From Gammaproteobacteria bacterium (GTDB taxonomy: Bacteria > Pseudomonadota > Gammaproteobacteria > CAJXQU01): a DNA stretch of 64,000 nucleotides. The notes beneath the pieces were generated by a model that was not told the DNA's origin, searched no databases, and worked only from the letters and a program-made list of their open reading frames with translations. The stretch spans positions 704,001 through 768,000 of the forward strand of contig CBDEGZ010000003.1 of NCBI GenBank assembly GCA_965238175.1. Reading direction: 5' to 3'. The position numbers and the translations under genes are program-made. Positions 1-64,000 of the stretch are shown here, piece after piece (positions within the stretch are counted from its first letter, which is position 1; each line of letters starts with the position of its first letter).

Positions 1-1
1 G

Positions 2-610
2 GCGAGTACCAATATGTTTCTGATCGCGCTTGGATCAATTATTGTCACCGCTGCTGTTACTAGATTTGGGGAAGATGCTGTCGCTGGGTTAGGTATTGCG
101 CTAAGAATAGAACAACTGGTCATCTTGCCTACAGTCGGTATTAACATTGCTGTGTTATCTATAGTTAGTGTGAATTTTGGTGCCAAGCAGTTTGATCGAA
201 TGGAAAAGGTTGCGTTTGATTCGATTAAAATGGGTGTCGGGTTAATGGTGTTAGGTGGCATATTCGTGTTTATTTTTGCTCGTCCGCTTATCGCAATATT
301 TACTGATGATGCTAACGTGATAGATATCGGTGTTGGCTATTTACGTGTTGAAGCGATAATTTTACCCGCGTATGTATTGTCTTTTGTTTCTGGCGCAGTG
401 TTACAAGGAATGAAGCAGGCTGTGATCCCTATGTATTTTAATTTTATTCGACAGTTAGTTTTGCCGTCTTTATTTATAGTGATTTCTCTGACTATTTTAA
501 AGACAGGTATCTTTGGTATTTGGTGGTCTATTGCAACGGCGAGCTGGTTAACTGTGCTTTTACAATTTACTCATATGCGAGGTCGTGTAAAAGAGCGAGC
601 CAGCCTTTAG
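2..610 (+). CDS. MATE family efflux transporter, C-terminal part (5' end outside window)
   Basis: Frame open from the window edge; motifs FGEDAVAGLGIALRIE, VNFGAKQFDR, GAVLQGM typical of the second MATE repeat. Confidence 0.85.
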   Translation, partial: ASTNMFLIALGSIIVTAAVTRFGEDAVAGLGIALRIEQLVILPTVGINIAVLSIVSVNFGAKQFDRMEKVAFDSIKMGVGLMVLGGIFVFIFARPLIAIFTDDANVIDIGVGYLRVEAIILPAYVLSFVSGAVLQGMKQAVIPMYFNFIRQLVLPSLFIVISLTILKTGIFGIWWSIATASWLTVLLQFTHMRGRVKERASL

Positions 611-911
611 AAATAGACCGTATGGTAAGAATATAGAGAAATTAAAGGGGAGCACGAGCTAATTGTTTCTGTTTCAGATCTAAGGTGAGAGACTGTTGAA
701 ATATTGATTCGATAAATAAAGTACTTTACAAAGGCGGCTTCCAAATCTATAAAAGCGACATAAACCTTTTTACAGCTTATAGACCAGACGGAATGAGGGT
801 GAATTTTTGGTGGTACGTAATCTAGAAGCTTAATCGGTGTTAATATCACTAAAGTGAGGCACGTTGTTGAACCTAATAATATATAGAAGAATTTCAAGAG
901 ATATTTCCTTA

Positions 912-1397
912 ATGAAGAACAACATAATTAATCGATTCATAGTTTTGTTGGCATTGATCCATCCCTATTCTGTACTGGCAGAAGAAAGCTGGTTCAACTA
1001 TGACCACCTTTATCTTCAGGCGGGATCCTATGTCCATTTTAGTCAAAATGACGATCATTCTGGAAGCAGATTTTTGATCAGCCTAGAAGCCGTAAAATCT
1101 AATGATTGGTTATACGGAGTATCACTCTTTGACAATTCCTTTGGTCAATTTTCACAGTATTTATATACAGGAAAAAGCTGGGATTATCATGATACTTGGG
1201 AAGGTTTTCACACTAAGTTAACCGTTGGATTAATTCACGGATATAAGGATGAGTACCGCGACAAAATTCCTTTAAATAATAGTGGAATAGCGCCTGCTAT
1301 TATTCCAGGGGTCGGATATAAAAAAGGACGTTTTGGCGGAGACATGATTTTTTTAGGATTTAATGCGCTGTTGTTTACAGTAGGGATGGATTTCTAA
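912..1397 (+). CDS. Secreted/outer-membrane beta-strand protein (DNSFGQ motif family, distantly PagP-like; function uncertain)
   Basis: Signal peptide MKNN...VLAEE, aromatic-rich beta strands, C-terminal Phe; ATG at 912 preferred over 864. Confidence 0.5.
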   Translation: MKNNIINRFIVLLALIHPYSVLAEESWFNYDHLYLQAGSYVHFSQNDDHSGSRFLISLEAVKSNDWLYGVSLFDNSFGQFSQYLYTGKSWDYHDTWEGFHTKLTVGLIHGYKDEYRDKIPLNNSGIAPAIIPGVGYKKGRFGGDMIFLGFNALLFTVGMDF

Positions 1398-1481
1398 CTG
1401 AATTGCATTCAGTTTTTGAGGATTTATATTAAAAGCAAGGATATTAGTCGACATTATTTGTCTACCTTAACCTGAACTCGA

Positions 1482-1694
1482 TGTATGGACTCGTTTGGTT
1501 TGGTTACTCCACGCTACTTTAGTAGGGTGGGGAAGTCCATACATCGGGTTAATTACATGGTGGATAACTTTCTCTTCCGCATTAAAATGATCCGAACCAG
1601 CAATGGCCATGAATTTCAAACCAGGCTTCATTGGCATGTTTCAGATCTCGGTATAATCAAACCCGCTACGCCACGATTAAACGGTAAAGTAGAA
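1482..1694 (+). pseudogene. IS481-family transposase remnant
   Basis: TGT-starting end at 1482; translation IRTSNGHEFQ..HWHVSDLG..KPATPRLNGKVE matches the IS481 integrase core with deletions. Confidence 0.7.
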
Positions 1695-2046
1695 CACTTG
1701 GCCAGAATCTAGATGAATCTGGAGCCAATGCTTCATCGATCAAAAATAAGTTATCGCTTTCATCTACCCCAAATTCAAATTTGGTCTCGGCAATAATAAT
1801 GCCTTTTTCAAGAGCATACTCAGCGGCTTCTTTATAAAGCTGTAAGCTAACCTCTTTTACTTGAGATGCTTTGTCAGTTGTTGAGCTTGTTTTAATCCTG
1901 TAGCCAATTTAATATCACACACGGCTCCTGAATTTTGATAATCTTTCCAACCAGATCCGATCAAATAACCACGGACAATTGCTTCGACAGGAAGTGGTTT
2001 GAGTTTCTTAACGACAATTGCACGGCCATTTACTTGATCGAATTCT
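1693..2046 (-). pseudogene. purC: SAICAR synthetase fragment with internal deletion
   Basis: [19 protein letters not shown] in one frame and LQLYKEAAEYALEKGIIIAETKFEFG..LIDEALAPDSSRFWP in another, joined near 1872. Confidence 0.85.
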
Positions 2047-2102
2047 TTTTTTCGCACAAAAGGTGACAGGTTGCGGAGTCAGATTGCATGTCCTTGTTAT
2101 GG
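2047..2102 (-). repeat. Truncated attC site (5' half only)
   Basis: Minus strand CCATAACAAGGACATGCAATCTGACTCCGCAACCTGTCACCTTTTGTGCG follows stop codons and is then cut off by the purC fragment. Confidence 0.5.
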
Positions 2103-2417
2103 CTATTTTTGGTAACCACTGATAGTTACCCCCGTTTCATCTTCAATAAGCGGTAACTGTCCTAAACTACGCAATGAATTCTAAATACCTAGTGTCATCG
2201 TTGTATTTTCTGCCTGTGTGGAGTTCTCGTTTTTCTTTGTATCTAGGGCATCGTATTACGAATATTTCTTTCAAAAAAAGGCCCATGAGCAGTACAATCT
2301 GTTGTGTGGTCACCCTCAGCACCTCCTTTCTACAAGCCATGATGTCTCTTTTTATGTAAGGGACACGTACCTTTTGCACGTCCCAGTGAGCGATAGTGAA
2401 CACATTTTCTTTTTGGA

Positions 2418-2486
2418 ACATAACGCCGCCATAATTTGTCAGCTGGAGCGCAGCATAAGATAGTCAAGTTGATGGCCTTGTTATGT
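2418..2486 (-). repeat. Integron attC site
   Basis: 69-bp imperfect palindrome ACATAAC...GTTATGT overlapping the 3' end of the upstream ORF (ends HITRPST*). Confidence 0.8.
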
Positions 2487-2865
2487 GCTGTTGTTTATAA
2501 CGAGTAGTAATTTCACCAGCTTTATCTCTAAACTTAAAAATATTCGAATTTATTTCTACAATTTCATCACACCAATTCAAACCAACAGGTATAAACTCAG
2601 GGATAGAAGATTTCTTTATTGTTACACAATGCAACAAGACTTCTTCTTTTTTTATTACGTAATTAGCTTCTACATTGTAACTTACAGAAGATCCAGGAAC
2701 TGTCCCCCACACTATTAGTGTCTCATCGGGCAAATACTCATAAAACCCCCAAAAGGACTTTCCTCCATCATCAGAAGCACCCCAAATACCAATAAAATCT
2801 TTATTTTGGATGTCAGTACACCCAAATAAAAAGCTTGCCACAATAAATATTATATAAAATTTCAT
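2464..2865 (-). CDS. Integron cassette lipoprotein, unknown function
   Basis: Lipobox FLFGC after MKFYIIFIVAS; flanked by attC sites. Confidence 0.7.
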   Translation of the reverse strand: MKFYIIFIVASFLFGCTDIQNKDFIGIWGASDDGGKSFWGFYEYLPDETLIVWGTVPGSSVSYNVEANYVIKKEEVLLHCVTIKKSSIPEFIPVGLNWCDEIVEINSNIFKFRDKAGEITTRYKQQHITRPST

Positions 2866-2879
2866 TAATTCTCTCTTAC

Positions 2880-2951
2880 ACATGGCGCTGCTCTCCGCGG
2901 CAACTCTGGAGCACAGTGGTGAAGTTGTCCGACAGCAGCGTTTTGTTAAAT
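2880..2951 (-). repeat. Integron attC site with mutated R' box
   Basis: ATTTAAC AAAACGCTGCTGTCGGACAAC...GTTGCCGCGGAGAGCAGC GCCATGT; GTT changed to GCC; the upstream ORF remnant ends with TAA inside R''. Confidence 0.7.
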
Positions 2952-3250
2952 GCTTGATATGACAAACTTAAGATCATATCCATTAAAATTATGGTTTGAC
3001 CACTTTTCTACAGCCAGTAAAATTACCTTACCTCCATTTTTTTCAGAAAACGACTCACCTTGGAAAATAGCGCTTTTCATCTCTTCGGATAGGGACTGAT
3101 TTAAGCTAGAGAGGCCTAAAATGTAGTGGCATAGTTAAATTGGCCATCTAATTTAGTCAACCCTAAAAAAACAAACTAACCCATAGAATATGTTAACAAA
3201 GACTCAGCAACAAGATGACCCAATCGACCAGCGATAATATAATGTAAGCT
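2946..3250 (-). pseudogene. Degenerate cassette ORF
   Basis: Open stretch ...SLSEEMKSAIFQGESF...YDLKFVISSI* stops inside the attC R'' box; upstream part is interrupted. Confidence 0.45.
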
Positions 3251-3327
3251 CCTTCTCTAGTCGAAATGCTGACCAAAAGCCGTGCTGGTGGTTTTCAACC
3301 GAGTTTGTTTGGGAATAACTAAATAAT

Positions 3328-3996
3328 ATGAAATACTTAATAATAATTTTTTGTTTTATAGCAAATGATATTTCAGCAGAAGAAAGCATTTGTTTTGGTA
3401 CAACTTCAAATGGAAGATTAGAAAAGGGAGTTCAATTACCTTCGGAAGGAAAAAATTATATTAGCTACAGTTCGCTTGCACGTTTCGCTGGACGAACCTA
3501 TGTACACTCTTCAGTAAGGTCGATAATAGTCAATGCATATAAAACACTAGAGAAAGAACAATCAGATAAAGTATACAAATATGCTGAAACAGGCACGAAA
3601 AATGGTGGGCAATTTAAACCGCATAAAACACATCAAAATGGACTCTCAGTTGATTTTATGACGCCAGTTACAAACATGAAAGGTAAGTCTGTTCATTTAC
3701 CAACAAATCCATTGAATAAATTGGGTTACAACATAGAGTTTGATTCTAAAGGACAGTATAAAAAACTACTGATTGATTACGATGCACTGGCAGCACATCT
3801 TGTTGCACTTCACAAAGAAGCAACATCTCAAGGGTATGATATTTGGCGTGTTATATTTGATCCAAAACTTCAACAATATTTATTTAAGACCATATATGCT
3901 GATTATCTTAAAAAGAATATAAGCTTTTCAAAAAAGAGATCTTGGGTAAGGCATGATGAACACTATCATGTTGATTTTGCAATACCGTGTCGATAG
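3328..3996 (+). CDS. Penicillin-insensitive murein endopeptidase (MepA/M74-like)
   Basis: Signal peptide; GTTSNGRL, PHKTHQNGLSVDF and HDEHYHV zinc-peptidase motifs. Confidence 0.8.
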   Translation: MKYLIIIFCFIANDISAEESICFGTTSNGRLEKGVQLPSEGKNYISYSSLARFAGRTYVHSSVRSIIVNAYKTLEKEQSDKVYKYAETGTKNGGQFKPHKTHQNGLSVDFMTPVTNMKGKSVHLPTNPLNKLGYNIEFDSKGQYKKLLIDYDALAAHLVALHKEATSQGYDIWRVIFDPKLQQYLFKTIYADYLKKNISFSKKRSWVRHDEHYHVDFAIPCR

Positions 3997-4214
3997 AAGT
4001 TCATTAAAAAATCGGGGAGCTTTTGCTCCCCTTTTTCTTGCTCCTGATTAAGATTGTTATCTTCCAAATCATCCAACCATTCATTGATGGCAGAATTTAC
4101 CGAAAGCCTCGACCGAACACGTTGTCCGGTTTTTGACTTTGTGTGAGCACCGCCTTTACGTAGTAGAGGTGATTGGGCTACAGGATTCCTGATAGTTATA
4201 TTTCGTCTTGGCAT
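3966..4214 (-). CDS. Small basic protein, candidate alternative ribosome-rescue factor
   Basis: Strong RBS AAGGAG; basic N-terminus RNPVAQSPLLRKGGAH; internal terminator before the stop codon. Confidence 0.6.
   Translation of the reverse strand: MPRRNITIRNPVAQSPLLRKGGAHTKSKTGQRVRSRLSVNSAINEWLDDLEDNNLNQEQEKGEQKLPDFLMNFYRHGIAKST
4006..4036. terminator. Bidirectional intrinsic terminator inside the 3966..4214 ORF
   Basis: AAAAAATC-GGGGAGC-TTTT-GCTCCCC-TTTTT; U-tracts on both strands. Confidence 0.75.
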
Positions 4215-4235
4215 AGTGTTGTCTCCTTATAGTCA

Positions 4236-4379
4236 GTACTCTAACCCGCAGGGCGCTACCGTAGTGCACCGAAACGACGTTGCAGTGCTTGAGAATAGAA
4301 CGCTATTCCCCGCGCACTGCGCCTTGATGCGAAACACCACGATAACGCTGAATACGTCAATATCAACTGGTTAGAGTAC
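4236..4379. repeat. ERIC-like palindromic miniature element
   Basis: Terminal IR GTACTCTAACC/GGTTAGAGTAC; nested stems GCAGTGC/GCACTGC and GAATAG/CTATTC. Confidence 0.7.
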
Positions 4380-5309
4380 AAGTTTGTACCATGCAACTTG
4401 TTTCAAGCTGCGCTTTTTTCGAATGAAGAAACGATCTTCTTTAATAAAGTCTGGATCTTTATCCGTCATTTGAAAACAGAATTTTCTAGGCAGATCTGAA
4501 TAGATTGAACGCGGTGGTGCTCCACCATCAATCTGCTTTATTTTCTGTCCAGTTTCATGGGTATGATAATAAATATTTTTGATCCCAAGTTCAGTATAGA
4601 TGAAGTCTATTGCCGCTGTCAGCATAGCTTCTGACCATAGATCGTAAAATGGTTTCAGTACTTTTTCAGCATAGGTAATAAAGTCTTCAGGCTTGCATCT
4701 ACACCAATCAAGGTACCAAGGAGCCAGACCTTTCTTTATACCATGTAAACAATATTTTACTCTACGCACCCAATCACTTTGTATTTCTTCGATTAATGCT
4801 TCACCACTGTCCAGATCAAAATCGATGCGTGCCCAGGCGAGTGTATCGCGGTATAGATCACGTTTTTCTCTATTCATTACTGGATGTTCACAATAGTTAA
4901 AAACGTAGTCGTCTTCCGGCCTAACCAACTTGTGATATGAGCGGTTATGCTTTTCCGAAAAATTCAGTTGAAGAACCAAGTTACAGCCTTTGCGTGTGGT
5001 TTGATAATTCCAACGATTGCTATCACCAAATTTATCAACCGTTAATACAAAAACTTGGCTGTTTTCCTTCCAGGCATGCTCAAATAATTCCGATTTTAGT
5101 TTGCCGTTGCCTAGAGAAGCCAGCAATCTTTTTATATCTTGCTGATTCAATAGGTGTTGATATTGTGATCGTTTGATCGCACTGACACTTTCTTTTTCTT
5201 TAGTTGCGTAAGCAAGCAGGAAAAAAGCGTACTGCCCTTTGAAGTAGTGAAATAATGTTCGTTCTTCTGGGAAGCAGGCAATAACTTCATCTAAGATCTC
5301 TTTCTTCAT
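4371..5309 (-). CDS. Hypothetical protein with LIEEIQSDW motif and GNAT-like C-terminus
   Basis: Long ORF in the rtcB operon; WSEAMLTAAIDFIYTELGIKNIYY...IYSDLPRKFCF resembles RimJ/L-type GNAT motifs (inference); start chosen at MKKEIL. Confidence 0.7.
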   Translation of the reverse strand: MKKEILDEVIACFPEERTLFHYFKGQYAFFLLAYATKEKESVSAIKRSQYQHLLNQQDIKRLLASLGNGKLKSELFEHAWKENSQVFVLTVDKFGDSNRWNYQTTRKGCNLVLQLNFSEKHNRSYHKLVRPEDDYVFNYCEHPVMNREKRDLYRDTLAWARIDFDLDSGEALIEEIQSDWVRRVKYCLHGIKKGLAPWYLDWCRCKPEDFITYAEKVLKPFYDLWSEAMLTAAIDFIYTELGIKNIYYHTHETGQKIKQIDGGAPPRSIYSDLPRKFCFQMTDKDPDFIKEDRFFIRKKRSLKQVAWYKLVL

Positions 5310-5382
5310 AATCGTAAGTCTCATTCAATTCTTGTAAAATAAATTTGTAGTTTTGTATTGTTAAGTCTTTATGAATAATCAT
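5287..5382 (-). CDS. 31-aa small ORF MIIHKDLTIQNYKFILQELNETYDYEERDLR
   Basis: AGGAGA RBS; overlaps the start of the next gene; below the ORF-track size cutoff. Confidence 0.5.
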   Translation of the reverse strand: MIIHKDLTIQNYKFILQELNETYDYEERDLR

Positions 5383-5407
5383 ATTTTTCTCCTATTTAAA
5401 AAAATAA

Positions 5408-6599
5408 TTAACCTTTAACGCATACGATTTGTTTTAACGTATGCACTATTTCTACTAGATCATTTTGATGTTCCATTACCTTGTCGATGTCTTTATAGGC
5501 CGCGGGAATTTCATCTATAATTCCTTTGTCTTTACGACATTCAACACCTTCTGTTTGTGTGATCACATCTTCTTCCACAAATTGACGTTTAGCTGCGCTA
5601 CGACTCATTTTTCGTCCAGCGCCATGCGAGCAAGAGTGGAATGATTGTGCATTTCCTTTTCCCCGAACAATAAACGATTTGGCTCCCATACTGCCGGAGA
5701 TAATCCCTAGTTCATCCAACCTAGCTTGGATAGCGCCTTTGCGTGTTAGAAAAACGCGCTCACCGAAATGGACTTCTTGAGAGACATAGTTGTGATGACA
5801 GTTGATCGCTTGTTTCGTAATACCAAACTTGGGTAATTTTTTACGTAATGTTTTGACGATCAAGTGCATCATTTCACGTCGGTTGGCCATTGCGTAATCC
5901 TGCGCCCATTCAACGGCTTGTACATAGTCATCAAAGTACTTTGAACCTTCCGTGAAATAGGCAAGGTCTTTATCTGGTAGATTTATATGATGTTGGCTCA
6001 TGTCTTTTTTTGCGAGAGCAATAAAATACTGGCCAATAACATTTCCTACACCGCGACTACCGGAATGCAACATGATCCAAACATCATCTTTTTCATCCAG
6101 ACACAGCTCGATAAAATGATTACCACCACCCAAAGTACCAATCTGTCGTATCCATGTTTGGTATGGTCTTTTCTGCATGGAATAGATTTTTTTATGCTTA
6201 CCGATAATTTGATCGAGCCCACCGCTCAGCGCACGAATAGTTGACTGACGCGCTCGATCAACTTTATGCATATTAAATCCTACCGGGATAGCTTCTTCGA
6301 TTGCCAGGCGAACCGCACGTAAATTATCCGGTAGATCTTTTGCCTTGATCGACAAACGTAAAGCATTCATGCCACAGCCGATATCCACACCGACAGCTGC
6401 AGGAATGATCGCTCCCTTAGTCGGAATGACCGAACCTACGGTTGCGCCTTTCCCCAAATGGACATCTGGCATTGCCGCAATATGACTATGGATAAAGGGC
6501 AATTGCGAAAGATTATAAAGCTGTTGCATTGTAGACGGCTCTACCTCGTCGGTGTAGATCTTGACGGGCACTTTACCTTTACTAATTGTTTTTTGAATA
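5408..6599 (-). CDS. rtcB: RNA ligase RtcB; start codon (7712) separated from the body by IS30
   Basis: MPDVH, GVDIGCG, GTLGGGNHF, HSGSRG, CHHNY, SCSHGAGR, YKDI and C-terminal VKG motifs. Confidence 0.95.
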
Positions 6600-7705
6600 T
6601 GGCGGTTTCAAGTTCCAAGTGCGCCATTAACGGCTTTCAAAAAGACCTCTTCCGGTGTTCGATAGTTGAGTGATTTACGAGGTCGTTGATTAATTAATGT
6701 AACGGCTTTTTTAATCTGCCTTTTTGTTACTTTACGGAAGTCCGTGCCTTTTGGAAAGTAACGTCGTAACAAGCCGTTGGTTTGCTCATTTGTACCACGC
6801 TCCCAAGGGGAGTATGGATGCGTAAAATAAACGGACATTTGTTTACTTTGTGCTATTTCATGATGCCGTACATTTTCACTACCATTGTCCAAAGTCAGTG
6901 TCTTACACAACGTCTCTGGAATGGATTTAAAACATTTCTTAGTGGCCATGGTAAACGTATCTGCACAGCCATCCATTAATTTCTCAGCAAGCAAAAAACG
7001 ACTCTTACGTTCGACATGCGTCGCTAATCCACCCCCGCCTTTGCATCCTTCAACCGTATCACCTTCCCAATCGCCCAGTCGGTTACGTCTGTCGACAACA
7101 GTAGGACGTTCTTCAATACAAACGCGGCCAGGGATATGGCTTCGCTTACCTGCTGGGCGCTGTCGTTTACGTTTGTTATGTTGAGAGCTCAAGCAAGTAT
7201 ATAACTCACCTCCATCAAACGCATCTCGATAGATCCACTGATAAATACATTCTGTACTGACGTACCTTTTAGTCGTTGTTCGTTTCAAATAACCGCTGAT
7301 GGCATCGGGCGACCAATGTTGATGCAATGTTGATGTAAGTGTTTCTGAACAAATTCGTAAAGAGATGCATTATCACGTTTTCGATAATGGCGAGCCTGTG
7401 TCTTACGAAGACAGGCTTGTCTATCAGCAAATTCGTTACAGTAAGATAAGTTTCGTAGGCGACCATTGCGTGTGACTTCTCGGGCAATGGTACTGTGGTG
7501 ACGATTGAGACGTCGTCCAATGTCTCGATAGCTTAATCCCCAGTGCAATAAATACATTAAGGTGTGACGTTCTTTTGCGCTAAAATGATGATAAGGCATG
7601 GCTTTTTCTCCAATAGAATAAGATCTCGACAATCTCATTCTAGCAAGACGGAAAGTCATGTCTTTTTAATCACGGCTAGTGGCGCGCTTTGGAGTTGAAA
7701 CCGCC
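6600..7705 (-). mobile_element. IS30-family insertion sequence
   Basis: IRs TGGCGGTTTCAAGTTCCAAGTGCGCCA / TGGCGCGCTTTGGAGTTGAAACCGCC; TA direct repeat at 6598-6599 and 7706-7707. Confidence 0.9.
6608..7599 (-). pseudogene. IS30 transposase, frameshifted
   Basis: HTH N-terminus (MPYHHFS..STIAREV) plus GDWEGDT, TLDNGSE, PWERGTNE; 11-bp tandem duplication at 7314-7335 shifts the frame. Confidence 0.9.
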
Positions 7706-8137
7706 TAGGCATAACTGTTTACCTCGCTTTGTCCCTGCAGCAGATAAAATTTCAGTGCAGGCACACGTTTTCGTTCAATAGATTTCGCAATCGCAGAACG
7801 AAGATAGCCCTGTATTGCGTGTAGTTTATTTATTACCTGATCCTTGTTTACCACCTGATCTACATTGATCTGACGAATAGATACAAAAAGGAATTGACCT
7901 TCTTCATTTGACTTGACAGCAACGACTTCCAAGTTCTGCAGCATTGGATCATGAAGTCCTCCAGATAAAACGATAGACAATGTTTTTCTCGCCACAGTAC
8001 ATAGTTGTCGGCTTTTATGGCTACTGTTTTTTTATATCTGACGCTCTAGCTAGATAACGTGGATCAACACCGTCTTCAGGGCCGAATTCATCACATAATT
8101 TTTTGGCTCCTATGAGCCAGTTTTTTGATTGTTTCAT
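7705..8137 (-). pseudogene. Atypical ribosome-binding factor A-like protein, frameshifted at an A7 run
   Basis: Deleting one A at 8027-8033 gives MKQSKN..GPEDGVDPRY..SRQLCTVARKTLSIVLSG..DP..GYLRSAIAKSIERKRVPALKF (RbfA C-terminal signature). Confidence 0.75.
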
Positions 8138-8142
8138 TTAAA

Positions 8143-8266
8143 CTCCTACCGAAAAAATGAACGGCCTTAAAAGCAAACGAAATAGCTTGCAGCCAAAAAT
8201 TTCAGCAAATATAAAAAGTATTAAGTAGGAGCCCGGTCCAGACGACCGGTAAAAAGTTACCGGAAG
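8143..8266 (-). promoter_or_regulatory. Putative translational attenuator
   Basis: Mutually exclusive hairpins CCGGTAA/TTACCGG and CCGGTC/GACCGG; anti-SD CTCCTAC (8225-8231) complementary to SD GTAGGAG (8143-8149). Confidence 0.55.
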
Positions 8267-8307
8267 GTAAGAGACACGAGGCTCATGAGTGTTCGATTTA
8301 AAATCAT
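8257..8307 (-). CDS. 16-aa leader peptide MILNRTLMSLVSLTFR
   Basis: AGGAGG RBS; stop codon sits in hairpin CCGGTAA/TTACCGG. Confidence 0.6.
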   Translation of the reverse strand: MILNRTLMSLVSLTFR

Positions 8308-8360
8308 TCAGTTCCTCCTGTTGTTTGGCCTGTTAATTGGTAGTTAAAAGATGGAGCGGG

Positions 8361-8389
8361 AATCTACACCTTAATTGTTTTTCTGTCAA
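8361..8389 (-). promoter_or_regulatory. Sigma70 promoter
   Basis: TTGACA-17 bp-TAGATT. Confidence 0.7.
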
Positions 8390-8732
8390 TACTTAATCGG
8401 CGATGGGTATGAAATCAATCTTATTTACTCATCGAAAGTTAAATCTTAAGAGTTCTAGATCAACTTATTTAGATATTGCACATAAAAATCATCCGATAAT
8501 TGATAAACTTATTAATAAGCATTAATTTCGAAAAAATATTGGTTTAAAGTCTTAAGTTTCCGAGTATGTTGTTTATCAAGATCTAAATACTCAGATCTCA
8601 AAAAAGCACACCATCTTAGGCTAGAGAGTTGGGAAACCAGAGTGAATATGAAAGGGATGAATCAAATCAATGCACCATTTCAGAGGTCGAGTCGACCTTT
8701 TTATATTAGAACTAATAGAAAATATGACAATA

Positions 8733-9176
8733 ATGAAGAATTCTGTAATATTATTTTTGCTAACTTTAGTAGCAGCCTGCGCAACAGGTTCCAAGTTTAT
8801 TGCATCTGAAGATCCAACGGATAGTACTGCTTTAGTTTATATTTACAGACCTTCAAACTTTACAAATGCACTAATAAATCCTGAAATCATAATAGATAAA
8901 AACAACTATGTGAAAATAACAAATGGCGGATATGTATTTACATATCTAGAGGAAGGCGAATATCAAGTGGGTGTGGATTTTGGTGATAAAAAAGGTGAGA
9001 AGGAAAAGTCATTTAAATTTGAAAATGGTAAAACTTATTTCATTAAAGTGACGACAGGAAGAAAAGCTTTAGCATATCCTTACACGCTTGTTTATTTTAA
9101 GCTGGATAACATGGATACGGTATTAGGACAAAGCGAAATAATAGAAACAAGACTGCTGAGTGAAATAAAGCATTAG
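8733..9176 (+). CDS. DUF2846-like lipoprotein
   Basis: Lipobox LVAAC; ALVYIYRP, NGGYV, GKTYFIK motifs. Confidence 0.75.
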   Translation: MKNSVILFLLTLVAACATGSKFIASEDPTDSTALVYIYRPSNFTNALINPEIIIDKNNYVKITNGGYVFTYLEEGEYQVGVDFGDKKGEKEKSFKFENGKTYFIKVTTGRKALAYPYTLVYFKLDNMDTVLGQSEIIETRLLSEIKH

Positions 9177-9341
9177 TTAAAAACACAGTAATGAGCAAGA
9201 GGTCAATTGCATTGATCATGTATCATAACAAAAATGAACAACAACTCTTGATTATTCTAGGGGAGTGATTTTCCTTTTATGATTCTGATAGTTATCGTCA
9301 GCTGAATTCTTTTGGACGTTTGAGGAAATGAATCTTGATCG

Positions 9342-10460
9342 ATGAACATGTGCTTAGATCTGAATTCTAACTGCAAAGCTTTACTTAGCACTCCAAGATA
9401 TATCCATTTCAGTGTACCTGAATATCCGGTCGCTGATATTGTTAAAGAAGCTCTTGAAGGCTATGCGTCGGGTCGTTTTGATATGCAAGCAGAGGTCTTA
9501 CGTTTTTTAGAATCAAAGCCAGAATTTACGGGGAGTAAAAAAGGTAAGGTGACTCACAGCATGGTTAGTCTAATGCTAAGTTATTCTCTTTATGCTGGTT
9601 ATATAACGCATGAGCCGTGGGGTTTAAATTGGATAAAAGCGAAGCATGATCCTCTGATCTCTGTCGAGACTTATGAAAACATACAAAAACGTAAAGAAGG
9701 TGTCCGACAAGCGCCAGCGCGTAAGGATATAAATCAGGATTTTGTCCTTCGTGGGTTTGTGGAGTGTGGGGATTGTAATCAGGTCTTAACGTCTTGCTGG
9801 TCGAAAGGAAAACGTAAAAAATACCCTTACTATTTTTGTTTCACCAAAGGTTGTGAGAGCTATAAAAAATCGATCCCAAGAGCGAAAATAGAAGAGGGCT
9901 TTTCAGAAATCGTTCGTACGTTACAACCTACAAAAAAACTGTTCGATTTGGCAAAAGCGATGTTCAAATACGCATGGGAACAACGAGCACTACAAGCTGA
10001 GTCTTCGCAGGAAAAGATAGAGCAAGATATAGAATCAAACGGGAAACAAATTGAAGGTTTGTTGGACAGAATCATTGATACGAGCAATACAAGTGTGATC
10101 ACGGCTTACGAAAACAAGATTGAAAAATTGGAGAGCAATCAGCGTGTTTTGTACGAGAAACTACAAAAAAAGGCGACTCAAAGCGGAGCCATGGAAGAAT
10201 TTTTCGAACACGCTATGCAGTTTCTCGCAAACCCTTGGAAACTATGGGAAAAAGGTGACTTTATGATGAAGAAGGTAGTACTGAGATTGGCCTTTTCAGA
10301 GCGAATTGCTTATTGCCGTGAAAATGGGTTTCGAACACCTGAAACTGCTTTACCTTTCAAGGTGTTAGAGGGTTTTTCGGGGGTAACGAAAGGAATGGTG
10401 GGCCGTATAGGATTCGAACCTATGACAAATGGATTAAAAGTCCACTGCTCTACCAGCTGA
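9342..10460 (+). pseudogene. Large serine recombinase lacking the N-terminal catalytic domain
   Basis: Recombinase domain (YAGYI..HDPLIS), zinc ribbon (LRGFVECGDC..YPYYFC..C) and coiled coil; reads antisense into the tRNA. Confidence 0.8.
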
Positions 10461-10471
10461 GCTAACGGCCC
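10396..10471 (-). tRNA. tRNA-Lys(UUU)
   Basis: GGGCCGTTAGCTCAGCTGGTAGAGCAGTGGACTTTTAATCCA...GGTTCGAATCC...CGGCCCACCA, 76 nt. Confidence 0.97.
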
Positions 10472-10615
10472 ATCTTTCGAGCCGAGGATATTACAGTAAT
10501 GTTTGTTTAAATTAAATACCGAAATCACAAGGAATTGAGATTCTTTTCGTTTAGACACTTGATTTTTCTCAATATGCGATTATGTTTGTGCGGCTGATAT
10601 TATTGAGAGTAGAAA

Positions 10616-10948
10616 ATGCCGATTTACGAGTATCAATGTGAAAAGTGTGGACATCAGTTGGAAAAGATCCAAAAGATGAGTGATGATCCACTAAAAACAT
10701 GTCCCGAATGTGATGAGTCCTCACTTCGAAAGTTGGTCTCTGCTGCAGCCTTTAAGTTGAAGGGGACAGGTTGGTATGAGACTGATTTTAAAGATAATTC
10801 TTCGAAAAAAGCTGACGCCAATACGAGTGGGAAGTCATCCGAGAAGGTGGTTGATAAGAAGGAATCTGCTACGAAAGCCGAATCAAAAAAGGAAGTGAAG
10901 AAAGATAAGAAATCGACTTCGAATTCGAAGCCTGTATCTGATAAGTGA
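10616..10948 (+). CDS. FmdB family zinc-ribbon protein
   Basis: MPIYEYQCEKCG...CPEC...FKLKGTGWYETDF; usual position upstream of aspS. Confidence 0.9.
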   Translation: MPIYEYQCEKCGHQLEKIQKMSDDPLKTCPECDESSLRKLVSAAAFKLKGTGWYETDFKDNSSKKADANTSGKSSEKVVDKKESATKAESKKEVKKDKKSTSNSKPVSDK

Positions 10949-11109
10949 TCAGTATTTGATTAGGTATAGCCCTATAAGGGCTTGAACGTAATACCTATAA
11001 TTGCACTGAGGCTCTTGCAGTCTTACCATTCTTTGTCTTTAATTACCCTTAAATTAATCATTATTTTAATTAACGTTTTATTAATTGTTCTATTTATTAC
11101 GAGGCCAAA

Positions 11110-12900
11110 ATGCGAACTCATTATTGCGGACATGTAACTGCGTCCGATCTGGATCAAACTGTTGAACTGTGTGGCTGGGTCCACCATCGTCGTGATCACG
11201 GCGGTGTAATTTTTATTGATCTACGTGATCGCGAAGGTCGAGTTCAGATCGTTATTGATCCAGATACGCCTGAAAGTTTCGCGTCCGCTGAGCAGGTCCG
11301 AAATGAATATGTTCTTAAAATTTCTGGCAAGGTGCGCCGTCGCCCAGAAGGTACGGTAAATTCAGAACTTCCTACGGGTGAAATTGAAGTCCTTTGTCAG
11401 AATATTGAGGTGCTTAATTCGTCGGAGACGCCTCCTATCCATGTGGATGATGATAATGTCAATGAAGATTCTCGGCTTAAATACCGATATATGGATCTGC
11501 GTCGTCCGGAGATGCAATCTAATTTGATCCTGCGTGCAAAAGTCAGCAAAGTAATGCGTGCTTATCTTGATGATAATGACTTCATGGAAATTGAAACGCC
11601 GATGCTGACTCGCGCAACGCCTGAAGGTGCACGAGATTACTTGGTGCCAAGTCGAACACATTCGGGAAAATTCTTTGCGTTGCCACAATCTCCTCAACTG
11701 TTTAAACAATTACTGATGATGTCGGGGATGGATCGTTATTATCAGATTGTGCGTTGCTTTCGCGATGAAGATTTACGTGCCGATCGACAACCAGAATTTA
11801 CTCAACTTGATATAGAAACATCGTTCATGGAAGAAGAGGAAATAATGAACGTAATGGAAAACATGGTGATTGCATTATTTGATCAGAGTATTGATACAAC
11901 ATTACCGCAGCCTATACCGAGAATGGAGTATGCAGAGGCGATAAAACGATTTGGTAGTGATCGTCCTGATTTACGAATTCCATTAGAACTGATCGATATT
12001 GCCGATGTTTTGCAGGATGTCGAATTCAAAGTTTTCTCAGGTCCTGCGAAGGATCCTGACGGCCGTGTTGCGGCGATGCGTGCACCGGGTGCAGCTGAAC
12101 TGTCGCGAAAAGTGATCGATGATTACACGGCTTATGTTGCAATATTTGGTGCTAAAGGGTTGGCCTATATCAAGGTCAATGATTTAGCAGCAGGTCGTGA
12201 TGGGTTACAATCACCAATCCTTAAATTTCTTCCTGATGATGCTTTGGAAGTTATTTTAACGAGAACCGGTGCCGAGTCTGGAGATTTGATCTTCTTTGGT
12301 GCTGATAAAGCGAAGATCGTCAATGAAGCTTTGGGTAACCTTCGTGTTCGTCTTGGTCAGGATCTTGATCTAGTGGAAGATGGCTGGCGACCTGTTTGGG
12401 TGACAGATTTCCCTATGTTTGAAAGAAATGATGATGAAAATCGTTGGGAATCATTACATCACCCATTTACTGCGCCAAAAGTGGGCTCCATTGAAAATCT
12501 AAAAAATGATCCAGGTGTTTGTTTGTCTAAAGCATATGATCTGGTGCTTAATGGAACGGAAGTCGGTGGTGGTTCGGTTCGTATACATACTACTGAAATG
12601 CAGCAAACTGTTTTTGAATTGCTAGGTATTGATGAGCAGGAAGCTGAAGACAAGTTTGGATTCCTGTTAAATGCATTGCAATATGGTTGTCCTCCGCATG
12701 GTGGTATGGCTTTTGGACTGGATCGTTTGGTAATGTTGATGTGTGGCGCACCTTCTATTCGTGATGTGATAGCGTTTCCTAAAACTCAAACAGCCGCATG
12801 TCCACTTACAGCTGCACCGACTGAGGCAGGTGAAAGACAGCTCAAAGAACTGGGTATTCGGTTGAGGAAGCCACCAGCAGAAGTTGCGGAAAAAAGTTGA
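11110..12900 (+). CDS. aspS: Aspartate--tRNA ligase
   Basis: [43 protein letters not shown]. Confidence 0.98.
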
Positions 12901-13023
12901 TCTAGGGTTAAATATCAAAGTTTAGGTTAGACAAAAAAACAGATGTCCTTAGGCACCTGCTTTTATGTGTGGCCGATTTATAGTGGATATCTATATAATG
13001 TCTGCTAAAGGAAGGATTTAGCA

Positions 13024-14445
13024 GTGAGCAAAACTCGCATATTATTTGTTGACTTGGATAACACGCTGACCCGGTCAGATCTTCTGCTCGAACCACTGTT
13101 ACGTTTGCTGAAAAAAGATCCTGCCATCATTTTTTTATTGCCATTATGGTTGTTTCATGGGCGTGGTTATTTCAAAAAACAACTGTCAGATCGAGCTGAA
13201 TTTGATGTTAGCGAAATTCAATACGATCAAAAAGTACTGGATTATTTAACAGAACAAAGGGATGCTGGCCGAAAAATTGTTCTTGCAACTGCCTCGAACC
13301 AAGCTTTTGCTGATCAGATTGCAAAGCATCTCGGTTTATTTGATCACGTCATAGCATCTTCTGCTGATCATAATACCAAAGGTAAAAATAAACTCGCAGC
13401 AATGAAGCGTTATGCGGGAGGGCAACTTTTTGATTATATTGGTGATAGCCATGCTGATATTCATATATGGGCGCATATTCAAAGTGCGCTTGTTGTTTCA
13501 CCGCAACCCGGTGTTTTGCAGCGCCTAAATAAAGCCTCTATTCCAGTAGAATTACTTAACGCTGCACCTATAAGTGAAGTTTATTTAAAAGCATTACGTC
13601 CGTGGCAGTGGCTTAAAAACAGCCTTATTTTTGTTCCTCTTGTTTTAGCAAAACAGTTATTTGATCCGGCATCAATAGGCGCATGTATCACGGCATTTAT
13701 CGGTTTTTGCCTGATTGCCTCTGCGGGATACCTTGTCAATGATTTGTTAGATTTGGAGTCGGATCGCCGGCATCCACGAAAAAGATATCGTTCACTTGCT
13801 GCTGGTGTTTTGTCGTTATGGAACGTCGTTATTTTGGTAATGGTGTTACTGTTTGCAGGGCTGAGTTTATCGTGGTTTGTTTCTGGTCAGTTAGCACTAC
13901 TTTTGTTGATTTATTTTCTAATGGTGACAGCCTACTCACTAGAACTAAAACAATATGCTTTGGTTGATGTTATTTTGATTGCGGGATTTTATACCGCAAG
14001 AATTCTCGCTGGAGGCTTTGCCGCCGATGTAGAAATTTCATTCTGGCTTTTAGCGTTTTCAATCTTTATATTTTTAAGTCTTGCCTTATTAAAACGATGT
14101 ACCGAGATCAAAATGACGACACGTGACAAGGATGATCTTTTACCCGGAAGAGGTTACTTTGAAAAAGATGAACAAATCTTGTCGGTCATGGGTATTACCA
14201 GCGGTTATCTTTCCGTCGTGGTGATTGCATTCTATATTAATAGTCTGGAAGTAACGACACTCTATAACTCTCCACAGAGTTTGTGGCTTGTTTGTCCGTT
14301 GGTTTTATACTGGATTAGTAGAATGTGGTTAAAAACTAGTCGAAATGAAATGGACGACGATCCTCTGGTTTTTGCAATGCGCGATAAGGTAAGCTGGGGC
14401 ACGAGTATTTTATTGTTCTCTACCATATTACTAGCAACAGTATAA
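13024..14445 (+). CDS. HAD + UbiA-family polyprenyl-phosphate phosphoribosyltransferase
   Basis: DLDNTL HAD motif; LRPWQWLKN, YLVNDLLDLESDRRHPRK, DDDPLVFA. Confidence 0.88.
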   Translation: MSKTRILFVDLDNTLTRSDLLLEPLLRLLKKDPAIIFLLPLWLFHGRGYFKKQLSDRAEFDVSEIQYDQKVLDYLTEQRDAGRKIVLATASNQAFADQIAKHLGLFDHVIASSADHNTKGKNKLAAMKRYAGGQLFDYIGDSHADIHIWAHIQSALVVSPQPGVLQRLNKASIPVELLNAAPISEVYLKALRPWQWLKNSLIFVPLVLAKQLFDPASIGACITAFIGFCLIASAGYLVNDLLDLESDRRHPRKRYRSLAAGVLSLWNVVILVMVLLFAGLSLSWFVSGQLALLLLIYFLMVTAYSLELKQYALVDVILIAGFYTARILAGGFAADVEISFWLLAFSIFIFLSLALLKRCTEIKMTTRDKDDLLPGRGYFEKDEQILSVMGITSGYLSVVVIAFYINSLEVTTLYNSPQSLWLVCPLVLYWISRMWLKTSRNEMDDDPLVFAMRDKVSWGTSILLFSTILLATV

Positions 14446-14506
14446 TGTATCGTAGGAAGGACTAAATAACAGGTCAAATAATAGGCCGAACAATAGGAAG
14501 CGTATA

Positions 14507-15817
14507 TTGAAAAATGATCACACATCTTGGGGTTTAACTGGGCAGAAAAGCAGTAAAATTCATCAAATAAAATGGCGAACTGACAAATTACCAGAAGTAA
14601 AAGATGAAAGTTCATTACTGGCCTATGGTAATGGACGCTCCTATGGAGACTCGTGCCTGAATAAAGAAGGCATGACGCTTGATACAAAAGCATTAAATCA
14701 CCTGATCGCATTTGATGAAAAATCACATATTCTTCGTTGTGAAGGTGGTGTTTTATTAGCTGATATTCTCGAAAATTATGTGTCAAGGGGTTGGTTTATT
14801 CCCGTTACGCCAGGAACTAAATTTGTAACGATTGGGGGCGCTGTCGCCAATGATGTGCATGGTAAAAATCATCACCGTCGTGGTTCATTTGGAAATCATT
14901 TAATCAGACTATGCTTACGCAGATCTGACGGAGAAACGATTGTTTGTTCTCGTACTCAGAACCCGGAATTATTTAGTGCAACGATCGGCGGCCTTGGTTT
15001 AACCGGACTCATCTTATGGGTCGATATGTTATTAATGCCTATAGATTCTTCATCAATGGTTGTTGAAACAACAAGATTTGAAAACTTGGCTCAATTTTTC
15101 GAATTGACGAAAGCTTCTGAGTGGAAGTTTGAATACAACGTTGCCTGGATTGATTGTGCTTCTAGTAATGTTATGGGGCGTGGAATTTTTATGCAAGCAA
15201 ACCATTGTGCAATATCAATGAATGATCATAAAAAAAACAAATCCACACGAACTAAAAGTTTGCCATTTAATTTGCCCAGTTTTGTAGTAAATAATGTAAC
15301 AAGTAAGTTGTTTAATAAAATCTACTACAATGCCCATCCTCCTAGTGTTTTGGAACAGGTAATAGACTATAACAAGTTCTTTTATCCACTAGACAAAATT
15401 GTAAACTGGAATCGTCTGTATGGAAAAAAAGGTTTCTTTCAATATCAGTGTGTTGTGCCGTTCGAAGATGGTAAAGAAACTATTCAAACAATACTTAATG
15501 AAATTGAGAAAAGTGGAATTGTTTCACCATTGGCGGTGATCAAAACGTTTGGTGATATTGAATCAAAAGGGATGATGTCGTTTCCTCGAAAGGGGGTAAC
15601 ACTGGCGATGGATTTTCCGAATAAGGCACCATCGGATTTGAGCCTGTTTGATCGTTTTGATGATTTGGTCGCGGAAGCAGGAGGTGCAGTTTATCCAGCA
15701 AAAGATGCACGTATGAAAGCAGAAAATTTCCGTCGATTTTTCCCTAAGGTAGATGAGTTTGTGGAATATATTGATCCGGCATTTTCATCAAGTTTCTGGC
15801 AAAGGGTGATGGGATGA
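14507..15817 (+). CDS. FAD-binding oxidoreductase, DprE1-like
   Basis: GNGRSYGD, PVTPGTKFVTIGGAVANDVHGKNHH, FFQYQ, YPAKD. Confidence 0.88.
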   Translation: MKNDHTSWGLTGQKSSKIHQIKWRTDKLPEVKDESSLLAYGNGRSYGDSCLNKEGMTLDTKALNHLIAFDEKSHILRCEGGVLLADILENYVSRGWFIPVTPGTKFVTIGGAVANDVHGKNHHRRGSFGNHLIRLCLRRSDGETIVCSRTQNPELFSATIGGLGLTGLILWVDMLLMPIDSSSMVVETTRFENLAQFFELTKASEWKFEYNVAWIDCASSNVMGRGIFMQANHCAISMNDHKKNKSTRTKSLPFNLPSFVVNNVTSKLFNKIYYNAHPPSVLEQVIDYNKFFYPLDKIVNWNRLYGKKGFFQYQCVVPFEDGKETIQTILNEIEKSGIVSPLAVIKTFGDIESKGMMSFPRKGVTLAMDFPNKAPSDLSLFDRFDDLVAEAGGAVYPAKDARMKAENFRRFFPKVDEFVEYIDPAFSSSFWQRVMG

Positions 15818-16551
15818 AGAAATTTTTGATTATCGGTGCTTCATCGGCTATTGCACAGGCAACAGCAAAACTGTTTTGTACAAATAATTCTGAGTTTTAT
15901 TTGGTAGGGCGAAACCGGCAGAAATTAGATATTGTGAAAGATGATTTACTTGCGCGTGGCGCAAACAAAGTCGATATTGATATCTCTGATCCTGTTCGCC
16001 TTGAAGAAAATGAATTCATTATTTTACGGGCTGAATTGTCGTTAGGTGAAATTGATCTGGCATTAATTGCCCATGGCGATCTTCCCGATCAAAAAGAGTG
16101 CGAAATTACAGCAGAAAAAACCGTAAAATCACTTACCATAAATGGTATTAGTGTTATTTCATTAAGTACGATTATTACGCAGGTTTTTGAGAAACAAAAC
16201 AAAGGGACTTTAGTGGTGCTTTCTTCTGTAGCTGGAGATCGAGGTCGTGCGAGTAATTACATATACGGTGCTGCAAAAAGTAGTGTCAGTACTTTTATGC
16301 AAGGACTGAGTCATAGATTGTACGGAACAAATATAAATGCAATTTTGATCAAGCCAGGTTTTGTTGATACCCCCATGACAGAACAATTTGAAAAAGGTCT
16401 ACTTTGGTCTGATCCAGAAGAAATTGCGGAAGGAATAAAAAAAGCGGTTGAGAAGCGTAAAACTGAAGTCTACCTACCCTGGTTCTGGTGGGGAATAATG
16501 GCTGTGATCAAAAATATTCCGAATATTATCTTTAAACGATTATCTCTCTAG
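15814..16551 (+). CDS. Short-chain dehydrogenase, DprE2-like
   Basis: GASSAIA, SSVAGDRGRASNYIYGAAK, KPGFVDTPMT. Confidence 0.88.
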   Translation: MKKFLIIGASSAIAQATAKLFCTNNSEFYLVGRNRQKLDIVKDDLLARGANKVDIDISDPVRLEENEFIILRAELSLGEIDLALIAHGDLPDQKECEITAEKTVKSLTINGISVISLSTIITQVFEKQNKGTLVVLSSVAGDRGRASNYIYGAAKSSVSTFMQGLSHRLYGTNINAILIKPGFVDTPMTEQFEKGLLWSDPEEIAEGIKKAVEKRKTEVYLPWFWWGIMAVIKNIPNIIFKRLSL

Positions 16552-16555
16552 AAAA

Positions 16556-18640
16556 TTAATATCCAATAAGATCCATGGGGTGTGGTTTTGTTAGATCCCA
16601 GGGACTTTCTATTACGAAGGGTTGTGCAAGAAAGTTTAATACATTCTCCGTATTAATTTGATCTTCTAGTAATACTAACGTTGCGATACTTTCTTTTAAA
16701 TTAAGTCTGCGAGCCATTTTTATGGCTTTTTCAATTGAATGAGATGCGGACAGTTTATCACCTGTAGAAAGTTGTGCTGCGGCTAGTGCAACGAGTGCCG
16801 CAATTCTTCCAGAACCTGTTGATGAAGCTAACAATTGTCTTGAGAGATCTAGTGCTTTTTCAGGATTGCGTGATGTTGGTTTGGGGTTTGTGGTAAGTAA
16901 CCAAATCAAGTTTTGTTGTAGCTTGAGATCATTTGGAGAGTAATTGATTAAGCGTTCCAACGTTTCAGAAGCGGTCTGGTATTTTTGATCCGAAAGTTGT
17001 GCGTTATAGAGTAATTTAAGGCCTGTAATCTTTGCTTGAGACGGAATATGACTATTATTTAACCATCGTTCTAGCCATTGCTGAGTGAGGTTGGGTTGTT
17101 TGGTTTTTAGCCCTAAATGTGCCAGTCTGAAGTAAGGGGCTTCATAGTTCTGATCAGCGTTAACGCCACGTACATAGTGTTCTTTAGCCAAATCATACTC
17201 AGCAGATCTTACTTTTTGGTCACCTGCTTCGACATAGGCGTGTGAGATCTTGGTTGCGGTATTTTTACGCATAAATTCAACACTGGCAAAGTCAGTCAAA
17301 GAATTGAATAAGATAAAAGTCAGAGGTAATAGTGCGATAATGAATTTCATCACCTTAGGCAATAAAATCTTATTCCATCGTGTTAAAGCGACAGCAGACA
17401 AGACAAAAATTATTGGTGCGGCAGGTAATCGATAACGAGCTGAATAATGAAATAATACACATGCAATAATTGTTGTTGCTAATATAGCTAGTTCCGGCGT
17501 ATTTCGATGGAAATTTTTGATCAGAATCAAAATACCTAAAAAAGCTAAGCCCATTAACCAAGGTAGTTCAATGGGGCTGAGTTTTGCCCATTGATAAAGA
17601 CCGTGTTCTTGTTCTAGTGAAAGAACGGAAATATTGTCGTAATCCTGGGAGCTTAAAAACCAGTAAAATTTTTTCAGTAGTAATTGCGTACTTTTTAGTG
17701 GTTGATCAAAAATAAAATCGATAGCTTGTTCCTTAAAATAATTATCAATTGTTTTCCAGCTAGCATCTAAACTCTTGGCTTGAATGTATACATTTTTAGC
17801 ATCTTCAAACATGTGCTGTCGATCAGTTCTTATTCCATTGATAGGTGTAATAATACCGGTGGCATTTTTGTTATTTCCTTGTAATAAATTGATGCCCGAA
17901 TTAGCGCTGACGAGAATAAATTCCCCATCGGTTTTATAGTTGTGAAAGGTAACAGGACTGATAATTAAAAGGCCAGACAAGATCCCGACGAAACTATAGA
18001 AAAGTTTTTTTTGTAGTGAAATATTTCCAATAAAAAATAACCACAGAGCATAGCCTATCAATAATAGTTGTGCTGGTGGCCAGGTGAGAACGAGTAAGCC
18101 AATCATCGCTCCGGTAATCATTATTTGAGTTAAAGCTTGGTTTGTTCGATATTGTTCAGGATGATCTGATAATCGTGTCCATAAGAACCAAACTAAGGTG
18201 ATCAAAAATATTTGGATAGAGTCTGCCATGACTCTGGTAAAAGTCATGGTTGGTTCTTCAGCAAAGATAAATAAGCTAGCTGCGATTAATCCTGCACTTT
18301 TTCCAAAGCGTCTTTTTGTGCCTATGGCGAGTAGTAAGATTGATGCTAATCCTAACAAAAGCTGGATCAAATAAACATTAAATAAAGTACCACCTAGCCA
18401 ACGAACAAGCCCTAGTAAATATGGAAAAAGTGGTGCAGACAAGAAAGGTGTTTCTTCGATCCAATTACCTGCTGCTTTAGCGCCAGCCATCACCCAGTAA
18501 ACCCAATCATCTGAAAAGAAAACTTGTGAAAATGGATTATGGTTTAGAAATTCGCAAAGAATAACCGCACGAGTTACAAGCGCGATGGTCATGAGAATAG
18601 TTAAATAGAAAAAAAATGAATGCTTGTTTTTCAAGAACAT
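16556..18640 (-). CDS. GT-C (ArnT/PMT-like) membrane glycosyltransferase with C-terminal TPR-like helices
   Basis: DD..Y motif, APLFPYLLG, NSGINLLQGNN, ARYRLP; many TM segments. Confidence 0.8.
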   Translation of the reverse strand: MFLKNKHSFFFYLTILMTIALVTRAVILCEFLNHNPFSQVFFSDDWVYWVMAGAKAAGNWIEETPFLSAPLFPYLLGLVRWLGGTLFNVYLIQLLLGLASILLLAIGTKRRFGKSAGLIAASLFIFAEEPTMTFTRVMADSIQIFLITLVWFLWTRLSDHPEQYRTNQALTQIMITGAMIGLLVLTWPPAQLLLIGYALWLFFIGNISLQKKLFYSFVGILSGLLIISPVTFHNYKTDGEFILVSANSGINLLQGNNKNATGIITPINGIRTDRQHMFEDAKNVYIQAKSLDASWKTIDNYFKEQAIDFIFDQPLKSTQLLLKKFYWFLSSQDYDNISVLSLEQEHGLYQWAKLSPIELPWLMGLAFLGILILIKNFHRNTPELAILATTIIACVLFHYSARYRLPAAPIIFVLSAVALTRWNKILLPKVMKFIIALLPLTFILFNSLTDFASVEFMRKNTATKISHAYVEAGDQKVRSAEYDLAKEHYVRGVNADQNYEAPYFRLAHLGLKTKQPNLTQQWLERWLNNSHIPSQAKITGLKLLYNAQLSDQKYQTASETLERLINYSPNDLKLQQNLIWLLTTNPKPTSRNPEKALDLSRQLLASSTGSGRIAALVALAAAQLSTGDKLSASHSIEKAIKMARRLNLKESIATLVLLEDQINTENVLNFLAQPFVIESPWDLTKPHPMDLIGY

Positions 18641-18643
18641 TTT

Positions 18644-19195
18644 TTATTTCCACTTATTTAAGAATTCTAGAAAACGTTGTTCAGAAAACGTACCCTTTTC
18701 TAATAATGGAGAAAGATCACCTGAAAACAGAATGGAACCTTTTGTGTTAGTAATGTAGACATGCGGATAACCGTCTACTTCCGGCATACTCGACATGAAT
18801 TTTTTATTCTTATTGGCTTCACTAACGTTTACTTTTAGTAAAATAAAGTGATCGTATAAGGTTTGTTTTACATGTGGATGATCATTAATAAACTGATCGA
18901 GAATATGGCACCACTGACACCAGTCACCACCAATTTCGATCAGCACTTTTCTATTCGTTTGTTTGGCATACAACAATGCATTTTCGCCATCAATAAAAGG
19001 ATCTCTTGAAGGACTGTACTCAATACTATATCGAGGAATAGCGAAAGGATTCATCTCTAATGCGAAAGTCGATATATTTGCAGTAAGGAGAATGATGAAA
19101 AAAAATATTTTTTTTGTGCAAAAAACCATAGCGTTTATTATACGACAATAGTCAATGCTGTAAGGATCCATAAAATTTGGAATAGAGTCCATCAC
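18644..19195 (-). CDS. Thioredoxin family protein (start may be further downstream)
   Basis: GGDWCQWC motif, GYPH cis-Pro loop. Confidence 0.85.
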   Translation of the reverse strand: MMDSIPNFMDPYSIDYCRIINAMVFCTKKIFFFIILLTANISTFALEMNPFAIPRYSIEYSPSRDPFIDGENALLYAKQTNRKVLIEIGGDWCQWCHILDQFINDHPHVKQTLYDHFILLKVNVSEANKNKKFMSSMPEVDGYPHVYITNTKGSILFSGDLSPLLEKGTFSEQRFLEFLNKWK

Positions 19196-20937
19196 CCTGT
19201 ATCAGATCTTTATGGGTTCCTTCTTCGATTATTCTTCCGTCGTCAAAGACATAAGCGCGATCAGCTTGTCGGACAGCAGAAAGACGGTGTGCAATGATTA
19301 GAGTTGTCCTACCTTGCAGGAATTCACTCAAGGCATCGTGCAATTTAGATTCAGTTTCAGCATCTAGCGCTGAAGTTGCCTCATCGAGAATAACCACTTT
19401 TGGATCACCTAAAAGCATTCGAGCAATGGCAAGGCGTTGTCGCTGTCCTCCAGAAAGACGCACCCCCTGTCGGCCAACAACCGTATCTAACAGGTTTGGC
19501 ATCTCTTTAACTGTATCGATTAGTTGAGCTACTTCTAATGCTTTCCAAAGCTGATCATCATCCAACTCTCGACCTAAGGTAAGATTCATTTTCACCGTGT
19601 CATTGAAGAGGGTGGGATGTTGTAAAACCGTTGTGACATGATCACGAACTACATCAAGTCCAATTTCTGAGGTTGGGATCCCATCAAATAATATATCGCC
19701 TGAATGTGGTGTGTAGAGTCCGAGGATGACTTGAACTAATGTCGACTTGCCACCACCAGAAGCACCCACTAAAGCCACTTTATCACCAGGGTTTATGTTT
19801 AAACTAACACCATTTAAGACAGGCTCTTCACCATATGAAAAGGTAACGTCGTGGATTTCTACGCCGACAGTATGTTTCTCTGTAAATGGATTTTGATTAT
19901 GTGAATATTGTGGTTCATCTTTTAGTGAGAGTAGATTATTGATCCGTGCTAAGGCAGCATTGGCGGAGAACCAGGAGTATTGAATACCAAGTATTTCTTG
20001 TACAGGCCCCATCATAAACCATAAGTAACCAAATACAGCTAACATTTGACCTATGCTGAGATCAGAATAAACAACCATAAACATACTGATAGCGCGAAAG
20101 AGATCAAAACCAAAAAGGAAGATCAAAAAGGATGCACGACCGGCAGCATCACTTTTCCATGAAAATGCAGCTGTATGTGTGCGGATGTCGCGGGCACTTT
20201 TGGCAACGCGCGCAAGGTAATGTTTTTCACGATTGTTAGCACGGATCTGCTGAATCCCATCCAGGGTTTCTGTTAATGTTTGTTGGAAAATTTCGAAAGC
20301 AGAATTCTCTTGTCGCTTGAGTTCTTTGACTTTTTTCCCAAGCTTCATAGTGAAATAGATCACCAATGGGTTTAACAATAAAATAAATAGTGCCAGTTGC
20401 CAATGCATCCATATCAAGACCGCTGTTATACCCATCAAAGTAAGCGTTGCGACCAGAAACTTAGACAGTGCCGTACCAATAAAATCATCAATAGCATTTA
20501 AATCCGGTAATAAAATGCGACGTGACAGTACCGCTACCTAAGGTCTCATATTCCGACATAGCAATCCGTGATAGACGATCGAGCATTTGTTGCCGAATTC
20601 GATAGACAACGTCCTTAGATACAAGTGAAAAATTGCGTGCCTGCCAGACATTTAATAATACTGAGAACATGCGTAAGCAAACCGTAACAATTGAGATTGT
20701 AATAATGTAAAGGCCAGGCTGATGCAGTGAGTCAGGAAAAAAACCATCTATTAGCGTAGTTAAGGATCCAGGTTTTTCTAATAATACTTGATCGACTAAT
20801 AAAGGCATCAATAGAGGTAGTGGGACACTGGCGAGTGCAGCGACTAGTGCAATTATATTTGCCGCAATAAGCTCACGTTTATGTTCGCGAGCTATGTTTA
20901 AAATGTACGACCAGGAATATTTTTGTGGAGCTGTCAT
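19152..20937 (-). pseudogene. ABC exporter (TMD+NBD) with a single +1 frameshift near 20505
   Basis: GASGGGKST, LSGGQRQR, ILDEATS; removing one base restores HFITDLNAIDDFIG. Confidence 0.85.
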
Positions 20938-20940
20938 TGA

Positions 20941-21198
20941 TCAATTATCGTTATTTTTTTTATTTGAGTTTATTTTGATCATTGCCATTATTCCTATCAA
21001 TATCCAAACTATATTGAGCCCGACAGATGGGAGAGCTCCATAATAATAAGCATTTAAACCAATGAAAATCGCAGCGACAATATTGATGAGTTGGAAGAGG
21101 TTTGTTTGTCCTTCGATCTTGCCATTTGAGACAAGATAATAACCTGTGACGACCAGAATCATCCCGATCCAGCCACAGATGTCCAAAGCAAGTTTCAT
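20941..21198 (-). CDS. CBU_0592-like small membrane protein
   Basis: GWIG..YYL..FQLIN..LNIVW pattern, 3 TM. Confidence 0.7.
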   Translation of the reverse strand: MKLALDICGWIGMILVVTGYYLVSNGKIEGQTNLFQLINIVAAIFIGLNAYYYGALPSVGLNIVWILIGIMAMIKINSNKKNNDN

Positions 21199-21367
21199 GG
21201 TGTTCTCCCTGAGTGTTTTTTTTGATCGTTACGGATCAAGAAATTATACGTCAGAAAGAGGTAAGAATTATGTTTTTTTACTGCTATTGAGAGGTAGGGA
21301 AGAGAAATTTTACGAAAAGGTTTTCGATGGCATCAACGATTCTACTAATCAGGATCGCTTAATATTT

Positions 21368-23245
21368 TTAAGTTTTAACCATTACTTCCATCGGTTCTGT
21401 ATCTATAGCTTTTTTTTCTTCCGAGAATTTTTCCTGACTTACTGGTAGCCAGATCTGAAACTCAGTACCTTCACCGACAGTGCTTTGCACTTCGATTTTA
21501 CCATGGTGATCCTCAACAATTCCGTAAGAAAGAGAGAGACCAAGACCTGTTCCTTCACCAACAGGTTTGGTTGTAAAGAAGGGATCAAATAAATGTTTCA
21601 TATCTTTTTCTTTTATCCCTTTTCCAGAATCTTTGATGGTAATGCAAACCATATCGTCTACATGTCGGGAAGTAATGTGAATTTTACCAAAGTCTTCTAT
21701 GGCTTGAGCGGCATTTACGAGGGTATTCATAAACACTTGGTTAACTTGGGAAGGCATACATTCTATTGGCGGAAGCTCACCATAGGCTTTGGTAACCTCC
21801 GCTTTAAATTTAATCTCATTGTGAGCAACATTAAGCGTGCTATCTAGTCCCTTATGTAGATCAACGGTCTCCCATTCAGCTCTGTCCATATGAGAAAATG
21901 TTTTTAGATCGATAACAATATTTTTAACACGCTCAAGGCCTTCAGCAGACTCTTCAAGTAGAGAAATGATATCTTCCTCAATAAATTCGATTTCAATATC
22001 TTGCTTATAATCCTTAATTAGTTTCAGAATATTGGAATCACTATCGATAGTGTTTTCGAAATTGGAATACTTGGATATGAGAGTCAGTAATTGTTCAACA
22101 TATTCTTTTAATGAGCCAATGTTTGAATTAATAAACCCTATAGGATTATTAATTTCATGTGCGACACCGGCTGCAAGATTACCAATAGAGGCCATTTTTT
22201 CGGATTGTAAAAGTTGAGCTTGAGCACTTTTTAATTCGCTTATTAATTTTTCTTGCTCGTTTTTTTCTTCTTTTAAAGAAGCTTCAAGTAATTTCTGTTC
22301 TGTGATGTCGATCATGACTCCGTGCATGCACTTATTTTTTTTATCATTTTCGCTAATTGAAAAGAGATCACGGATCCAAATTGTTTCCCCATCACCTTTT
22401 AGCATCCGATATTCTATTTCTTGTTCATTAGTTAGCTCTTCAATATCGGAAAAATAATTTAATGTGGCCTTTTTATCATCTGGATGAAGGTGGTCTAACC
22501 AAAAGGATTCTTGAGTACAACTTTCCTGAGACATACCAAATACTTTTTCAACCTGAGGGCCAATATAGGTTGGGATCATCGAAGGCAATTCCATTTCCCA
22601 AGGGATGACTAGAGAACCTTCAAGCATTAAACGATAGCTTTGTTCTCTTTCTTTTAATTGTTCTTCAAACTCTACTCGCTTGGAAATATCAGTCAAGGAA
22701 CCAATAATCAAAGAGGCCTCACCAGTTTCCTCATCTGTTATTATCTGTAGAGTGTTATGCATCCATAAATAAGAACCATCTTTTTTCTTGAAACGAAGAT
22801 CGTAATGTTGTTTTTTTTCTTCCCATAAAAATGGTAGCCTAGAAAACATTTCCATACGATCATCAGGATGGATATGATCAAACCAGAAATCGGCCTCTTC
22901 TAATACTTCAGAAACTTCATGGCCAAGAATTTTTTTGATGGTTTGGTTAATGTAGGTAATCCTGAAATCACCTGACGCAACACTGGCATAGGTAATAGCA
23001 GGAGTATTGTCGATCAGTTGACGGAGTTCCTCAGTGCTGGTCGTTTGATCATTACCAGATTGACCTTCGATGGAATGCTCTTCAGCAGTTAGAACACCAG
23101 GAAGACTTTTCTCTTTATCTAACTGTGCTGTAACAAGTTCGAGGATCGTAATGGCATCACTTTTGACTTCGAGAGAAACGGGATCCTGACAAAGGTCATT
23201 CAGTAATAAAATCTGAGATTTTATGCGCTCTAAATTATCGGTCAT
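21368..23245 (-). CDS. PAS-PAS sensor histidine kinase
   Basis: HIHPDD PAS_3 repeats; QSEKMASIGNLAAGVAHEINNP; FFTTKPVGEGTGLGL. Confidence 0.93.
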   Translation of the reverse strand: MTDNLERIKSQILLLNDLCQDPVSLEVKSDAITILELVTAQLDKEKSLPGVLTAEEHSIEGQSGNDQTTSTEELRQLIDNTPAITYASVASGDFRITYINQTIKKILGHEVSEVLEEADFWFDHIHPDDRMEMFSRLPFLWEEKKQHYDLRFKKKDGSYLWMHNTLQIITDEETGEASLIIGSLTDISKRVEFEEQLKEREQSYRLMLEGSLVIPWEMELPSMIPTYIGPQVEKVFGMSQESCTQESFWLDHLHPDDKKATLNYFSDIEELTNEQEIEYRMLKGDGETIWIRDLFSISENDKKNKCMHGVMIDITEQKLLEASLKEEKNEQEKLISELKSAQAQLLQSEKMASIGNLAAGVAHEINNPIGFINSNIGSLKEYVEQLLTLISKYSNFENTIDSDSNILKLIKDYKQDIEIEFIEEDIISLLEESAEGLERVKNIVIDLKTFSHMDRAEWETVDLHKGLDSTLNVAHNEIKFKAEVTKAYGELPPIECMPSQVNQVFMNTLVNAAQAIEDFGKIHITSRHVDDMVCITIKDSGKGIKEKDMKHLFDPFFTTKPVGEGTGLGLSLSYGIVEDHHGKIEVQSTVGEGTEFQIWLPVSQEKFSEEKKAIDTEPMEVMVKT

Positions 23246-23269
23246 TTTTAATCCTCAACTTGTCTCTAG

Positions 23270-24643
23270 TTATTTTTCCTTATTATTTTCAAGTTCTGCT
23301 TTTACATAAAAGATGATGGCTTTCTCTGAACTTTTATCAAACTCGTACATTTTTTCTATGACTTTTTCGGTTAATTCATGACCTTTTCGTATAAGACAGA
23401 CACCTTCTCTATATTCAATGTCCCGAGTTACAAACATGCCAGGTACTAGATCATCAAGAGTTAATTTTAATTCTGAGACGTAGCTTGCCTGCCCAATACT
23501 CTGATTAAGTACATATTCCAACGCTTTAATGCAATTAGGGTCATACCGTTTTTCAGAATTTTTTTCGATAAAAGCTCTTGCTTCATCTTGGTTGAATTGT
23601 TCACCTAGAAATATTCCAGTTTGTAAGTCATCAAAATCACGAGCAACAGCGAGTATTCTTGAGCCAGAAGGAATTTTTATCCCAAACATTTCTTCTGGAA
23701 ATCCTTTGCCATCAAAACGTTCATTTTGCGAACGAATGATTTTTCCAACTTCAGTCAAAGTATCTATGGGAGCAAGTACCGCCTGCCCAATGATTGGATA
23801 GTTGTGGTATTCAATCAGCTCTTCTTCTGTCAATGAGTTGTAGGGTGTTTTTATTAAATGATCACTTAAACCTAGTTTGCCTATTTTGTGTAGTAAGGCG
23901 GCATTATAAATATTGGTTTGTTGATCTTCGTCGAGTTTAACAACCTTGGCCATATGTTTAGCGAGTTCTGCTATACGTACACTGCTACCCGCTGCAAGAC
24001 CTTCTCGTAATTCGATCAGTTTCGCAAAGATAGGAATTGTTTCTTGATGGCTGTGCTCTAGTTGTTTGTGTGCAATTTCTAAAAACTGACTAGCTTGTCT
24101 AATTTCTTCTGTGCGTTCTTCGACTTTTAGCTCAAGCGATTTGTTCAGATTAGCGAGTTCTGCATTTTGTTTTTCGGAGAGTTTTTGCAGACGTTCTTTT
24201 TCACGTTTAATAAATTGTTGTTCAAGACCTTGCTCAACGACCATGCGGAGTTCATGGTCATCCCATGGTTTACTAATGTACCGATATATTCCCCCGTCAT
24301 TTACGGCAGAAATTGTGGAGGTTATATCAGCATAACCTGTCAGTAATACACGGATTATATCTGGCCACTTTTTAGCAACTATAGATAGAAACTCTGCGCC
24401 ATCCATTTCGGGCATACGCATATCTGAGATAATAAAATCCACATGGTTTTTTTCAATAATTTCAATGCCTTGAGCACCACTCTCAGCAAGGATTATATTG
24501 TACCCATTTTTTCTAAGAAGGCGTCGCAAGGAGGAAAGAATACTTTTCTCATCATCCACACACAGTATGGTAGCAACGCGTTTTTCATCATCACTTGGAG
24601 TTTCATTTTCGACTTGTTTCTCTTCGACTATTTCATCCTGCAT
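23270..24643 (-). CDS. Response regulator with degenerate HD-GYP-like domain
   Basis: REC domain (VDDE, ISDMRMP, KPW); LLHKIGK, RSQNERFDGKGFP. Confidence 0.88.
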   Translation of the reverse strand: MQDEIVEEKQVENETPSDDEKRVATILCVDDEKSILSSLRRLLRKNGYNIILAESGAQGIEIIEKNHVDFIISDMRMPEMDGAEFLSIVAKKWPDIIRVLLTGYADITSTISAVNDGGIYRYISKPWDDHELRMVVEQGLEQQFIKREKERLQKLSEKQNAELANLNKSLELKVEERTEEIRQASQFLEIAHKQLEHSHQETIPIFAKLIELREGLAAGSSVRIAELAKHMAKVVKLDEDQQTNIYNAALLHKIGKLGLSDHLIKTPYNSLTEEELIEYHNYPIIGQAVLAPIDTLTEVGKIIRSQNERFDGKGFPEEMFGIKIPSGSRILAVARDFDDLQTGIFLGEQFNQDEARAFIEKNSEKRYDPNCIKALEYVLNQSIGQASYVSELKLTLDDLVPGMFVTRDIEYREGVCLIRKGHELTEKVIEKMYEFDKSSEKAIIFYVKAELENNKEK

Positions 24644-24899
24644 TAAGCCTACCTCATAAACGGTAAAGAGTTTTATCTGTACTGATATCGGCTAAATGCA
24701 TAAATACTTAAGAATTGCATATACAATTTTAAGGGTGTGTTAACAAAAATAATTATAAAATGTTGTTGGAAGGTATCAGTTCTCCATCAATGTGGATGCT
24801 AAGCTTTGTTGCCTTTATTCTTTACATATTTCACATTTTCTTGTAGTAACCTATTCACAGATCTGTTTTCAGTTTAATTTTTTTGAAACGTACTTAATT

Positions 24900-25562
24900 A
24901 TGGCTAACAAAACTATTTCGTTTGATGAGAATCTATACATATATTTTCAGCAGCATGCATTTAGAGAAGATGACCTGTTGAGAGAGTTGCGTCAGGAAAC
25001 TGCTAAATTACCGGAAGCGGAAATGCAGATTTCACCAGAACAAGGCGCTTTTATGTCGATACTAGTAAAATTGATTGGTTGTAAAAACATTATTGAAATT
25101 GGAACTTTTACTGGATATAGCAGTTTATGTATGGCGCGATCTTTACCAGAAGATGGCAACTTGATCGCATTAGATATAAGCGATAAATGGACGTCCATAG
25201 CAAAAGGATATTGGGAAAAAGCCAACGTTGATCATCTTATTGATTTACGTTTAGGTTCGGCAGTCGTGTTGTTAAAGGAAATGATTGATGATCAAAAGCG
25301 AGAAACGATAGATTTGATCTTTATTGACGCTGATAAAGAGGCTTATCTAGATTATTTTGAGTTAGGCCTGACATTACTAAGACTTGGTGGTGCAATGTTG
25401 TTTGATAATGTGCTTTGGGGTGGAGCTGTTGCAGATGAATCTGATCAAACACCCAGTACCGTAGCAATCAGAAATTTAAACGATGCCTTGTTGAAAGATC
25501 AACGCATTGAAATGTGTATGACGCCCATCGGCGATGGGCTAACCATTATCCGCAAGAGATAG
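24900..25562 (+). CDS. O-methyltransferase (caffeoyl-CoA OMT family)
   Basis: MQISPEQG, EIGTFTGYS, FIDADK, DNVLWGG. Confidence 0.92.
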   Translation: MANKTISFDENLYIYFQQHAFREDDLLRELRQETAKLPEAEMQISPEQGAFMSILVKLIGCKNIIEIGTFTGYSSLCMARSLPEDGNLIALDISDKWTSIAKGYWEKANVDHLIDLRLGSAVVLLKEMIDDQKRETIDLIFIDADKEAYLDYFELGLTLLRLGGAMLFDNVLWGGAVADESDQTPSTVAIRNLNDALLKDQRIEMCMTPIGDGLTIIRKR

Positions 25563-25724
25563 GCAACAAAATTAGAACTCAAATTTATTCCAGATTACTA
25601 ACTAATAACTATGAATTTTGATAATTAAGTTAATTTTTAAATGACCGATATAGCGAGAACAAAAGGAGTTTTGTCAGCAGGTTAAAAGGATTTAACTATT
25701 TTCTCGATAAAATCGGAGATCCTC

Positions 25725-26447
25725 ATGAAATTGGCAAAAAAAGTTTTGGTTGTGGGTTTGTTAGGTGTTCTCAGTGTGCTCAGTTTTCAGTCCCAGGCAG
25801 CGGGGTTAAAGGCCGGTGACTGGATTGTGCGTGGCCGTGTTATCCATGTACATCCTACGGTTGGTAGTGACGAAGTTGAAGTTCCTGCACTTGGTGGCTA
25901 TGTTACAGGTAGCGGAGTGGATGTTAATAACAGTACTGTACCTGAACTAGATATCACTTACATGTTGTCACCAAATTGGGGACTTGAATTAATTCTTGCT
26001 ACATCTCAACATGATGTTAATCCAGAAGGTTCTGCTTTAATAACCGCGCTTGATGCCCTGCCTCCTGCAGGCACCGGCAGTCACGATGCCATTGATGCGT
26101 GGGCATTACCACCGACTCTATTGCTCCAGTACCATTTCGCACCTGAATCTAATATTCGACCTTACATGGGGTTAGGTCTGAACTATACGATTTTTTATAA
26201 AGAAAAAGTTGAAGGTCCACTGGATATTCCCGGAGCTGATGTGAATATGCGCCAATCATTTGGACTGGCTGCGCAATTTGGTATGGACATTGATTTGGGA
26301 GACAGTGGCTGGTTCGCAAACATTGATTTGAAATATATTGATATGGATACCACAGCAGAGTTCCGTGGAACTCCAGTTGGAGATGTTAATGTCCATGTTG
26401 ATATTGATCCGATTATTTTCGGGATTGGAATTGGTTGGCATTTTTAA
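25725..26447 (+). CDS. ompW: OmpW family outer-membrane protein
   Basis: Signal peptide; LPPTLLLQYHF, RPYMGLGLNY. Confidence 0.92.
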   Translation: MKLAKKVLVVGLLGVLSVLSFQSQAAGLKAGDWIVRGRVIHVHPTVGSDEVEVPALGGYVTGSGVDVNNSTVPELDITYMLSPNWGLELILATSQHDVNPEGSALITALDALPPAGTGSHDAIDAWALPPTLLLQYHFAPESNIRPYMGLGLNYTIFYKEKVEGPLDIPGADVNMRQSFGLAAQFGMDIDLGDSGWFANIDLKYIDMDTTAEFRGTPVGDVNVHVDIDPIIFGIGIGWHF

Positions 26448-26608
26448 GTAGTTTCTTTCTAGATAGAGGTAGAAACTATTTTTACTTCTATCCTAAAACA
26501 ATTGTTCTACCGTAGTAAAAATAATCTTTAAAAATATTCAGGCTTGCTCTTAGATCAAGATATGCATAGTATTTCTGTGTGTTAACTTTTAATCTAGGGT
26601 AAGTTCCT

Positions 26609-27478
26609 ATGTTCCTTCCACCGGCTAATGATTTCACAGTTCCTTTTGATCAAACATTTAAAATTTCTAATGTGAAGACTTCGCCATTAGAAAGTGTTGA
26701 TTCGGATGATCTGAAGAAAGAGCTTAATAAATTAACCAAATCGATGAATGATCTACAGCAGACTCTGTATGCACATGACAAGTACTCGATGTTACTAATT
26801 TTTCAGGCAATGGATGCGGCTGGAAAGGATGGAACAATCCGCGCAGTGCTAAGCGGAATTAACCCTGCCGGTTGTCAGGTTTTTTCATTTAAGCAACCCA
26901 GTAGTTTAGAGCTTGATCATGACTTTCTCTGGCGCTCGGCAAAGCGTTTACCAGAACGTGGCAGGATAGGTGTTTTTAACCGTAGCTACTACGAAGAAGT
27001 ATTGGTTGTAAAAGTACATCCAGAATATTTAGGTAGTCAAAAATTACCCGACTGTGTAGATCCTAACACTATTTGGAAACAACGCTATGAATCCATCTGT
27101 GATCATGAAAAACACCTTGCTCGAAATGGAACAGTCGTTCTAAAGTTTTGGTTAAATGTTTCAAAAGACGAGCAGAAGGAGCGCTTTCTTTCTCGGCTCA
27201 ATGAGCCAGAAAAAAACTGGAAGTTTTCTTCTACAGATATCAAAGAACGTGGCTATTGGGATCAGTATATGGCAGCCTATGAAGAACTATTGAATAAGAC
27301 ATCGAAACCATGGGCGCCATGGTATGCGATCCCGGCAGATAATAAAAAATGGATGCGTACCCAGATAGCAAGCATTGTAAAAGAGACACTTGAGTTGTTA
27401 GAAATTGATTATCCTGAAGTGAGTGACAAAGAGAAAATAAAATTTGATGAAATGCGAGAACTTTTGTGGAGTGAATAG
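26609..27478 (+). CDS. ppk2: Polyphosphate kinase 2 family protein
   Basis: QAMDAAGKDG, FNRSYYE, APWYAIPADNK. Confidence 0.92.
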   Translation: MFLPPANDFTVPFDQTFKISNVKTSPLESVDSDDLKKELNKLTKSMNDLQQTLYAHDKYSMLLIFQAMDAAGKDGTIRAVLSGINPAGCQVFSFKQPSSLELDHDFLWRSAKRLPERGRIGVFNRSYYEEVLVVKVHPEYLGSQKLPDCVDPNTIWKQRYESICDHEKHLARNGTVVLKFWLNVSKDEQKERFLSRLNEPEKNWKFSSTDIKERGYWDQYMAAYEELLNKTSKPWAPWYAIPADNKKWMRTQIASIVKETLELLEIDYPEVSDKEKIKFDEMRELLWSE

Positions 27479-27689
27479 TTTGCTGAATGAATAGACAGAA
27501 CGAATAAAAAGGCGGGAAAAAGGGATTTTCCCGCAATAGAACAACACAACAAGAGGTGAAGCTAAATTCTTTAAAATATGGAAGAATTATAGATTTTCTT
27601 AGATGAATGAAATATGAATCATCTAATGAATGAGTGATATTATTTGAGAAAAAACTCTCAGCTAAAAATATCTTTAAATCCGATAGTTG

Positions 27690-28010
27690 TTCCGGATTGA
27701 GTGATGTTGTCATAACCTGAAAATTTTGACTTAGACAGCTAAGATAAAGAAGTTTTGAATGGTGTGTTTTGTAGCAACGCCTTTATTGAACAATTTTTGG
27801 ATCTTCAATACTATTTGAGAACGGTCAGACAAGAATGTTCCCATACAAGCGGAATAAGGTAAGACCAAACTTATCTGCCATGGGCGCTATTCCGAACCCT
27901 GTATCTACCGCCATATGGGTAAATTCTTCTGTTTGGTAATCTGTAACTCTATTTGTTCGATATGCTCGTCAAAATTGAGTTTGATATCCATAATATCAAA
28001 TAACAACCAA
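27690..28010 (-). pseudogene. Eroded PBP-like (molybdate/tungstate-binding) domain, probably from a regulator
   Basis: Fragments LLFD..DYQTEEFTHMAV..DTGFGIAPMADKFGL..IPLVWE..SGYD across frameshifts and stops. Confidence 0.55.
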
Positions 28011-28325
28011 AGCAATATGTAATAACAATAATTACTTGAGATAGAAATGCTAAAAAAATAATTATTACCTTTGGCCGTACCCTCGTAATCACTAGTTTAA
28101 TTTCGCTAATATTAAGTTTGCCAGCAACTTTAGCGTTTGAAGGGGCTTGCTTGTGCTTTTAGAAGTATTGCATGCAGATGGGACATTGATCGATGAAAAA
28201 TACAACGCAATTTTGAAATTGACTAAATCTGATCAGGAAGAAAAAATTTCTCCAACTGAATCATCACAACAAATCTCAAAACAAGCGCCGCCAACAAAAA
28301 TAACAACGAAAGGGAAATAAAAAAT

Positions 28326-29150
28326 ATGAAAAAAATTATAGTAAAAACTTTAACACTCCTGTTTTTAACTGGGACGTTTATATCTGTTTCTGCTGAAGAA
28401 AGATTACGAATGGCGACAACAACCAGTACAGAGAATACTGGATTACTCGCGGTTTTGAACCCTGCGTTTGAGCAACAAACAGGGATAAAACTTGATGTAA
28501 TTGCGGTTGGTACTGGAAAAGCGATCAAGTTAGCGGAAAACGGAGATGTGGATTTGATCCTGGTTCATGCGCCGATTGCAGAAAAGAAATTCGTTGAAGT
28601 TGGATATGGAATTGATCGAAAAGCCGTGATGCATAATGACTTCGTATTAATTGGTCCAGAAACAGATCCTGCCAATGTAAAACAGGCATGTTTATTGAAA
28701 GAAGCAATGCAGAGTATTTTTAAATCAGAAGCTACATTTATTTCACGTGGAGACGATTCCGGAACACATAAAAAAGAACGCGCCATATGGAAATTAGCCG
28801 AGTTAGAACCTGACGGAAACTGGTATCTCGCAGTAGGACAAGGCATGGGAGCTGTGCTAAAGATTGCAAATGATAAGCAAGCTTATACCTTGACAGATAG
28901 AGGAACCTGGCTCGCTTACCGTGATAAGTTGGAGTTGGAAATTGTAAGTGAAGGCGATCCTGTTTTGTTTAATCCATATCATGTGATTGCAGTGAACCCA
29001 ACACAACACGCGCATGCAAAATATAAACTAGCATCAGAATATATATACTTTATTACTAGCAAAGAAGGTCAGATGTTAATACAAAATTTTAAAGTTAAAG
29101 GCGAGCAACTATTCTATCCTCATGGTTATGCTTTAGAATACCCCTTATAG
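28326..29150 (+). CDS. tupA: Tungstate ABC transporter substrate-binding protein
   Basis: ATTTSTENTGLL, VGTGKA, FISRGDDSGTH, YTLTDRGTW. Confidence 0.9.
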   Translation: MKKIIVKTLTLLFLTGTFISVSAEERLRMATTTSTENTGLLAVLNPAFEQQTGIKLDVIAVGTGKAIKLAENGDVDLILVHAPIAEKKFVEVGYGIDRKAVMHNDFVLIGPETDPANVKQACLLKEAMQSIFKSEATFISRGDDSGTHKKERAIWKLAELEPDGNWYLAVGQGMGAVLKIANDKQAYTLTDRGTWLAYRDKLELEIVSEGDPVLFNPYHVIAVNPTQHAHAKYKLASEYIYFITSKEGQMLIQNFKVKGEQLFYPHGYALEYPL

Positions 29151-29394
29151 TTCTGGTTTGAATCCAATAGAGCACAAATGAGCATAAGTTAAGGGGGAGC
29201 AGATGAAAAGAACGGTGTGATGTAGATGTTCTATTCAACAAACACATGGATTATGCCAATTTATATTGTCAGTTACAGCTTCATTCTTAAAGCATCCTCA
29301 GAGAATGTGGGCTTCAAGTTGATTCATAAAAGTAGCTACTGTTACAAGCCTGGGTTCTGAAGGATTGAAAAACATAGTTTAATTTAGTGATTAG

Positions 29395-30438
29395 TCACAA
29401 AGCCTTTAACAAATTCTGATCAAGCCGAACGCCCGACATGCGCATACAAAGCCAGGTGGTTTCTGTCCATGTATCGGCGTTTTTGATCTGGCTGGCGCCT
29501 TTGAGGGTTTGTTCGAGTTTGGCCGCAGATTTGATCAGCATTTGCAGGCCGCGAGGTTTGTGTCTTTGTAGTGCATTTCTGATCAGGTTGGTTCGGTTCG
29601 ACCAGACGCGATGTTTTTGCATAACATTTTCGATACGATCACCTGTAGCAATGTCTTTAGCCATTTTATACAGGTTATGCAGTTCGCGGCTGAGTGCCCA
29701 ATGAACAATAATCGGTTCCAGTCCTTCGTTGCGTAACCCATCAAGAATTCTGATCGCACGATCTGATTGTCCTTCTAAAATAGCATCAGTCAATTTGAAA
29801 ACATCGTAACGACTGCTGTCGCCAACGGTCATTACATCATCAAGTTCGAGTTTTATTTTGTCAGTCAATAATAAGATGATCTCGATTTCTTGACTGGCAG
29901 CGAGCATGTTGCCTTCAACATTGTCGGCAATATAAGTCGCGGCATCGCGAGTGATCTGACGACCACGATCGGAAAAACGTTTTATGATCCATTGTGGTAG
30001 TGCCTTTACATCCACAGGCCAGATCTGAACAATCGTGCCGGCGTTTTCGAGAGCTTTGAACCATTTTGCTTTTTGACTTTGAGATTCGATTTTGTTGGTA
30101 GTGATCAATAATAAAGTATTTTGCGGCGGTTTCCCGGAATATTCGACTAAAGCTTTACCACCTTTGATGCCTGGTTTGGATGAGCCAAGTCGTAATTCAA
30201 TCAAACGTTGTGAAGCGAAAAGTGAGAGAGTGTCGGCTTCTTGAAAGAGTGAATTCCAGTCGAAGTTTTTACTGACTTCGAGAATGGTGCGTTCATCAAA
30301 ACCCTGTTGTTTTGCTGTATTTCGGATTGTGTCACTGGCTTCCATCATTTGTAATGGCTCGTCGCCAGTGATCAAATAAATGGGTGATAAATTTCCGCCA
30401 GATAAGTTTGTACCGAGTTGTTCTGGCCGGAGTTTCAT
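29395..30438 (-). CDS. holA: DNA polymerase III delta subunit
   Basis: YLITGDEPL, EGNMLAASQEI; leuS-lptE-holA synteny. Confidence 0.95.
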   Translation of the reverse strand: MKLRPEQLGTNLSGGNLSPIYLITGDEPLQMMEASDTIRNTAKQQGFDERTILEVSKNFDWNSLFQEADTLSLFASQRLIELRLGSSKPGIKGGKALVEYSGKPPQNTLLLITTNKIESQSQKAKWFKALENAGTIVQIWPVDVKALPQWIIKRFSDRGRQITRDAATYIADNVEGNMLAASQEIEIILLLTDKIKLELDDVMTVGDSSRYDVFKLTDAILEGQSDRAIRILDGLRNEGLEPIIVHWALSRELHNLYKMAKDIATGDRIENVMQKHRVWSNRTNLIRNALQRHKPRGLQMLIKSAAKLEQTLKGASQIKNADTWTETTWLCMRMSGVRLDQNLLKAL

Positions 30439-30473
30439 CTACCTTGGCGAACCAAACGACTGTTTATACGCAT

Positions 30474-33643
<3,170 letters not shown>

Positions 33644-33653
33644 TTACTTATAG

Positions 33654-34271
33654 ATGACTGATTATAAAATTCCCGCCGAAACAACGCGATTTGAGCAAGA
33701 AATAAAAAAAAGCCGCTTTATAGCCTATGCCGCTTGTGTTGAAAGCCCAGAACTAGCTCATCGTTTCATAAAAGATCTTAGAACAGAGTTTCCAGATGCC
33801 GGTCATGTTTGTTCGGCATTTTTGATCGGCGAGCCAGGCAATACGACACAGCTTGGTTTTAGTGATGATGGTGAACCTAGCGGAACGGCCGGCATGCCGA
33901 TATTGAATGTTTTACAGCATGGTGAGACGGGCGATATTGTAGTTGCAGTGGTTCGCTATTTTGGTGGGATCAAACTAGGTACAGGCGGTTTAGCCAGAGC
34001 ATATTCCAGTTCCGTGACTTCGGTTTTAAATATCACGCCATTGAAGTTAAAAGTTGTGATGAGATCAATCACTTTCTCGGCGTCTTTTTCCTTAGAAGAT
34101 CCGATAAGAAGACTTCTAAAATCTGTTGGGGTTACAAATCTGAATGTTCAATACAAGCAAGAATTAAATATCGAATGTGATGTGCCGGAAGATCAATTAT
34201 TTGATCTGGAAAAAAGGTTAAATGATATTGGAAAGGGAAAAATAAAGTTGCTAAAGAAAGCACACATTTGA
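33654..34271 (+). CDS. yigZ: YigZ/IMPACT family protein
   Basis: IKKSRF, DDGEPSGTAG, VVRYFGGIKLGTGGL. Confidence 0.92.
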   Translation: MTDYKIPAETTRFEQEIKKSRFIAYAACVESPELAHRFIKDLRTEFPDAGHVCSAFLIGEPGNTTQLGFSDDGEPSGTAGMPILNVLQHGETGDIVVAVVRYFGGIKLGTGGLARAYSSSVTSVLNITPLKLKVVMRSITFSASFSLEDPIRRLLKSVGVTNLNVQYKQELNIECDVPEDQLFDLEKRLNDIGKGKIKLLKKAHI

Positions 34272-34278
34272 TCTACTT

Positions 34279-36015
34279 TTATGGAAATAAATTATATTGA
34301 TCGGTGTCCTGCCCAGGATCTTTTTTGTTGGAAAGCTGAAAACAAACCCGGTTTTGTTCGTTATGGATCAACTTTAATCGAAAGCCATTGAGTTCCGCCT
34401 GACGCGCAGCCTGGTAGAGTCCAATCCCCAATCCACTTTTTGAATTCATCGGTTGTTGAAAAAGTTTTTCTGCAATCTCATCTTCGATTGGCTTGCCAGA
34501 ATCACAGATCGAAAGTTTTACTTCCGTATCCTCAGTCATTAATGAAATTGTGATTTTTAGATCAGGATCAAGTTGTCTCTTAAAGCTGGCGTTTTCGAGC
34601 AGGTTTTCGATCACACTGTCGAACAGATCAAAGGGAATAATGGGGTTGGATTTGACGTGTGCCTGGAATTTTATTTCATCAGATTTGAGTCTCTGTTGTA
34701 ATTTCTTCCACCAGTTTTCCAGCGACATATGTTCAATCGTCACATCTTCTGGATCACGTAATTTATCCAATGCCAGTTGCATACGCTGAGTAATATAGGG
34801 TAATTGTTTTTTGAGTAATAATTGTGCGGGTGAAGGTTTGCTGTCATTTTTTTCATTTAGAATTTGATCCGTTTCTAAAACTGCGGTGATGGTTTGCAAT
34901 GATTGCAGCAGGTTTTTTATGTCATGTGTAACACGAGCGCCAGTTTCATAAATGGCCTGCAGATGTGTTTGCTGCATAAGTTCGAGTTCACGTGCTTTTG
35001 CAGTATGAAAATGATGGACCAGCTGGATCAAAAGTTTGCAGTGCATTAACAAAGTTGGGCCAATCGCGCGGCGCGTGTAAATGTTGGCACTTAGTGTCCC
35101 GCTGGAAAGATCTAAACGGTATTTTGTTTTTACTCCGTGCAAATCTTTATTGTTTGTCAGTTTCCAGCTAACACCTTCTATCCATGGTAATTCGACCAAT
35201 TTTTGCATAGCGGCTTTGACGAAGGTATCCGGCATTTTTTCCTGATCAGCTAATTTTGCTAATTCTCCTAGCCAGGTTTCGAACGGTGTACCGATATTCA
35301 TTAGTGATCGTTCCCAAAGCTGTGCAAGACCACCAAAACCGATCACCGGTGATGACAACCAGCTAAGGGTAAATAAAAAGACTGACAGGACTAAAAGTGA
35401 TTGAAGTAATGCGACTGGATATTGAACGCCAGAGTAATACATGTTCAATAAACTACCAGCGGCAAGCATGGCCGCAATCAATGAAACAGTGATTGCACGA
35501 AAAAAATCAACAGCGCGGATTTGGGTTTCTGGTGTGTGACTGCGAGTTAAAACAATAATGATCAACGGCAGTGCAATTAATCCATAACGAAATAAATTGT
35601 AGACACTCGCATTGATATTTGAAACTTGAAATAGTTCTGTGATGCAGCGGATCAATAGTTCTGACACCAAAAATATCAAAGTGATCAAATAAGCGCGACG
35701 TTCGGTGATATTCTCTAAAATTTGTCCCGAAACTAGTCCGATCAAAAGAATGATCCAACCACACATAATCCACCAATTCATCCAAAAAATAAATCCGCCG
35801 GTGAAAAGCACAAACAAAACACCGGCTTGAAAAGCGATAGTTTGATCGCGTCGCCATAAGGGCTGCCAGATAAAAAATAAACCCAGATGAGCGAGCATTA
35901 ATGATTTTGATAATCGGCTATCAAAATCCTTCCAGATGGCAAAATGTAACAATAGCAACATGGTTGCTAATACCCAGAAACCATTTAATTGCGTTTTATG
36001 TCGTTGTTGTGGCAT
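34279..36015 (-). CDS. Membrane sensor histidine kinase
   Basis: Multi-TM N-terminus; THDIKN H-box, ENLLENA, GLGIGLY. Confidence 0.85.
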   Translation of the reverse strand: MPQQRHKTQLNGFWVLATMLLLLHFAIWKDFDSRLSKSLMLAHLGLFFIWQPLWRRDQTIAFQAGVLFVLFTGGFIFWMNWWIMCGWIILLIGLVSGQILENITERRAYLITLIFLVSELLIRCITELFQVSNINASVYNLFRYGLIALPLIIIVLTRSHTPETQIRAVDFFRAITVSLIAAMLAAGSLLNMYYSGVQYPVALLQSLLVLSVFLFTLSWLSSPVIGFGGLAQLWERSLMNIGTPFETWLGELAKLADQEKMPDTFVKAAMQKLVELPWIEGVSWKLTNNKDLHGVKTKYRLDLSSGTLSANIYTRRAIGPTLLMHCKLLIQLVHHFHTAKARELELMQQTHLQAIYETGARVTHDIKNLLQSLQTITAVLETDQILNEKNDSKPSPAQLLLKKQLPYITQRMQLALDKLRDPEDVTIEHMSLENWWKKLQQRLKSDEIKFQAHVKSNPIIPFDLFDSVIENLLENASFKRQLDPDLKITISLMTEDTEVKLSICDSGKPIEDEIAEKLFQQPMNSKSGLGIGLYQAARQAELNGFRLKLIHNEQNRVCFQLSNKKDPGQDTDQYNLFP

Positions 36016-36041
36016 AGAAAATGAGACTAAAATAAAACTAA

Positions 36042-36203
36042 GGAACCTCTGATTAAGTCCGAGCGAAGTAGATTGTGATGCAAACTAGTCGTAATCAAGG
36101 CGTGAATCACCCGTAATAGCAACAAGCTATTGCGAAGATTGACAACGTAGAGTGTGGCTAGGTTGGACACAAGGTACGAATTCACGATTTAATCAGAGGT
36201 TCC
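36042..36203. mobile_element. 162-bp MITE with IS5-like ends
   Basis: 15-bp TIR GGAACCTCTGATTAA; CTAA target duplication at 36038-36041 and 36204-36207. Confidence 0.85.
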
Positions 36204-36240
36204 CTAAGATATTTGCACATAGTGTTTACAGGAGCCGCCA

Positions 36241-37023
36241 TTGTACGCCATCTTCGCTATAACTCGCTTTACTCTTTTGGAGGCTTTCCGTAATCGGCTT
36301 AGTTGGCTGTTTTTGATTTTATTACTGGCTGCCATGCTGCTTGCTGAGTTTATGGGGGGTATTTCAATAACTGAAAGCCATGCGATAAAGACCAGTTCGC
36401 TCGGAGCGACTTTACGGATTTTTGCTGTGTTTATTACCAGCCTTTACGTAATCACCAGCATGGTTCGTGAGATTAATGATAAAGGCTTGGAACTGATACT
36501 TTCTCTACCTGTTTCTCGATGTAATTATTATTTCGGTAAATTTTTTGGATACACACTGATCGTTTTAGCCATGACGCTGGTGATCGGGATTTGTCTTATA
36601 TTTTATGCGCCAGCACAAGCAATTTTGATTTGGGCAGTATCATTGTTTTGTGAGTTGCTGATCATTTCTGCACTTTGCATGCTCTGTGTTTATACCTTCA
36701 CACAAGTAACGGTGGCGATTACAGTCGTCGCGGCATTTTATCTTTTAGCTAGAAGCATCGATGCAATCCAATTAATGAGTAAAGGGCCGCTGATTGATCC
36801 GAATTCACTCGTGCACATGTTTATGACAAGGACAGTTGATTTGCTCGCTGCAGTACTACCGGATTTATATCGGTTTAGCCCATCTGAATGGTTGATCTAT
36901 TCTGATATTTCCCCGAATCAAATCGCCTGGGATCAAATTGGTCCAGTTATTATCCAAACTTTTATCTATCTTGCTGTATTGATGGCAGCAGGATTATTTG
37001 ATCTATATCGAAAGAACCTATGA
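36241..37023 (+). CDS. ABC-2 type transporter permease
   Basis: REINDKGLELILSLPVSRCNYYFGKF motif; multiple TM; TTG start with GGAG RBS. Confidence 0.8.
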   Translation: MYAIFAITRFTLLEAFRNRLSWLFLILLLAAMLLAEFMGGISITESHAIKTSSLGATLRIFAVFITSLYVITSMVREINDKGLELILSLPVSRCNYYFGKFFGYTLIVLAMTLVIGICLIFYAPAQAILIWAVSLFCELLIISALCMLCVYTFTQVTVAITVVAAFYLLARSIDAIQLMSKGPLIDPNSLVHMFMTRTVDLLAAVLPDLYRFSPSEWLIYSDISPNQIAWDQIGPVIIQTFIYLAVLMAAGLFDLYRKNL

Positions 37024-37166
37024 AAAATCCATTTCACAATGCGCCCTTTTCGTCATGTCGGCGTTAAAAAGCATCTCAAAACACTCGTTTACAAGTGTAA
37101 ACTGCGCTTTTTCGATAACTTTTTGCCTTGTCCTGACAAGAAGATCACATTGTGAAAAGGATTTTT
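37023..37166. repeat. 144-bp palindromic miniature element
   Basis: IR AAAAATCCATTTCACAATG / CATTGTGAAAAGGATTTTT; central GTTTAC/GTAAAC hairpin. Confidence 0.75.
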
Positions 37167-37175
37167 AGATTAGAA

Positions 37176-37892
37176 ATGAATCTTTTTGATCAAAATAGAG
37201 AACGAGCAATAAAAAATATTCCGGTCTGGATCTTACCGAGCTTATTAATAGCATTGCTTGTGCAAATTGCGTGGCATAATTTGCGTTCGGAACCAGTCGC
37301 ACAAATGGTTGATTTAAAACCACCGCCGACAAAGGAAATGTTCAATGCCATGAGTTTTGGAGATCCAGTCGCGCTATCCAAACTAACCATGCTTTGGCTG
37401 CAGGCACATGACAATCAACCAGGGATCAGTATCCCGTTTAAAAACCTCGATTATTTAGTCCTTACTCAATGGTTAGGCCGTGTTTTGGATCTTGATCCTC
37501 GTGGGCAATATCCACTTTTATCCGCTGCTAGAGTTTTCAGCCAAGTGCCAGATGTTGAAAAGCAAAGACAGATGCTGGCTTTTGTGGAGCAGGAATTTCA
37601 TAAAGATCCAAACAGGCGCTGGCAATGGCTAGCGCATGCTGCATTTGTAGCAAAGCATCGTTTAAAAGATCAAAAGCTTGCGCTGAAATTTGCAGAATCG
37701 CTGACCGAAAAGGCGACAGGGGATAATGTTCCAAGCTGGGCAAAACAGATGCAGATTTTTTTGCTGGAAGAGTTGGGTGAGATCGAAAGTGCAAAAATCC
37801 TGCTGGGTGGTTTGTTAGAAAGTGGTCAGATAACCGACCCAAACGAACATGCATTTTTGTATCAGCGATTACAAGAACTTGAAGAAAAGTGA
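37176..37892 (+). CDS. Membrane-anchored helical hypothetical protein, partner of the ABC permease
   Basis: One N-terminal TM; LDLDPRGQYP motif; operonic with the permease. Confidence 0.7.
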   Translation: MNLFDQNRERAIKNIPVWILPSLLIALLVQIAWHNLRSEPVAQMVDLKPPPTKEMFNAMSFGDPVALSKLTMLWLQAHDNQPGISIPFKNLDYLVLTQWLGRVLDLDPRGQYPLLSAARVFSQVPDVEKQRQMLAFVEQEFHKDPNRRWQWLAHAAFVAKHRLKDQKLALKFAESLTEKATGDNVPSWAKQMQIFLLEELGEIESAKILLGGLLESGQITDPNEHAFLYQRLQELEEK

Positions 37893-38317
37893 CCTAGGCT
37901 CAGGAAAACAATCAAGTCTTAAGTTGTATTTGAACAGCAAGGTTTTACAGGCTTCGTTCTGAGATTCTTCTTCCTATCGTCATTAGAATGTCACAATCCT
38001 CAGAAACCTTTATCGTTGCAGAAGGTGAGAGTACGCAAGTTTAATAAATCGTGTTTCTGGTGCAATGGTTTACCTTAAAGAAGGTATTGAACCAGAAGGA
38101 AATTGCAAACTAACACGAAGGCGAAAATTTTAATAAAAGGGCTTCTTTCCCACTAAATTAACAGGCATATCCTCTATTGCTGGAAGTTGTAATCATATGC
38201 GAGACAGCCCGTAATGTGCTTAATGACTACATGTGTTACACAATGTAAACTGCCTTTGTAAGGTCCACAAACCAGTGGAACTTACTGACAGAATTATAAT
38301 TATAAGAGGGTGTGAAA

Positions 38318-38953
38318 ATGATCTACTTAGAATTTTTATTTCGATGGGCACATGTTTTATTTGGTATAACCTGGATTGGGTTGCTCTACTATTTTAACTT
38401 TGTGCAAGGCGAGTATTTTAAAGAAGCGACTGCAGATGCAAAATCCGATGCTCTCCAAAAACTGGCACCACGTGCTTTGTGGTGGTTCCGCTGGGGGGCA
38501 ATGTTTACTTTTTTAACTGGCGTGTATCTGTTTTCACAATTAGGCGGCACAGTAAATGGTTATATTATCGTGGGCGTGTTAGCTGGCACTATCATGTTTT
38601 TAAATGTTTGGATTATCATCTGGCCAGCTCAAAAAATTGTCTGCGGTATTGTTAAAGGTGATGTCGCTGCTGCCGCACCTAAAGCGGGGTTAGCCTCACG
38701 CACAAATACACTATTATCCGGCGTCATGCTGATGGGCATGTTAGGTTCAAAACACGGCGCCCCAGGTGGCGATGCATTGATGCTATTATCTGGCGGACTT
38801 TCTCTTGGTGTAATCCTGACGCTGTTGGTGGTACTGCTGTTGGGTGCAAATGGCATTAAAGGCAAAATGGGACCAATGGCAAGTGTTGCTGGTGTCAGCC
38901 ATTGTAGTATTGCCTTAACTATTGTTATTTTCGCACTGATGAATTACATATAA
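38318..38953 (+). CDS. PuuD/DUF989-like membrane protein without cytochrome c domain
   Basis: RWAHVLFGITWIGLLYYFNF, WWFRWGA, NVWIIIWPAQK, ASRTN. Confidence 0.8.
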   Translation: MIYLEFLFRWAHVLFGITWIGLLYYFNFVQGEYFKEATADAKSDALQKLAPRALWWFRWGAMFTFLTGVYLFSQLGGTVNGYIIVGVLAGTIMFLNVWIIIWPAQKIVCGIVKGDVAAAAPKAGLASRTNTLLSGVMLMGMLGSKHGAPGGDALMLLSGGLSLGVILTLLVVLLLGANGIKGKMGPMASVAGVSHCSIALTIVIFALMNYI

Positions 38954-38990
38954 CTATCTAAATCATTCAGATCACAAATTTAGATTAATT

Positions 38991-39020
38991 AAAGGCTGCC
39001 TCCGGGTAGCTTTTTTTATT
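38991..39020 (+). terminator. Rho-independent terminator
   Basis: AAAGGCTGCC-TCCG-GGTAGCTTTTTTT. Confidence 0.8.
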
Positions 39021-39182
39021 ACACCTTTCACATATTTTCGATCGACGTAGTTCAATTAAAGATTAAATCCTTCTGCCGATGTTCTAACAACAGCTTTATA
39101 CCCCTGCTTAACGTAAATTTAAGATTACTTCTTAACGAGACTGTCTATATAATGATAGTACATTCACTTAGGAGGGAATTTT

Positions 39183-40097
39183 ATGGAAGCCACTCTTGCG
39201 ATAGTCATATTCGCCATCTTCATCGTATTTCAGGGGATTAGAAAAGTACCCCAAGGTTATGAATACACGGTAGAACGATTCGGAAAATACACTCGAACAC
39301 TACGACCTGGGCTGCATTTTATGATCCCGTTTATGGATCGAATCGGATCAAAGTTGAATATGATGGAATCCGTGCTAGATGTCCCATCACAAGAAGTTAT
39401 CACTAAAGATAACGCGATGATCAAAGTTGATGGTGTGGTTTTCTATCAAGTTTTAAACGCACCCAAAGCAGCATATGAAGTAAACCAACTTTCACACGCC
39501 ATTTTAAATCTGACCATGACCAACGTTCGTACGGTGATGGGTTCAATGGATCTGGATGAATTGTTATCCAAACGTGATGAGATTAATGCCCGCCTATTAC
39601 ATGTAGTTGATGCTGCAACTGAACCATGGGGCGTAAAAGTTACCCGTATCGAGATCAAAGATATTAATCCACCACAAGATCTGGTTGATGCAATGGGTCG
39701 ACAAATGAAAGCTGAGCGTATAAAACGCGCCACCATTCTCGAAGCCGAAGGTCAAAAAGAATCTGAAATCCTGCGTGCAGATGGTGAAAGACAAGCCGCG
39801 ATTATGGAAGCTGATGGTCGTAAAGAATCAGCGATAAGAGATGCGGAAGCACGTGAACGGTTAGCACAAGCAGAAGCGCGTGCGACACATATGGTATCTA
39901 AAGCCATTGAAGAAGGTGATGTTCAGGCGGTTAATTATTTTGTCGCAACGAAATATGTGGAATCTCTAAAAGATATTGCTTCCGCCCAAAATAGCAAGGT
40001 AATACTTATGCCGCTTGAAGCCTCAAGTGTGATCGGTGCGATTGGTGGTATTTCTGAAATTGCTAAAGAAGCCTTTGGTAAAAATAAGGAGGCTTGA
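39183..40097 (+). CDS. qmcA: SPFH/band 7 protein
   Basis: [35 protein letters not shown]. Confidence 0.92.
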
Positions 40098-40098
40098 T

Positions 40099-40542
40099 AT
40101 GGATCTCGTTCTACATCTTCTTCCCTGGCATTGGTTGGCAGTAGGACTGGGGTTGATCATTCTTGAGATGCTTATACCCACTGGCCATACAATTTGGTTA
40201 GGTATTTCCGCCCTGATAGTCGGTACGATTTTATGGTTAATTCCTGACATAGACTGGAAACTGCAGATGCTGATTTTTGCAGCTTTATCATTTGTATCAT
40301 TCCTTATCTACAATAAAATTGCGAGGAATAACCCTGCCGAAACCGACTCACCTGATCTAAATCGTCGAGGTGAACGGTATATTGGTCGGACTTTTACAAT
40401 TGAGGAGCCGATTGTAAATGGTGTTGGGAAAATCCGTGTCGATGATTCTATCTGGCGAGTAAACGGTGAAGATCAACCTATCGGCACAACGGTAAAAGTC
40501 GTTGCAATGAATGGTTCAACACTACAAGTTAAAACTCTTTAG
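40099..40542 (+). CDS. NfeD/YbbJ family protein
   Basis: LNRRGERYIGR, GKIRVDDSIW; follows the SPFH gene; AGGAGG RBS. Confidence 0.9.
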   Translation: MDLVLHLLPWHWLAVGLGLIILEMLIPTGHTIWLGISALIVGTILWLIPDIDWKLQMLIFAALSFVSFLIYNKIARNNPAETDSPDLNRRGERYIGRTFTIEEPIVNGVGKIRVDDSIWRVNGEDQPIGTTVKVVAMNGSTLQVKTL

Positions 40543-40551
40543 AAGGAAAGC

Positions 40552-41526
40552 GTGAAAGCTATTCGAGTAAACAAGCTCGGAGATCCAGAAGTTTTACAAC
40601 TAGAAGCGGTTCCCACGCCAGCACTTGCGAAAGATCAAGTTCTGATCAAAATTAAAGCCATTGGAGTGAATCCAGTCGACACGTACATTCGATCGGGTTA
40701 CCAAGGTTACGATCCAACTGTGCCGTACACTCCTGGTTTTGATGCTGCAGGCACTGTCGAAAAAGTTGGCCTTCAACCCGGCGAAAATATCAAAAACATT
40801 ACACCCGGAATGCGTGTTTATCTATCTGGCTCAATTTCTGGAACTTACGCAGAATATGCACTTTGCAATTTCGATCAGATCCATTCACTGCCCGATCATA
40901 TTTCTTTTTCACAGGGTGCAAGTCTTTATGTTGCATACGTAACAGCCTATCGAGGGCTAATCCAACGAGCAAATGCAAGTCCCGGCGAAACGGTTTTGAT
41001 CCACGGAGCCAGTGGCGCCGTCGGAATCGCGGCAATCCAATTTGCACGCAATTTAGGGTTACGAATTATTGCGACAGCAAGTACTGAAGAAGGCCAACTT
41101 TTAACCGCAGAGCATGGCGCAGATCTGATTATTGATCATTCTGATCCTTCTCATTTTGATCTTATAAATAATTACACAGAAGCTATAGGTGTCGACGTTA
41201 TTTTAGAAATGGCTGCACATATTAACTTGTCGCAAGACCTAAAAGTCCTCGCTCAAAATGGCCGCATTATTATCGTTGGGAATCGAGATACCATCGAAAT
41301 TAACCCGCGTGACACAATGGCTTGTGATGGATCAATTCTTGGAATGTCGCTGATGAATATTTCTGATCAAGACGAAAAAGAAATCTATGCTGCAATCAGT
41401 GCAGGGTTAGTCAACAACACATTAATCCCAGCAATCCGTTGTGAGTTACCGCTAAAAGAGGCTCCGCAAGCTCATAGAATGGTGATGGAATCTGGTGCTT
41501 GTGGAAAAATAATCTTGCTTCCGTGA
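40552..41526 (+). CDS. NADPH:quinone reductase (zeta-crystallin family)
   Basis: GVNPVDTYIRSG, VLIHGASGAVG, GKIIL. Confidence 0.92.
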   Translation: MKAIRVNKLGDPEVLQLEAVPTPALAKDQVLIKIKAIGVNPVDTYIRSGYQGYDPTVPYTPGFDAAGTVEKVGLQPGENIKNITPGMRVYLSGSISGTYAEYALCNFDQIHSLPDHISFSQGASLYVAYVTAYRGLIQRANASPGETVLIHGASGAVGIAAIQFARNLGLRIIATASTEEGQLLTAEHGADLIIDHSDPSHFDLINNYTEAIGVDVILEMAAHINLSQDLKVLAQNGRIIIVGNRDTIEINPRDTMACDGSILGMSLMNISDQDEKEIYAAISAGLVNNTLIPAIRCELPLKEAPQAHRMVMESGACGKIILLP

Positions 41527-41909
41527 AATCAAAACCCAAACCTATTTTGACCACCGTTCTTATTGCCATTTCAGCACTATTTATCTTTTTATACACCAAA
41601 CAGGAAAGTTCTCTAAGAACAGAAAGTGAAAATTGGCTCTCAATAGAGGCGGTGATCAGCGAAAGCAATATCCGCCGTGATTGGAATAAGAATACTGGTA
41701 CACCTAACGCTATTTACCAGTTTGAACTTCAATATATTTATGAAGTCAACAATACAAGCTTTACAGGATCACGCTATTCCTTTCATGGAGATTCGTCATT
41801 TAAATCAAAATCGATAGTTGATCAATTACTTGTGAAATATCCCGTCGGGAAGAGAATCACGATTTATTACCAGCCAGAAAACCCTCAAGAATCTGTCGTA
41901 TTACGTTAA
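41523..41909 (+). CDS. DUF3592-like membrane protein
   Basis: N-terminal TM; W..IEAVI, YIYEVN, YPVGKRITIYYQPENP. Confidence 0.75.
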   Translation: MKSKPKPILTTVLIAISALFIFLYTKQESSLRTESENWLSIEAVISESNIRRDWNKNTGTPNAIYQFELQYIYEVNNTSFTGSRYSFHGDSSFKSKSIVDQLLVKYPVGKRITIYYQPENPQESVVLR

Positions 41910-42045
41910 ATAATAACAATTGGCCTATATTATGCTTAAAAACTATAACTTAAAACCTGCTAAGACCCACAACCGGAGAGTAAGATGAAAGCGAGCAATC
42001 TATTTAATCTGAACTCGGGATAAGGAATAAACTATTATTCTTATT

Positions 42046-43271
42046 TGTAGAAATTCAGATTTGATCTGACAGTTACCCAATTATCAGTAACCGACTGTCA
42101 GGTTAAGTTTAATTCACAAACTTTTCCTTCCAGATAGCTTGTCCGTCGATGAGTGTTTCCATCGGCGTCCTCCCGCAGCACATTTTGCCTTGGTGAGTTC
42201 GTTGAGTATTGTATTTGAGCAACCATTCGTCAAGGTCGAGTTGCAGTTCATCAATCGATTGGTAAATTTTCTTACGCAAAGCGACTTGATAAAACTCATT
42301 GAGGATCGTCTTATGGAATCGCTCACAAATACCATTCGTCTGAGGTGATTTGACCTTGGTTTTGGTGTGTTCGATATTGTTCAACGCCATATAAAGCTGA
42401 TAATCATGCTGGTCAGCTCGCCCACAATACTCCGTCCCTCTATCTGTCAAAATGCGCAACATAGGCAAACGTTGTTCTTCGTAGAATGGGAGGACGCGGT
42501 CATTGAGCATGTCAGCTGCCGTAATCGGTGTTTTAGTCGGGTACAGTTTCGCGTGAGCGACCTTGCTGTAAGTATCAACAAACGTTTGTTGATAAACCCG
42601 ACCAATGCCTTTGAAAGTACCGACATAGTAAGTATCTTGCGAGCCAAGATAACCAGGGTGTGCCGTCTCTATCTCGCCACAAGCCTCATCGTCGTCTTTC
42701 TTGCGTTCCATCGCCGCGACTTGAGACTCAGTGAGGATCAAGCCTTCACCAGCTACCTTATCAGACAATGCCTTCAGGCGATCTTTAAAGCAAGCAAGAC
42801 CATGACGAAGCCAGATACAACGAACGCCACTGGGTGAGACAAATGTTCCCCGTTTGCGCAGCTCGTTACTGGTGCGCGTTTGACCATGTGCGGGCTCTTC
42901 CAGTGCATACTCGAGCACAACGGTTTCAATAGCCGGGTCGATTCTGTTTTTAAGATTTGGGGTACGCCGATTACGATCAAACAAGGCTTCTACACCGCCT
43001 TCATCAGCCGCTTCTTTGTAGCGATAAAATGTATCTCTGGACAAACCCATCATCTTGCAGGCTTTTGAGACATTGCCGAGTTCTTCAGCGAGATTGAGTA
43101 GACCAACTTTATGTTTTATAACTTTGTCATTAGTATGAATCATGAGAGTTACCTCTTTGTGTTTTGATGTTTACGTTGCAGTTACATCAAAGCGGGTAAC
43201 TCTCACTAAATCAAGCGTCGCTACGCTCCGCTTGATTTAGTGATGTGTCAGATTGGGTCTAAACTTCTACA
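42046..43271 (-). mobile_element. IS481-family insertion sequence
   Basis: TGTAGAA...TTCTACA IRs; TCTTATT direct repeat. Confidence 0.92.
42109..43143 (-). CDS. IS481 transposase
   Basis: GYLGSQDT, LTDRGTEY, SPQTNGICERFH. Confidence 0.95.
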   Translation of the reverse strand: MIHTNDKVIKHKVGLLNLAEELGNVSKACKMMGLSRDTFYRYKEAADEGGVEALFDRNRRTPNLKNRIDPAIETVVLEYALEEPAHGQTRTSNELRKRGTFVSPSGVRCIWLRHGLACFKDRLKALSDKVAGEGLILTESQVAAMERKKDDDEACGEIETAHPGYLGSQDTYYVGTFKGIGRVYQQTFVDTYSKVAHAKLYPTKTPITAADMLNDRVLPFYEEQRLPMLRILTDRGTEYCGRADQHDYQLYMALNNIEHTKTKVKSPQTNGICERFHKTILNEFYQVALRKKIYQSIDELQLDLDEWLLKYNTQRTHQGKMCCGRTPMETLIDGQAIWKEKFVN

Positions 43272-43435
43272 TCTTATTGATTCAATAGTTTAACTTAAGG
43301 TTAAAGGGCTTCTATAGTAAGATTCTTCACATATGCTCAGAATGACAGATTTTCCCTATATTATTACCATCCAACTTGTTGAATCATAAAGAGTTTTAAA
43401 TTCTCTTATCCCGAGTTCATATATGGTCTCCTCCC

Positions 43436-43665
43436 GTATTGCAAGATAAAACATTCAGATAACAGGGACAGGATTGCTGTCATATATACGGCCCTCAATG
43501 AAGTTTTCAACTTCTGACCTGGATGTATTACGCGCCTATTTTCCTTATCAGGTTATCGGTATTAGTTACCCCTGAGCTCGACAGGTTTTCAATAGGCTGG
43601 TTTGACCTGTTATGCCATCTTTAGTTTTACCTTCGCAATTCGTTGAAATGATTTGTTCTCTCTAT
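43436..43665 (-). ncRNA. Putative bridge/seek RNA region of the IS1111 element
   Basis: Non-coding end downstream of the transposase containing segments that match the target and the donor junction; exact RNA ends unknown. Confidence 0.65.
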
Positions 43666-44679
43666 TTAGGCCGGTGAGTAGTCATCACCAGAAACCGTTA
43701 TAGCCCAGGCCATTCTTGCCATTTTGTTGGCATACGCCACACACGCTCGATTATGCCCCCGCGTCTCAACTAAACGATTAATCCATTGACTCAGTTTATC
43801 GCCTTTCGTTTTGGCTCTTGATACCACGGCCTTCGCGCCTAGAATTAACAAACAACGAAGGTATTTATTGCCGCGTTTACTGATCCCCAGTAGCACCTCT
43901 TTACCACCACTACTGTACTGTCGTGGAACAAGTCCTAATGAGGCGGACACATCGCGCCCTTTGTGATAATGAGCGCCGTTTCCCACTTCATTAAAATACG
44001 CGCTCGAGACCATCGGCCCAAACCCTGGAATAGTTTGTAAGCGTTGGCAAATCGCATTGTTTTTTGCCGATTGAATGATCAATTGGTCAAATGTCGCAAT
44101 ACAGGCATCAAGTGATTGCCATTGTTCCTTTAGCTGGCGCAGTATCCTTTTGAAAGTAACGGACAACCGTTCGTTCTCATCACTTAATAGCAACGGGATA
44201 GATTGACGTAGGGTATTTAGGCCGGGACGAAGGCTAATGCCATATTCTGCAACAAGCGCTCTCATTTGGTTACATAATGCGGTTCTTTGTCTGACCGCTA
44301 AGTCTCTTGCTTTATGTTGTGCCTGGTTGTCTTGTTGCTCAACTGATTTAATGCCCACACTTTTTAAATGAGGTTGTTTCGCAGCAACGGCGATGGCCAA
44401 GGCATCGTTATAATCATTCTTATTGCCGATTAGAAATGCGTTAACATGCTGAGGTGGTAGTAATTTCACCTGATGTCCCTGTTGTTGTATCGCTCGGGCC
44501 CAATACTGTGACGTTGCACAAGATTCTATTGCGACTAAACAAGGAGGTTGAGATTGAAAAAAGGAGAGTACCTGCGCTCGCTTTAACATTTTCTTTTTGA
44601 TTATACGCCCTTGTTGATTACAGCAGACAGCATGAAATACGTTTTTTGCTATGTCTAACCCGATTGTTGTAGTCTTCAT
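43666..44679 (-). CDS. IS110 DEDD recombinase/transposase
   Basis: IGLDIAKNVF, AIESC, KNDYNDA, GLVPRQYSSGGK; start at MKTTTIG with GAGGAG RBS. Confidence 0.95.
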   Translation of the reverse strand: MKTTTIGLDIAKNVFHAVCCNQQGRIIKKKMLKRAQVLSFFQSQPPCLVAIESCATSQYWARAIQQQGHQVKLLPPQHVNAFLIGNKNDYNDALAIAVAAKQPHLKSVGIKSVEQQDNQAQHKARDLAVRQRTALCNQMRALVAEYGISLRPGLNTLRQSIPLLLSDENERLSVTFKRILRQLKEQWQSLDACIATFDQLIIQSAKNNAICQRLQTIPGFGPMVSSAYFNEVGNGAHYHKGRDVSASLGLVPRQYSSGGKEVLLGISKRGNKYLRCLLILGAKAVVSRAKTKGDKLSQWINRLVETRGHNRACVAYANKMARMAWAITVSGDDYSPA

Positions 44680-45518
44680 TTTGGTCTTCTCCTCTTTTGA
44701 TTGTGTGTATGTCAGTTCAATCATGGCACCTAGATGCCGTTAGGGGGAGGAGACCATCACATCAGGTTATTTATTAAGTGTCTTGAAAATGAAGGAATTA
44801 AATATATTTTTGGTGTTCCGGGTGAAGAGAACCTGGATATGCTAGAGTCATTATAAATGACTCTTCCATTGAGCTTATTCTTACCCGTCATGAGTAACCT
44901 GCAGGTTTTATGGCAGTAACCTTTGGCGTTTCCTTTTTAGGTCTACTAGCTAATCCTAAAAAAAATATTGGACATAGACGAGGCAGTATAAGTGTATAAT
45001 TAGGTCTAGCTATATTAAGAACTTCTGGTCTTCTAGAAACTATAAATCTCATCGGATTATTAGTTACAAACAATTAAAGGCTAATGACTTGTTTTTAATT
45101 CATCTTAAAAAGCTATCAAAGTAAAACCAGTGGAAATGTTTATAGCCTTCTATTTATGATTAGTTCTACGATAAGAACTATCATTTTACTCAGGATTTGA
45201 GTGAAAATGTTAGTTTTTCGAATCATTTTTCTCTTGTAAGTTTCTTTAGGACTAACACTTTTTGGCGCAAGTGCAATTATTTACATAGCGATCCTAAAAT
45301 AGTTGCCGTTAAATGTTACTTAGTCATTTTACTGCTGCACAATTCATTGTTGATATTTTTGCTTTTCCTTGGAGAACTGATTATCCTTACCAAAGATTGG
45401 TAGATGTAGGATTTATAGCTGTGGGTATTGTTATTGTTGGGGGGCTTCAGGCTAACTTATGATTTACTGACATGGTTAAATTGCCCCTTCTCCTGCGTCA
45501 TTATGAGCTTAATTTAGT

Positions 45519-46160
45519 ATGAAAAAAAAAATCGAGGGTAAAGACCTATTCATAGGAATTGCCCATGCTGATAAGTATCAGTCAGGAAATTGGATATCAA
45601 AAAGACTTGTTAATGAATTTATGGAGACAGTTCTTACAACAGTAAAAGAGGCTGGCTCTATAGATGTTCATGAGATTGGATGTGGTGAAGGCCATATCCT
45701 TGGTATCCTTGCGATAAATGATTTTACCATTCGAGGTTGCGATCTATCACGGGAATCACTAGCTGTTGCAGCTACTGAAGCAAGCAAACGCGACTTAAAA
45801 CTCTCACTTAAACATAAGAGTATTTATGATCTGGACCCTGCTGAAGATTCTGCCGATACAGTCATTTGTTGTGAGGTATTAGAACACTTAGAAGATCCGC
45901 AACTCGCCTTAAGAAAACTTATTTCAATAACAAAAAAAGATTTGATCATTAGTGTACCAAGAGAACCTATATGGCATCTATTGAATATGCTACGAGGTAA
46001 ATATTTACATGCACTAGGTAATACACCAGGGCATTTTCAGCATTGGTCTAAAAATATGTTCATTGATTTCGTCAGTCCTCATTGTGAAATTATTGCTGTT
46101 AAAACACCTTTGCCATGGACTTTGATTCATTGTCACCCTAAATCAAATCGGAGAACATGA
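45519..46160 (+). CDS. Class I SAM-dependent methyltransferase
   Basis: EIGCGEG, CCEVLEH, SVPREP, PGHFQHW. Confidence 0.88.
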   Translation: MKKKIEGKDLFIGIAHADKYQSGNWISKRLVNEFMETVLTTVKEAGSIDVHEIGCGEGHILGILAINDFTIRGCDLSRESLAVAATEASKRDLKLSLKHKSIYDLDPAEDSADTVICCEVLEHLEDPQLALRKLISITKKDLIISVPREPIWHLLNMLRGKYLHALGNTPGHFQHWSKNMFIDFVSPHCEIIAVKTPLPWTLIHCHPKSNRRT

Positions 46161-46163
46161 ACA

Positions 46164-47111
46164 ATGACAAACAGGCTGTTAGTTGCAATTCCGTGTCTTA
46201 ATGAAGCTAGCACCATTGAGAAAGTGGTGCAGGATGTACCCCGCACCATCTTAGGTATCGATATAGTGAAGGTACTTGTAGTGGATGATGGTTCGTCCGA
46301 CGAAACAAGTAGTTTGGCTGTTAGTGCAGGTGCTTCAGTCATAAATCATTCTCGTAACGTTGGTGTGGGCAAAGCTTTTCAAACTGCGGTCAACTATGCC
46401 ATCGAAAATAATTTTGACTTGATGATAAATATTGATGGCGATCGCCAGTTCAACCCAAAAGATATACCAAAGCTTGTTACACCTTTACTTGAAAAGCAAG
46501 CGGATATGGTGACAGCATCAAGATTTTTAAATGGTGAAATACCTATTGATATGCCAAAAGTTAAACAGATAGGTAACCGCATGATGTCTTTCCTGATCAG
46601 CAGGATGGTTAGACAAAAGTTTTATGATGTTTCTTGTGGGTTTAGAGGCTACAGCCGTGAAGCTCTACTTCAATTAAATCTACACGGAGCGTTTACCTAT
46701 ACACAAGAAACCTTCTTGGATTTTGCAGTTAAACGCTTAACTATTTTGGAAATTCCAACCCAAGTAGCTTACTTTCAGGATCGAGAATCCAGAGTTGCAG
46801 GAAGTATTTCTAAGTATGCACTCAATACAGCTAAAATTATTTTTCGTGGTTACCGAGATTATTTTCCATTAAGATTTTTTTGGAGTATCGCATTAGGGTT
46901 TTCAATCCCAGCTATGCTATTAGCCCTTATATTTTTTGGACACTATTTTATATCAGGTGTCTTCACAGGTTATTTATTTGCAGGCTTCTTATCTGCATTC
47001 TTATTCCTAATGGCAATGGTATTTTTTGTGTTAGGTGTGGTCACAGAGATGCTAGATCGAATTCGTTCAAATCAAGAACGCATACTCTATAGGCTTAAGA
47101 AACGTGATTGA
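46164..47111 (+). CDS. GT2 polyprenol-phosphate glycosyltransferase (GtrB/DPM1-like)
   Basis: IPCLNE, VVDDGSSD, IDGDRQ, DVSCGFR; two C-terminal TM. Confidence 0.9.
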   Translation: MTNRLLVAIPCLNEASTIEKVVQDVPRTILGIDIVKVLVVDDGSSDETSSLAVSAGASVINHSRNVGVGKAFQTAVNYAIENNFDLMINIDGDRQFNPKDIPKLVTPLLEKQADMVTASRFLNGEIPIDMPKVKQIGNRMMSFLISRMVRQKFYDVSCGFRGYSREALLQLNLHGAFTYTQETFLDFAVKRLTILEIPTQVAYFQDRESRVAGSISKYALNTAKIIFRGYRDYFPLRFFWSIALGFSIPAMLLALIFFGHYFISGVFTGYLFAGFLSAFLFLMAMVFFVLGVVTEMLDRIRSNQERILYRLKKRD

Positions 47112-47168
47112 TTACTCCCTATGGCTATGGTTGATCCTTAATGCAATGCTAGAAAATGTGTAGATAAA

Positions 47169-48041
47169 ATGCTTTGTAAGATATGTCAAAATAATACGAC
47201 AGCATTTTGGCTGACTACCAAGGGTTACAACATCGGGAAATGTTCACATTGCGGGTTTGCACAAGCACTGGATATTCCTTCAGAAACTGAATTAGATGAA
47301 CTCTATGAATTGTTACATGCAAAGCACATTAAATATCGCAGCAGCCAGTCAGCAAAAATAGAAAACAAACGACGTGTTTCTTTTTTGAAAAAACATATCG
47401 CTGAAGGAGCGAAAGTACTAGATGCAGGCTGTGCTAGCGGGGACTTTATGGCGATAGGAGTAGAAGATTTTGAAATGTATGGCTCTGACATCTCTACATC
47501 CGCAATAGAATATGCAAAGAAACGGTTGCCAGAACTAAGTAAACGGTTAAAAGCTCACCGACTAGAAGATGAAAATATAGGTTGGCATGACTTCGATGCC
47601 ATTTGCCTTTGGGATGTGATTGAGCATGTGGCAGATCCCATCAATGTTACCCAATTAATAATGGATCGAGTTAAACCTGGTGGGTATTTATTCATCTCAA
47701 CACCTGACTTTGGTTCGCTTATAGCAAAACTAATGCGATCCAATTGGGCCTTTATGACACCACCCTATCACTTAGGATATTTCACAAAACAGTCATTTAA
47801 AATACTCTTCCAAAACCATTCATCAGGTAAAATTATCCGTTATGAAACCAAAGGCAAAACAGTCGATTTATCTTTTTTAATGTATAAGTTAAATCAAATG
47901 AATAAGTGGTTATCACCTGAGTTTTTATTAAATTGGGTTGTTAAAAGCCGTATGGGACAAGTTAAACTTTATATTCCAACGAATGACATTGCATACCTAG
48001 TTATCCAGAAGCCTTCTGCAATTACTAAGGACAGAAACTAG
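47169..48041 (+). CDS. Zinc-ribbon class I methyltransferase
   Basis: CKIC..CSHC; VLDAGCASG, WDVIEH, STPD. Confidence 0.88.
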   Translation: MLCKICQNNTTAFWLTTKGYNIGKCSHCGFAQALDIPSETELDELYELLHAKHIKYRSSQSAKIENKRRVSFLKKHIAEGAKVLDAGCASGDFMAIGVEDFEMYGSDISTSAIEYAKKRLPELSKRLKAHRLEDENIGWHDFDAICLWDVIEHVADPINVTQLIMDRVKPGGYLFISTPDFGSLIAKLMRSNWAFMTPPYHLGYFTKQSFKILFQNHSSGKIIRYETKGKTVDLSFLMYKLNQMNKWLSPEFLLNWVVKSRMGQVKLYIPTNDIAYLVIQKPSAITKDRN

Positions 48042-48042
48042 T

Positions 48043-50055
48043 ATGTGTGGCATTTTTGGTGTTATCGCGAATCCTGCTTCTAGTGTAGATTCGCACATAC
48101 TAGAGAAAGTAGTGAGAGACGTTTTTAACCTTTCGGAAGTTCGTGGAAAAGATGCTTCTGGTGCCTTGGCAGTTCTTCCAGAACGTATTGAGTTGATAAA
48201 ATCTTCGCAACGAGTAAGTCACCTAGTTAAGCAACCACAATTTGATCAATTAATAATTAATGCTTGTAAGGCATATGAGTCAGAAAACATTTTTGCGATT
48301 GCTGGCCACACTCGCATGGCTACAAATGGGACGGAAGGAAAAGGTTTTAATAACCAGCCAGTCATAAAAGATAACCACTTGATTTTACATAATGGGATTA
48401 TCGTAAATGATGCAAATCTTTGGAGTTTAAACCCTTCTCTCGAAAGGGAATATGAAGTTGACACGGAGATTTTTGGTGCACTTTTAGGTAAAGAGACGGA
48501 ACAAGGACAAGCGTTTTTAGATGCAATGCAAGATGCATTTTTAAATATCAAGGGTGCTAACACCATTGCTGCACTGCCTCTAAACGAAAATCAAATGATG
48601 ATTGCAACTTCAAATGGTTCTATGTACTTCTGGCAAGCTAAGGATGAAAGTGTAATAGTGTTTGCCTCGGAAGAATTGATTGTTGAGCATACAGCTAAAC
48701 GATTAAAACTAACAAGTGACAGGAGCCAAGTACAACAATTAAAACCTGGGCAAGCATTAGTAATAGATTTAATAAGTTCGAAACTTGAAACTTTTTATCT
48801 TTCAGGTGAAAAAATTAACCTGCCTGAGAGGAAAATAAAAAAACGTCATTTAATAAGTATTCCATTCGAAAACACCCATAAAAATAACATACCTACCTTC
48901 TCTAATGAGTTGAAAGATATTGAACGATTGATGCAAATAGATCGAGACGCTATAGATAATATTAAGCGTTGTACCCACTGTTTATTGCCACAAACCTTTC
49001 CGTTTATTCGTTTTGATGATAAGGGTTTTTGCCAACTTTGTCGACAGCATCAATCACTTTCGTTAAAAGGAACGAGTGCTTTAAAAACATTAGCAAATCA
49101 AGCACGCAAAAATAATGGTCATCCTGACTGTCTCGTTCCTATCAGCGGAGGCCGCGATAGTTGTTATGGTTTGCACTACATCAAAAAAGAGTTGGAGCTA
49201 AATCCAGTAGCTTATACCTATGACTGGGGATTCGTAACCAATTTAGCTCGACGTAATATTTCACGAATGTGCGGAGAGCTAGGTATTGAGCACGTACTTA
49301 TCGCTGCTGATATCCGACAAAAACGAGAAAATGTGCGGAAAAACGTCACGACCTGGCTAAGAAATCCCGCTCTTGGAATGATCCCTTTATTTATGGCTGG
49401 CGACAAAATGTTTTTTTATTATGCAAGCATGATCCGCCATCAGATGGATTTGGGGCCAATTTTATTTAGTATGAATTGGCTGGAAAAAACAGGCTTTAAA
49501 ACAGGTTTCGCAAATGTTGATGACCTTCAAAATACTGATGCAGGTGTTGAAGGTAAAACATATGCCATGGGCTTATGGAATAAGACTAAGCTTATTTCAT
49601 ACTATGGGCAAGAATTTTTAAAAAATCCGAAGTATTTGAATAAGAGTATCCCTGATACGTTACAAGCTTTTTTTTCGTACTATGTGCAACGTAAGGATTA
49701 CGATTCCATCTTTGACTACTTACCCTGGGATGAACGATCTATTGAACACACTATAATAGATGGCTATGACTGGGAAACTTCACCAGATACAGTTTCAACA
49801 TGGAGGATTGGGGATGGTACAGCACCTTTTTACAATTACATATATCTTAAAGTTGCGGGATTTAGTGAGCACGATACTTTTAGAAGTAACCAAATCCGTG
49901 AAGGTATGATTACTCGTAAAGAGGCTCTTTCTCTACTTGAGGAAGAAAATCAACCACGCGTGGAATCCTTCAAATGGTACTGTGATACAGTAGGTATAGA
50001 TGCTATTGAATCATTGAAAATCATCAATAAAATTCCAAAGCTCTATTCTTGCTAA
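48043..50055 (+). CDS. Class II glutamine amidotransferase fused to an N-acetyl-sugar amidotransferase-like ATP pyrophosphatase
   Basis: MCGIFG, GHTRMAT, HNGII, DTE; RCTHCLLP..CQLC; ISGGRDS PP-loop. Confidence 0.85.
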   Translation: MCGIFGVIANPASSVDSHILEKVVRDVFNLSEVRGKDASGALAVLPERIELIKSSQRVSHLVKQPQFDQLIINACKAYESENIFAIAGHTRMATNGTEGKGFNNQPVIKDNHLILHNGIIVNDANLWSLNPSLEREYEVDTEIFGALLGKETEQGQAFLDAMQDAFLNIKGANTIAALPLNENQMMIATSNGSMYFWQAKDESVIVFASEELIVEHTAKRLKLTSDRSQVQQLKPGQALVIDLISSKLETFYLSGEKINLPERKIKKRHLISIPFENTHKNNIPTFSNELKDIERLMQIDRDAIDNIKRCTHCLLPQTFPFIRFDDKGFCQLCRQHQSLSLKGTSALKTLANQARKNNGHPDCLVPISGGRDSCYGLHYIKKELELNPVAYTYDWGFVTNLARRNISRMCGELGIEHVLIAADIRQKRENVRKNVTTWLRNPALGMIPLFMAGDKMFFYYASMIRHQMDLGPILFSMNWLEKTGFKTGFANVDDLQNTDAGVEGKTYAMGLWNKTKLISYYGQEFLKNPKYLNKSIPDTLQAFFSYYVQRKDYDSIFDYLPWDERSIEHTIIDGYDWETSPDTVSTWRIGDGTAPFYNYIYLKVAGFSEHDTFRSNQIREGMITRKEALSLLEEENQPRVESFKWYCDTVGIDAIESLKIINKIPKLYSC

Positions 50056-50071
50056 TTTCTACTTCCTTGTT

Positions 50072-50488
50072 ATGCGACTAGCTTTACTCTTAAAACCAGT
50101 TCAATGGCGAGAATTGTTAAAGTATTTGTCTATCAGTATCTTAGTTTACATATACATCATGATTGCGATGTATACGTTAGTAGATTATTGGCAGCAAGAT
50201 CCCGTTCTCTCGTTTATGGTTGTATATTTGGCCGCTTATATTATGGAATATATTCTTACTTTACGTTTTGTTTTCAAAAGAACTCATCAATGGAAAAAAG
50301 TTTTTAAATACGTTATCTATATCGTCATTTTCTTGTGTTTGAGTACTATGCTTTACAAATTATTACTTTATATAGACATTCATTATTTACTGGCGACCAT
50401 ACTAACTGCAATTACTTTAATGCCGGTTCGTTTTGTAGTTAATAAGTATTGGGTTTACCATGAAAAATGTGACTTGGAATGGCCATGA
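50072..50488 (+). CDS. GtrA family flippase-like protein
   Basis: 4 TM; YILTLRFVF, FVVNKYWVY. Confidence 0.75.
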   Translation: MRLALLLKPVQWRELLKYLSISILVYIYIMIAMYTLVDYWQQDPVLSFMVVYLAAYIMEYILTLRFVFKRTHQWKKVFKYVIYIVIFLCLSTMLYKLLLYIDIHYLLATILTAITLMPVRFVVNKYWVYHEKCDLEWP

Positions 50489-50762
50489 TAAAAATAGTAG
50501 TATTCTGCACTTTTAGCATTAAGTTTAGAAAGCACTTAACCTAAAATAAGTTTTAAAAAGTTATAAGATCCGAAAGGGACATCTTCGTAATTTAACTAAT
50601 TAATATACAACGATTACAAATAAAAATTATGCTCTGGAGTCAATAAAATAGTAGTTATTATCTGATTTTAAATATTATCGGATAACGTAAATATTTTCTA
50701 AAAGTTATGACAACATCATTGCAATAAGAACTATATGTGTTCAAGCTAACTATATACGTATC

Positions 50763-52832
50763 ATGTTTTTTCTCAAAAAATTAACCCACTCTCAAGCATT
50801 CGCAGAAAGCCTTGCTGCTTGGATCACATTTTTCATAACTGTACTGTTTTTTATTTGGACAGTAATCCATCATTTATCGACATTTGTTGATATCAAGTGG
50901 AATACTGTGGTTTTCTATACTACTTTAGGTTTGCCTCTTATAATTTTCTTAGCTGTCTGGATCGCGTTAAATTTTACTAAGGCATATCTAAAAGAGATAT
51001 CCTTTTCTACAGATCCCGTTAAACATAAAAATCCTGTATCTAGCATTTCAATCACTCTCGTGCTTTCTTTCTTTCTTGTTCTCCTATTTTCACTTCCCAA
51101 TTATTCTTTAAGATTTATTTTCGCCTGTTTATTTTTTTTAATTTTGATCTATTGGTCTAAATACCACAGTGATAATTTCTTATTAAAAGTTTCCATCGAC
51201 AAGGAAATATTACCGGCCAGTAATAGAACCATTCTGTTGACGATTTTCCTACTAATCATTATTGCAGAAGTGGTAACTTTGCTTACAAATCGGTCAGATT
51301 TTGACGATGCAGAATATATACAGACAGCTTTACAGACCTTGTTATACCCAGATAGAGCGATATTATCTTTTGATGCATCTCTAGGGATTATTCTTGATTC
51401 CTTTCGTTTCGCGCCGTATCGAATTGCGTCATACGAGACTCTTGTTGCACTTATAACAAGCTGGACAGAATTCGATCTATTAACTGTCTATTATCTAATA
51501 TTGCCCGCATTTTCTGCAGTAATAACAGTACTTGTAGGGTATTTATTTGCTCGTTGGTTCTTACCTTCAAGACTAGCTTTAATCGCGACGGGAATATTCT
51601 TGTTGATTATGCTTTCTTGGGGAGATACGCACGTTGCCTATGGCAATCGTGTGTTTGTTAGATTGTTTCAAGGAAAAGGCTTACTTATTGCTGTTACTAC
51701 GCCTCTGACCTTGATAACAGGGCTGTTATATATCCGTTCACCTTCAGTCAGTCGCTGGGGGTTTTTAGTAATAACCCAGATTATAACTTTAGGGGTTTCT
51801 TCTACAGGCTTAATTCTGTCATTTGCAACAACGATGTTACTACTCCCAATTGCATTTCAGTGGGGTAATAAAAATTCCGTTTTCTGTTGTATAGGCATCT
51901 TAGTATCTCTTACCTATTCAGTCATCATCGGCGTTTGGCTTAAATTTTCAAGTATTTCATCTCTTTCTATGAATCAAGTAGGTACAGATTTACCTATTAA
52001 TGCTTCATTAGGATTCAGTGTACATGAAGTTATTACTTTGGCACTACTTGTGGCCGGACTCGTTCTAGTACGTTCGGGAATTCGAAAACGAGAATTTTTA
52101 TTTTTATCAACTGGAGTACTTTTTTTTATACTAAATCCTTGGATTGCGGAAATAATAGCAAACTATTCGTCGAGGAATATGAATTGGCGTCTTGCGTGGG
52201 CAGCTCCTATCCCGCTTATGCTTTCCGTAGTTCTTGCAGCAGGCCTTTCGTCATTTTTCACATATAAAAATAATGTCTCAATTTTAAATTGGAGATCAAA
52301 AAAACATTCTGTTGGAATTTTTAGCGTCGTACTATTAGTAGTATTTTTGATCGAAGGGCGCTGGATCATATCTGCTAATAATAATGTATCGTGGGATTGG
52401 TTCTCGATAAAAGCCCCTCAAGAATATTATGCTACAAGAGAAATATCAGAAATATTATCTGATATGGATATTACTGGTACAGTTTTAAGTGTACAACGAA
52501 TCGGTACTTGGTTGACTGTAACAAACCCTGATTTAAAACAAATAATGCCTGGGCACGGTTTTCCTATTTGCTTAAAGACAATACTCACGGAAGCTGTTTA
52601 TGGAGACCGTGTTCAATTGTTAGCTTTGGTGGATATTGAAAATGCTGATTATTCAAACATGTATAGTTTAATAAAGTCACATGACGTTCAAGCAGTTGTG
52701 TTGAATAATGGTCCAATTTCAAAAATATTTCTTTCAGAACTTAGTTCTTTAGAGAGCATTGTTGTTCAAAAGAATGTTGCGATCGGAGACTACCACGCCT
52801 TGAAAATATCATACCCCAAAGGATATGACTAA
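50763..52832 (+). CDS. Multi-TM GT-C-like membrane protein (DUF6077-like)
   Basis: RSDFDDAEY acidic loop, RLFQGKG, WRLAWAAP. Confidence 0.65.
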   Translation: MFFLKKLTHSQAFAESLAAWITFFITVLFFIWTVIHHLSTFVDIKWNTVVFYTTLGLPLIIFLAVWIALNFTKAYLKEISFSTDPVKHKNPVSSISITLVLSFFLVLLFSLPNYSLRFIFACLFFLILIYWSKYHSDNFLLKVSIDKEILPASNRTILLTIFLLIIIAEVVTLLTNRSDFDDAEYIQTALQTLLYPDRAILSFDASLGIILDSFRFAPYRIASYETLVALITSWTEFDLLTVYYLILPAFSAVITVLVGYLFARWFLPSRLALIATGIFLLIMLSWGDTHVAYGNRVFVRLFQGKGLLIAVTTPLTLITGLLYIRSPSVSRWGFLVITQIITLGVSSTGLILSFATTMLLLPIAFQWGNKNSVFCCIGILVSLTYSVIIGVWLKFSSISSLSMNQVGTDLPINASLGFSVHEVITLALLVAGLVLVRSGIRKREFLFLSTGVLFFILNPWIAEIIANYSSRNMNWRLAWAAPIPLMLSVVLAAGLSSFFTYKNNVSILNWRSKKHSVGIFSVVLLVVFLIEGRWIISANNNVSWDWFSIKAPQEYYATREISEILSDMDITGTVLSVQRIGTWLTVTNPDLKQIMPGHGFPICLKTILTEAVYGDRVQLLALVDIENADYSNMYSLIKSHDVQAVVLNNGPISKIFLSELSSLESIVVQKNVAIGDYHALKISYPKGYD

Positions 52833-52904
52833 AGAGATCCATATAGGATCAGACAACAAGCAATACCACTAACTTGAGTAAGTCCGAGGAAAAACCGCTT
52901 ATGT

Positions 52905-53470
52905 ACCAAACAGGAAAGTTCTCTAAGAACAGAAAGTGAAAATTGGCTCTCAATAGAGGCGGTGATCAGCGAAAGCAATATCCGCCGTGATTGGAATAAG
53001 AATACTGGTACACCTAACGCTATTTACCAGTTTGAACTTCAATATATTTATGAAGTCAACAATACAAGCTTTACAGGATCACGCTATTCCTTTCATGGAG
53101 ATTCGTCATTTAAATCAAAATCGATAGTTGATCAATTACTTGTGAAATATCCCGTCGGGAAGAGAATCACGATTTATTACCAGCCAGAAAACCCTCAAGA
53201 ATCTGTCGTATTACGTTAAATAATAACAATTGGCCTATATTATGCTTAAAAACTATAACTTAAAACCTGCTAAGACCCACAACCGGAGAGTAAGATGAAA
53301 GCGAGCGATCTATTTATTAAGTGTCTTGAAAATGAAGGAATTAAATATATTTTTGGTGTTCCGGGTGAAGAGAACTTGGATATGCTGGAGTCATTAAAAG
53401 ACTCTTCCATTGAGCTTATTCTTACCCGTCATGAGCAACCTGCAGGTTTTATGGCCGCAACCATTGGTCG
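52905..53470 (+). repeat. Right direct repeat (5'-truncated DUF3592 copy, intergenic region and ALS start)
   Basis: Matches 41595-42006 at offset 11310, then 44768-44929. Confidence 0.92.
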
Positions 53471-54935
53471 TCTTACTGGAAAACCCGGGGTTTGCCTCTC
53501 TACTTTAGGTCCCGGCGCAACTAACTTCTTTACCTCCGCAGCATATGCCCAATTAGGTGCGATGCCGATGATGATGATCACCGGACAAAAACCAATTCAC
53601 TCTAGTAAACAAGGTCATTTCCAGATCATTGATACCGTCGATATGATGCGACCAATTACCAAATATACTAAGCAAATTGTTCACGGAAACCGAATTCCAA
53701 CGGTTGTCCGAGAAGCTATAAAACAGTCTGAAACCGAACGCCCAGGTGCTGTTCATCTAGAACTACCAGAAGATGTCGCGGCCGAAGAAACACATACCCA
53801 ACCGATGCCTATTCATAAAGTTAGACGTGCTGATGCCAATGAAACTGCTGTGAATATGGCGATAGAAAAAATTGAAAACGCCAAATCTCCATTATTTTTG
53901 ATCGGTGCAGGTGCAAATCGTAAGCTAATCTCAAAACGACTTGCTAAGCTGATCAACAAAACAGGGATCCCTTTCTTCAATACCCAAATGGGTAAAGGCG
54001 TAATAGCTGAAGATCATCCTCTTTTCTTAGGAACAGCTGCACTTTCTGATAATGATTATTTACATTGTGCAATTGATAAGGCCGATTTGATCATTAACGT
54101 TGGTCATGATGTTGTTGAGAAACCACCATTTTTCATGACACACGGTGGAACAGAAGTTATCCATATCAATTTTGTGCCCGCTGAGGTTGATGAAGTGTAT
54201 TTCCCTCAACTTGAAGTAGTTGGTGATATTGCAAATGCACTATGGCAAATTGAAAATCGTATTTCGCGGAAAAAAGATTGGGACTTCACCTACTTTATGA
54301 AAGTGAAAAAAGCAGTCGATGAAAAGATCCGTGAAAATGCAGATTCGGATCAATTCCCTATGATCCCACAACGTTTCGTTGCTGATGTCCGTGCTGCCCT
54401 TGGGCCAGAAGATATTATCGCGCTTGATAATGGTGTCTATAAAGTTTGGTTCGCCAGGAATTACTATGCACTTGCTCCAAATACGATCCTGCTAGATAAC
54501 GCTCTCGCAACAATGGGTGCAGGCCTGCCTTCGGCGATGGCCGCGAAAATGGTCAAACCTGAAAGTACTGTTGTCGCAATCTGTGGTGATGGTGGTTTTA
54601 TGATGAATAGCCAGGAAATTGAAACCTGCGTCAGATTGAAAATGAACATCATTGTTCTGATCCTAAATGACAGTGCCTATGGCATGATCAAATGGAAGCA
54701 AGCTGCGATGGGCTTCCACAATTGGGGACTCGATTTTGGGAATCCTGATTTTGTAAAATATGCCGAGAGCTATGGCGCAAGCGGACACAGAGTTGAATCT
54801 ACTGAATCTTTCTTACCGATGCTAAAAGATTGTGCTGATAAAGGCGGTGTCCATATAATTGACCTTCCTGTTGAGTACTCTGAGAATGCTAAGGTGTTAA
54901 CTGAAGAATTAAAAGAAAAAGCCTGTATTGTTTAA
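53295..54935 (+). CDS. Acetolactate synthase large subunit (TPP-dependent)
   Basis: FGVPGEENL, RHEQ, STLGPGATN, GDGGFMMN. Confidence 0.93.
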   Translation: MKASDLFIKCLENEGIKYIFGVPGEENLDMLESLKDSSIELILTRHEQPAGFMAATIGRLTGKPGVCLSTLGPGATNFFTSAAYAQLGAMPMMMITGQKPIHSSKQGHFQIIDTVDMMRPITKYTKQIVHGNRIPTVVREAIKQSETERPGAVHLELPEDVAAEETHTQPMPIHKVRRADANETAVNMAIEKIENAKSPLFLIGAGANRKLISKRLAKLINKTGIPFFNTQMGKGVIAEDHPLFLGTAALSDNDYLHCAIDKADLIINVGHDVVEKPPFFMTHGGTEVIHINFVPAEVDEVYFPQLEVVGDIANALWQIENRISRKKDWDFTYFMKVKKAVDEKIRENADSDQFPMIPQRFVADVRAALGPEDIIALDNGVYKVWFARNYYALAPNTILLDNALATMGAGLPSAMAAKMVKPESTVVAICGDGGFMMNSQEIETCVRLKMNIIVLILNDSAYGMIKWKQAAMGFHNWGLDFGNPDFVKYAESYGASGHRVESTESFLPMLKDCADKGGVHIIDLPVEYSENAKVLTEELKEKACIV

Positions 54936-54943
54936 TCCAATAT

Positions 54944-54975
54944 AAAAAAGTGGGCACAAGGATGTGCCCAGTATT
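54944..54975. terminator. Hairpin / possible terminator
   Basis: TGGGCACA-AGGA-TGTGCCCA with upstream A-tract. Confidence 0.55.
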
Positions 54976-55061
54976 CTAAACCTTCCTCTGAATATAACCT
55001 TACGTCATAAAGAACTATTATTTTAATCCCTTAATCGAACAAAATTCTATAAAATACCTCC

Positions 55062-56831
55062 ATGTTATTTGATGCATGGCTCACACTGGCCGTAATAGGA
55101 TTTTGTTTTAGTAGTCTCGTTTTTACACGATACTCTCCTGACATCATCATGATGGGTGCTGTGACAATTCTTTTTCTCGGTGGTGTTCTCACTACAGAAG
55201 AAGCCCTGAGAGGTTTTGCAAACGAGGGCATGATCACCGTCGCTGTTCTCTATGTGATCGCCAGTGGATTACAAGAAACCGGTACCATCAAATGGCTTTG
55301 CAGTACACTTTTGGGCCGTCCTCAAACAGTTCCAAAGGCACAGTTTAGATTGATGACACCTGTCGCGATCCTGAGTGCATTTTTAAACAACACACCTGTT
55401 GTCGCTATGTTTATTCCTATGATAACGACCTGGGCCCGAAATAATAATATCCATGTTTCACAGTTAATGATCCCTTTAAGTTATGCGGCCATTATCGGTG
55501 GCGCATCAACTTTGATTGGCTCTAGCACCAATTTGATCATTAATAGTATGCTGATAAAACATAATCCTGAACTTGGTCTTTCCATGTTTGATCTGGCCTG
55601 GGTTGGCGTGCCCTGCGTAATTACGATTATTGGTTTTATCGTATTATTTGGACATAAGCTTTTACCAAAACATGGTTCAGCGGGGCAAGATCTAAAAGAT
55701 GTTCGACAATATACGGTAGAAATGCGCGTCGCACCGGATTCAGCTATTGATGGCAAAACAATAGATCAGGCGGGACTACGAAATCTACCTGGTCTATTTT
55801 TGATCAGCATTGAACGAAATGGGGAATCCATACCCAGCGTTGGACCACATCGAACCTTAAAAGGAAATGATCGGCTACTATTTGTTGGTGATGTCGAATC
55901 TGTGGTTGATCTGAAAAAATTTCGCGGACTGGATTTGATCGATAAGGAAGATCGTCGTTTCCTCAACCAGACCAATACGCGATCACTCGTTGAAGTCGTT
56001 GTTTCAGAGAACTGCCCGTTAATTGGTAGCACCATTCGCGATAGCCGTTTTAGAACGCATTACAATGCTGCGATTGTTGCGGTTGCAAGGAATGGTAGTC
56101 ATTTGAAACAAAAAATTGGTGATATTGTTTTGAAACCCGGCGATACACTATTGCTTGATGCTCGTGAGAACTTTCTCGAACAGCAACGATTTTCAAAAGA
56201 TTTTCTGCTCACAAGTCAGATCAAAGATTCCCGAGCGGTGAGACACAACTTGAGTATCGTTGCTCTGGTCATACTAGCAACCTTAGTGCTAACAGTGAGT
56301 ATGCAATGGCTGAGTATGCTGCAAGCATCAATGCTGGCTGCTGGCATGATGTTACTAACAAAATGTACTACAAGCATCGTTGCGCGGAAAAGCATTAACT
56401 ACCAAGTGTTAATTGTCATCGCGGCATCGATTGGTTTAGGTATTGCGGTTGAAAAAACTGGGCTAGCTGCATTGGCTGCTGAAAGACTGATCGGTTTGAG
56501 TGGAAACGAACCACTGGTTTCTCTGGCAATGCTTTACATTATCGCCGCGCTTTTCACTTCGATTCTGTCGAATACGGCGGCTGCAGTGGTTTTATTTCCC
56601 ATCACCATCGCAACAGCGGAATCACTCAATGTGAATCCGATGCCCTTTGTCATTACATTGATGATCGCAGCAACCGCTAGTTTCGCGACCCCGATTAGTT
56701 ATCAAACAAATCTGATGGTTTATGGTCCTGGCGGTTACCGCTTCACTGATTATCTGCGTGTTGGTTTACCGTTAACTGCTCTGGTATTTTTGATCACCTT
56801 AACCATCGTGCCAAACGTTTGGCCATTCTGA
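55062..56831 (+). CDS. SLC13 family permease with two TrkA-C domains
   Basis: SAFLNNTPVVA, IGSSTN, TPISYQTNLMVYGPGGY. Confidence 0.92.
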   Translation: MLFDAWLTLAVIGFCFSSLVFTRYSPDIIMMGAVTILFLGGVLTTEEALRGFANEGMITVAVLYVIASGLQETGTIKWLCSTLLGRPQTVPKAQFRLMTPVAILSAFLNNTPVVAMFIPMITTWARNNNIHVSQLMIPLSYAAIIGGASTLIGSSTNLIINSMLIKHNPELGLSMFDLAWVGVPCVITIIGFIVLFGHKLLPKHGSAGQDLKDVRQYTVEMRVAPDSAIDGKTIDQAGLRNLPGLFLISIERNGESIPSVGPHRTLKGNDRLLFVGDVESVVDLKKFRGLDLIDKEDRRFLNQTNTRSLVEVVVSENCPLIGSTIRDSRFRTHYNAAIVAVARNGSHLKQKIGDIVLKPGDTLLLDARENFLEQQRFSKDFLLTSQIKDSRAVRHNLSIVALVILATLVLTVSMQWLSMLQASMLAAGMMLLTKCTTSIVARKSINYQVLIVIAASIGLGIAVEKTGLAALAAERLIGLSGNEPLVSLAMLYIIAALFTSILSNTAAAVVLFPITIATAESLNVNPMPFVITLMIAATASFATPISYQTNLMVYGPGGYRFTDYLRVGLPLTALVFLITLTIVPNVWPF

Positions 56832-56865
56832 TCACACTATACGAGGACTATTGCTAAAAATCATC

Positions 56866-59034
56866 TTAAGCCAAATCATGATTCTTCAATGGCAAGCTAC
56901 GGATCCGTTTTCCCGTTAGCGTAAACAAAGCATTACAAACCGCTGGCGCAATGGGCGGTGTTCCAGGCTCACCAACGCCGCCTAATGTTTCACCACTATT
57001 GATAATCTCAACGTCAATTTTAGGCATTTTGTCCGATGGTAGTATCGGGTAAGAATCAAAATTGGTCTGTACGACTTTGCCTTGCTTCATAGTCACTTCT
57101 TCTCCGAGTGCCGCTGAAAGGCCATAGGCAATACCACTTTCCATCTGCATAGCTACAATTGCAGGGTTGACAGCAAAACCACAATCGACAGCACACCAGA
57201 CTTGATCAACTTTAAGCTCACCATCCTCAACAAACACTTCCGCAATTTGTCCTACGATCGTTCCAAATGAAAGATGTAAGGCGACCCCCATCGCATGTTG
57301 AGAGCCGTCTTTACCTTTCCAAGGAGCGGCTTTCCAACCAGCCATGTTTACCACGGTATCAAGCACTCTTTTAAAGCGCGGCTCAGTGTTTAACAGGCTA
57401 CGACGAAACTCAACAGGATCAGTTTCTACCGAATGAGCCATCTCATCGATAAAGGACTCTTTGAAGAAACCATTTTGTGAATTTGCCACAGATCGCCAGA
57501 ATCCGATCGGAACGGGTTTCACCGGTACGTTAATCAAATCCATCCGTTTATTCGGGATGCCATAAGGTTGCTCATAGGCACCTTCTATAATAGATGTGTC
57601 AATCTTCGGATCAGCTAGCATTCCAGGCAATATACGTCCCATTGGCCCTTCGCCCGCTGTTGTAATATGGATTGCGGTTGGCTTACCATTTTGATCAAAA
57701 CCCGCGCGGTATTTTGCTGCCGTCATAGGTCGGTAATGATCATGTTGAGTGTCCTCTTCGCGTGTCCAAATGACCTTGATTGGCTTGCCTTTATGCTTGT
57801 TTGCGAGGGTAACGGATTGAGCAATATAGTCGGCCATAAAACGTCGCCCAAATCCTCCACCAAGAAACGGTGTGAATACTTCGATCGATTCAATCGGCAA
57901 ACCAGTGATTTGTGACGCTACTTGTGCCACGGCATCTACTCCTTGATTAGGTGCCCAAACGCTACAATGATCATCTACAACCAGCGCCGTACAATTCATT
58001 GGTTCTAGTGTCTGATGCGCAAGGAAAGGCACATGATATTCCGCTTCAATTGTCTTAGCTGCGTCTTTTAGTGCTTGAGCAGCATCACCTTCATTTTCGG
58101 CTTGAACCCCATCATCATTGAGATGAGATTGAAGCTTTTTCAGATGACCTTCTGATGAAAAATCAGAATTGTCGCCGTTATCAAATTCTATTGGGAGTTT
58201 TTCCAGAGCAGATTTCGCATGCCAGAAATAATCCGCGATCACCGCCACACCGTTTTCGATCTCTTCCACGGCATGGACTCCGGGCATATTCATCACAGCT
58301 GACTTGTCATAGGACTTAACTGAGCCACCAAACACCGGAGATTGTTTGACCACGGCGATCAACATTCCAGCAACTTTGATATCAATACCAAATTCCGCAT
58401 TACCTGTCGCTTTAGCCGCACTGTCGGTTCTTTTAACTGGTTTGCCCAATAATCTAAATTCCGCAGGATCTTTTAAGCTAACATTTTCGGGCATTGGTAA
58501 TTTAGCCGCTAATGGTGCGAGTTCTCCATATGCTAATTTTTGGCCAGATTTTTTATGAATAACAAAGCCAGGCTGTGTTGAGCATTCCGATGCAGGCAGG
58601 CCCCATTTGTTAGCGGCCGCCTCGATCAACATCGCTCTTGCTGTAGCCCCAGCTTTACGCATCGTGTTATAAGAAGATCGAACACTCAAACTACCTCCAG
58701 TAAAACGCATTGTATTGTTGAACATGACTTTGTATTCAGGCCCATGCGGGGCTTGAACCACAGAAAGCACATCCATTTCGATATCAAGTTCTTCTGCAAC
58801 AATAGCTGGAATTGATGTGTAAGTACCTTGTCCCATTTCAACAAACGGGTTTTGGAAAAGCACCTGGCCATCTTCCTGGATCCCAATAAAAGCATTAATA
58901 ACCGATTCTTGATCGCAATCCTCGACAGCACGGGCAAATTTTCCATAGGGTAGTGCTAGTCCAAGCACAAAAGCGCTAGACATTGCTCCCAGAAATTGTC
59001 GGCGAGACAAGGAAACATTTATGATCTTGCTCAT
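56866..59034 (-). CDS. Xanthine dehydrogenase family molybdopterin subunit (IorB-like), Tat-exported
   Basis: SRRQFL, EMGQG, LGGGFGRR, GGVGEPGTPP. Confidence 0.93.
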   Translation of the reverse strand: MSKIINVSLSRRQFLGAMSSAFVLGLALPYGKFARAVEDCDQESVINAFIGIQEDGQVLFQNPFVEMGQGTYTSIPAIVAEELDIEMDVLSVVQAPHGPEYKVMFNNTMRFTGGSLSVRSSYNTMRKAGATARAMLIEAAANKWGLPASECSTQPGFVIHKKSGQKLAYGELAPLAAKLPMPENVSLKDPAEFRLLGKPVKRTDSAAKATGNAEFGIDIKVAGMLIAVVKQSPVFGGSVKSYDKSAVMNMPGVHAVEEIENGVAVIADYFWHAKSALEKLPIEFDNGDNSDFSSEGHLKKLQSHLNDDGVQAENEGDAAQALKDAAKTIEAEYHVPFLAHQTLEPMNCTALVVDDHCSVWAPNQGVDAVAQVASQITGLPIESIEVFTPFLGGGFGRRFMADYIAQSVTLANKHKGKPIKVIWTREEDTQHDHYRPMTAAKYRAGFDQNGKPTAIHITTAGEGPMGRILPGMLADPKIDTSIIEGAYEQPYGIPNKRMDLINVPVKPVPIGFWRSVANSQNGFFKESFIDEMAHSVETDPVEFRRSLLNTEPRFKRVLDTVVNMAGWKAAPWKGKDGSQHAMGVALHLSFGTIVGQIAEVFVEDGELKVDQVWCAVDCGFAVNPAIVAMQMESGIAYGLSAALGEEVTMKQGKVVQTNFDSYPILPSDKMPKIDVEIINSGETLGGVGEPGTPPIAPAVCNALFTLTGKRIRSLPLKNHDLA

Positions 59035-59495
59035 ACTACACCTCCTTGCAATTCAACCGCTTTTTTAACCGCTGCAAAAATCTGCAAGTAAGTTCCGCAA
59101 CGACAATAATTGATCATACCTTCTTTGATTTCATCCTCTGTTGGGTTAGGGTTTTCCTTCAATAAAGCAACTGCCGACATGATCTGACCGGACTGGCAAT
59201 AACCACATTGTGGAACATCCGATTCAATCCAGGCTTGTTGCACGGGATGTAATTCACCCTCTTTAGCTAGCCCTTCAATGGTTGTGATTTTCTTACCTTT
59301 GACAGCACTAATAGGCATTACACAAGAACGCACAACTTGCCCATCAAGGTGGACTGTACAAGCGCCACATAAACCTTTTCCACAACCGAACTTAGTACCT
59401 GTATAGCCGATAACGTCACGGATTGCCCAAAGTAATGGCATGGAACCTTCTACATCTATTTCATGTTTTTCATCATTGATGATTAAGCTGGTCAT
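59031..59495 (-). CDS. (2Fe-2S)-binding subunit (IorA-like)
   Basis: GTKFGCGKGLCGACT, QCGYCQSG, CRCGTY. Confidence 0.95.
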   Translation of the reverse strand: MTSLIINDEKHEIDVEGSMPLLWAIRDVIGYTGTKFGCGKGLCGACTVHLDGQVVRSCVMPISAVKGKKITTIEGLAKEGELHPVQQAWIESDVPQCGYCQSGQIMSAVALLKENPNPTEDEIKEGMINYCRCGTYLQIFAAVKKAVELQGGVV

Positions 59496-59517
59496 AACCT
59501 TGCCCTCAAATGTTGTA

Positions 59518-60132
59518 CTAATTTGTTATATCTTCTAAATCTTTTTGCGTATCTATATCTATCATTGCCTCGGGAACAGAGACGGTCAATAATTTTGACT
59601 GATGTTTTTTTAGTAAATTCCTCGCACCGATATCACCCTGTAAATTAGCCAGTTCCGCATAATTTGATGTAGGGAAAATTGCTGGAACGCCACATGTATT
59701 GCCATGCTCATTTTCATACTCGCTTGCAATTATGTTGTCTGGATTTTGTTGGTAAAGAGTCATTAATTTCTTGATCGAAGTTGCTTTAAGCAAAGGCTGA
59801 TCTCCTAAAAAAATCATTACTCCTTTTGCACTTTTGGGTAGGTTTAAAACACCCATTTTAATAGATGATGACATACCCTTTTGCCAGTCATTATTTATTA
59901 AAACATTTACCGATTGTAGCTTAGCAGTCTTTTTGATCATTTCTGCATTTGCACCCAAAACCATAATCACTTTTTTATCGAAAATTGAATTTGCCAGATT
60001 AATTGTATAGTTGATTAAATAATCGTTTTGCCAGATCGCAAGCTGCTTAGCAGAACCAAAGCGCGAAGATTCACCTGCCGCAAGAATGATCGCATATAGT
60101 TCATTAGACATATTTTCTGGAGAATTATTCAT
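59518..60132 (-). CDS. mocA: Molybdenum cofactor cytidylyltransferase-like protein
   Basis: ILAAGESSRFG, LGDQP, GDIGAR, DIDT. Confidence 0.8.
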   Translation of the reverse strand: MNNSPENMSNELYAIILAAGESSRFGSAKQLAIWQNDYLINYTINLANSIFDKKVIMVLGANAEMIKKTAKLQSVNVLINNDWQKGMSSSIKMGVLNLPKSAKGVMIFLGDQPLLKATSIKKLMTLYQQNPDNIIASEYENEHGNTCGVPAIFPTSNYAELANLQGDIGARNLLKKHQSKLLTVSVPEAMIDIDTQKDLEDITN

Positions 60133-60155
60133 CTATCAAACAATATCGAATATCT

Positions 60156-61247
60156 TCATGAGTAGATTGGTTTATCTTTATCTGACAACCGACCTCCACC
60201 ATGATTTCTAGAGACGGCTTGAATTTCTGCAATCACCGATAGTGCAATCTCCTCAGGTGTTTGGGCGGCTATATCTAAACCAGTAGGCCCAAATACCTGG
60301 CTTTGGATTTTTTGTGATTTTTCACCCAAACTTTCAAGCAAACGATCGCGTCGTTTTGCCGGCCCCAATAAACCAATATATGGAATATTACTGTCCGCAA
60401 GTTCTTTAAAAAAACGTTCGTCATAGTCCATATTATGAGTCATTAAAATCATCGCATCGAACTGATCTAATGGTAATTCTTGATTCAGATCAGCAGGAAT
60501 AATATGTAACAAAACATCAACATCGGGAAATCGCGATGCATTTACAAAACCAGAACGATGATCAACAACTGTAGTATGCCAGTCTAATAATTTCGCAAAC
60601 CGTGTCATCGACACAGTATCCGGCCCAGCACCTATGATCAATAATTTAAATGGTGGTTTTAGTAAATCGTAAAAAACATGCACTTTTTTATTATCAATAT
60701 AGTGTTTAATCAAAATAGGGGTTTTCTGATCGATTATTTGTTGTGCTTTTTTAATGAATTGATCATGATAAGTTATGGTTGTATCAAGCATATTGTTGTG
60801 CTTTAAAAAAGAACTATAGCCTGGTAGATAATCTATATGATCTGACTCACAAATTGTGAATAACACACCTGATCCATTTTCTTCGACTTCACCCTCAAGT
60901 AGATCAAAAGGTGAATGCTTATTCTCTGCTTTTAAGGGTTGTAATAAAACACGCACTGCGCCATTGCACCCTAAACCCAAACCCCAGATCGCATCTTCAG
61001 GTGAGCGCATATCATAGAAAACGACATTGGGTTTTCCACTGTTTAAAACCGCTTCTGCATGTTCATGTAGATCCAATTCAAAACATCCACCGCCGAGTAG
61101 TCCAATAAACTCACCGTTTTCTAAAATCAACATTCGTGCACCGGCTTTTTGATATGTTGAACCCATAGTTTCAATTATCGTTGCGAGCACGTAGTTCCCT
61201 GGGGTTTCTTTAATATGATGATAAATATTAGATAACTTATTCGACAT
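60156..61247 (-). CDS. xdhC: XdhC/CoxI Moco chaperone
   Basis: GGGCFE, GLGCNG, YIGLLGP, GLDIAAQTPEEIALS. Confidence 0.9.
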   Translation of the reverse strand: MSNKLSNIYHHIKETPGNYVLATIIETMGSTYQKAGARMLILENGEFIGLLGGGCFELDLHEHAEAVLNSGKPNVVFYDMRSPEDAIWGLGLGCNGAVRVLLQPLKAENKHSPFDLLEGEVEENGSGVLFTICESDHIDYLPGYSSFLKHNNMLDTTITYHDQFIKKAQQIIDQKTPILIKHYIDNKKVHVFYDLLKPPFKLLIIGAGPDTVSMTRFAKLLDWHTTVVDHRSGFVNASRFPDVDVLLHIIPADLNQELPLDQFDAMILMTHNMDYDERFFKELADSNIPYIGLLGPAKRRDRLLESLGEKSQKIQSQVFGPTGLDIAAQTPEEIALSVIAEIQAVSRNHGGGRLSDKDKPIYS

Positions 61248-61546
61248 TCATCAACCTACCTTAACACTTGAACTACTGTGACGACCGACACAACTGAAAC
61301 CAATACAGATCAACTCATTGAGAATCTCGTGAACGATTATAAAAGTAGTCTAATTCAATATGACAGCACTATAAGAATATTAGACTTCCCTGTAAACCAG
61401 GTGGCACGGGTATACTAAGTCACTTGAGTTTTGAGGTGGATAAAGATGGAACATGAATTGAAACCTGATGTGCATGTAAAACCTTGTCCGCCGAGAGAAG
61501 TGCTCACTCTTTTATTAATCGGTAGACGGTTTAAAGTACGTCCCTG

Positions 61547-63316
61547 TTAATGGCGCATTTTAGGGTGAAATACACCTTGCTGATTCAAAATTTCTAATAG
61601 TTCATTAGCTTGAAGACTGTCACATGCATTAAGAATTTTTAATGCTTCTGATTCCAATTCATGTATTTCGCTTTGATTAATGATCCTTTTTATTTCGAGT
61701 AAAGAGGTTGGATGAACACTGAATTCTCGTAAGCCCAGCCCGAGTAGTAATTTAACAAATCGGGGTTCACCAGCCATCTCTCCACACATCGCAACAGGAA
61801 TGTTGTGTTGTTTCCCTGCCTGTATGGTCATATGGATCAATTTTAGAACGGCAGGGTTGAGAGGATCATAAAGATAATTAACTTCATCATTGACACGATC
61901 AATTGCCATCGCGTATTGGATCAAATCGTTAGTACCAATCGACAAGAAGTCTAAATATTGAGCAAAATTCTCAGCACAGATTGCAGCAGCAGGCACTTCA
62001 ATCATACCGCCGATTTTCAGTTCCGAATTAAATGGAATAGCGTTACTTAAAAATTCTTTTTTAATTTCATTGATAATCGATAATACTTCACGAATTTCCT
62101 GTATATTCGACAACATGGGAATCATTACGCGGATAGGATAATCTGCAGATACACGCAAGATTGCACGTATTTGTGGCTCAAACAGCATGGGTTCTTTTAA
62201 ACTGAGTCGAATTGCTCTTAAACCCAAGGCAGGATTAACCGACAAAGGTATTGTTCCTACTTCTGGAAGCATTGTTTTATCTGTACCGATATCCATTGTT
62301 CGCAGGGTTAGTGGTACATTACCAACGGACTCCATAACCTTTGTATAAGTCTCGTAATGTTCTTCTTCAGTCGGCGGTGTTTTCCGATTCATATAAAGAT
62401 GTTCTGTTCGATAGAGTCCAACCGCTTTCGCACCTACTTTTTCGACGGTTTGAAAGTCTTTTTCCAACTCGATATTTGCTTGTAGATTTATTTTGATTCC
62501 GTCTTGTGTAAGCGCCTCGGCTTCTTTGAGATCGATCAGTTCTTCTTGGTAATGAATTTCTTCTATAAGCTGCTGGAGATAGTCCGTCGTGATCGCATCA
62601 TCGGGATTGACTAGAACAACGCCTTCATTGGCATCAACAATCAACATGTCACCTTCAGTAATATAGCGTAGTCCACGTCGCAAACCGACGATGCTTGGAA
62701 TACCTAAACTACGAGCTAAAATGGCCGTATGTGATGTTGGCCCTCCATGTTCAATTACAAAAGCAGCGATCTTTTTATATTGCATCAACACCGTATCTGC
62801 AGGGCTCAAATCATCTGCCAATACGATATAGCCATCCATTTGACTATCAGGTTCTTCATGTACCTTCGCATCCTGATCGGTCAAAATCCATTGAACCCTG
62901 TTAACCACATGTTCAATATCATCTTTTCGGGTACGCAAATAGTCGTCTGCCATTTCATCGAATACAGCTATTAAAGCATCACGTTGTAATTTTAGAGCCC
63001 ATTCCGCATTACATTTTCGCTTGCGAATGATTTTGATCGGTTCTTTTTTCAGTGCTGGATCTTTTAACATCAACAAATGTGTATCGATAAAAGAAGCAAT
63101 ATTTTTGGGTGTATCTGACGGAATATGTTGGCTAATTGAACGAAGTTGTTTTCGTGCCTGTGTAAGGGCACTTTTAAAACGCTCTATCTCTTTTTCTAGA
63201 TTCTTCTCATTGATATGATATTCAGTAATTTCCTGCTGGTTACGTTCGATAATGTGAACTTTACCAATCGTAATACCACGCGAAACTCCAACACCTTGTA
63301 ATGAAAAGGTCGTCAC
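61547..63316 (-). CDS. ptsI: PTS enzyme I
   Basis: GGPTSHTAILAR, GLYRTE, SIGTNDL, MCGEMAG. Confidence 0.93.
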   Translation of the reverse strand: MTTFSLQGVGVSRGITIGKVHIIERNQQEITEYHINEKNLEKEIERFKSALTQARKQLRSISQHIPSDTPKNIASFIDTHLLMLKDPALKKEPIKIIRKRKCNAEWALKLQRDALIAVFDEMADDYLRTRKDDIEHVVNRVQWILTDQDAKVHEEPDSQMDGYIVLADDLSPADTVLMQYKKIAAFVIEHGGPTSHTAILARSLGIPSIVGLRRGLRYITEGDMLIVDANEGVVLVNPDDAITTDYLQQLIEEIHYQEELIDLKEAEALTQDGIKINLQANIELEKDFQTVEKVGAKAVGLYRTEHLYMNRKTPPTEEEHYETYTKVMESVGNVPLTLRTMDIGTDKTMLPEVGTIPLSVNPALGLRAIRLSLKEPMLFEPQIRAILRVSADYPIRVMIPMLSNIQEIREVLSIINEIKKEFLSNAIPFNSELKIGGMIEVPAAAICAENFAQYLDFLSIGTNDLIQYAMAIDRVNDEVNYLYDPLNPAVLKLIHMTIQAGKQHNIPVAMCGEMAGEPRFVKLLLGLGLREFSVHPTSLLEIKRIINQSEIHELESEALKILNACDSLQANELLEILNQQGVFHPKMRH

Positions 63317-63597
63317 TCTTCTTCCTCAAAGCGATCATTGAACAGCTCTTCAAGTTGTTCAATAGCCAACGGTTCATCGTGACCGTCAGCGCTCAAAGTG
63401 ATTATTGTGCCTTTACTGGCAGCCAACATCATGACGCCCATAATACTTTTGCCATTAACGGTTTTTTGATCACCATTTTCCATTACACGATGGATCATGA
63501 TTTCACAATCAAAACGGGATGCAAGTTTGACTAACTTCGCTGCAGCTCTAGCATGCAAACCTAGCTTGTTAATTATTTTGATCTGAGATTCGATCAT
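63313..63597 (-). CDS. ptsH: HPr family phosphocarrier
   Basis: NKLGLHARAA (His15) and KSIMGVMMLAA (Ser46). Confidence 0.9.
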   Translation of the reverse strand: MIESQIKIINKLGLHARAAAKLVKLASRFDCEIMIHRVMENGDQKTVNGKSIMGVMMLAASKGTIITLSADGHDEPLAIEQLEELFNDRFEEEE

Positions 63598-63989
63598 AAG
63601 CCGTTTTTTACTTCAATCACACCAGCACTTCCTCCATCTAGCGCTTTCTGTGCAAGCAGGTTTAAATCTCGATCAGAATAGTTAAAGACTTTGATAAGCA
63701 TCGGTAAGTTTAAACCGGCTATAATGCGTAAATCAGGAAATGTGAGTAGGCGAGTAGCCACATTATTTGGTGTTGCACCATAGAGATCGGTTAGGACTAG
63801 AATGCCTTGGCCTGCGTCTAAATTCTTTGCGGCATGAAGGGATTGATCATAAATATTTTCAGGATCGCAATTCCAATCAGCTTCAATAACTTCAACAGCA
63901 GAGGGTAATATATTTGTAGCAGTTTTAGCGGTATCAAGTAGAACGTTTCCGAGATTACGATGAGTAATTAACAATAACCCAACGCTCAT
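63594..63989 (-). CDS. PTS EIIA, mannose/fructose family
   Basis: LLITH, VLTDLYGATPNN, GLNLPML. Confidence 0.9.
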   Translation of the reverse strand: MSVGLLLITHRNLGNVLLDTAKTATNILPSAVEVIEADWNCDPENIYDQSLHAAKNLDAGQGILVLTDLYGATPNNVATRLLTFPDLRIIAGLNLPMLIKVFNYSDRDLNLLAQKALDGGSAGVIEVKNGL

Positions 63990-64000
63990 AAATGCATATC

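Follow-up and report, generated by a model that had tools for sequence, protein, structure and literature searches.

Why should the last gene of an rtcB operon carry an intrinsic terminator ahead of its own stop codon, and does this arrangement mark its product as a ribosome-rescue factor? The question is raised by a small open reading frame in a 64,000-nucleotide stretch of a gammaproteobacterial genome (the window; positions are numbered from its first letter), which an earlier note had put forward as a possible new factor of the ArfA/BrfA type. To our knowledge, ArfA and BrfA are the only families known to be made deliberately from stop-less mRNAs, with a level that reports on trans-translation. 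The features that had drawn attention to the gene were found as described (Table 1): a strong ribosome-binding site precedes the ATG, the N-terminal half is rich in lysine and arginine (10 K/R and no D/E in residues 1–40, with SPLLRKGGAH among them), a GC hairpin with an adjoining T-tract stands in the frame ahead of the stop, and the gene is the last of three co-directional genes in the order rtcB, gene of a 317-residue protein, small gene.

Table 1. Coordinates of the small gene, its terminator and the neighbouring features in the window
Feature	Position	Strand	Remarks
Convergent M74 (MepA-like) peptidase gene	3328..3996	plus	Pfam Peptidase_M74, E 5.4e-12; common terminator with small ORF
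Small ORF	3966..4214	minus	82 aa + TGA (3966-3968), read to first in-frame stop
Predicted translated part of small ORF	4005..4214	minus	~68-70 codons; 3' end inferred from terminator position
T-tract GATTTTTTAA	4004..4013	minus	Directly after hairpin; codons 68-71 of small ORF
Bidirectional intrinsic-terminator hairpin GGGGAGC-AAAA-GCTCCCC	4014..4031	both strands	7 bp, 6 GC pairs, 4-nt loop
Spacer, 157 nt, GC-richer	4215..4371		Between 317-aa gene and small gene; dispersed repeat in genome
Shine-Dalgarno AAGGAGA	4222..4228	minus	7 nt upstream of small-ORF ATG; read from sequence
317-aa protein, unnamed family, predicted GNAT-like fold (residues ~90-317)	4371..5324	minus	No Pfam match
RtcB RNA ligase	5408..6571	minus	PF01139, E 2.8e-130
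Transposase, two overlapping ORFs (HTH_38, rve)	6608..7659	minus	Inserted between rbfA-like gene and rtcB
RbfA-like gene, first of conserved operon	7705..8137	minus	PF02033; frameshift at A-run near 8030

The hairpin at 4014-4031 corresponds to codons 62–67 of the small ORF and lies inside the frame, some 200 nt into it, with 45 nt between the end of the stem and the first base of the stop. It has an A-run on one side and a T-run on the other, is followed on the plus strand by TTTTTCTTGC, and was scored as terminator-like on either strand. The 71-nt fold around it has a ΔG of -19.2 kcal/mol (z -3.3), and none of 200 shuffled sequences folds equally well. A terminator scan over 4 kb is by itself weak proof, since it returned four terminator-like sites against 3.1 expected from shuffles. 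An Rfam search of positions 3000-9000 gave PrrB_RsmZ over the hairpin region at 23 bits (cut-off 44) and snoR66, both sub-threshold and taken as chance matches. The hairpin also lies 18 nt past the stop of the convergent M74 peptidase-like gene, whose 3′ end overlaps the tail of the small ORF by 31 nt. This gene stands outside the rtcB/small-gene system, and because the hairpin also ends it there is a trivial reason for a terminator to be present here. Taken alone, the window locus is therefore ambiguous, as the hairpin could serve the neighbour only, and it is the comparison with homologous loci that bears on its meaning.

A word-index search returned 33 unnamed close homologues of 67–104 aa, which align from residue 1 to the conserved P67 and have nothing in common beyond it. 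Scanning species-representative genomes led to 102 confirmed loci, and the 80 that were kept belong to Gamma- and Betaproteobacteria only; carriers include Thiodiazotropha, Methylococcaceae, Thiomargarita, Albibeggiatoa, Chromatiaceae, Rariloculaceae, Casimicrobiaceae, Nitrosomonas and Arenicella. Within the window's genus the small gene is present in just one of six other species. At E ≤ 1e-3 a profile search against 1.84 billion representatives matched 984 clusters, a number that falls to 267 at E ≤ 1e-10; lengths among the 150 clusters listed are 46–165 aa. The N-terminal motif RNPVAxSPLLRKGGxH...R is almost invariant, and nine residues (A13, S15, P16, L17, K20, G21, G22, H24 and R32) are unchanged in 79 sequences; the family is under strong purifying selection.

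No name could be attached to these proteins in the collections searched. Neither Pfam nor NCBIfam holds a model for the family, the matches there to RpoY (E 0.21) and PRK13667 (E 0.12) being noise, and a cluster look-up for 10 homologues gave ‘hypothetical protein’ as the sole name. In the ESM Atlas, DUF7230 scored 0.82, below the threshold for a lead, and the other clusters are unnamed. The family profile had no match among PDB chain sequences at E ≤ 10. Full-text literature searches with motif strings gave no SPLLRK among the matches listed, where only a shorter string was hit, in papers on antimicrobial peptides to judge by their titles; among the matches listed by searches on RNA repair, nonstop small proteins and alternative rescue there was no paper on the family.

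The terminator scan of homologous regions covered 81 loci, i.e. the window and the 80 related loci (numbered with the prefix L). An in-ORF hairpin followed by a T-tract was found in 21 of them (the window and 20 of the 80), and in two more (L009 and L036) a hairpin overlaps the stop; a weak 6-bp in-ORF match in L042 was left out of these 23, as a strong terminator directly follows its stop. The in-ORF hairpin stands 131–163 nt past the start of the protein motif in the window, L001-L008, L010, L012 and L014-L018, and dissimilar ones start 108–156 nt past it in L030-L033 and L056, so that stems unlike that of the window occupy the equivalent place in other clades (L030-32, L033, L056 and L015). 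Sixteen hairpin loci were compared in detail, and all except L015, which has a different stem, carry GGGGAGC/GCTCCCC or a variant of it. Among the homologues this core starts at codon position 1, 2 or 3 and is translated as GExxLP, GGANAPP or KGSxxSP; since it is read in all three frames, what is conserved is the RNA, and selection on the peptide offers no explanation. The pattern of substitution agrees, with 90.6% of cells paired across the 16 sequences and six of 10 pairs changed on both sides; none of 500 shuffles matches the observed values, and slid registers are 43–61% paired.

No in-frame stop precedes the hairpin in any of the 21 in-ORF loci, and the same holds for the 33 close protein homologues, whilst the stops of the hairpin loci fall anywhere from 1 to 258 nt past the stem. 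The proteins are pairwise 65% identical as far as P67 and 6.9% in the tails beyond it, which measure 4–37 aa. A translated signature of this hairpin was recognised with strict patterns in 45 of 167 representative proteins bearing the motif, and palindromic codons followed by F-rich residues can be seen by eye in further motif-bearing representatives. The element exists, it is kept as an RNA structure within the frame, and translation past it is not under selection.

The earlier note had proposed looking for the hairpin in homologues that lack a convergent neighbour. Judged on raw ORFs of at least 100 aa rather than on annotated genes, the next ORF is co-directional in seven of the 23 hairpin loci (L001, L006, L009, L010, L017, L033 and L036) and convergent in 16, so the hairpin persists where it has no convergent gene to end. 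In six of the 23 the small gene stands alone, away from rtcB and among unrelated neighbours. The comparative data place the arrangement of a terminator within the ORF far beyond chance. On good grounds, namely a conserved in-frame hairpin, its use of three frames and the unconserved tails, we infer that transcripts would end at the hairpin and carry no stop codon, following the nonstop logic of arfA and brfA as had been suggested from the window alone. Residues from about position 70 on would probably be absent from the product of such a terminated transcript.

This design is not universal, and the concern that homologues might lack the hairpin receives a divided answer. It is kept in the ORF or at the stop in 23 of the 81 loci, but the terminator scan found none in either place in 58, including 19 of the 36 rtcB-linked loci. 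All the loci flanked by hemW and chaC, and all those that precede an ABC binding-protein gene, are among the loci without it, and their stops look ordinary. Ordinary stops occur in roughly two thirds of all loci inspected, and are also the form carried by the Thiorhodococcus and Thiocystis isolates. Those of the Casimicrobiaceae type, in the order rph-rdgB-hemW-small gene-chaC, encode proteins of a constant 54 aa; those of the Rariloculaceae type have the ABC binding-protein gene downstream; and three Albibeggiatoa loci share a conserved end, ...WHRR or ...WRKR. Intermediate arrangements also occur. The stop lies in the terminator loop in L021, a terminator directly follows the stop in L024 and L042, in L011 the hairpin has a 9-nt loop and the stop falls 9–12 nt past the stem, and L091 (from the window's genus, and identical to L022) has an 11-bp in-ORF hairpin with no adjoining T-tract. 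As sampled here, the nonstop design appears as the mark of a large clade and not of the whole family, to which it is not essential.

The position at the end of an rtcB operon, likewise remarked on in the earlier note, recurs. By clustering of neighbouring ORFs, rtcB adjoins the small gene in 36 of 81 loci, a gene for a protein of 312–335 aa with a putative GNAT fold (here called the GNAT-fold protein) lies directly upstream of it in 28 (with a gap of ~10 nt in 27), and an RbfA-like protein of 140–150 aa is encoded ahead of rtcB in 17; these counts are based on raw ORFs, and contig ends cut many of the loci. In six loci the small gene directly follows rtcB with no GNAT-fold gene, and in five Chromatiaceae loci it lies just upstream of rtcB. 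The RtcB of the window is 67–87% identical to those of 24 related operons. The AlphaFold2 model of the 317-aa protein has a pLDDT of 84, and the best 50 chains of a wide structural search with it are all GNAT acyltransferases (Z 7.3–9.0 over 108–147 aligned residues, Z values of 7–8 being common); the best Foldseek E-value was 0.03. An antitoxin-like role for the small protein, with the GNAT-fold protein as its partner, was considered and set aside, as the GNAT-fold gene is missing at many loci: the six with the small gene after rtcB, the five with it before rtcB, and every rtcB-less locus with an available upstream flank.

At the window itself the operon looks decayed, as the rbfA-like gene is frameshifted, a transposase has been inserted and a repeat occupies the space ahead of the small gene. 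PF02033 matches positions 7705-7995 of the minus strand at 38.0 bits (cut-off 34.7), and the homologue of L013 falls just below that cut-off at 32.8 bits. The 157-nt spacer has four further copies in the genome at 73–85% identity and a GC content of 51% compared with 40%, where other loci have a spacer of ~10 nt ahead of the small gene; it contains a weak promoter-like site (4366..4339, minus strand, 9 of 12 matches). The ORFs for RtcB, the GNAT-fold protein and the small protein are intact.

The predicted translated part of the small protein consists of the N-terminal motif (residues 9–24), a basic stretch and a long helix that turns acidic. Residues 41–70 contain nine D/E and two K, giving the translated part a net acidic character over its last 30 residues; there is no GGQ. 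The AlphaFold2 model, built from an alignment of 79 sequences, has short turns over the motif, a single long helix (28–60) and the acidic end, with pLDDT values of 85–96 across residues 21–50. By eye, a tryptophan-acidic stretch (DEW..EL.E, DWREELEFER) follows the basic part in most rtcB-linked members and was not seen in the other two context groups. A complex prediction for RtcB with residues 1–66 of the small protein, both supplied as alignments, gave scores of 0.00 and 0.00 and counts neither for nor against an interaction. The segment RKGGxHxKSK may be set beside KKGGSTNKK of ArfT and KGKGS of ArfA, basic motifs given in PMC6299226, a likeness that we counted for the reading preferred below.

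The window's genome encodes tmRNA (218 bits) and SmpB, two full-length release factors, and an ArfB-like protein with GGQ and a basic tail; the three genes with an RF-1 domain in this genome lie at three places outside the rtcB operon. ArfA was not found in this genome, nor in any of 35 other genomes carrying the small-protein family. As ArfA was found in just two of 201 genomes sampled across the class, its absence here is of little weight.

The reading that we prefer is that of a nonstop, tmRNA-gated small protein acting on stalled or damaged ribosomes within an RbfA-like/RtcB module. In the clade of the window the in-frame terminator would end most transcripts at about codon 69, with no stop codon. 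Ribosomes arriving at the nonstop end would be resolved by tmRNA–SmpB and the product tagged for degradation, as is established for arfA and brfA, such that the protein would build up only if trans-translation were saturated or disabled. Having built up, it would act on ribosomes that are stalled or damaged, the probable target being the 30S subunit, via its conserved basic N-terminal part, and may provide the rescue or recognition step of the RbfA-like/RtcB repair module, to which its genomic context points. The link to ribosomes is proposed because an invariant basic motif extends across two classes and is associated with an RbfA paralogue, which would bind 30S, and with an RNA ligase. Considered separately, that the protein acts on ribosomes is probable from its conservation and context, and by analogy with arfA and brfA it is probably made only when the main rescue system is overloaded. 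The combined reading is tentative; we consider it quite plausible, though we stop short of calling it probable. The N-terminal location of the basic part, the lack of any similarity found to ArfA or BrfA, the ArfB-like gene in the genome, the decayed operon, the ordinary stops at many loci, the scarcity of the gene in the window's genus and the second role of the hairpin as terminator of the convergent gene all count against it. A further caveat to the nonstop step is that a translating ribosome can repress a terminator that lies late in a coding region (PMC4824070), and the hairpin here lies ~200 nt into the ORF.

One alternative gives the hairpin no regulatory meaning: it would end the operon and the convergent gene, the end of the ORF having drifted across it, and the protein would be constitutive, either because coupled ribosomes carry on past the hairpin as far as the next stop or because ArfB frees the product. 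The small protein could then bind nucleic acids in general, or serve RtcB or the GNAT-fold protein as cofactor or substrate. The ordinary stops of most members agree with this, some of them (L021, L024, L042 and L009) lying in or beside the terminator and suggesting a continuum, as do the prevalence of convergent neighbours amongst the hairpin loci, the hint of coupled synthesis in the 27 loci where the GNAT-fold gene ends ~10 nt ahead of the small gene, and the repressibility of in-ORF terminators by ribosomes described in PMC4824070. What makes us doubt it, without thinking it far-fetched, is that drift does not readily account for 21 in-ORF loci and 33 close homologues with no stop before the hairpin and two more loci with the stop at it, nor for a distance of ~135–160 nt from motif to hairpin that is kept despite differing stems and reading frames; moreover, it would be a waste to tag so strongly conserved a protein with tmRNA all the time unless the tagging were a gate. 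Far less credible, and in our view very improbable, is that the frame matters chiefly as a regulatory 3′ ORF, whose translation would set termination against read-through in the manner of an attenuator and so control how much transcription enters downstream or antisense genes, with little importance for the peptide as such. A terminator in a translated frame, whose efficiency depends on ribosome–polymerase coupling (PMC4824070), and the co-directional downstream genes at seven loci would fit such a role, but the peptide is extremely conserved, with its nine invariant residues in 79 sequences, many genomes have ordinary stops, and the downstream genes are not conserved.

Two further alternatives retain the rescue function and differ from the preferred reading in what the protein would do. 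It might be a strict factor of the ArfA/BrfA type that detects the vacant mRNA channel of nonstop ribosomes and brings in RF1 or RF2 for peptide release, the rtcB link being incidental. The shared nonstop architecture, the small, basic protein with no GGQ, the arfA-like stand-alone copies with in-ORF terminators and the resemblance of RKGGxHxKSK to the basic motifs of ArfT and ArfA all favour this view, and ArfA was found neither in the window's genome nor in the 35 other carriers. Nevertheless we regard it as unlikely: the missing ArfA says little at a rate of 2/201, no sequence similarity was found, the genome has its ArfB-like gene, the motif is conserved far beyond the needs of a mere basic tail, and the layout of an N-terminal basic segment with an acidic C-terminus is unlike all the known mRNA-channel-probing tails. 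The protein might also represent a fourth unrelated class of rescue factor, gated by trans-translation and dedicated to ribosomes with ribotoxin-cut 16S rRNA, as a small-protein counterpart of PrfH-RtcB2. With its invariant N-terminal motif it would pick out ribosomes that are damaged or stalled and cause either the peptide to be released or the subunits to split, and the 30S subunit would then be handed to the RbfA-like chaperone and to RtcB for religation; this is a speculative extension, to which we give little credence. Should the preferred reading of a nonstop, tmRNA-gated protein be true, a third unrelated and widespread family would share the nonstop design, implying that this regulatory trick evolved repeatedly, and a new candidate rescue factor would be available in Gamma- and Betaproteobacteria, sulfur oxidisers and methanotrophs among them, where searches mostly found no ArfA (present in 2/201 genomes of the class). 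The conserved link to RtcB and an RbfA paralogue would additionally suggest a possible connection between rescue and rRNA repair.

How far the description as ArfA/BrfA-type holds can be seen from the systems themselves. The part that stands is the regulatory architecture, with its conserved in-frame terminator; the part that does not is kinship, as no sequence similarity was found and the charge layout is reversed, which is why we file the protein outside both families. On these comparisons we regard it as a new, unnamed family with an ArfA/BrfA-like regulatory architecture that is a member of neither. For brfA, the gene of an RF2-dependent rescue factor of Bacillus subtilis, a rho-independent terminator lies within the coding region and the product is held down by trans-translation (PMC6881298); the resemblance comprises a small protein, a terminator before the stop inside the ORF and the absence of GGQ from both proteins. 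The products are also of similar size, ~62 aa for BrfA and ~69 aa predicted here. BrfA differs in showing no sequence similarity to the small-protein family (no PDB match at E ≤ 10) and in its host range, belonging to Firmicutes with no rtcB context, whereas the present family was found in Gamma- and Betaproteobacteria and is often rtcB-linked. Its N-terminal helices contact RF2, whilst the model of the small protein has one long helix (28–60) and an acidic end. ArfA, BrfA, SmpB and ArfB have their basic tails at the C-terminus according to PMC6881298, and the basic C-terminal tail of BrfA probes the mRNA channel; the small protein, in contrast, is basic at its N-terminus and acidic at its C-terminus.

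ArfA (PF03889) is likewise small, basic and proteobacterial; its mRNA is cut short within the ORF and tmRNA regulates its level (PMC6299226). It is encoded by a stand-alone gene, as is the small protein at six hairpin-bearing loci. Its nonstop feature, an ORF interrupted ahead of its stop by a terminator or an RNase III site, has a counterpart in the sequence element that is present and conserved in the small ORF. No match of the ArfA model to the small protein was found at E ≤ 1 in Pfam or NCBIfam, and an hhalign comparison of the family with ArfA gave a probability of 0.1% (E 0.42) using a thin ArfA alignment of four sequences; the KGKGS C-terminal tail of ArfA, which fills the empty mRNA channel, is missing in the small protein, whose own motif is N-terminal and much stricter. 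ArfT of Francisella is also small, with a motif that compares by eye with that of the present family; it is, however, a 40-aa protein with the motif near its C-terminus and has no in-ORF terminator or RNase III site (PMC6299226).

A further comparison is with PrfH-RtcB2, which rescues and then repairs ribotoxin-cut ribosomes (PMC12829566; PMC9223846). The small-gene operon differs from it in lacking a homologue of a GGQ release factor, its partners being the RbfA-like, GNAT-fold and small proteins, and the RtcB of the window scores 148 bits against a cut-off of 271.8 for the PrfH-paired RtcB type (TIGR03073), i.e. below it. Nonetheless, PrfH-RtcB2 places a translation-rescue component beside an RtcB ligase, and the association of the small gene with rtcB and an RbfA-like protein suggests the same logic.

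RtcB proteins encoded in 24 related operons (alignment A5) are 67–87% identical to the window's copy, and their carriers are quite different Gamma- and Betaproteobacteria; within the window's own genus, the small gene is patchily distributed, being present in one of six other species. This combination of RtcB identity across lineages and patchy occurrence of the small gene within a genus suggests that the cassette to which the small gene belongs is transferred horizontally.

The protein encoded immediately ahead of the small gene belongs to a conserved family of 312–335 residues, found in the window, at L003, L006 and L035 (loci of the small-gene family), and at 24 other loci, with its gene always positioned between rtcB and the small gene. 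Pfam contains no model for this family, the predicted fold of which resembles that of the GNAT acyltransferases; many residues are invariant, including H147, P148, R159, E179, E180, Q182 and D184.

Features of the operon in the window
Feature	Position (nt)	Strand	Remarks
Dispersed repeat	4215–4371		157-nt spacer between GNAT-fold gene and small gene
GNAT-fold gene	4371–5324	minus	conserved family, 312–335 aa
Transposase	6608–7659	minus	HTH_38 and rve integrase core; two overlapping ORFs
RbfA-like gene	7705–8137	minus	split into two ORFs by frameshift at A-run; break near 8020–8040

In the window the conserved operon is interrupted by the transposase gene, which sits between the rbfA-like gene and rtcB. 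When a one-base shift is applied, the split RbfA-like gene aligns over its full length with intact homologues; the gene may be a pseudogene, or the break may stem from slippage or from an error in sequencing.

The spacer preceding the small gene has a GC content of 51%, compared with 40% for the genome, and four more copies are present on the chromosome (73–85% identity over 86–131 nt). It has no family match in Rfam; the repeat could be a small element, either mobile or structured, and a promoter serving the small gene may lie within it. Elsewhere in this genome, the small contig C1 (10,967 bases) has a GC content of 55.8%, compared with 40.4% for the chromosome; it could represent either a plasmid of foreign origin or contamination.

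The 3′ end of the small gene varies among its relatives. At three Albibeggiatoa loci (L035, L037 and L040) its ordinary stop codon overlaps a Shine–Dalgarno-like GGAGG, followed by an ATG that opens another short, cysteine- and lysine-rich ORF, which may be an additional partner gene in that lineage. At five others (L021, L024, L042, L009 and L011), the terminator hairpin either carries the stop codon in its loop, directly abuts it, or precedes it by at most about 12 nt; these loci look like intermediates between the ordinary-stop form and the nonstop form, in which the terminator precedes the stop codon within the ORF.

Follow-up and report, generated by a model that had tools for sequence, protein, structure and literature searches.

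The window, a stretch of 64,000 nucleotides from a gammaproteobacterial contig, carries on its minus strand an insertion sequence of the IS1111 group of the IS110 family, with a transposase gene and a long right end in which a structured RNA is predicted (Table 1). The gene has 246 nt of non-coding DNA downstream and 85 nt upstream. The limits of the element, placed by an earlier note on this DNA at 43420..44764, are fixed by three observations: the 24 complete copies in the same genome have identical ends and differing flanks, uninterrupted target sites reading TAACCTGAACTCGGGATAAG were found, and an assembly unitig of 1352 nt covers 43417-44768, i.e. runs across the whole element. The ends consist of perfect 13-bp subterminal repeats with the extensions TGATGTG and ATA, in line with the rule for IS1111 elements given in passages of PMC11187229, i.e. 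extensions of 7 nt on the left and 3 nt on the right beyond the subterminal repeats. A full-text literature search with the sequences of both repeats gave no related paper. The earlier note proposed TGA as the core. We retain TG and reject the additional A, which donor and target share by chance, because the relatives have only YG in common.

Table 1. Features of the element and of its flanks, in window coordinates.
Feature	Position	Strand	Basis
Whole insertion sequence, 1345 bp, counting a single copy of the TG core, at the left end	43420..44764	minus	24 complete copies
Transposase gene, 337 aa	43666..44679	minus	Pfam, NCBIfam, homologue alignment
Left terminal extension TGATGTG, 7 nt	44758..44764	minus	Read from sequence; IS1111 rule
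TG core, first two bases of the left extension	44764-44763	minus	YG in relatives
Left subterminal inverted repeat ATGGTCTCCTCCC	44745..44757	minus	Perfect 13-nt inverted repeat with 43423-43435
Right subterminal inverted repeat GGGAGGAGACCAT	43423..43435	minus	Sequence
Right 3-nt extension ATA	43420-43422	minus	Sequence
Left half of the target, TAACC, in the flank	44765..44769	minus	Copy/site comparison
Flank copy of the core TG, then right target AACTCG	43412..43419	minus	Copy/site comparison
Predicted scaffold of the bridge/seek RNA (about 196 nt); long-range helices P1-P3 close it	43441..43636	minus	Consensus fold
Target-binding stem-loop: basal stem, inner CCU/AGG stem, internal loop, apical hairpin (predicted)	43534..43597	minus	Comparative fold
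Predicted right target guide CGAGCUCA	43573..43580	minus	Pairs with top strand TG+AACTCG; one C-A mismatch at +2
Predicted left target guide UAACCUG	43549..43555	minus	Identical to left target TAACC + core TG
Donor-binding stem-loop (predicted)	43476..43533	minus	Comparative fold
Predicted right donor guide UACAUC	43522..43527	minus	Pairs with core G + ATGTG of the left end; last pair G-U
Predicted left donor guide AUAUAUG	43481..43487	minus	Identical to right-end ATATA + core TG
-35-like hexamer TTGCAA	43439..43444	minus	Consensus match only

The transposase gene was described as intact, and the reading frame is indeed open from 44679 to 43666. An in-frame ATG further upstream would allow a protein of 352 aa; the homologues have 337 aa. 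The protein matches PF01548 over residues 6-146 (E 3.2e-16) and PF02371 in its C-terminal part (E 6e-20) in Pfam, and scores 302.9 bits, for a cut-off of 140, with the NCBIfam model NF033542, a family that NCBI names 'IS110 family RNA-guided transposase'. Residues D9, E52, D89, and D92 are unchanged across 15 homologues and are presumably the DEDD residues. Further along, the motif GLVPRQYSSGG aligns with the IS621 chain 8wt6. IS1111 transposases are described, in the passages of PMC11187229 concerned with them, as having a GL-P----S(t)G motif and a length of about 330-350 aa. The closest recorded protein is 83% identical.

Besides its 24 complete copies, the genome has one copy truncated by a contig end, and the element accounts for 25 repeats and for part of the assembly breaks in this host. 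All the variation among the complete copies amounts to 2 SNPs, and the transposase gene is open in 25 out of 25 copies, with a protein that is 100% identical. No solo copies of the right end were found by BLAST of the element against its own genome. Among the six other genomes of the genus, five have no match with an E value of 1e-30 or lower, and the exception (G005) has a relative with only 40% identity. The near-identical open copies and the scarcity in the genus point to a recent arrival and spread.

The occupied sites form a quasi-palindromic repeat, TAACC-TG-A..T.. (hyphens delimit the core). The left half is TAACC in 23 of the 24 sites and AAACC in the remaining one, the TG core and the A at +1 are present in all of them, and T is found at +4 in 22. 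The positions from -5 to -1 and the core make up the invariant part of the target over the 24 sites. Insertion occurs at one sequence and in one orientation, without duplication beyond the core (24 sites; uninterrupted sites exist).

We built a consensus fold from 64 homologous right ends, to which we added some helices. Two internal loops interrupt its conserved scaffold, and 94.3% of the alignment cells pair in the 64 sequences, as opposed to 34-38% with slid partners. Both sides have changed at 29 of the 49 base pairs, a support that 0 out of 500 shuffles reach. The helices of the target stem-loop (4-6) reach 98-100% pairing, with changes on both sides at 11 of 15 pairs; those of the donor stem-loop (7-9) are 94-100% paired, and this stem-loop is as conserved and compensated as the other. 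The earlier note had suggested folding this end to see the guides in internal loops: they sit on the two sides of the loops, and the compensatory changes back the structure. Minimum-energy folding of the 246-nt end by itself (z -2.7) left the loops indistinct, and the comparative fold was used in its place. We also replaced a small hairpin proposed by RNAalifold (columns 43-45/49-51) by a long-range helix (40-44/194-198) that is 99.1% paired; one relative, L140, compensates for both alternatives, and the hairpin may also form. A scan of 43000-45200 against Rfam 15, at E up to 1, gave no match in the element, and the class of the RNA is assigned by analogy because there is no matching model. 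Two matches at chance level (E 0.11 and 0.38) lie in the scanned region outside the element.

The two target motifs of the earlier note, CGAGCTCAGG (43580-43571, minus strand) and ATAACCTGA (43556-43548, minus strand), lie where it had placed them, and most of their letters stand as guide positions. The exceptions, not conserved as such, are the GG that ends the first and the A that opens the second; the part of the second that stands is UAACC+UG. Since this left guide is the same as TAACC+TG, it would pair with the bottom strand. Another stretch, AACCTG at 43587-43582, was considered as a guide and rejected, as it is scaffold conserved in the family whatever the target. Taken alone, the sequence of this element gives these matches no significance. 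In the first 225 nt of the right end, no exact match exceeds 9 nt for the target or 8 nt for the circle junction, lengths that 56 and 117, respectively, out of 1000 mononucleotide shuffles reach.

The matches become significant once the relatives are considered. The right guide scores 7.66 out of 9 with its own target and 4.95 (sd 0.95) with the targets of other elements (63 loci), the left guide 6.87 and 4.96 (52 loci), and in both cases 0 out of 2000 permutations reach the observed value. We also swapped targets between nearest relatives whose targets differ at 3 letters or more. Of 28 such pairs for the right guide, 27 favour the element's own target and 1 is a tie; of 25 for the left guide, 23 do so, with 1 loss and 1 tie. 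For example, L140 has the guides UAACCUCA and CGAGCUG and is inserted at CCCGAGC-TG-AGGTTAGG, L142 and L147 have the guide CGAAUUCA and lie before TGAATTCG, and L059 has the guide UAACUUG and lies after CTAACT-TG. The lack of covariation between guides and targets in homologues, which the earlier note had named as what would refute its interpretation, is hence not what we find: they do covary, and the reading of the right end as a set of guides is supported by these comparisons. Judging by the natural retargeting of the relatives, the guides may be reprogrammable.

Within the genome, the right guide also fits used sites more often than unused ones. A match of at least 5 out of 8 to its ideal partner, TGAGCTCG, is found in 22 of the 24 occupied sites and in 189 of the 1459 [AT]AACCTG sites that are not occupied (Fisher p 2e-17). 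Position +2 of the target is A in 19 of the 24 sites, where it faces a C of the guide, which is thus mismatched with the commonest site; the natural sites show in this way that a mismatch with the right guide is tolerated. A single site, C3:393936, fits both guides without any mismatch, and no copy has inserted there. This site and the mismatch both speak against the guide reading.

The predicted circle junction reads CCATATA-TG-ATGTGATGG. Two motifs had been proposed to match it, ACATC (43526-43522) and ATATATGA (43487-43480), and both are found there on the minus strand. The first, a weak match of 5 nt, gains weight from the relatives, where the left end and this position change together, in two subfamilies with unlike ends. 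Position 4 of the left end forms a Watson-Crick pair with the right donor guide in 71 of 78 loci (A-U in 45, G-C in 19, T-A in 7), and position 5 is paired in 72 of them; standard pairs of three types occur at the former and of four at the latter. The position of this guide that faces the core T is mismatched. The left donor guide agrees with the core of the right junction at its core base in 61 of 64 loci. Since the donor ends vary little, its covariation has only 3 independent pairs behind it, counted on supported branches (median p of 0.5 in the sign test).

No sigma-70-like promoter was found inside the element on its strand. In a circle, the hexamer TTGCAA, almost invariant in the family, would precede by 17 nt a TATGAT that spans the junction, a proposal based on consensus geometry only. 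We found no circle-junction joint in the assembled contigs of four runs, which drop rare forms, and no clean empty site at 43420-44764 in the same contigs. Two runs with the same species label have almost no element, and its flanks are likewise uncovered, making them uninformative on its absence. One contig joins 42000 to 44768 with a shorter side of 30 letters and cannot be interpreted.

Could the element be an inactive relic that was spread by duplication of host DNA instead of transposition? Some right flanks do belong to repeat families common to several copies, as such a scenario would have it. However, the left flanks are distinct beyond TAACC in 24 out of 24 copies, the copies are practically identical with open genes, and the genus is nearly devoid of matches, with a distant relative in G005 at most, which leaves this explanation with an almost negligible probability. 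It is also highly improbable that the guide matches are coincidental and that the right end has no guide RNA, being just a DNA end bound by the protein or a 3' untranslated region. The frequency with which shuffled sequences equal the matches and the silence of Rfam would be compatible with coincidence, but the complementarity tracks each element's own target across the family and base-pair covariation backs a folded RNA. The permutations, the swaps, and the covariation already contradict it, unless the alignments are artefacts. We regard the element as very probably a recently active, multi-copy insertion sequence of the IS1111 group with its own bridge (seek) RNA.

A different question is how much of this RNA acts as a guide. 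The target loop alone might guide, as an RNA of about 65-100 nt, with the protein reading the ends through the subterminal repeats and the donor loop being structural. This would fit with the 82-nt seekRNA of ISEc11, which carries target matches alone and, in the experiments reported in the passages of PMC11187229 on this point, sufficed and outperformed the long form. It would also fit with the shortness of the right donor guide (6 nt, with its mismatched core position) and with donor ends too uniform for an independent test of the left one. We nevertheless find this unlikely, given the pairing at positions 4 and 5 of the left end, with several pair types in two subfamilies, a left donor guide whose core base tracks the junction core, and a donor stem-loop that is conserved and compensated like the target one. 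Donor ends and donor loop change jointly in the IS1111 group, for which published experiments have left the role of the long RNA open.

Under the reading that we prefer, in which both loops act as guides, the right non-coding end would encode a structured RNA of about 200 nt, the bridge (seek) RNA of the element's own DEDD/serine recombinase. Its first internal loop would read the target and the second the junction of the excised circle, where UACAUC would pair with G+ATGTG and AUAUAUG has the same sequence as ATATA+TG. The TG core would be the place of strand exchange. Such reading, with exchange at TG, would result in entry in a single orientation into TAACC-TG-AAYTCG, with duplication of the core only. 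By analogy with the family, the RNA would be produced from a promoter made at the junction, bound by the protein, and used in recombination via a circle. The effective guides would have 5+2 nt (target left), about 6+2 nt (target right), and 6 and 7 nt (donor).

The wider clade counts at least 85 related loci, in marine, sediment, and soil Proteobacteria. In one of these relatives, the guides are swapped, and the quasi-palindromic sequence entered, much like the present one, is read from its other strand. It is conceivable, if slightly more doubtful than probable when all parts are taken jointly, that we are dealing with a compact clade of naturally retargeting RNA-guided recombinases, possibly uncatalogued, of which a founder with a fixed C-A mismatch in its right guide reached 24 or more sites here. 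Natural targeting would, under this view, lean mainly on the 7-nt left guide, helped by a tolerant right guide. The element provides a well-documented natural example, with 24 insertion sites known from a single genome and with guides and targets that can be compared directly in dozens of relatives. It is a further example of an RNA-guided recombinase, not a new type of system, and it leaves the understanding of how these recombinases work unchanged.

Compared with IS621, the predicted RNA lies in the right end instead of the left, the order of the guides in each loop is reversed, the subterminal repeats have 13 bp instead of 2-3 bp, and protein similarity is restricted to the C-terminal domain (E 2e-4). 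The core of IS621 is CT, whereas it is TG here. A dinucleotide core would be included in all four predicted guides of the present element, as it is described for the IS621 bridge RNA in parts of Durrant et al. (2024, PMC11208160; 8wt6-8wt9). The same source gives a predicted bridge RNA for 93.0% of the IS1111 elements in ISfinder.

The closest likeness is with the IS1111 seekRNA elements ISEc11, ISKpn4, ISPa11, and ISPst6. According to the relevant passages of Siddiquee et al. (2024, PMC11187229), these also have a DEDD transposase of about 340 aa, subterminal repeats of 11-13 bp that are extended by 7 nt and 3 nt, and a long non-coding region downstream of the gene. In their seekRNAs, the match to the top strand lies 5' of the match to the bottom strand, an order shared by the guides predicted here. 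Their relatives are likewise naturally retargeted through changes in the guides. Their target sequences differ from that of the present element, even if the REP target of ISPa11 is also a folded or palindromic repeat. Among relatives on plasmids, the best are unnamed 'IS110 family transposase' genes of Klebsiella, E. coli, and Enterobacter, with only 45-46% identity. ISPpu9 of Pseudomonas putida, likened here by its description in portions of PMC12288879, has additional solo copies of its RNA gene; for the present element, the BLAST search of its own genome gave no such copy of the right end. It is otherwise similar in being multi-copy and inserted in repeats, i.e. in repetitive palindromic REP targets, and in having a gene for a small RNA, Ssr9, downstream of the transposase gene, like the RNA predicted here. 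Finally, the passages of PMC11187229 on seekRNAs assign no donor guides, whereas the second loop of the RNA predicted here is complementary to the joined ends, a complementarity read from sequence and supported by covariation for the right donor guide.

The protein encoded by the element (Table) matches the Pfam families DEDD_Tnp_IS110 and Transposase_20 and scores 302.9 bits against NCBIfam NF033542, 'IS110 family RNA-guided transposase' (cut-off 140). A weak alignment (E 2e-4) links its C-terminal domain to the solved IS621 and ISCro4 transposases, over a span with ...P-R-x-Y-x-S-G.... The closest proteins on record have 83% identity (metagenome) and 79% identity (Shewanella, named 'IS110 family RNA-guided transposase'). 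PMC11187229 tells IS1111-type from IS110-type elements by a subterminal repeat, extensions of 7 and 3 nt, and a long downstream non-coding region; all group features that could be tested were found in the element.

Table. Features of the IS1111-type element, its predicted RNA and the neighboring insertion sequence (parts of the element in 5' to 3' order)
Feature	Window position	Strand	Detail
Complete element	44764 to 43420	minus	1345 bp
Left extension		minus	TGATGTG, 7 nt
Subterminal repeat		minus	ATGGTCTCCTCCC, 13 nt, after the 7-nt extension
Ribosome-binding site, then ORF	44679-43666 (ORF)	minus	337 aa
Non-coding stretch		minus	246 nt, after the ORF
Inverted copy of 13-nt repeat		minus	GGGAGGAGACCAT, after the non-coding stretch
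Right extension		minus	ATA, 3 nt, last part of the element
Outer nested helix	43636-43625/43451-43441	minus	comparative fold
Second nested helix	43619-43613/43464-43458	minus	comparative fold
Third nested helix	43610-43606/43472-43468	minus	comparative fold
Predicted right donor guide	43527-43522	minus	UACAUC, 6 nt
IS481/IS3-like ORF	42109-43143	minus	HTH_29 and rve_3 domains

The window's genome (3 contigs, 3.35 Mb) has 24 complete copies of the element, one cut by a contig end, and a few fragments. The complete copies vary at only two positions, one of them seen in the window's copy alone (43494, G there and A in the other 23; unpaired in the RNA fold), and the gene is open in 25/25 copies, with 100% identical proteins. 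In five of six further genomes from this genus and family no match reached E 1e-30, and the sixth has a relative at 40% identity. Near-identical open copies, together with near-absence from these genomes, are the pattern of a recent arrival multiplied by transposition. Two further IS1111-type relatives survive in the genome as decayed fragments (C3:2357902-2358383, locus L219, and C3:2897426-2898116): one has a TGA stop and 79% DNA identity across the first 400 nt, the other three stops and 35% protein identity.

All complete copies sit between ..TAACC and TG-A.... The bases AACC at -4 to -1, the core TG, and A at +1 each occur in 24 of 24 sites, T at -5 in 23, T at +4 in 22, A at +2 in 19, C at +5 in 17, C at +3 in 16, and G at +6 in 14. 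Left flanks diverge beyond -5, and right flanks comprise several repeat families. Uninterrupted sites, reading TAACCTGAACTCGGGATAAG, were found in the genome, so insertion adds no more than the element and a single copy of the shared core. The earlier note had proposed a TGA core; since in relatives the left junction and right flank have only YG in common, the core is a dinucleotide, here TG, and the third base A is a coincidence of donor and target.

The four guide motifs claimed in the earlier note are all present where it had placed them. Judged on the single sequence they are within chance: among 1000 mononucleotide shuffles of the right end, 56 reach the 9-nt match to the target and 117 the 8-nt match to the circle junction. 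The case therefore depends on relatives. We collected loci from genomes (80) and metagenomes (79), of which 67 have the same right-end type, giving 68 with the window (right end of 200-300 nt in 65; 64 distinct). Another 21 loci, whose ends are different, make up a second subfamily, and the remaining ones, with other end types or cut by contig ends, were outside the analysis.

The 64 right ends could be aligned over their full length. RNAalifold gave 37 pairs, 22 with compensatory changes, and adding three long-range helices by eye led to a 49-pair structure that is 94.3% paired, versus 34-38% with partners slid by 1-3 columns. In this structure 29 pairs changed on both sides, and 0/500 shuffles reach any of five measures. 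The predicted fold has three nested helices surrounding two stem-loops, both of which contain a large internal loop. The guides lie in these loops, as the earlier note had expected: the first (target) loop has the note's first two motifs as its sides and the second (donor) loop the other two, right guides being on the 5' side and left guides on the 3' side. AACCTG at 43587-43582 was rejected as a guide, being scaffold that is conserved regardless of the target.

The seven nearest relatives have a near-constant scaffold and loop sequences that vary with the flanks. L141 has guides CGAGUUCA and UAACCUG at the site CTAACC|TG|AACTCGG, L142 and L147 have CGAAUUCA and are inserted before TGAATTCG, and L059 has UAACUUG and is inserted after CTAACT|TG. 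L140, with UAACCUCA and CGAGCUG, occupies CCCGAGC|TG|AGGTTAGG, a very similar quasi-palindrome into which it went on the opposite strand. The 5' loop side was scored by how well it can pair with its own core and right flank (9 nt); the mean best score is 7.66 in 63 loci (48 distinct targets), versus 4.95 (sd 0.95) with the flanks of other elements, and 0/2000 permutations reach 7.66. The 3' side scores 6.87 with its own left flank and core versus 4.96 with others (52 loci, 0/2000 permutations); the left match is typically five flank bases plus the core, in accord with the five invariant flank bases in the sites of the window's genome. To control for relatedness, elements were paired with the nearest relative in the protein tree whose target differs at at least 3 letters, the pairs having no tips in common and paths possibly with common branches. 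For the right guide the own target outscored the swapped one in 27/28 pairs, with 1 tie, and for the left in 23/25, with 1 loss and 1 tie. The covariation by which the earlier note proposed its reading be judged thus speaks in its favor.

Within the genome, 22/24 occupied [AT]AACCTG sites agree with the right guide's ideal partner at 5/8 positions or more, versus 189/1459 unoccupied ones chromosome-wide (Fisher p 2e-17). The right guide carries C opposite +2 in all copies, where A is the most frequent site base, so the founder spread with a fixed C-A mismatch; the closest relatives on the same site have U there. The target is a degenerate version of the 20-bp palindrome type TTAACCTGAGCTCAGGTTAA, and the sole site perfectly matching both guides, a half-site at C3:393936 that adjoins an occupied one in the opposite arm, is empty. 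This may be because occupying both arms would make a long inverted repeat. Elsewhere, a 76-bp perfect palindrome (C3:1393265-1393349; L218, positions 116-200) joins the initial 34-37 nt of the left end of the element to their own reverse complement, between TAACC and GGTTA. It looks like the remnant of two tail-to-tail copies, one in each arm of a palindromic target, the long inverted repeat having then been deleted.

Evidence on the donor loop is thinner because the ends vary less. On its 3' side, the base for the first core base is C with a CG right junction and T with TG in 61/64 loci, with only 3 independent pairs on supported branches of the tree. On the 5' side, over 78 loci of both subfamilies, the base opposite left-end position 4 gives A-U in 45, G-C in 19, T-A in 7, and a mismatch in 7; position 5 pairs in 72 (42 Watson-Crick, 30 G-U) and position 6 in only 29. 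The right donor guide is thus predicted to be 6 nt, core G plus five left-end bases, and in the window it contains the ACATC match that the earlier note had called weak. In ISEc11, according to PMC11187229, a short RNA with the target loop only was enough, and the RNA studied here could likewise be a seekRNA in which the target loop alone guides. We consider this improbable, as the 5' donor-loop pairing across subfamilies favors a genuine bridge RNA in which both loops work.

Some relatives differ in their cores. The second subfamily (e.g., L159, L173, L166) has the ends ATGG(T/A)ATGGACC... and ...GGGTCCATATA, with TA preceding the left end and TG following the right one. There, an AT core, shifted by one base, suits both junctions better than TG, so the core register seems to differ between subfamilies. 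Unlike cores at the two junctions were seen in L066, L195, L190, L067, L206, L207, L070, and L203, seven having TG left and CG right and L203 the reverse; where the left junction has TG, the RNA's left target guide has CG. Recombination between differing cores, or a subsequent C-to-T change at CpG, may explain them.

In the predicted circle, TTGCAA (43444-43439) would lie 17 nt upstream of a junction-spanning TATGAT, a consensus match only, whose geometry fits the junction promoter described for the family. We found no promoter-like site on the element's strand inside the element, and saw no circle junction in the assembled contigs of four sequencing runs. An IS481/IS3-like element (42041-43276) lies 138 bp away; at three other genome sites its end TGTAGAAGTTTAGACCC comes after the IS1111-type element, with only TGAAC in between. 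In one run, a contig of depth 10.7 links 43276 back to 42041, with 32 letters on its shorter side; this may be a circle junction, a tandem copy, or an artefact of the assembly graph. In run X1, a contig of depth 8.7 connects 42000 with 44768, bypassing both insertion sequences and the intervening 138 bp; its shorter side has only 30 letters, 6 of them ambiguous, and it is indistinguishable from a repeat-induced join.

The mechanism, the family, and the NCBI product name are already known, and bridge RNAs have been predicted for 93.0% of catalogued IS1111 elements, as given in PMC11208160; the element thus adds a member to a known type and involves no new principle. Its value is as a natural data set, with 24 sites, dozens of retargeted relatives, and covariation in the donor loop. 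Its predicted mode of working is like that of the published IS1111 seekRNA elements and of the IS621 bridge system; from IS621 it differs in the position of the RNA and the order of the guides.
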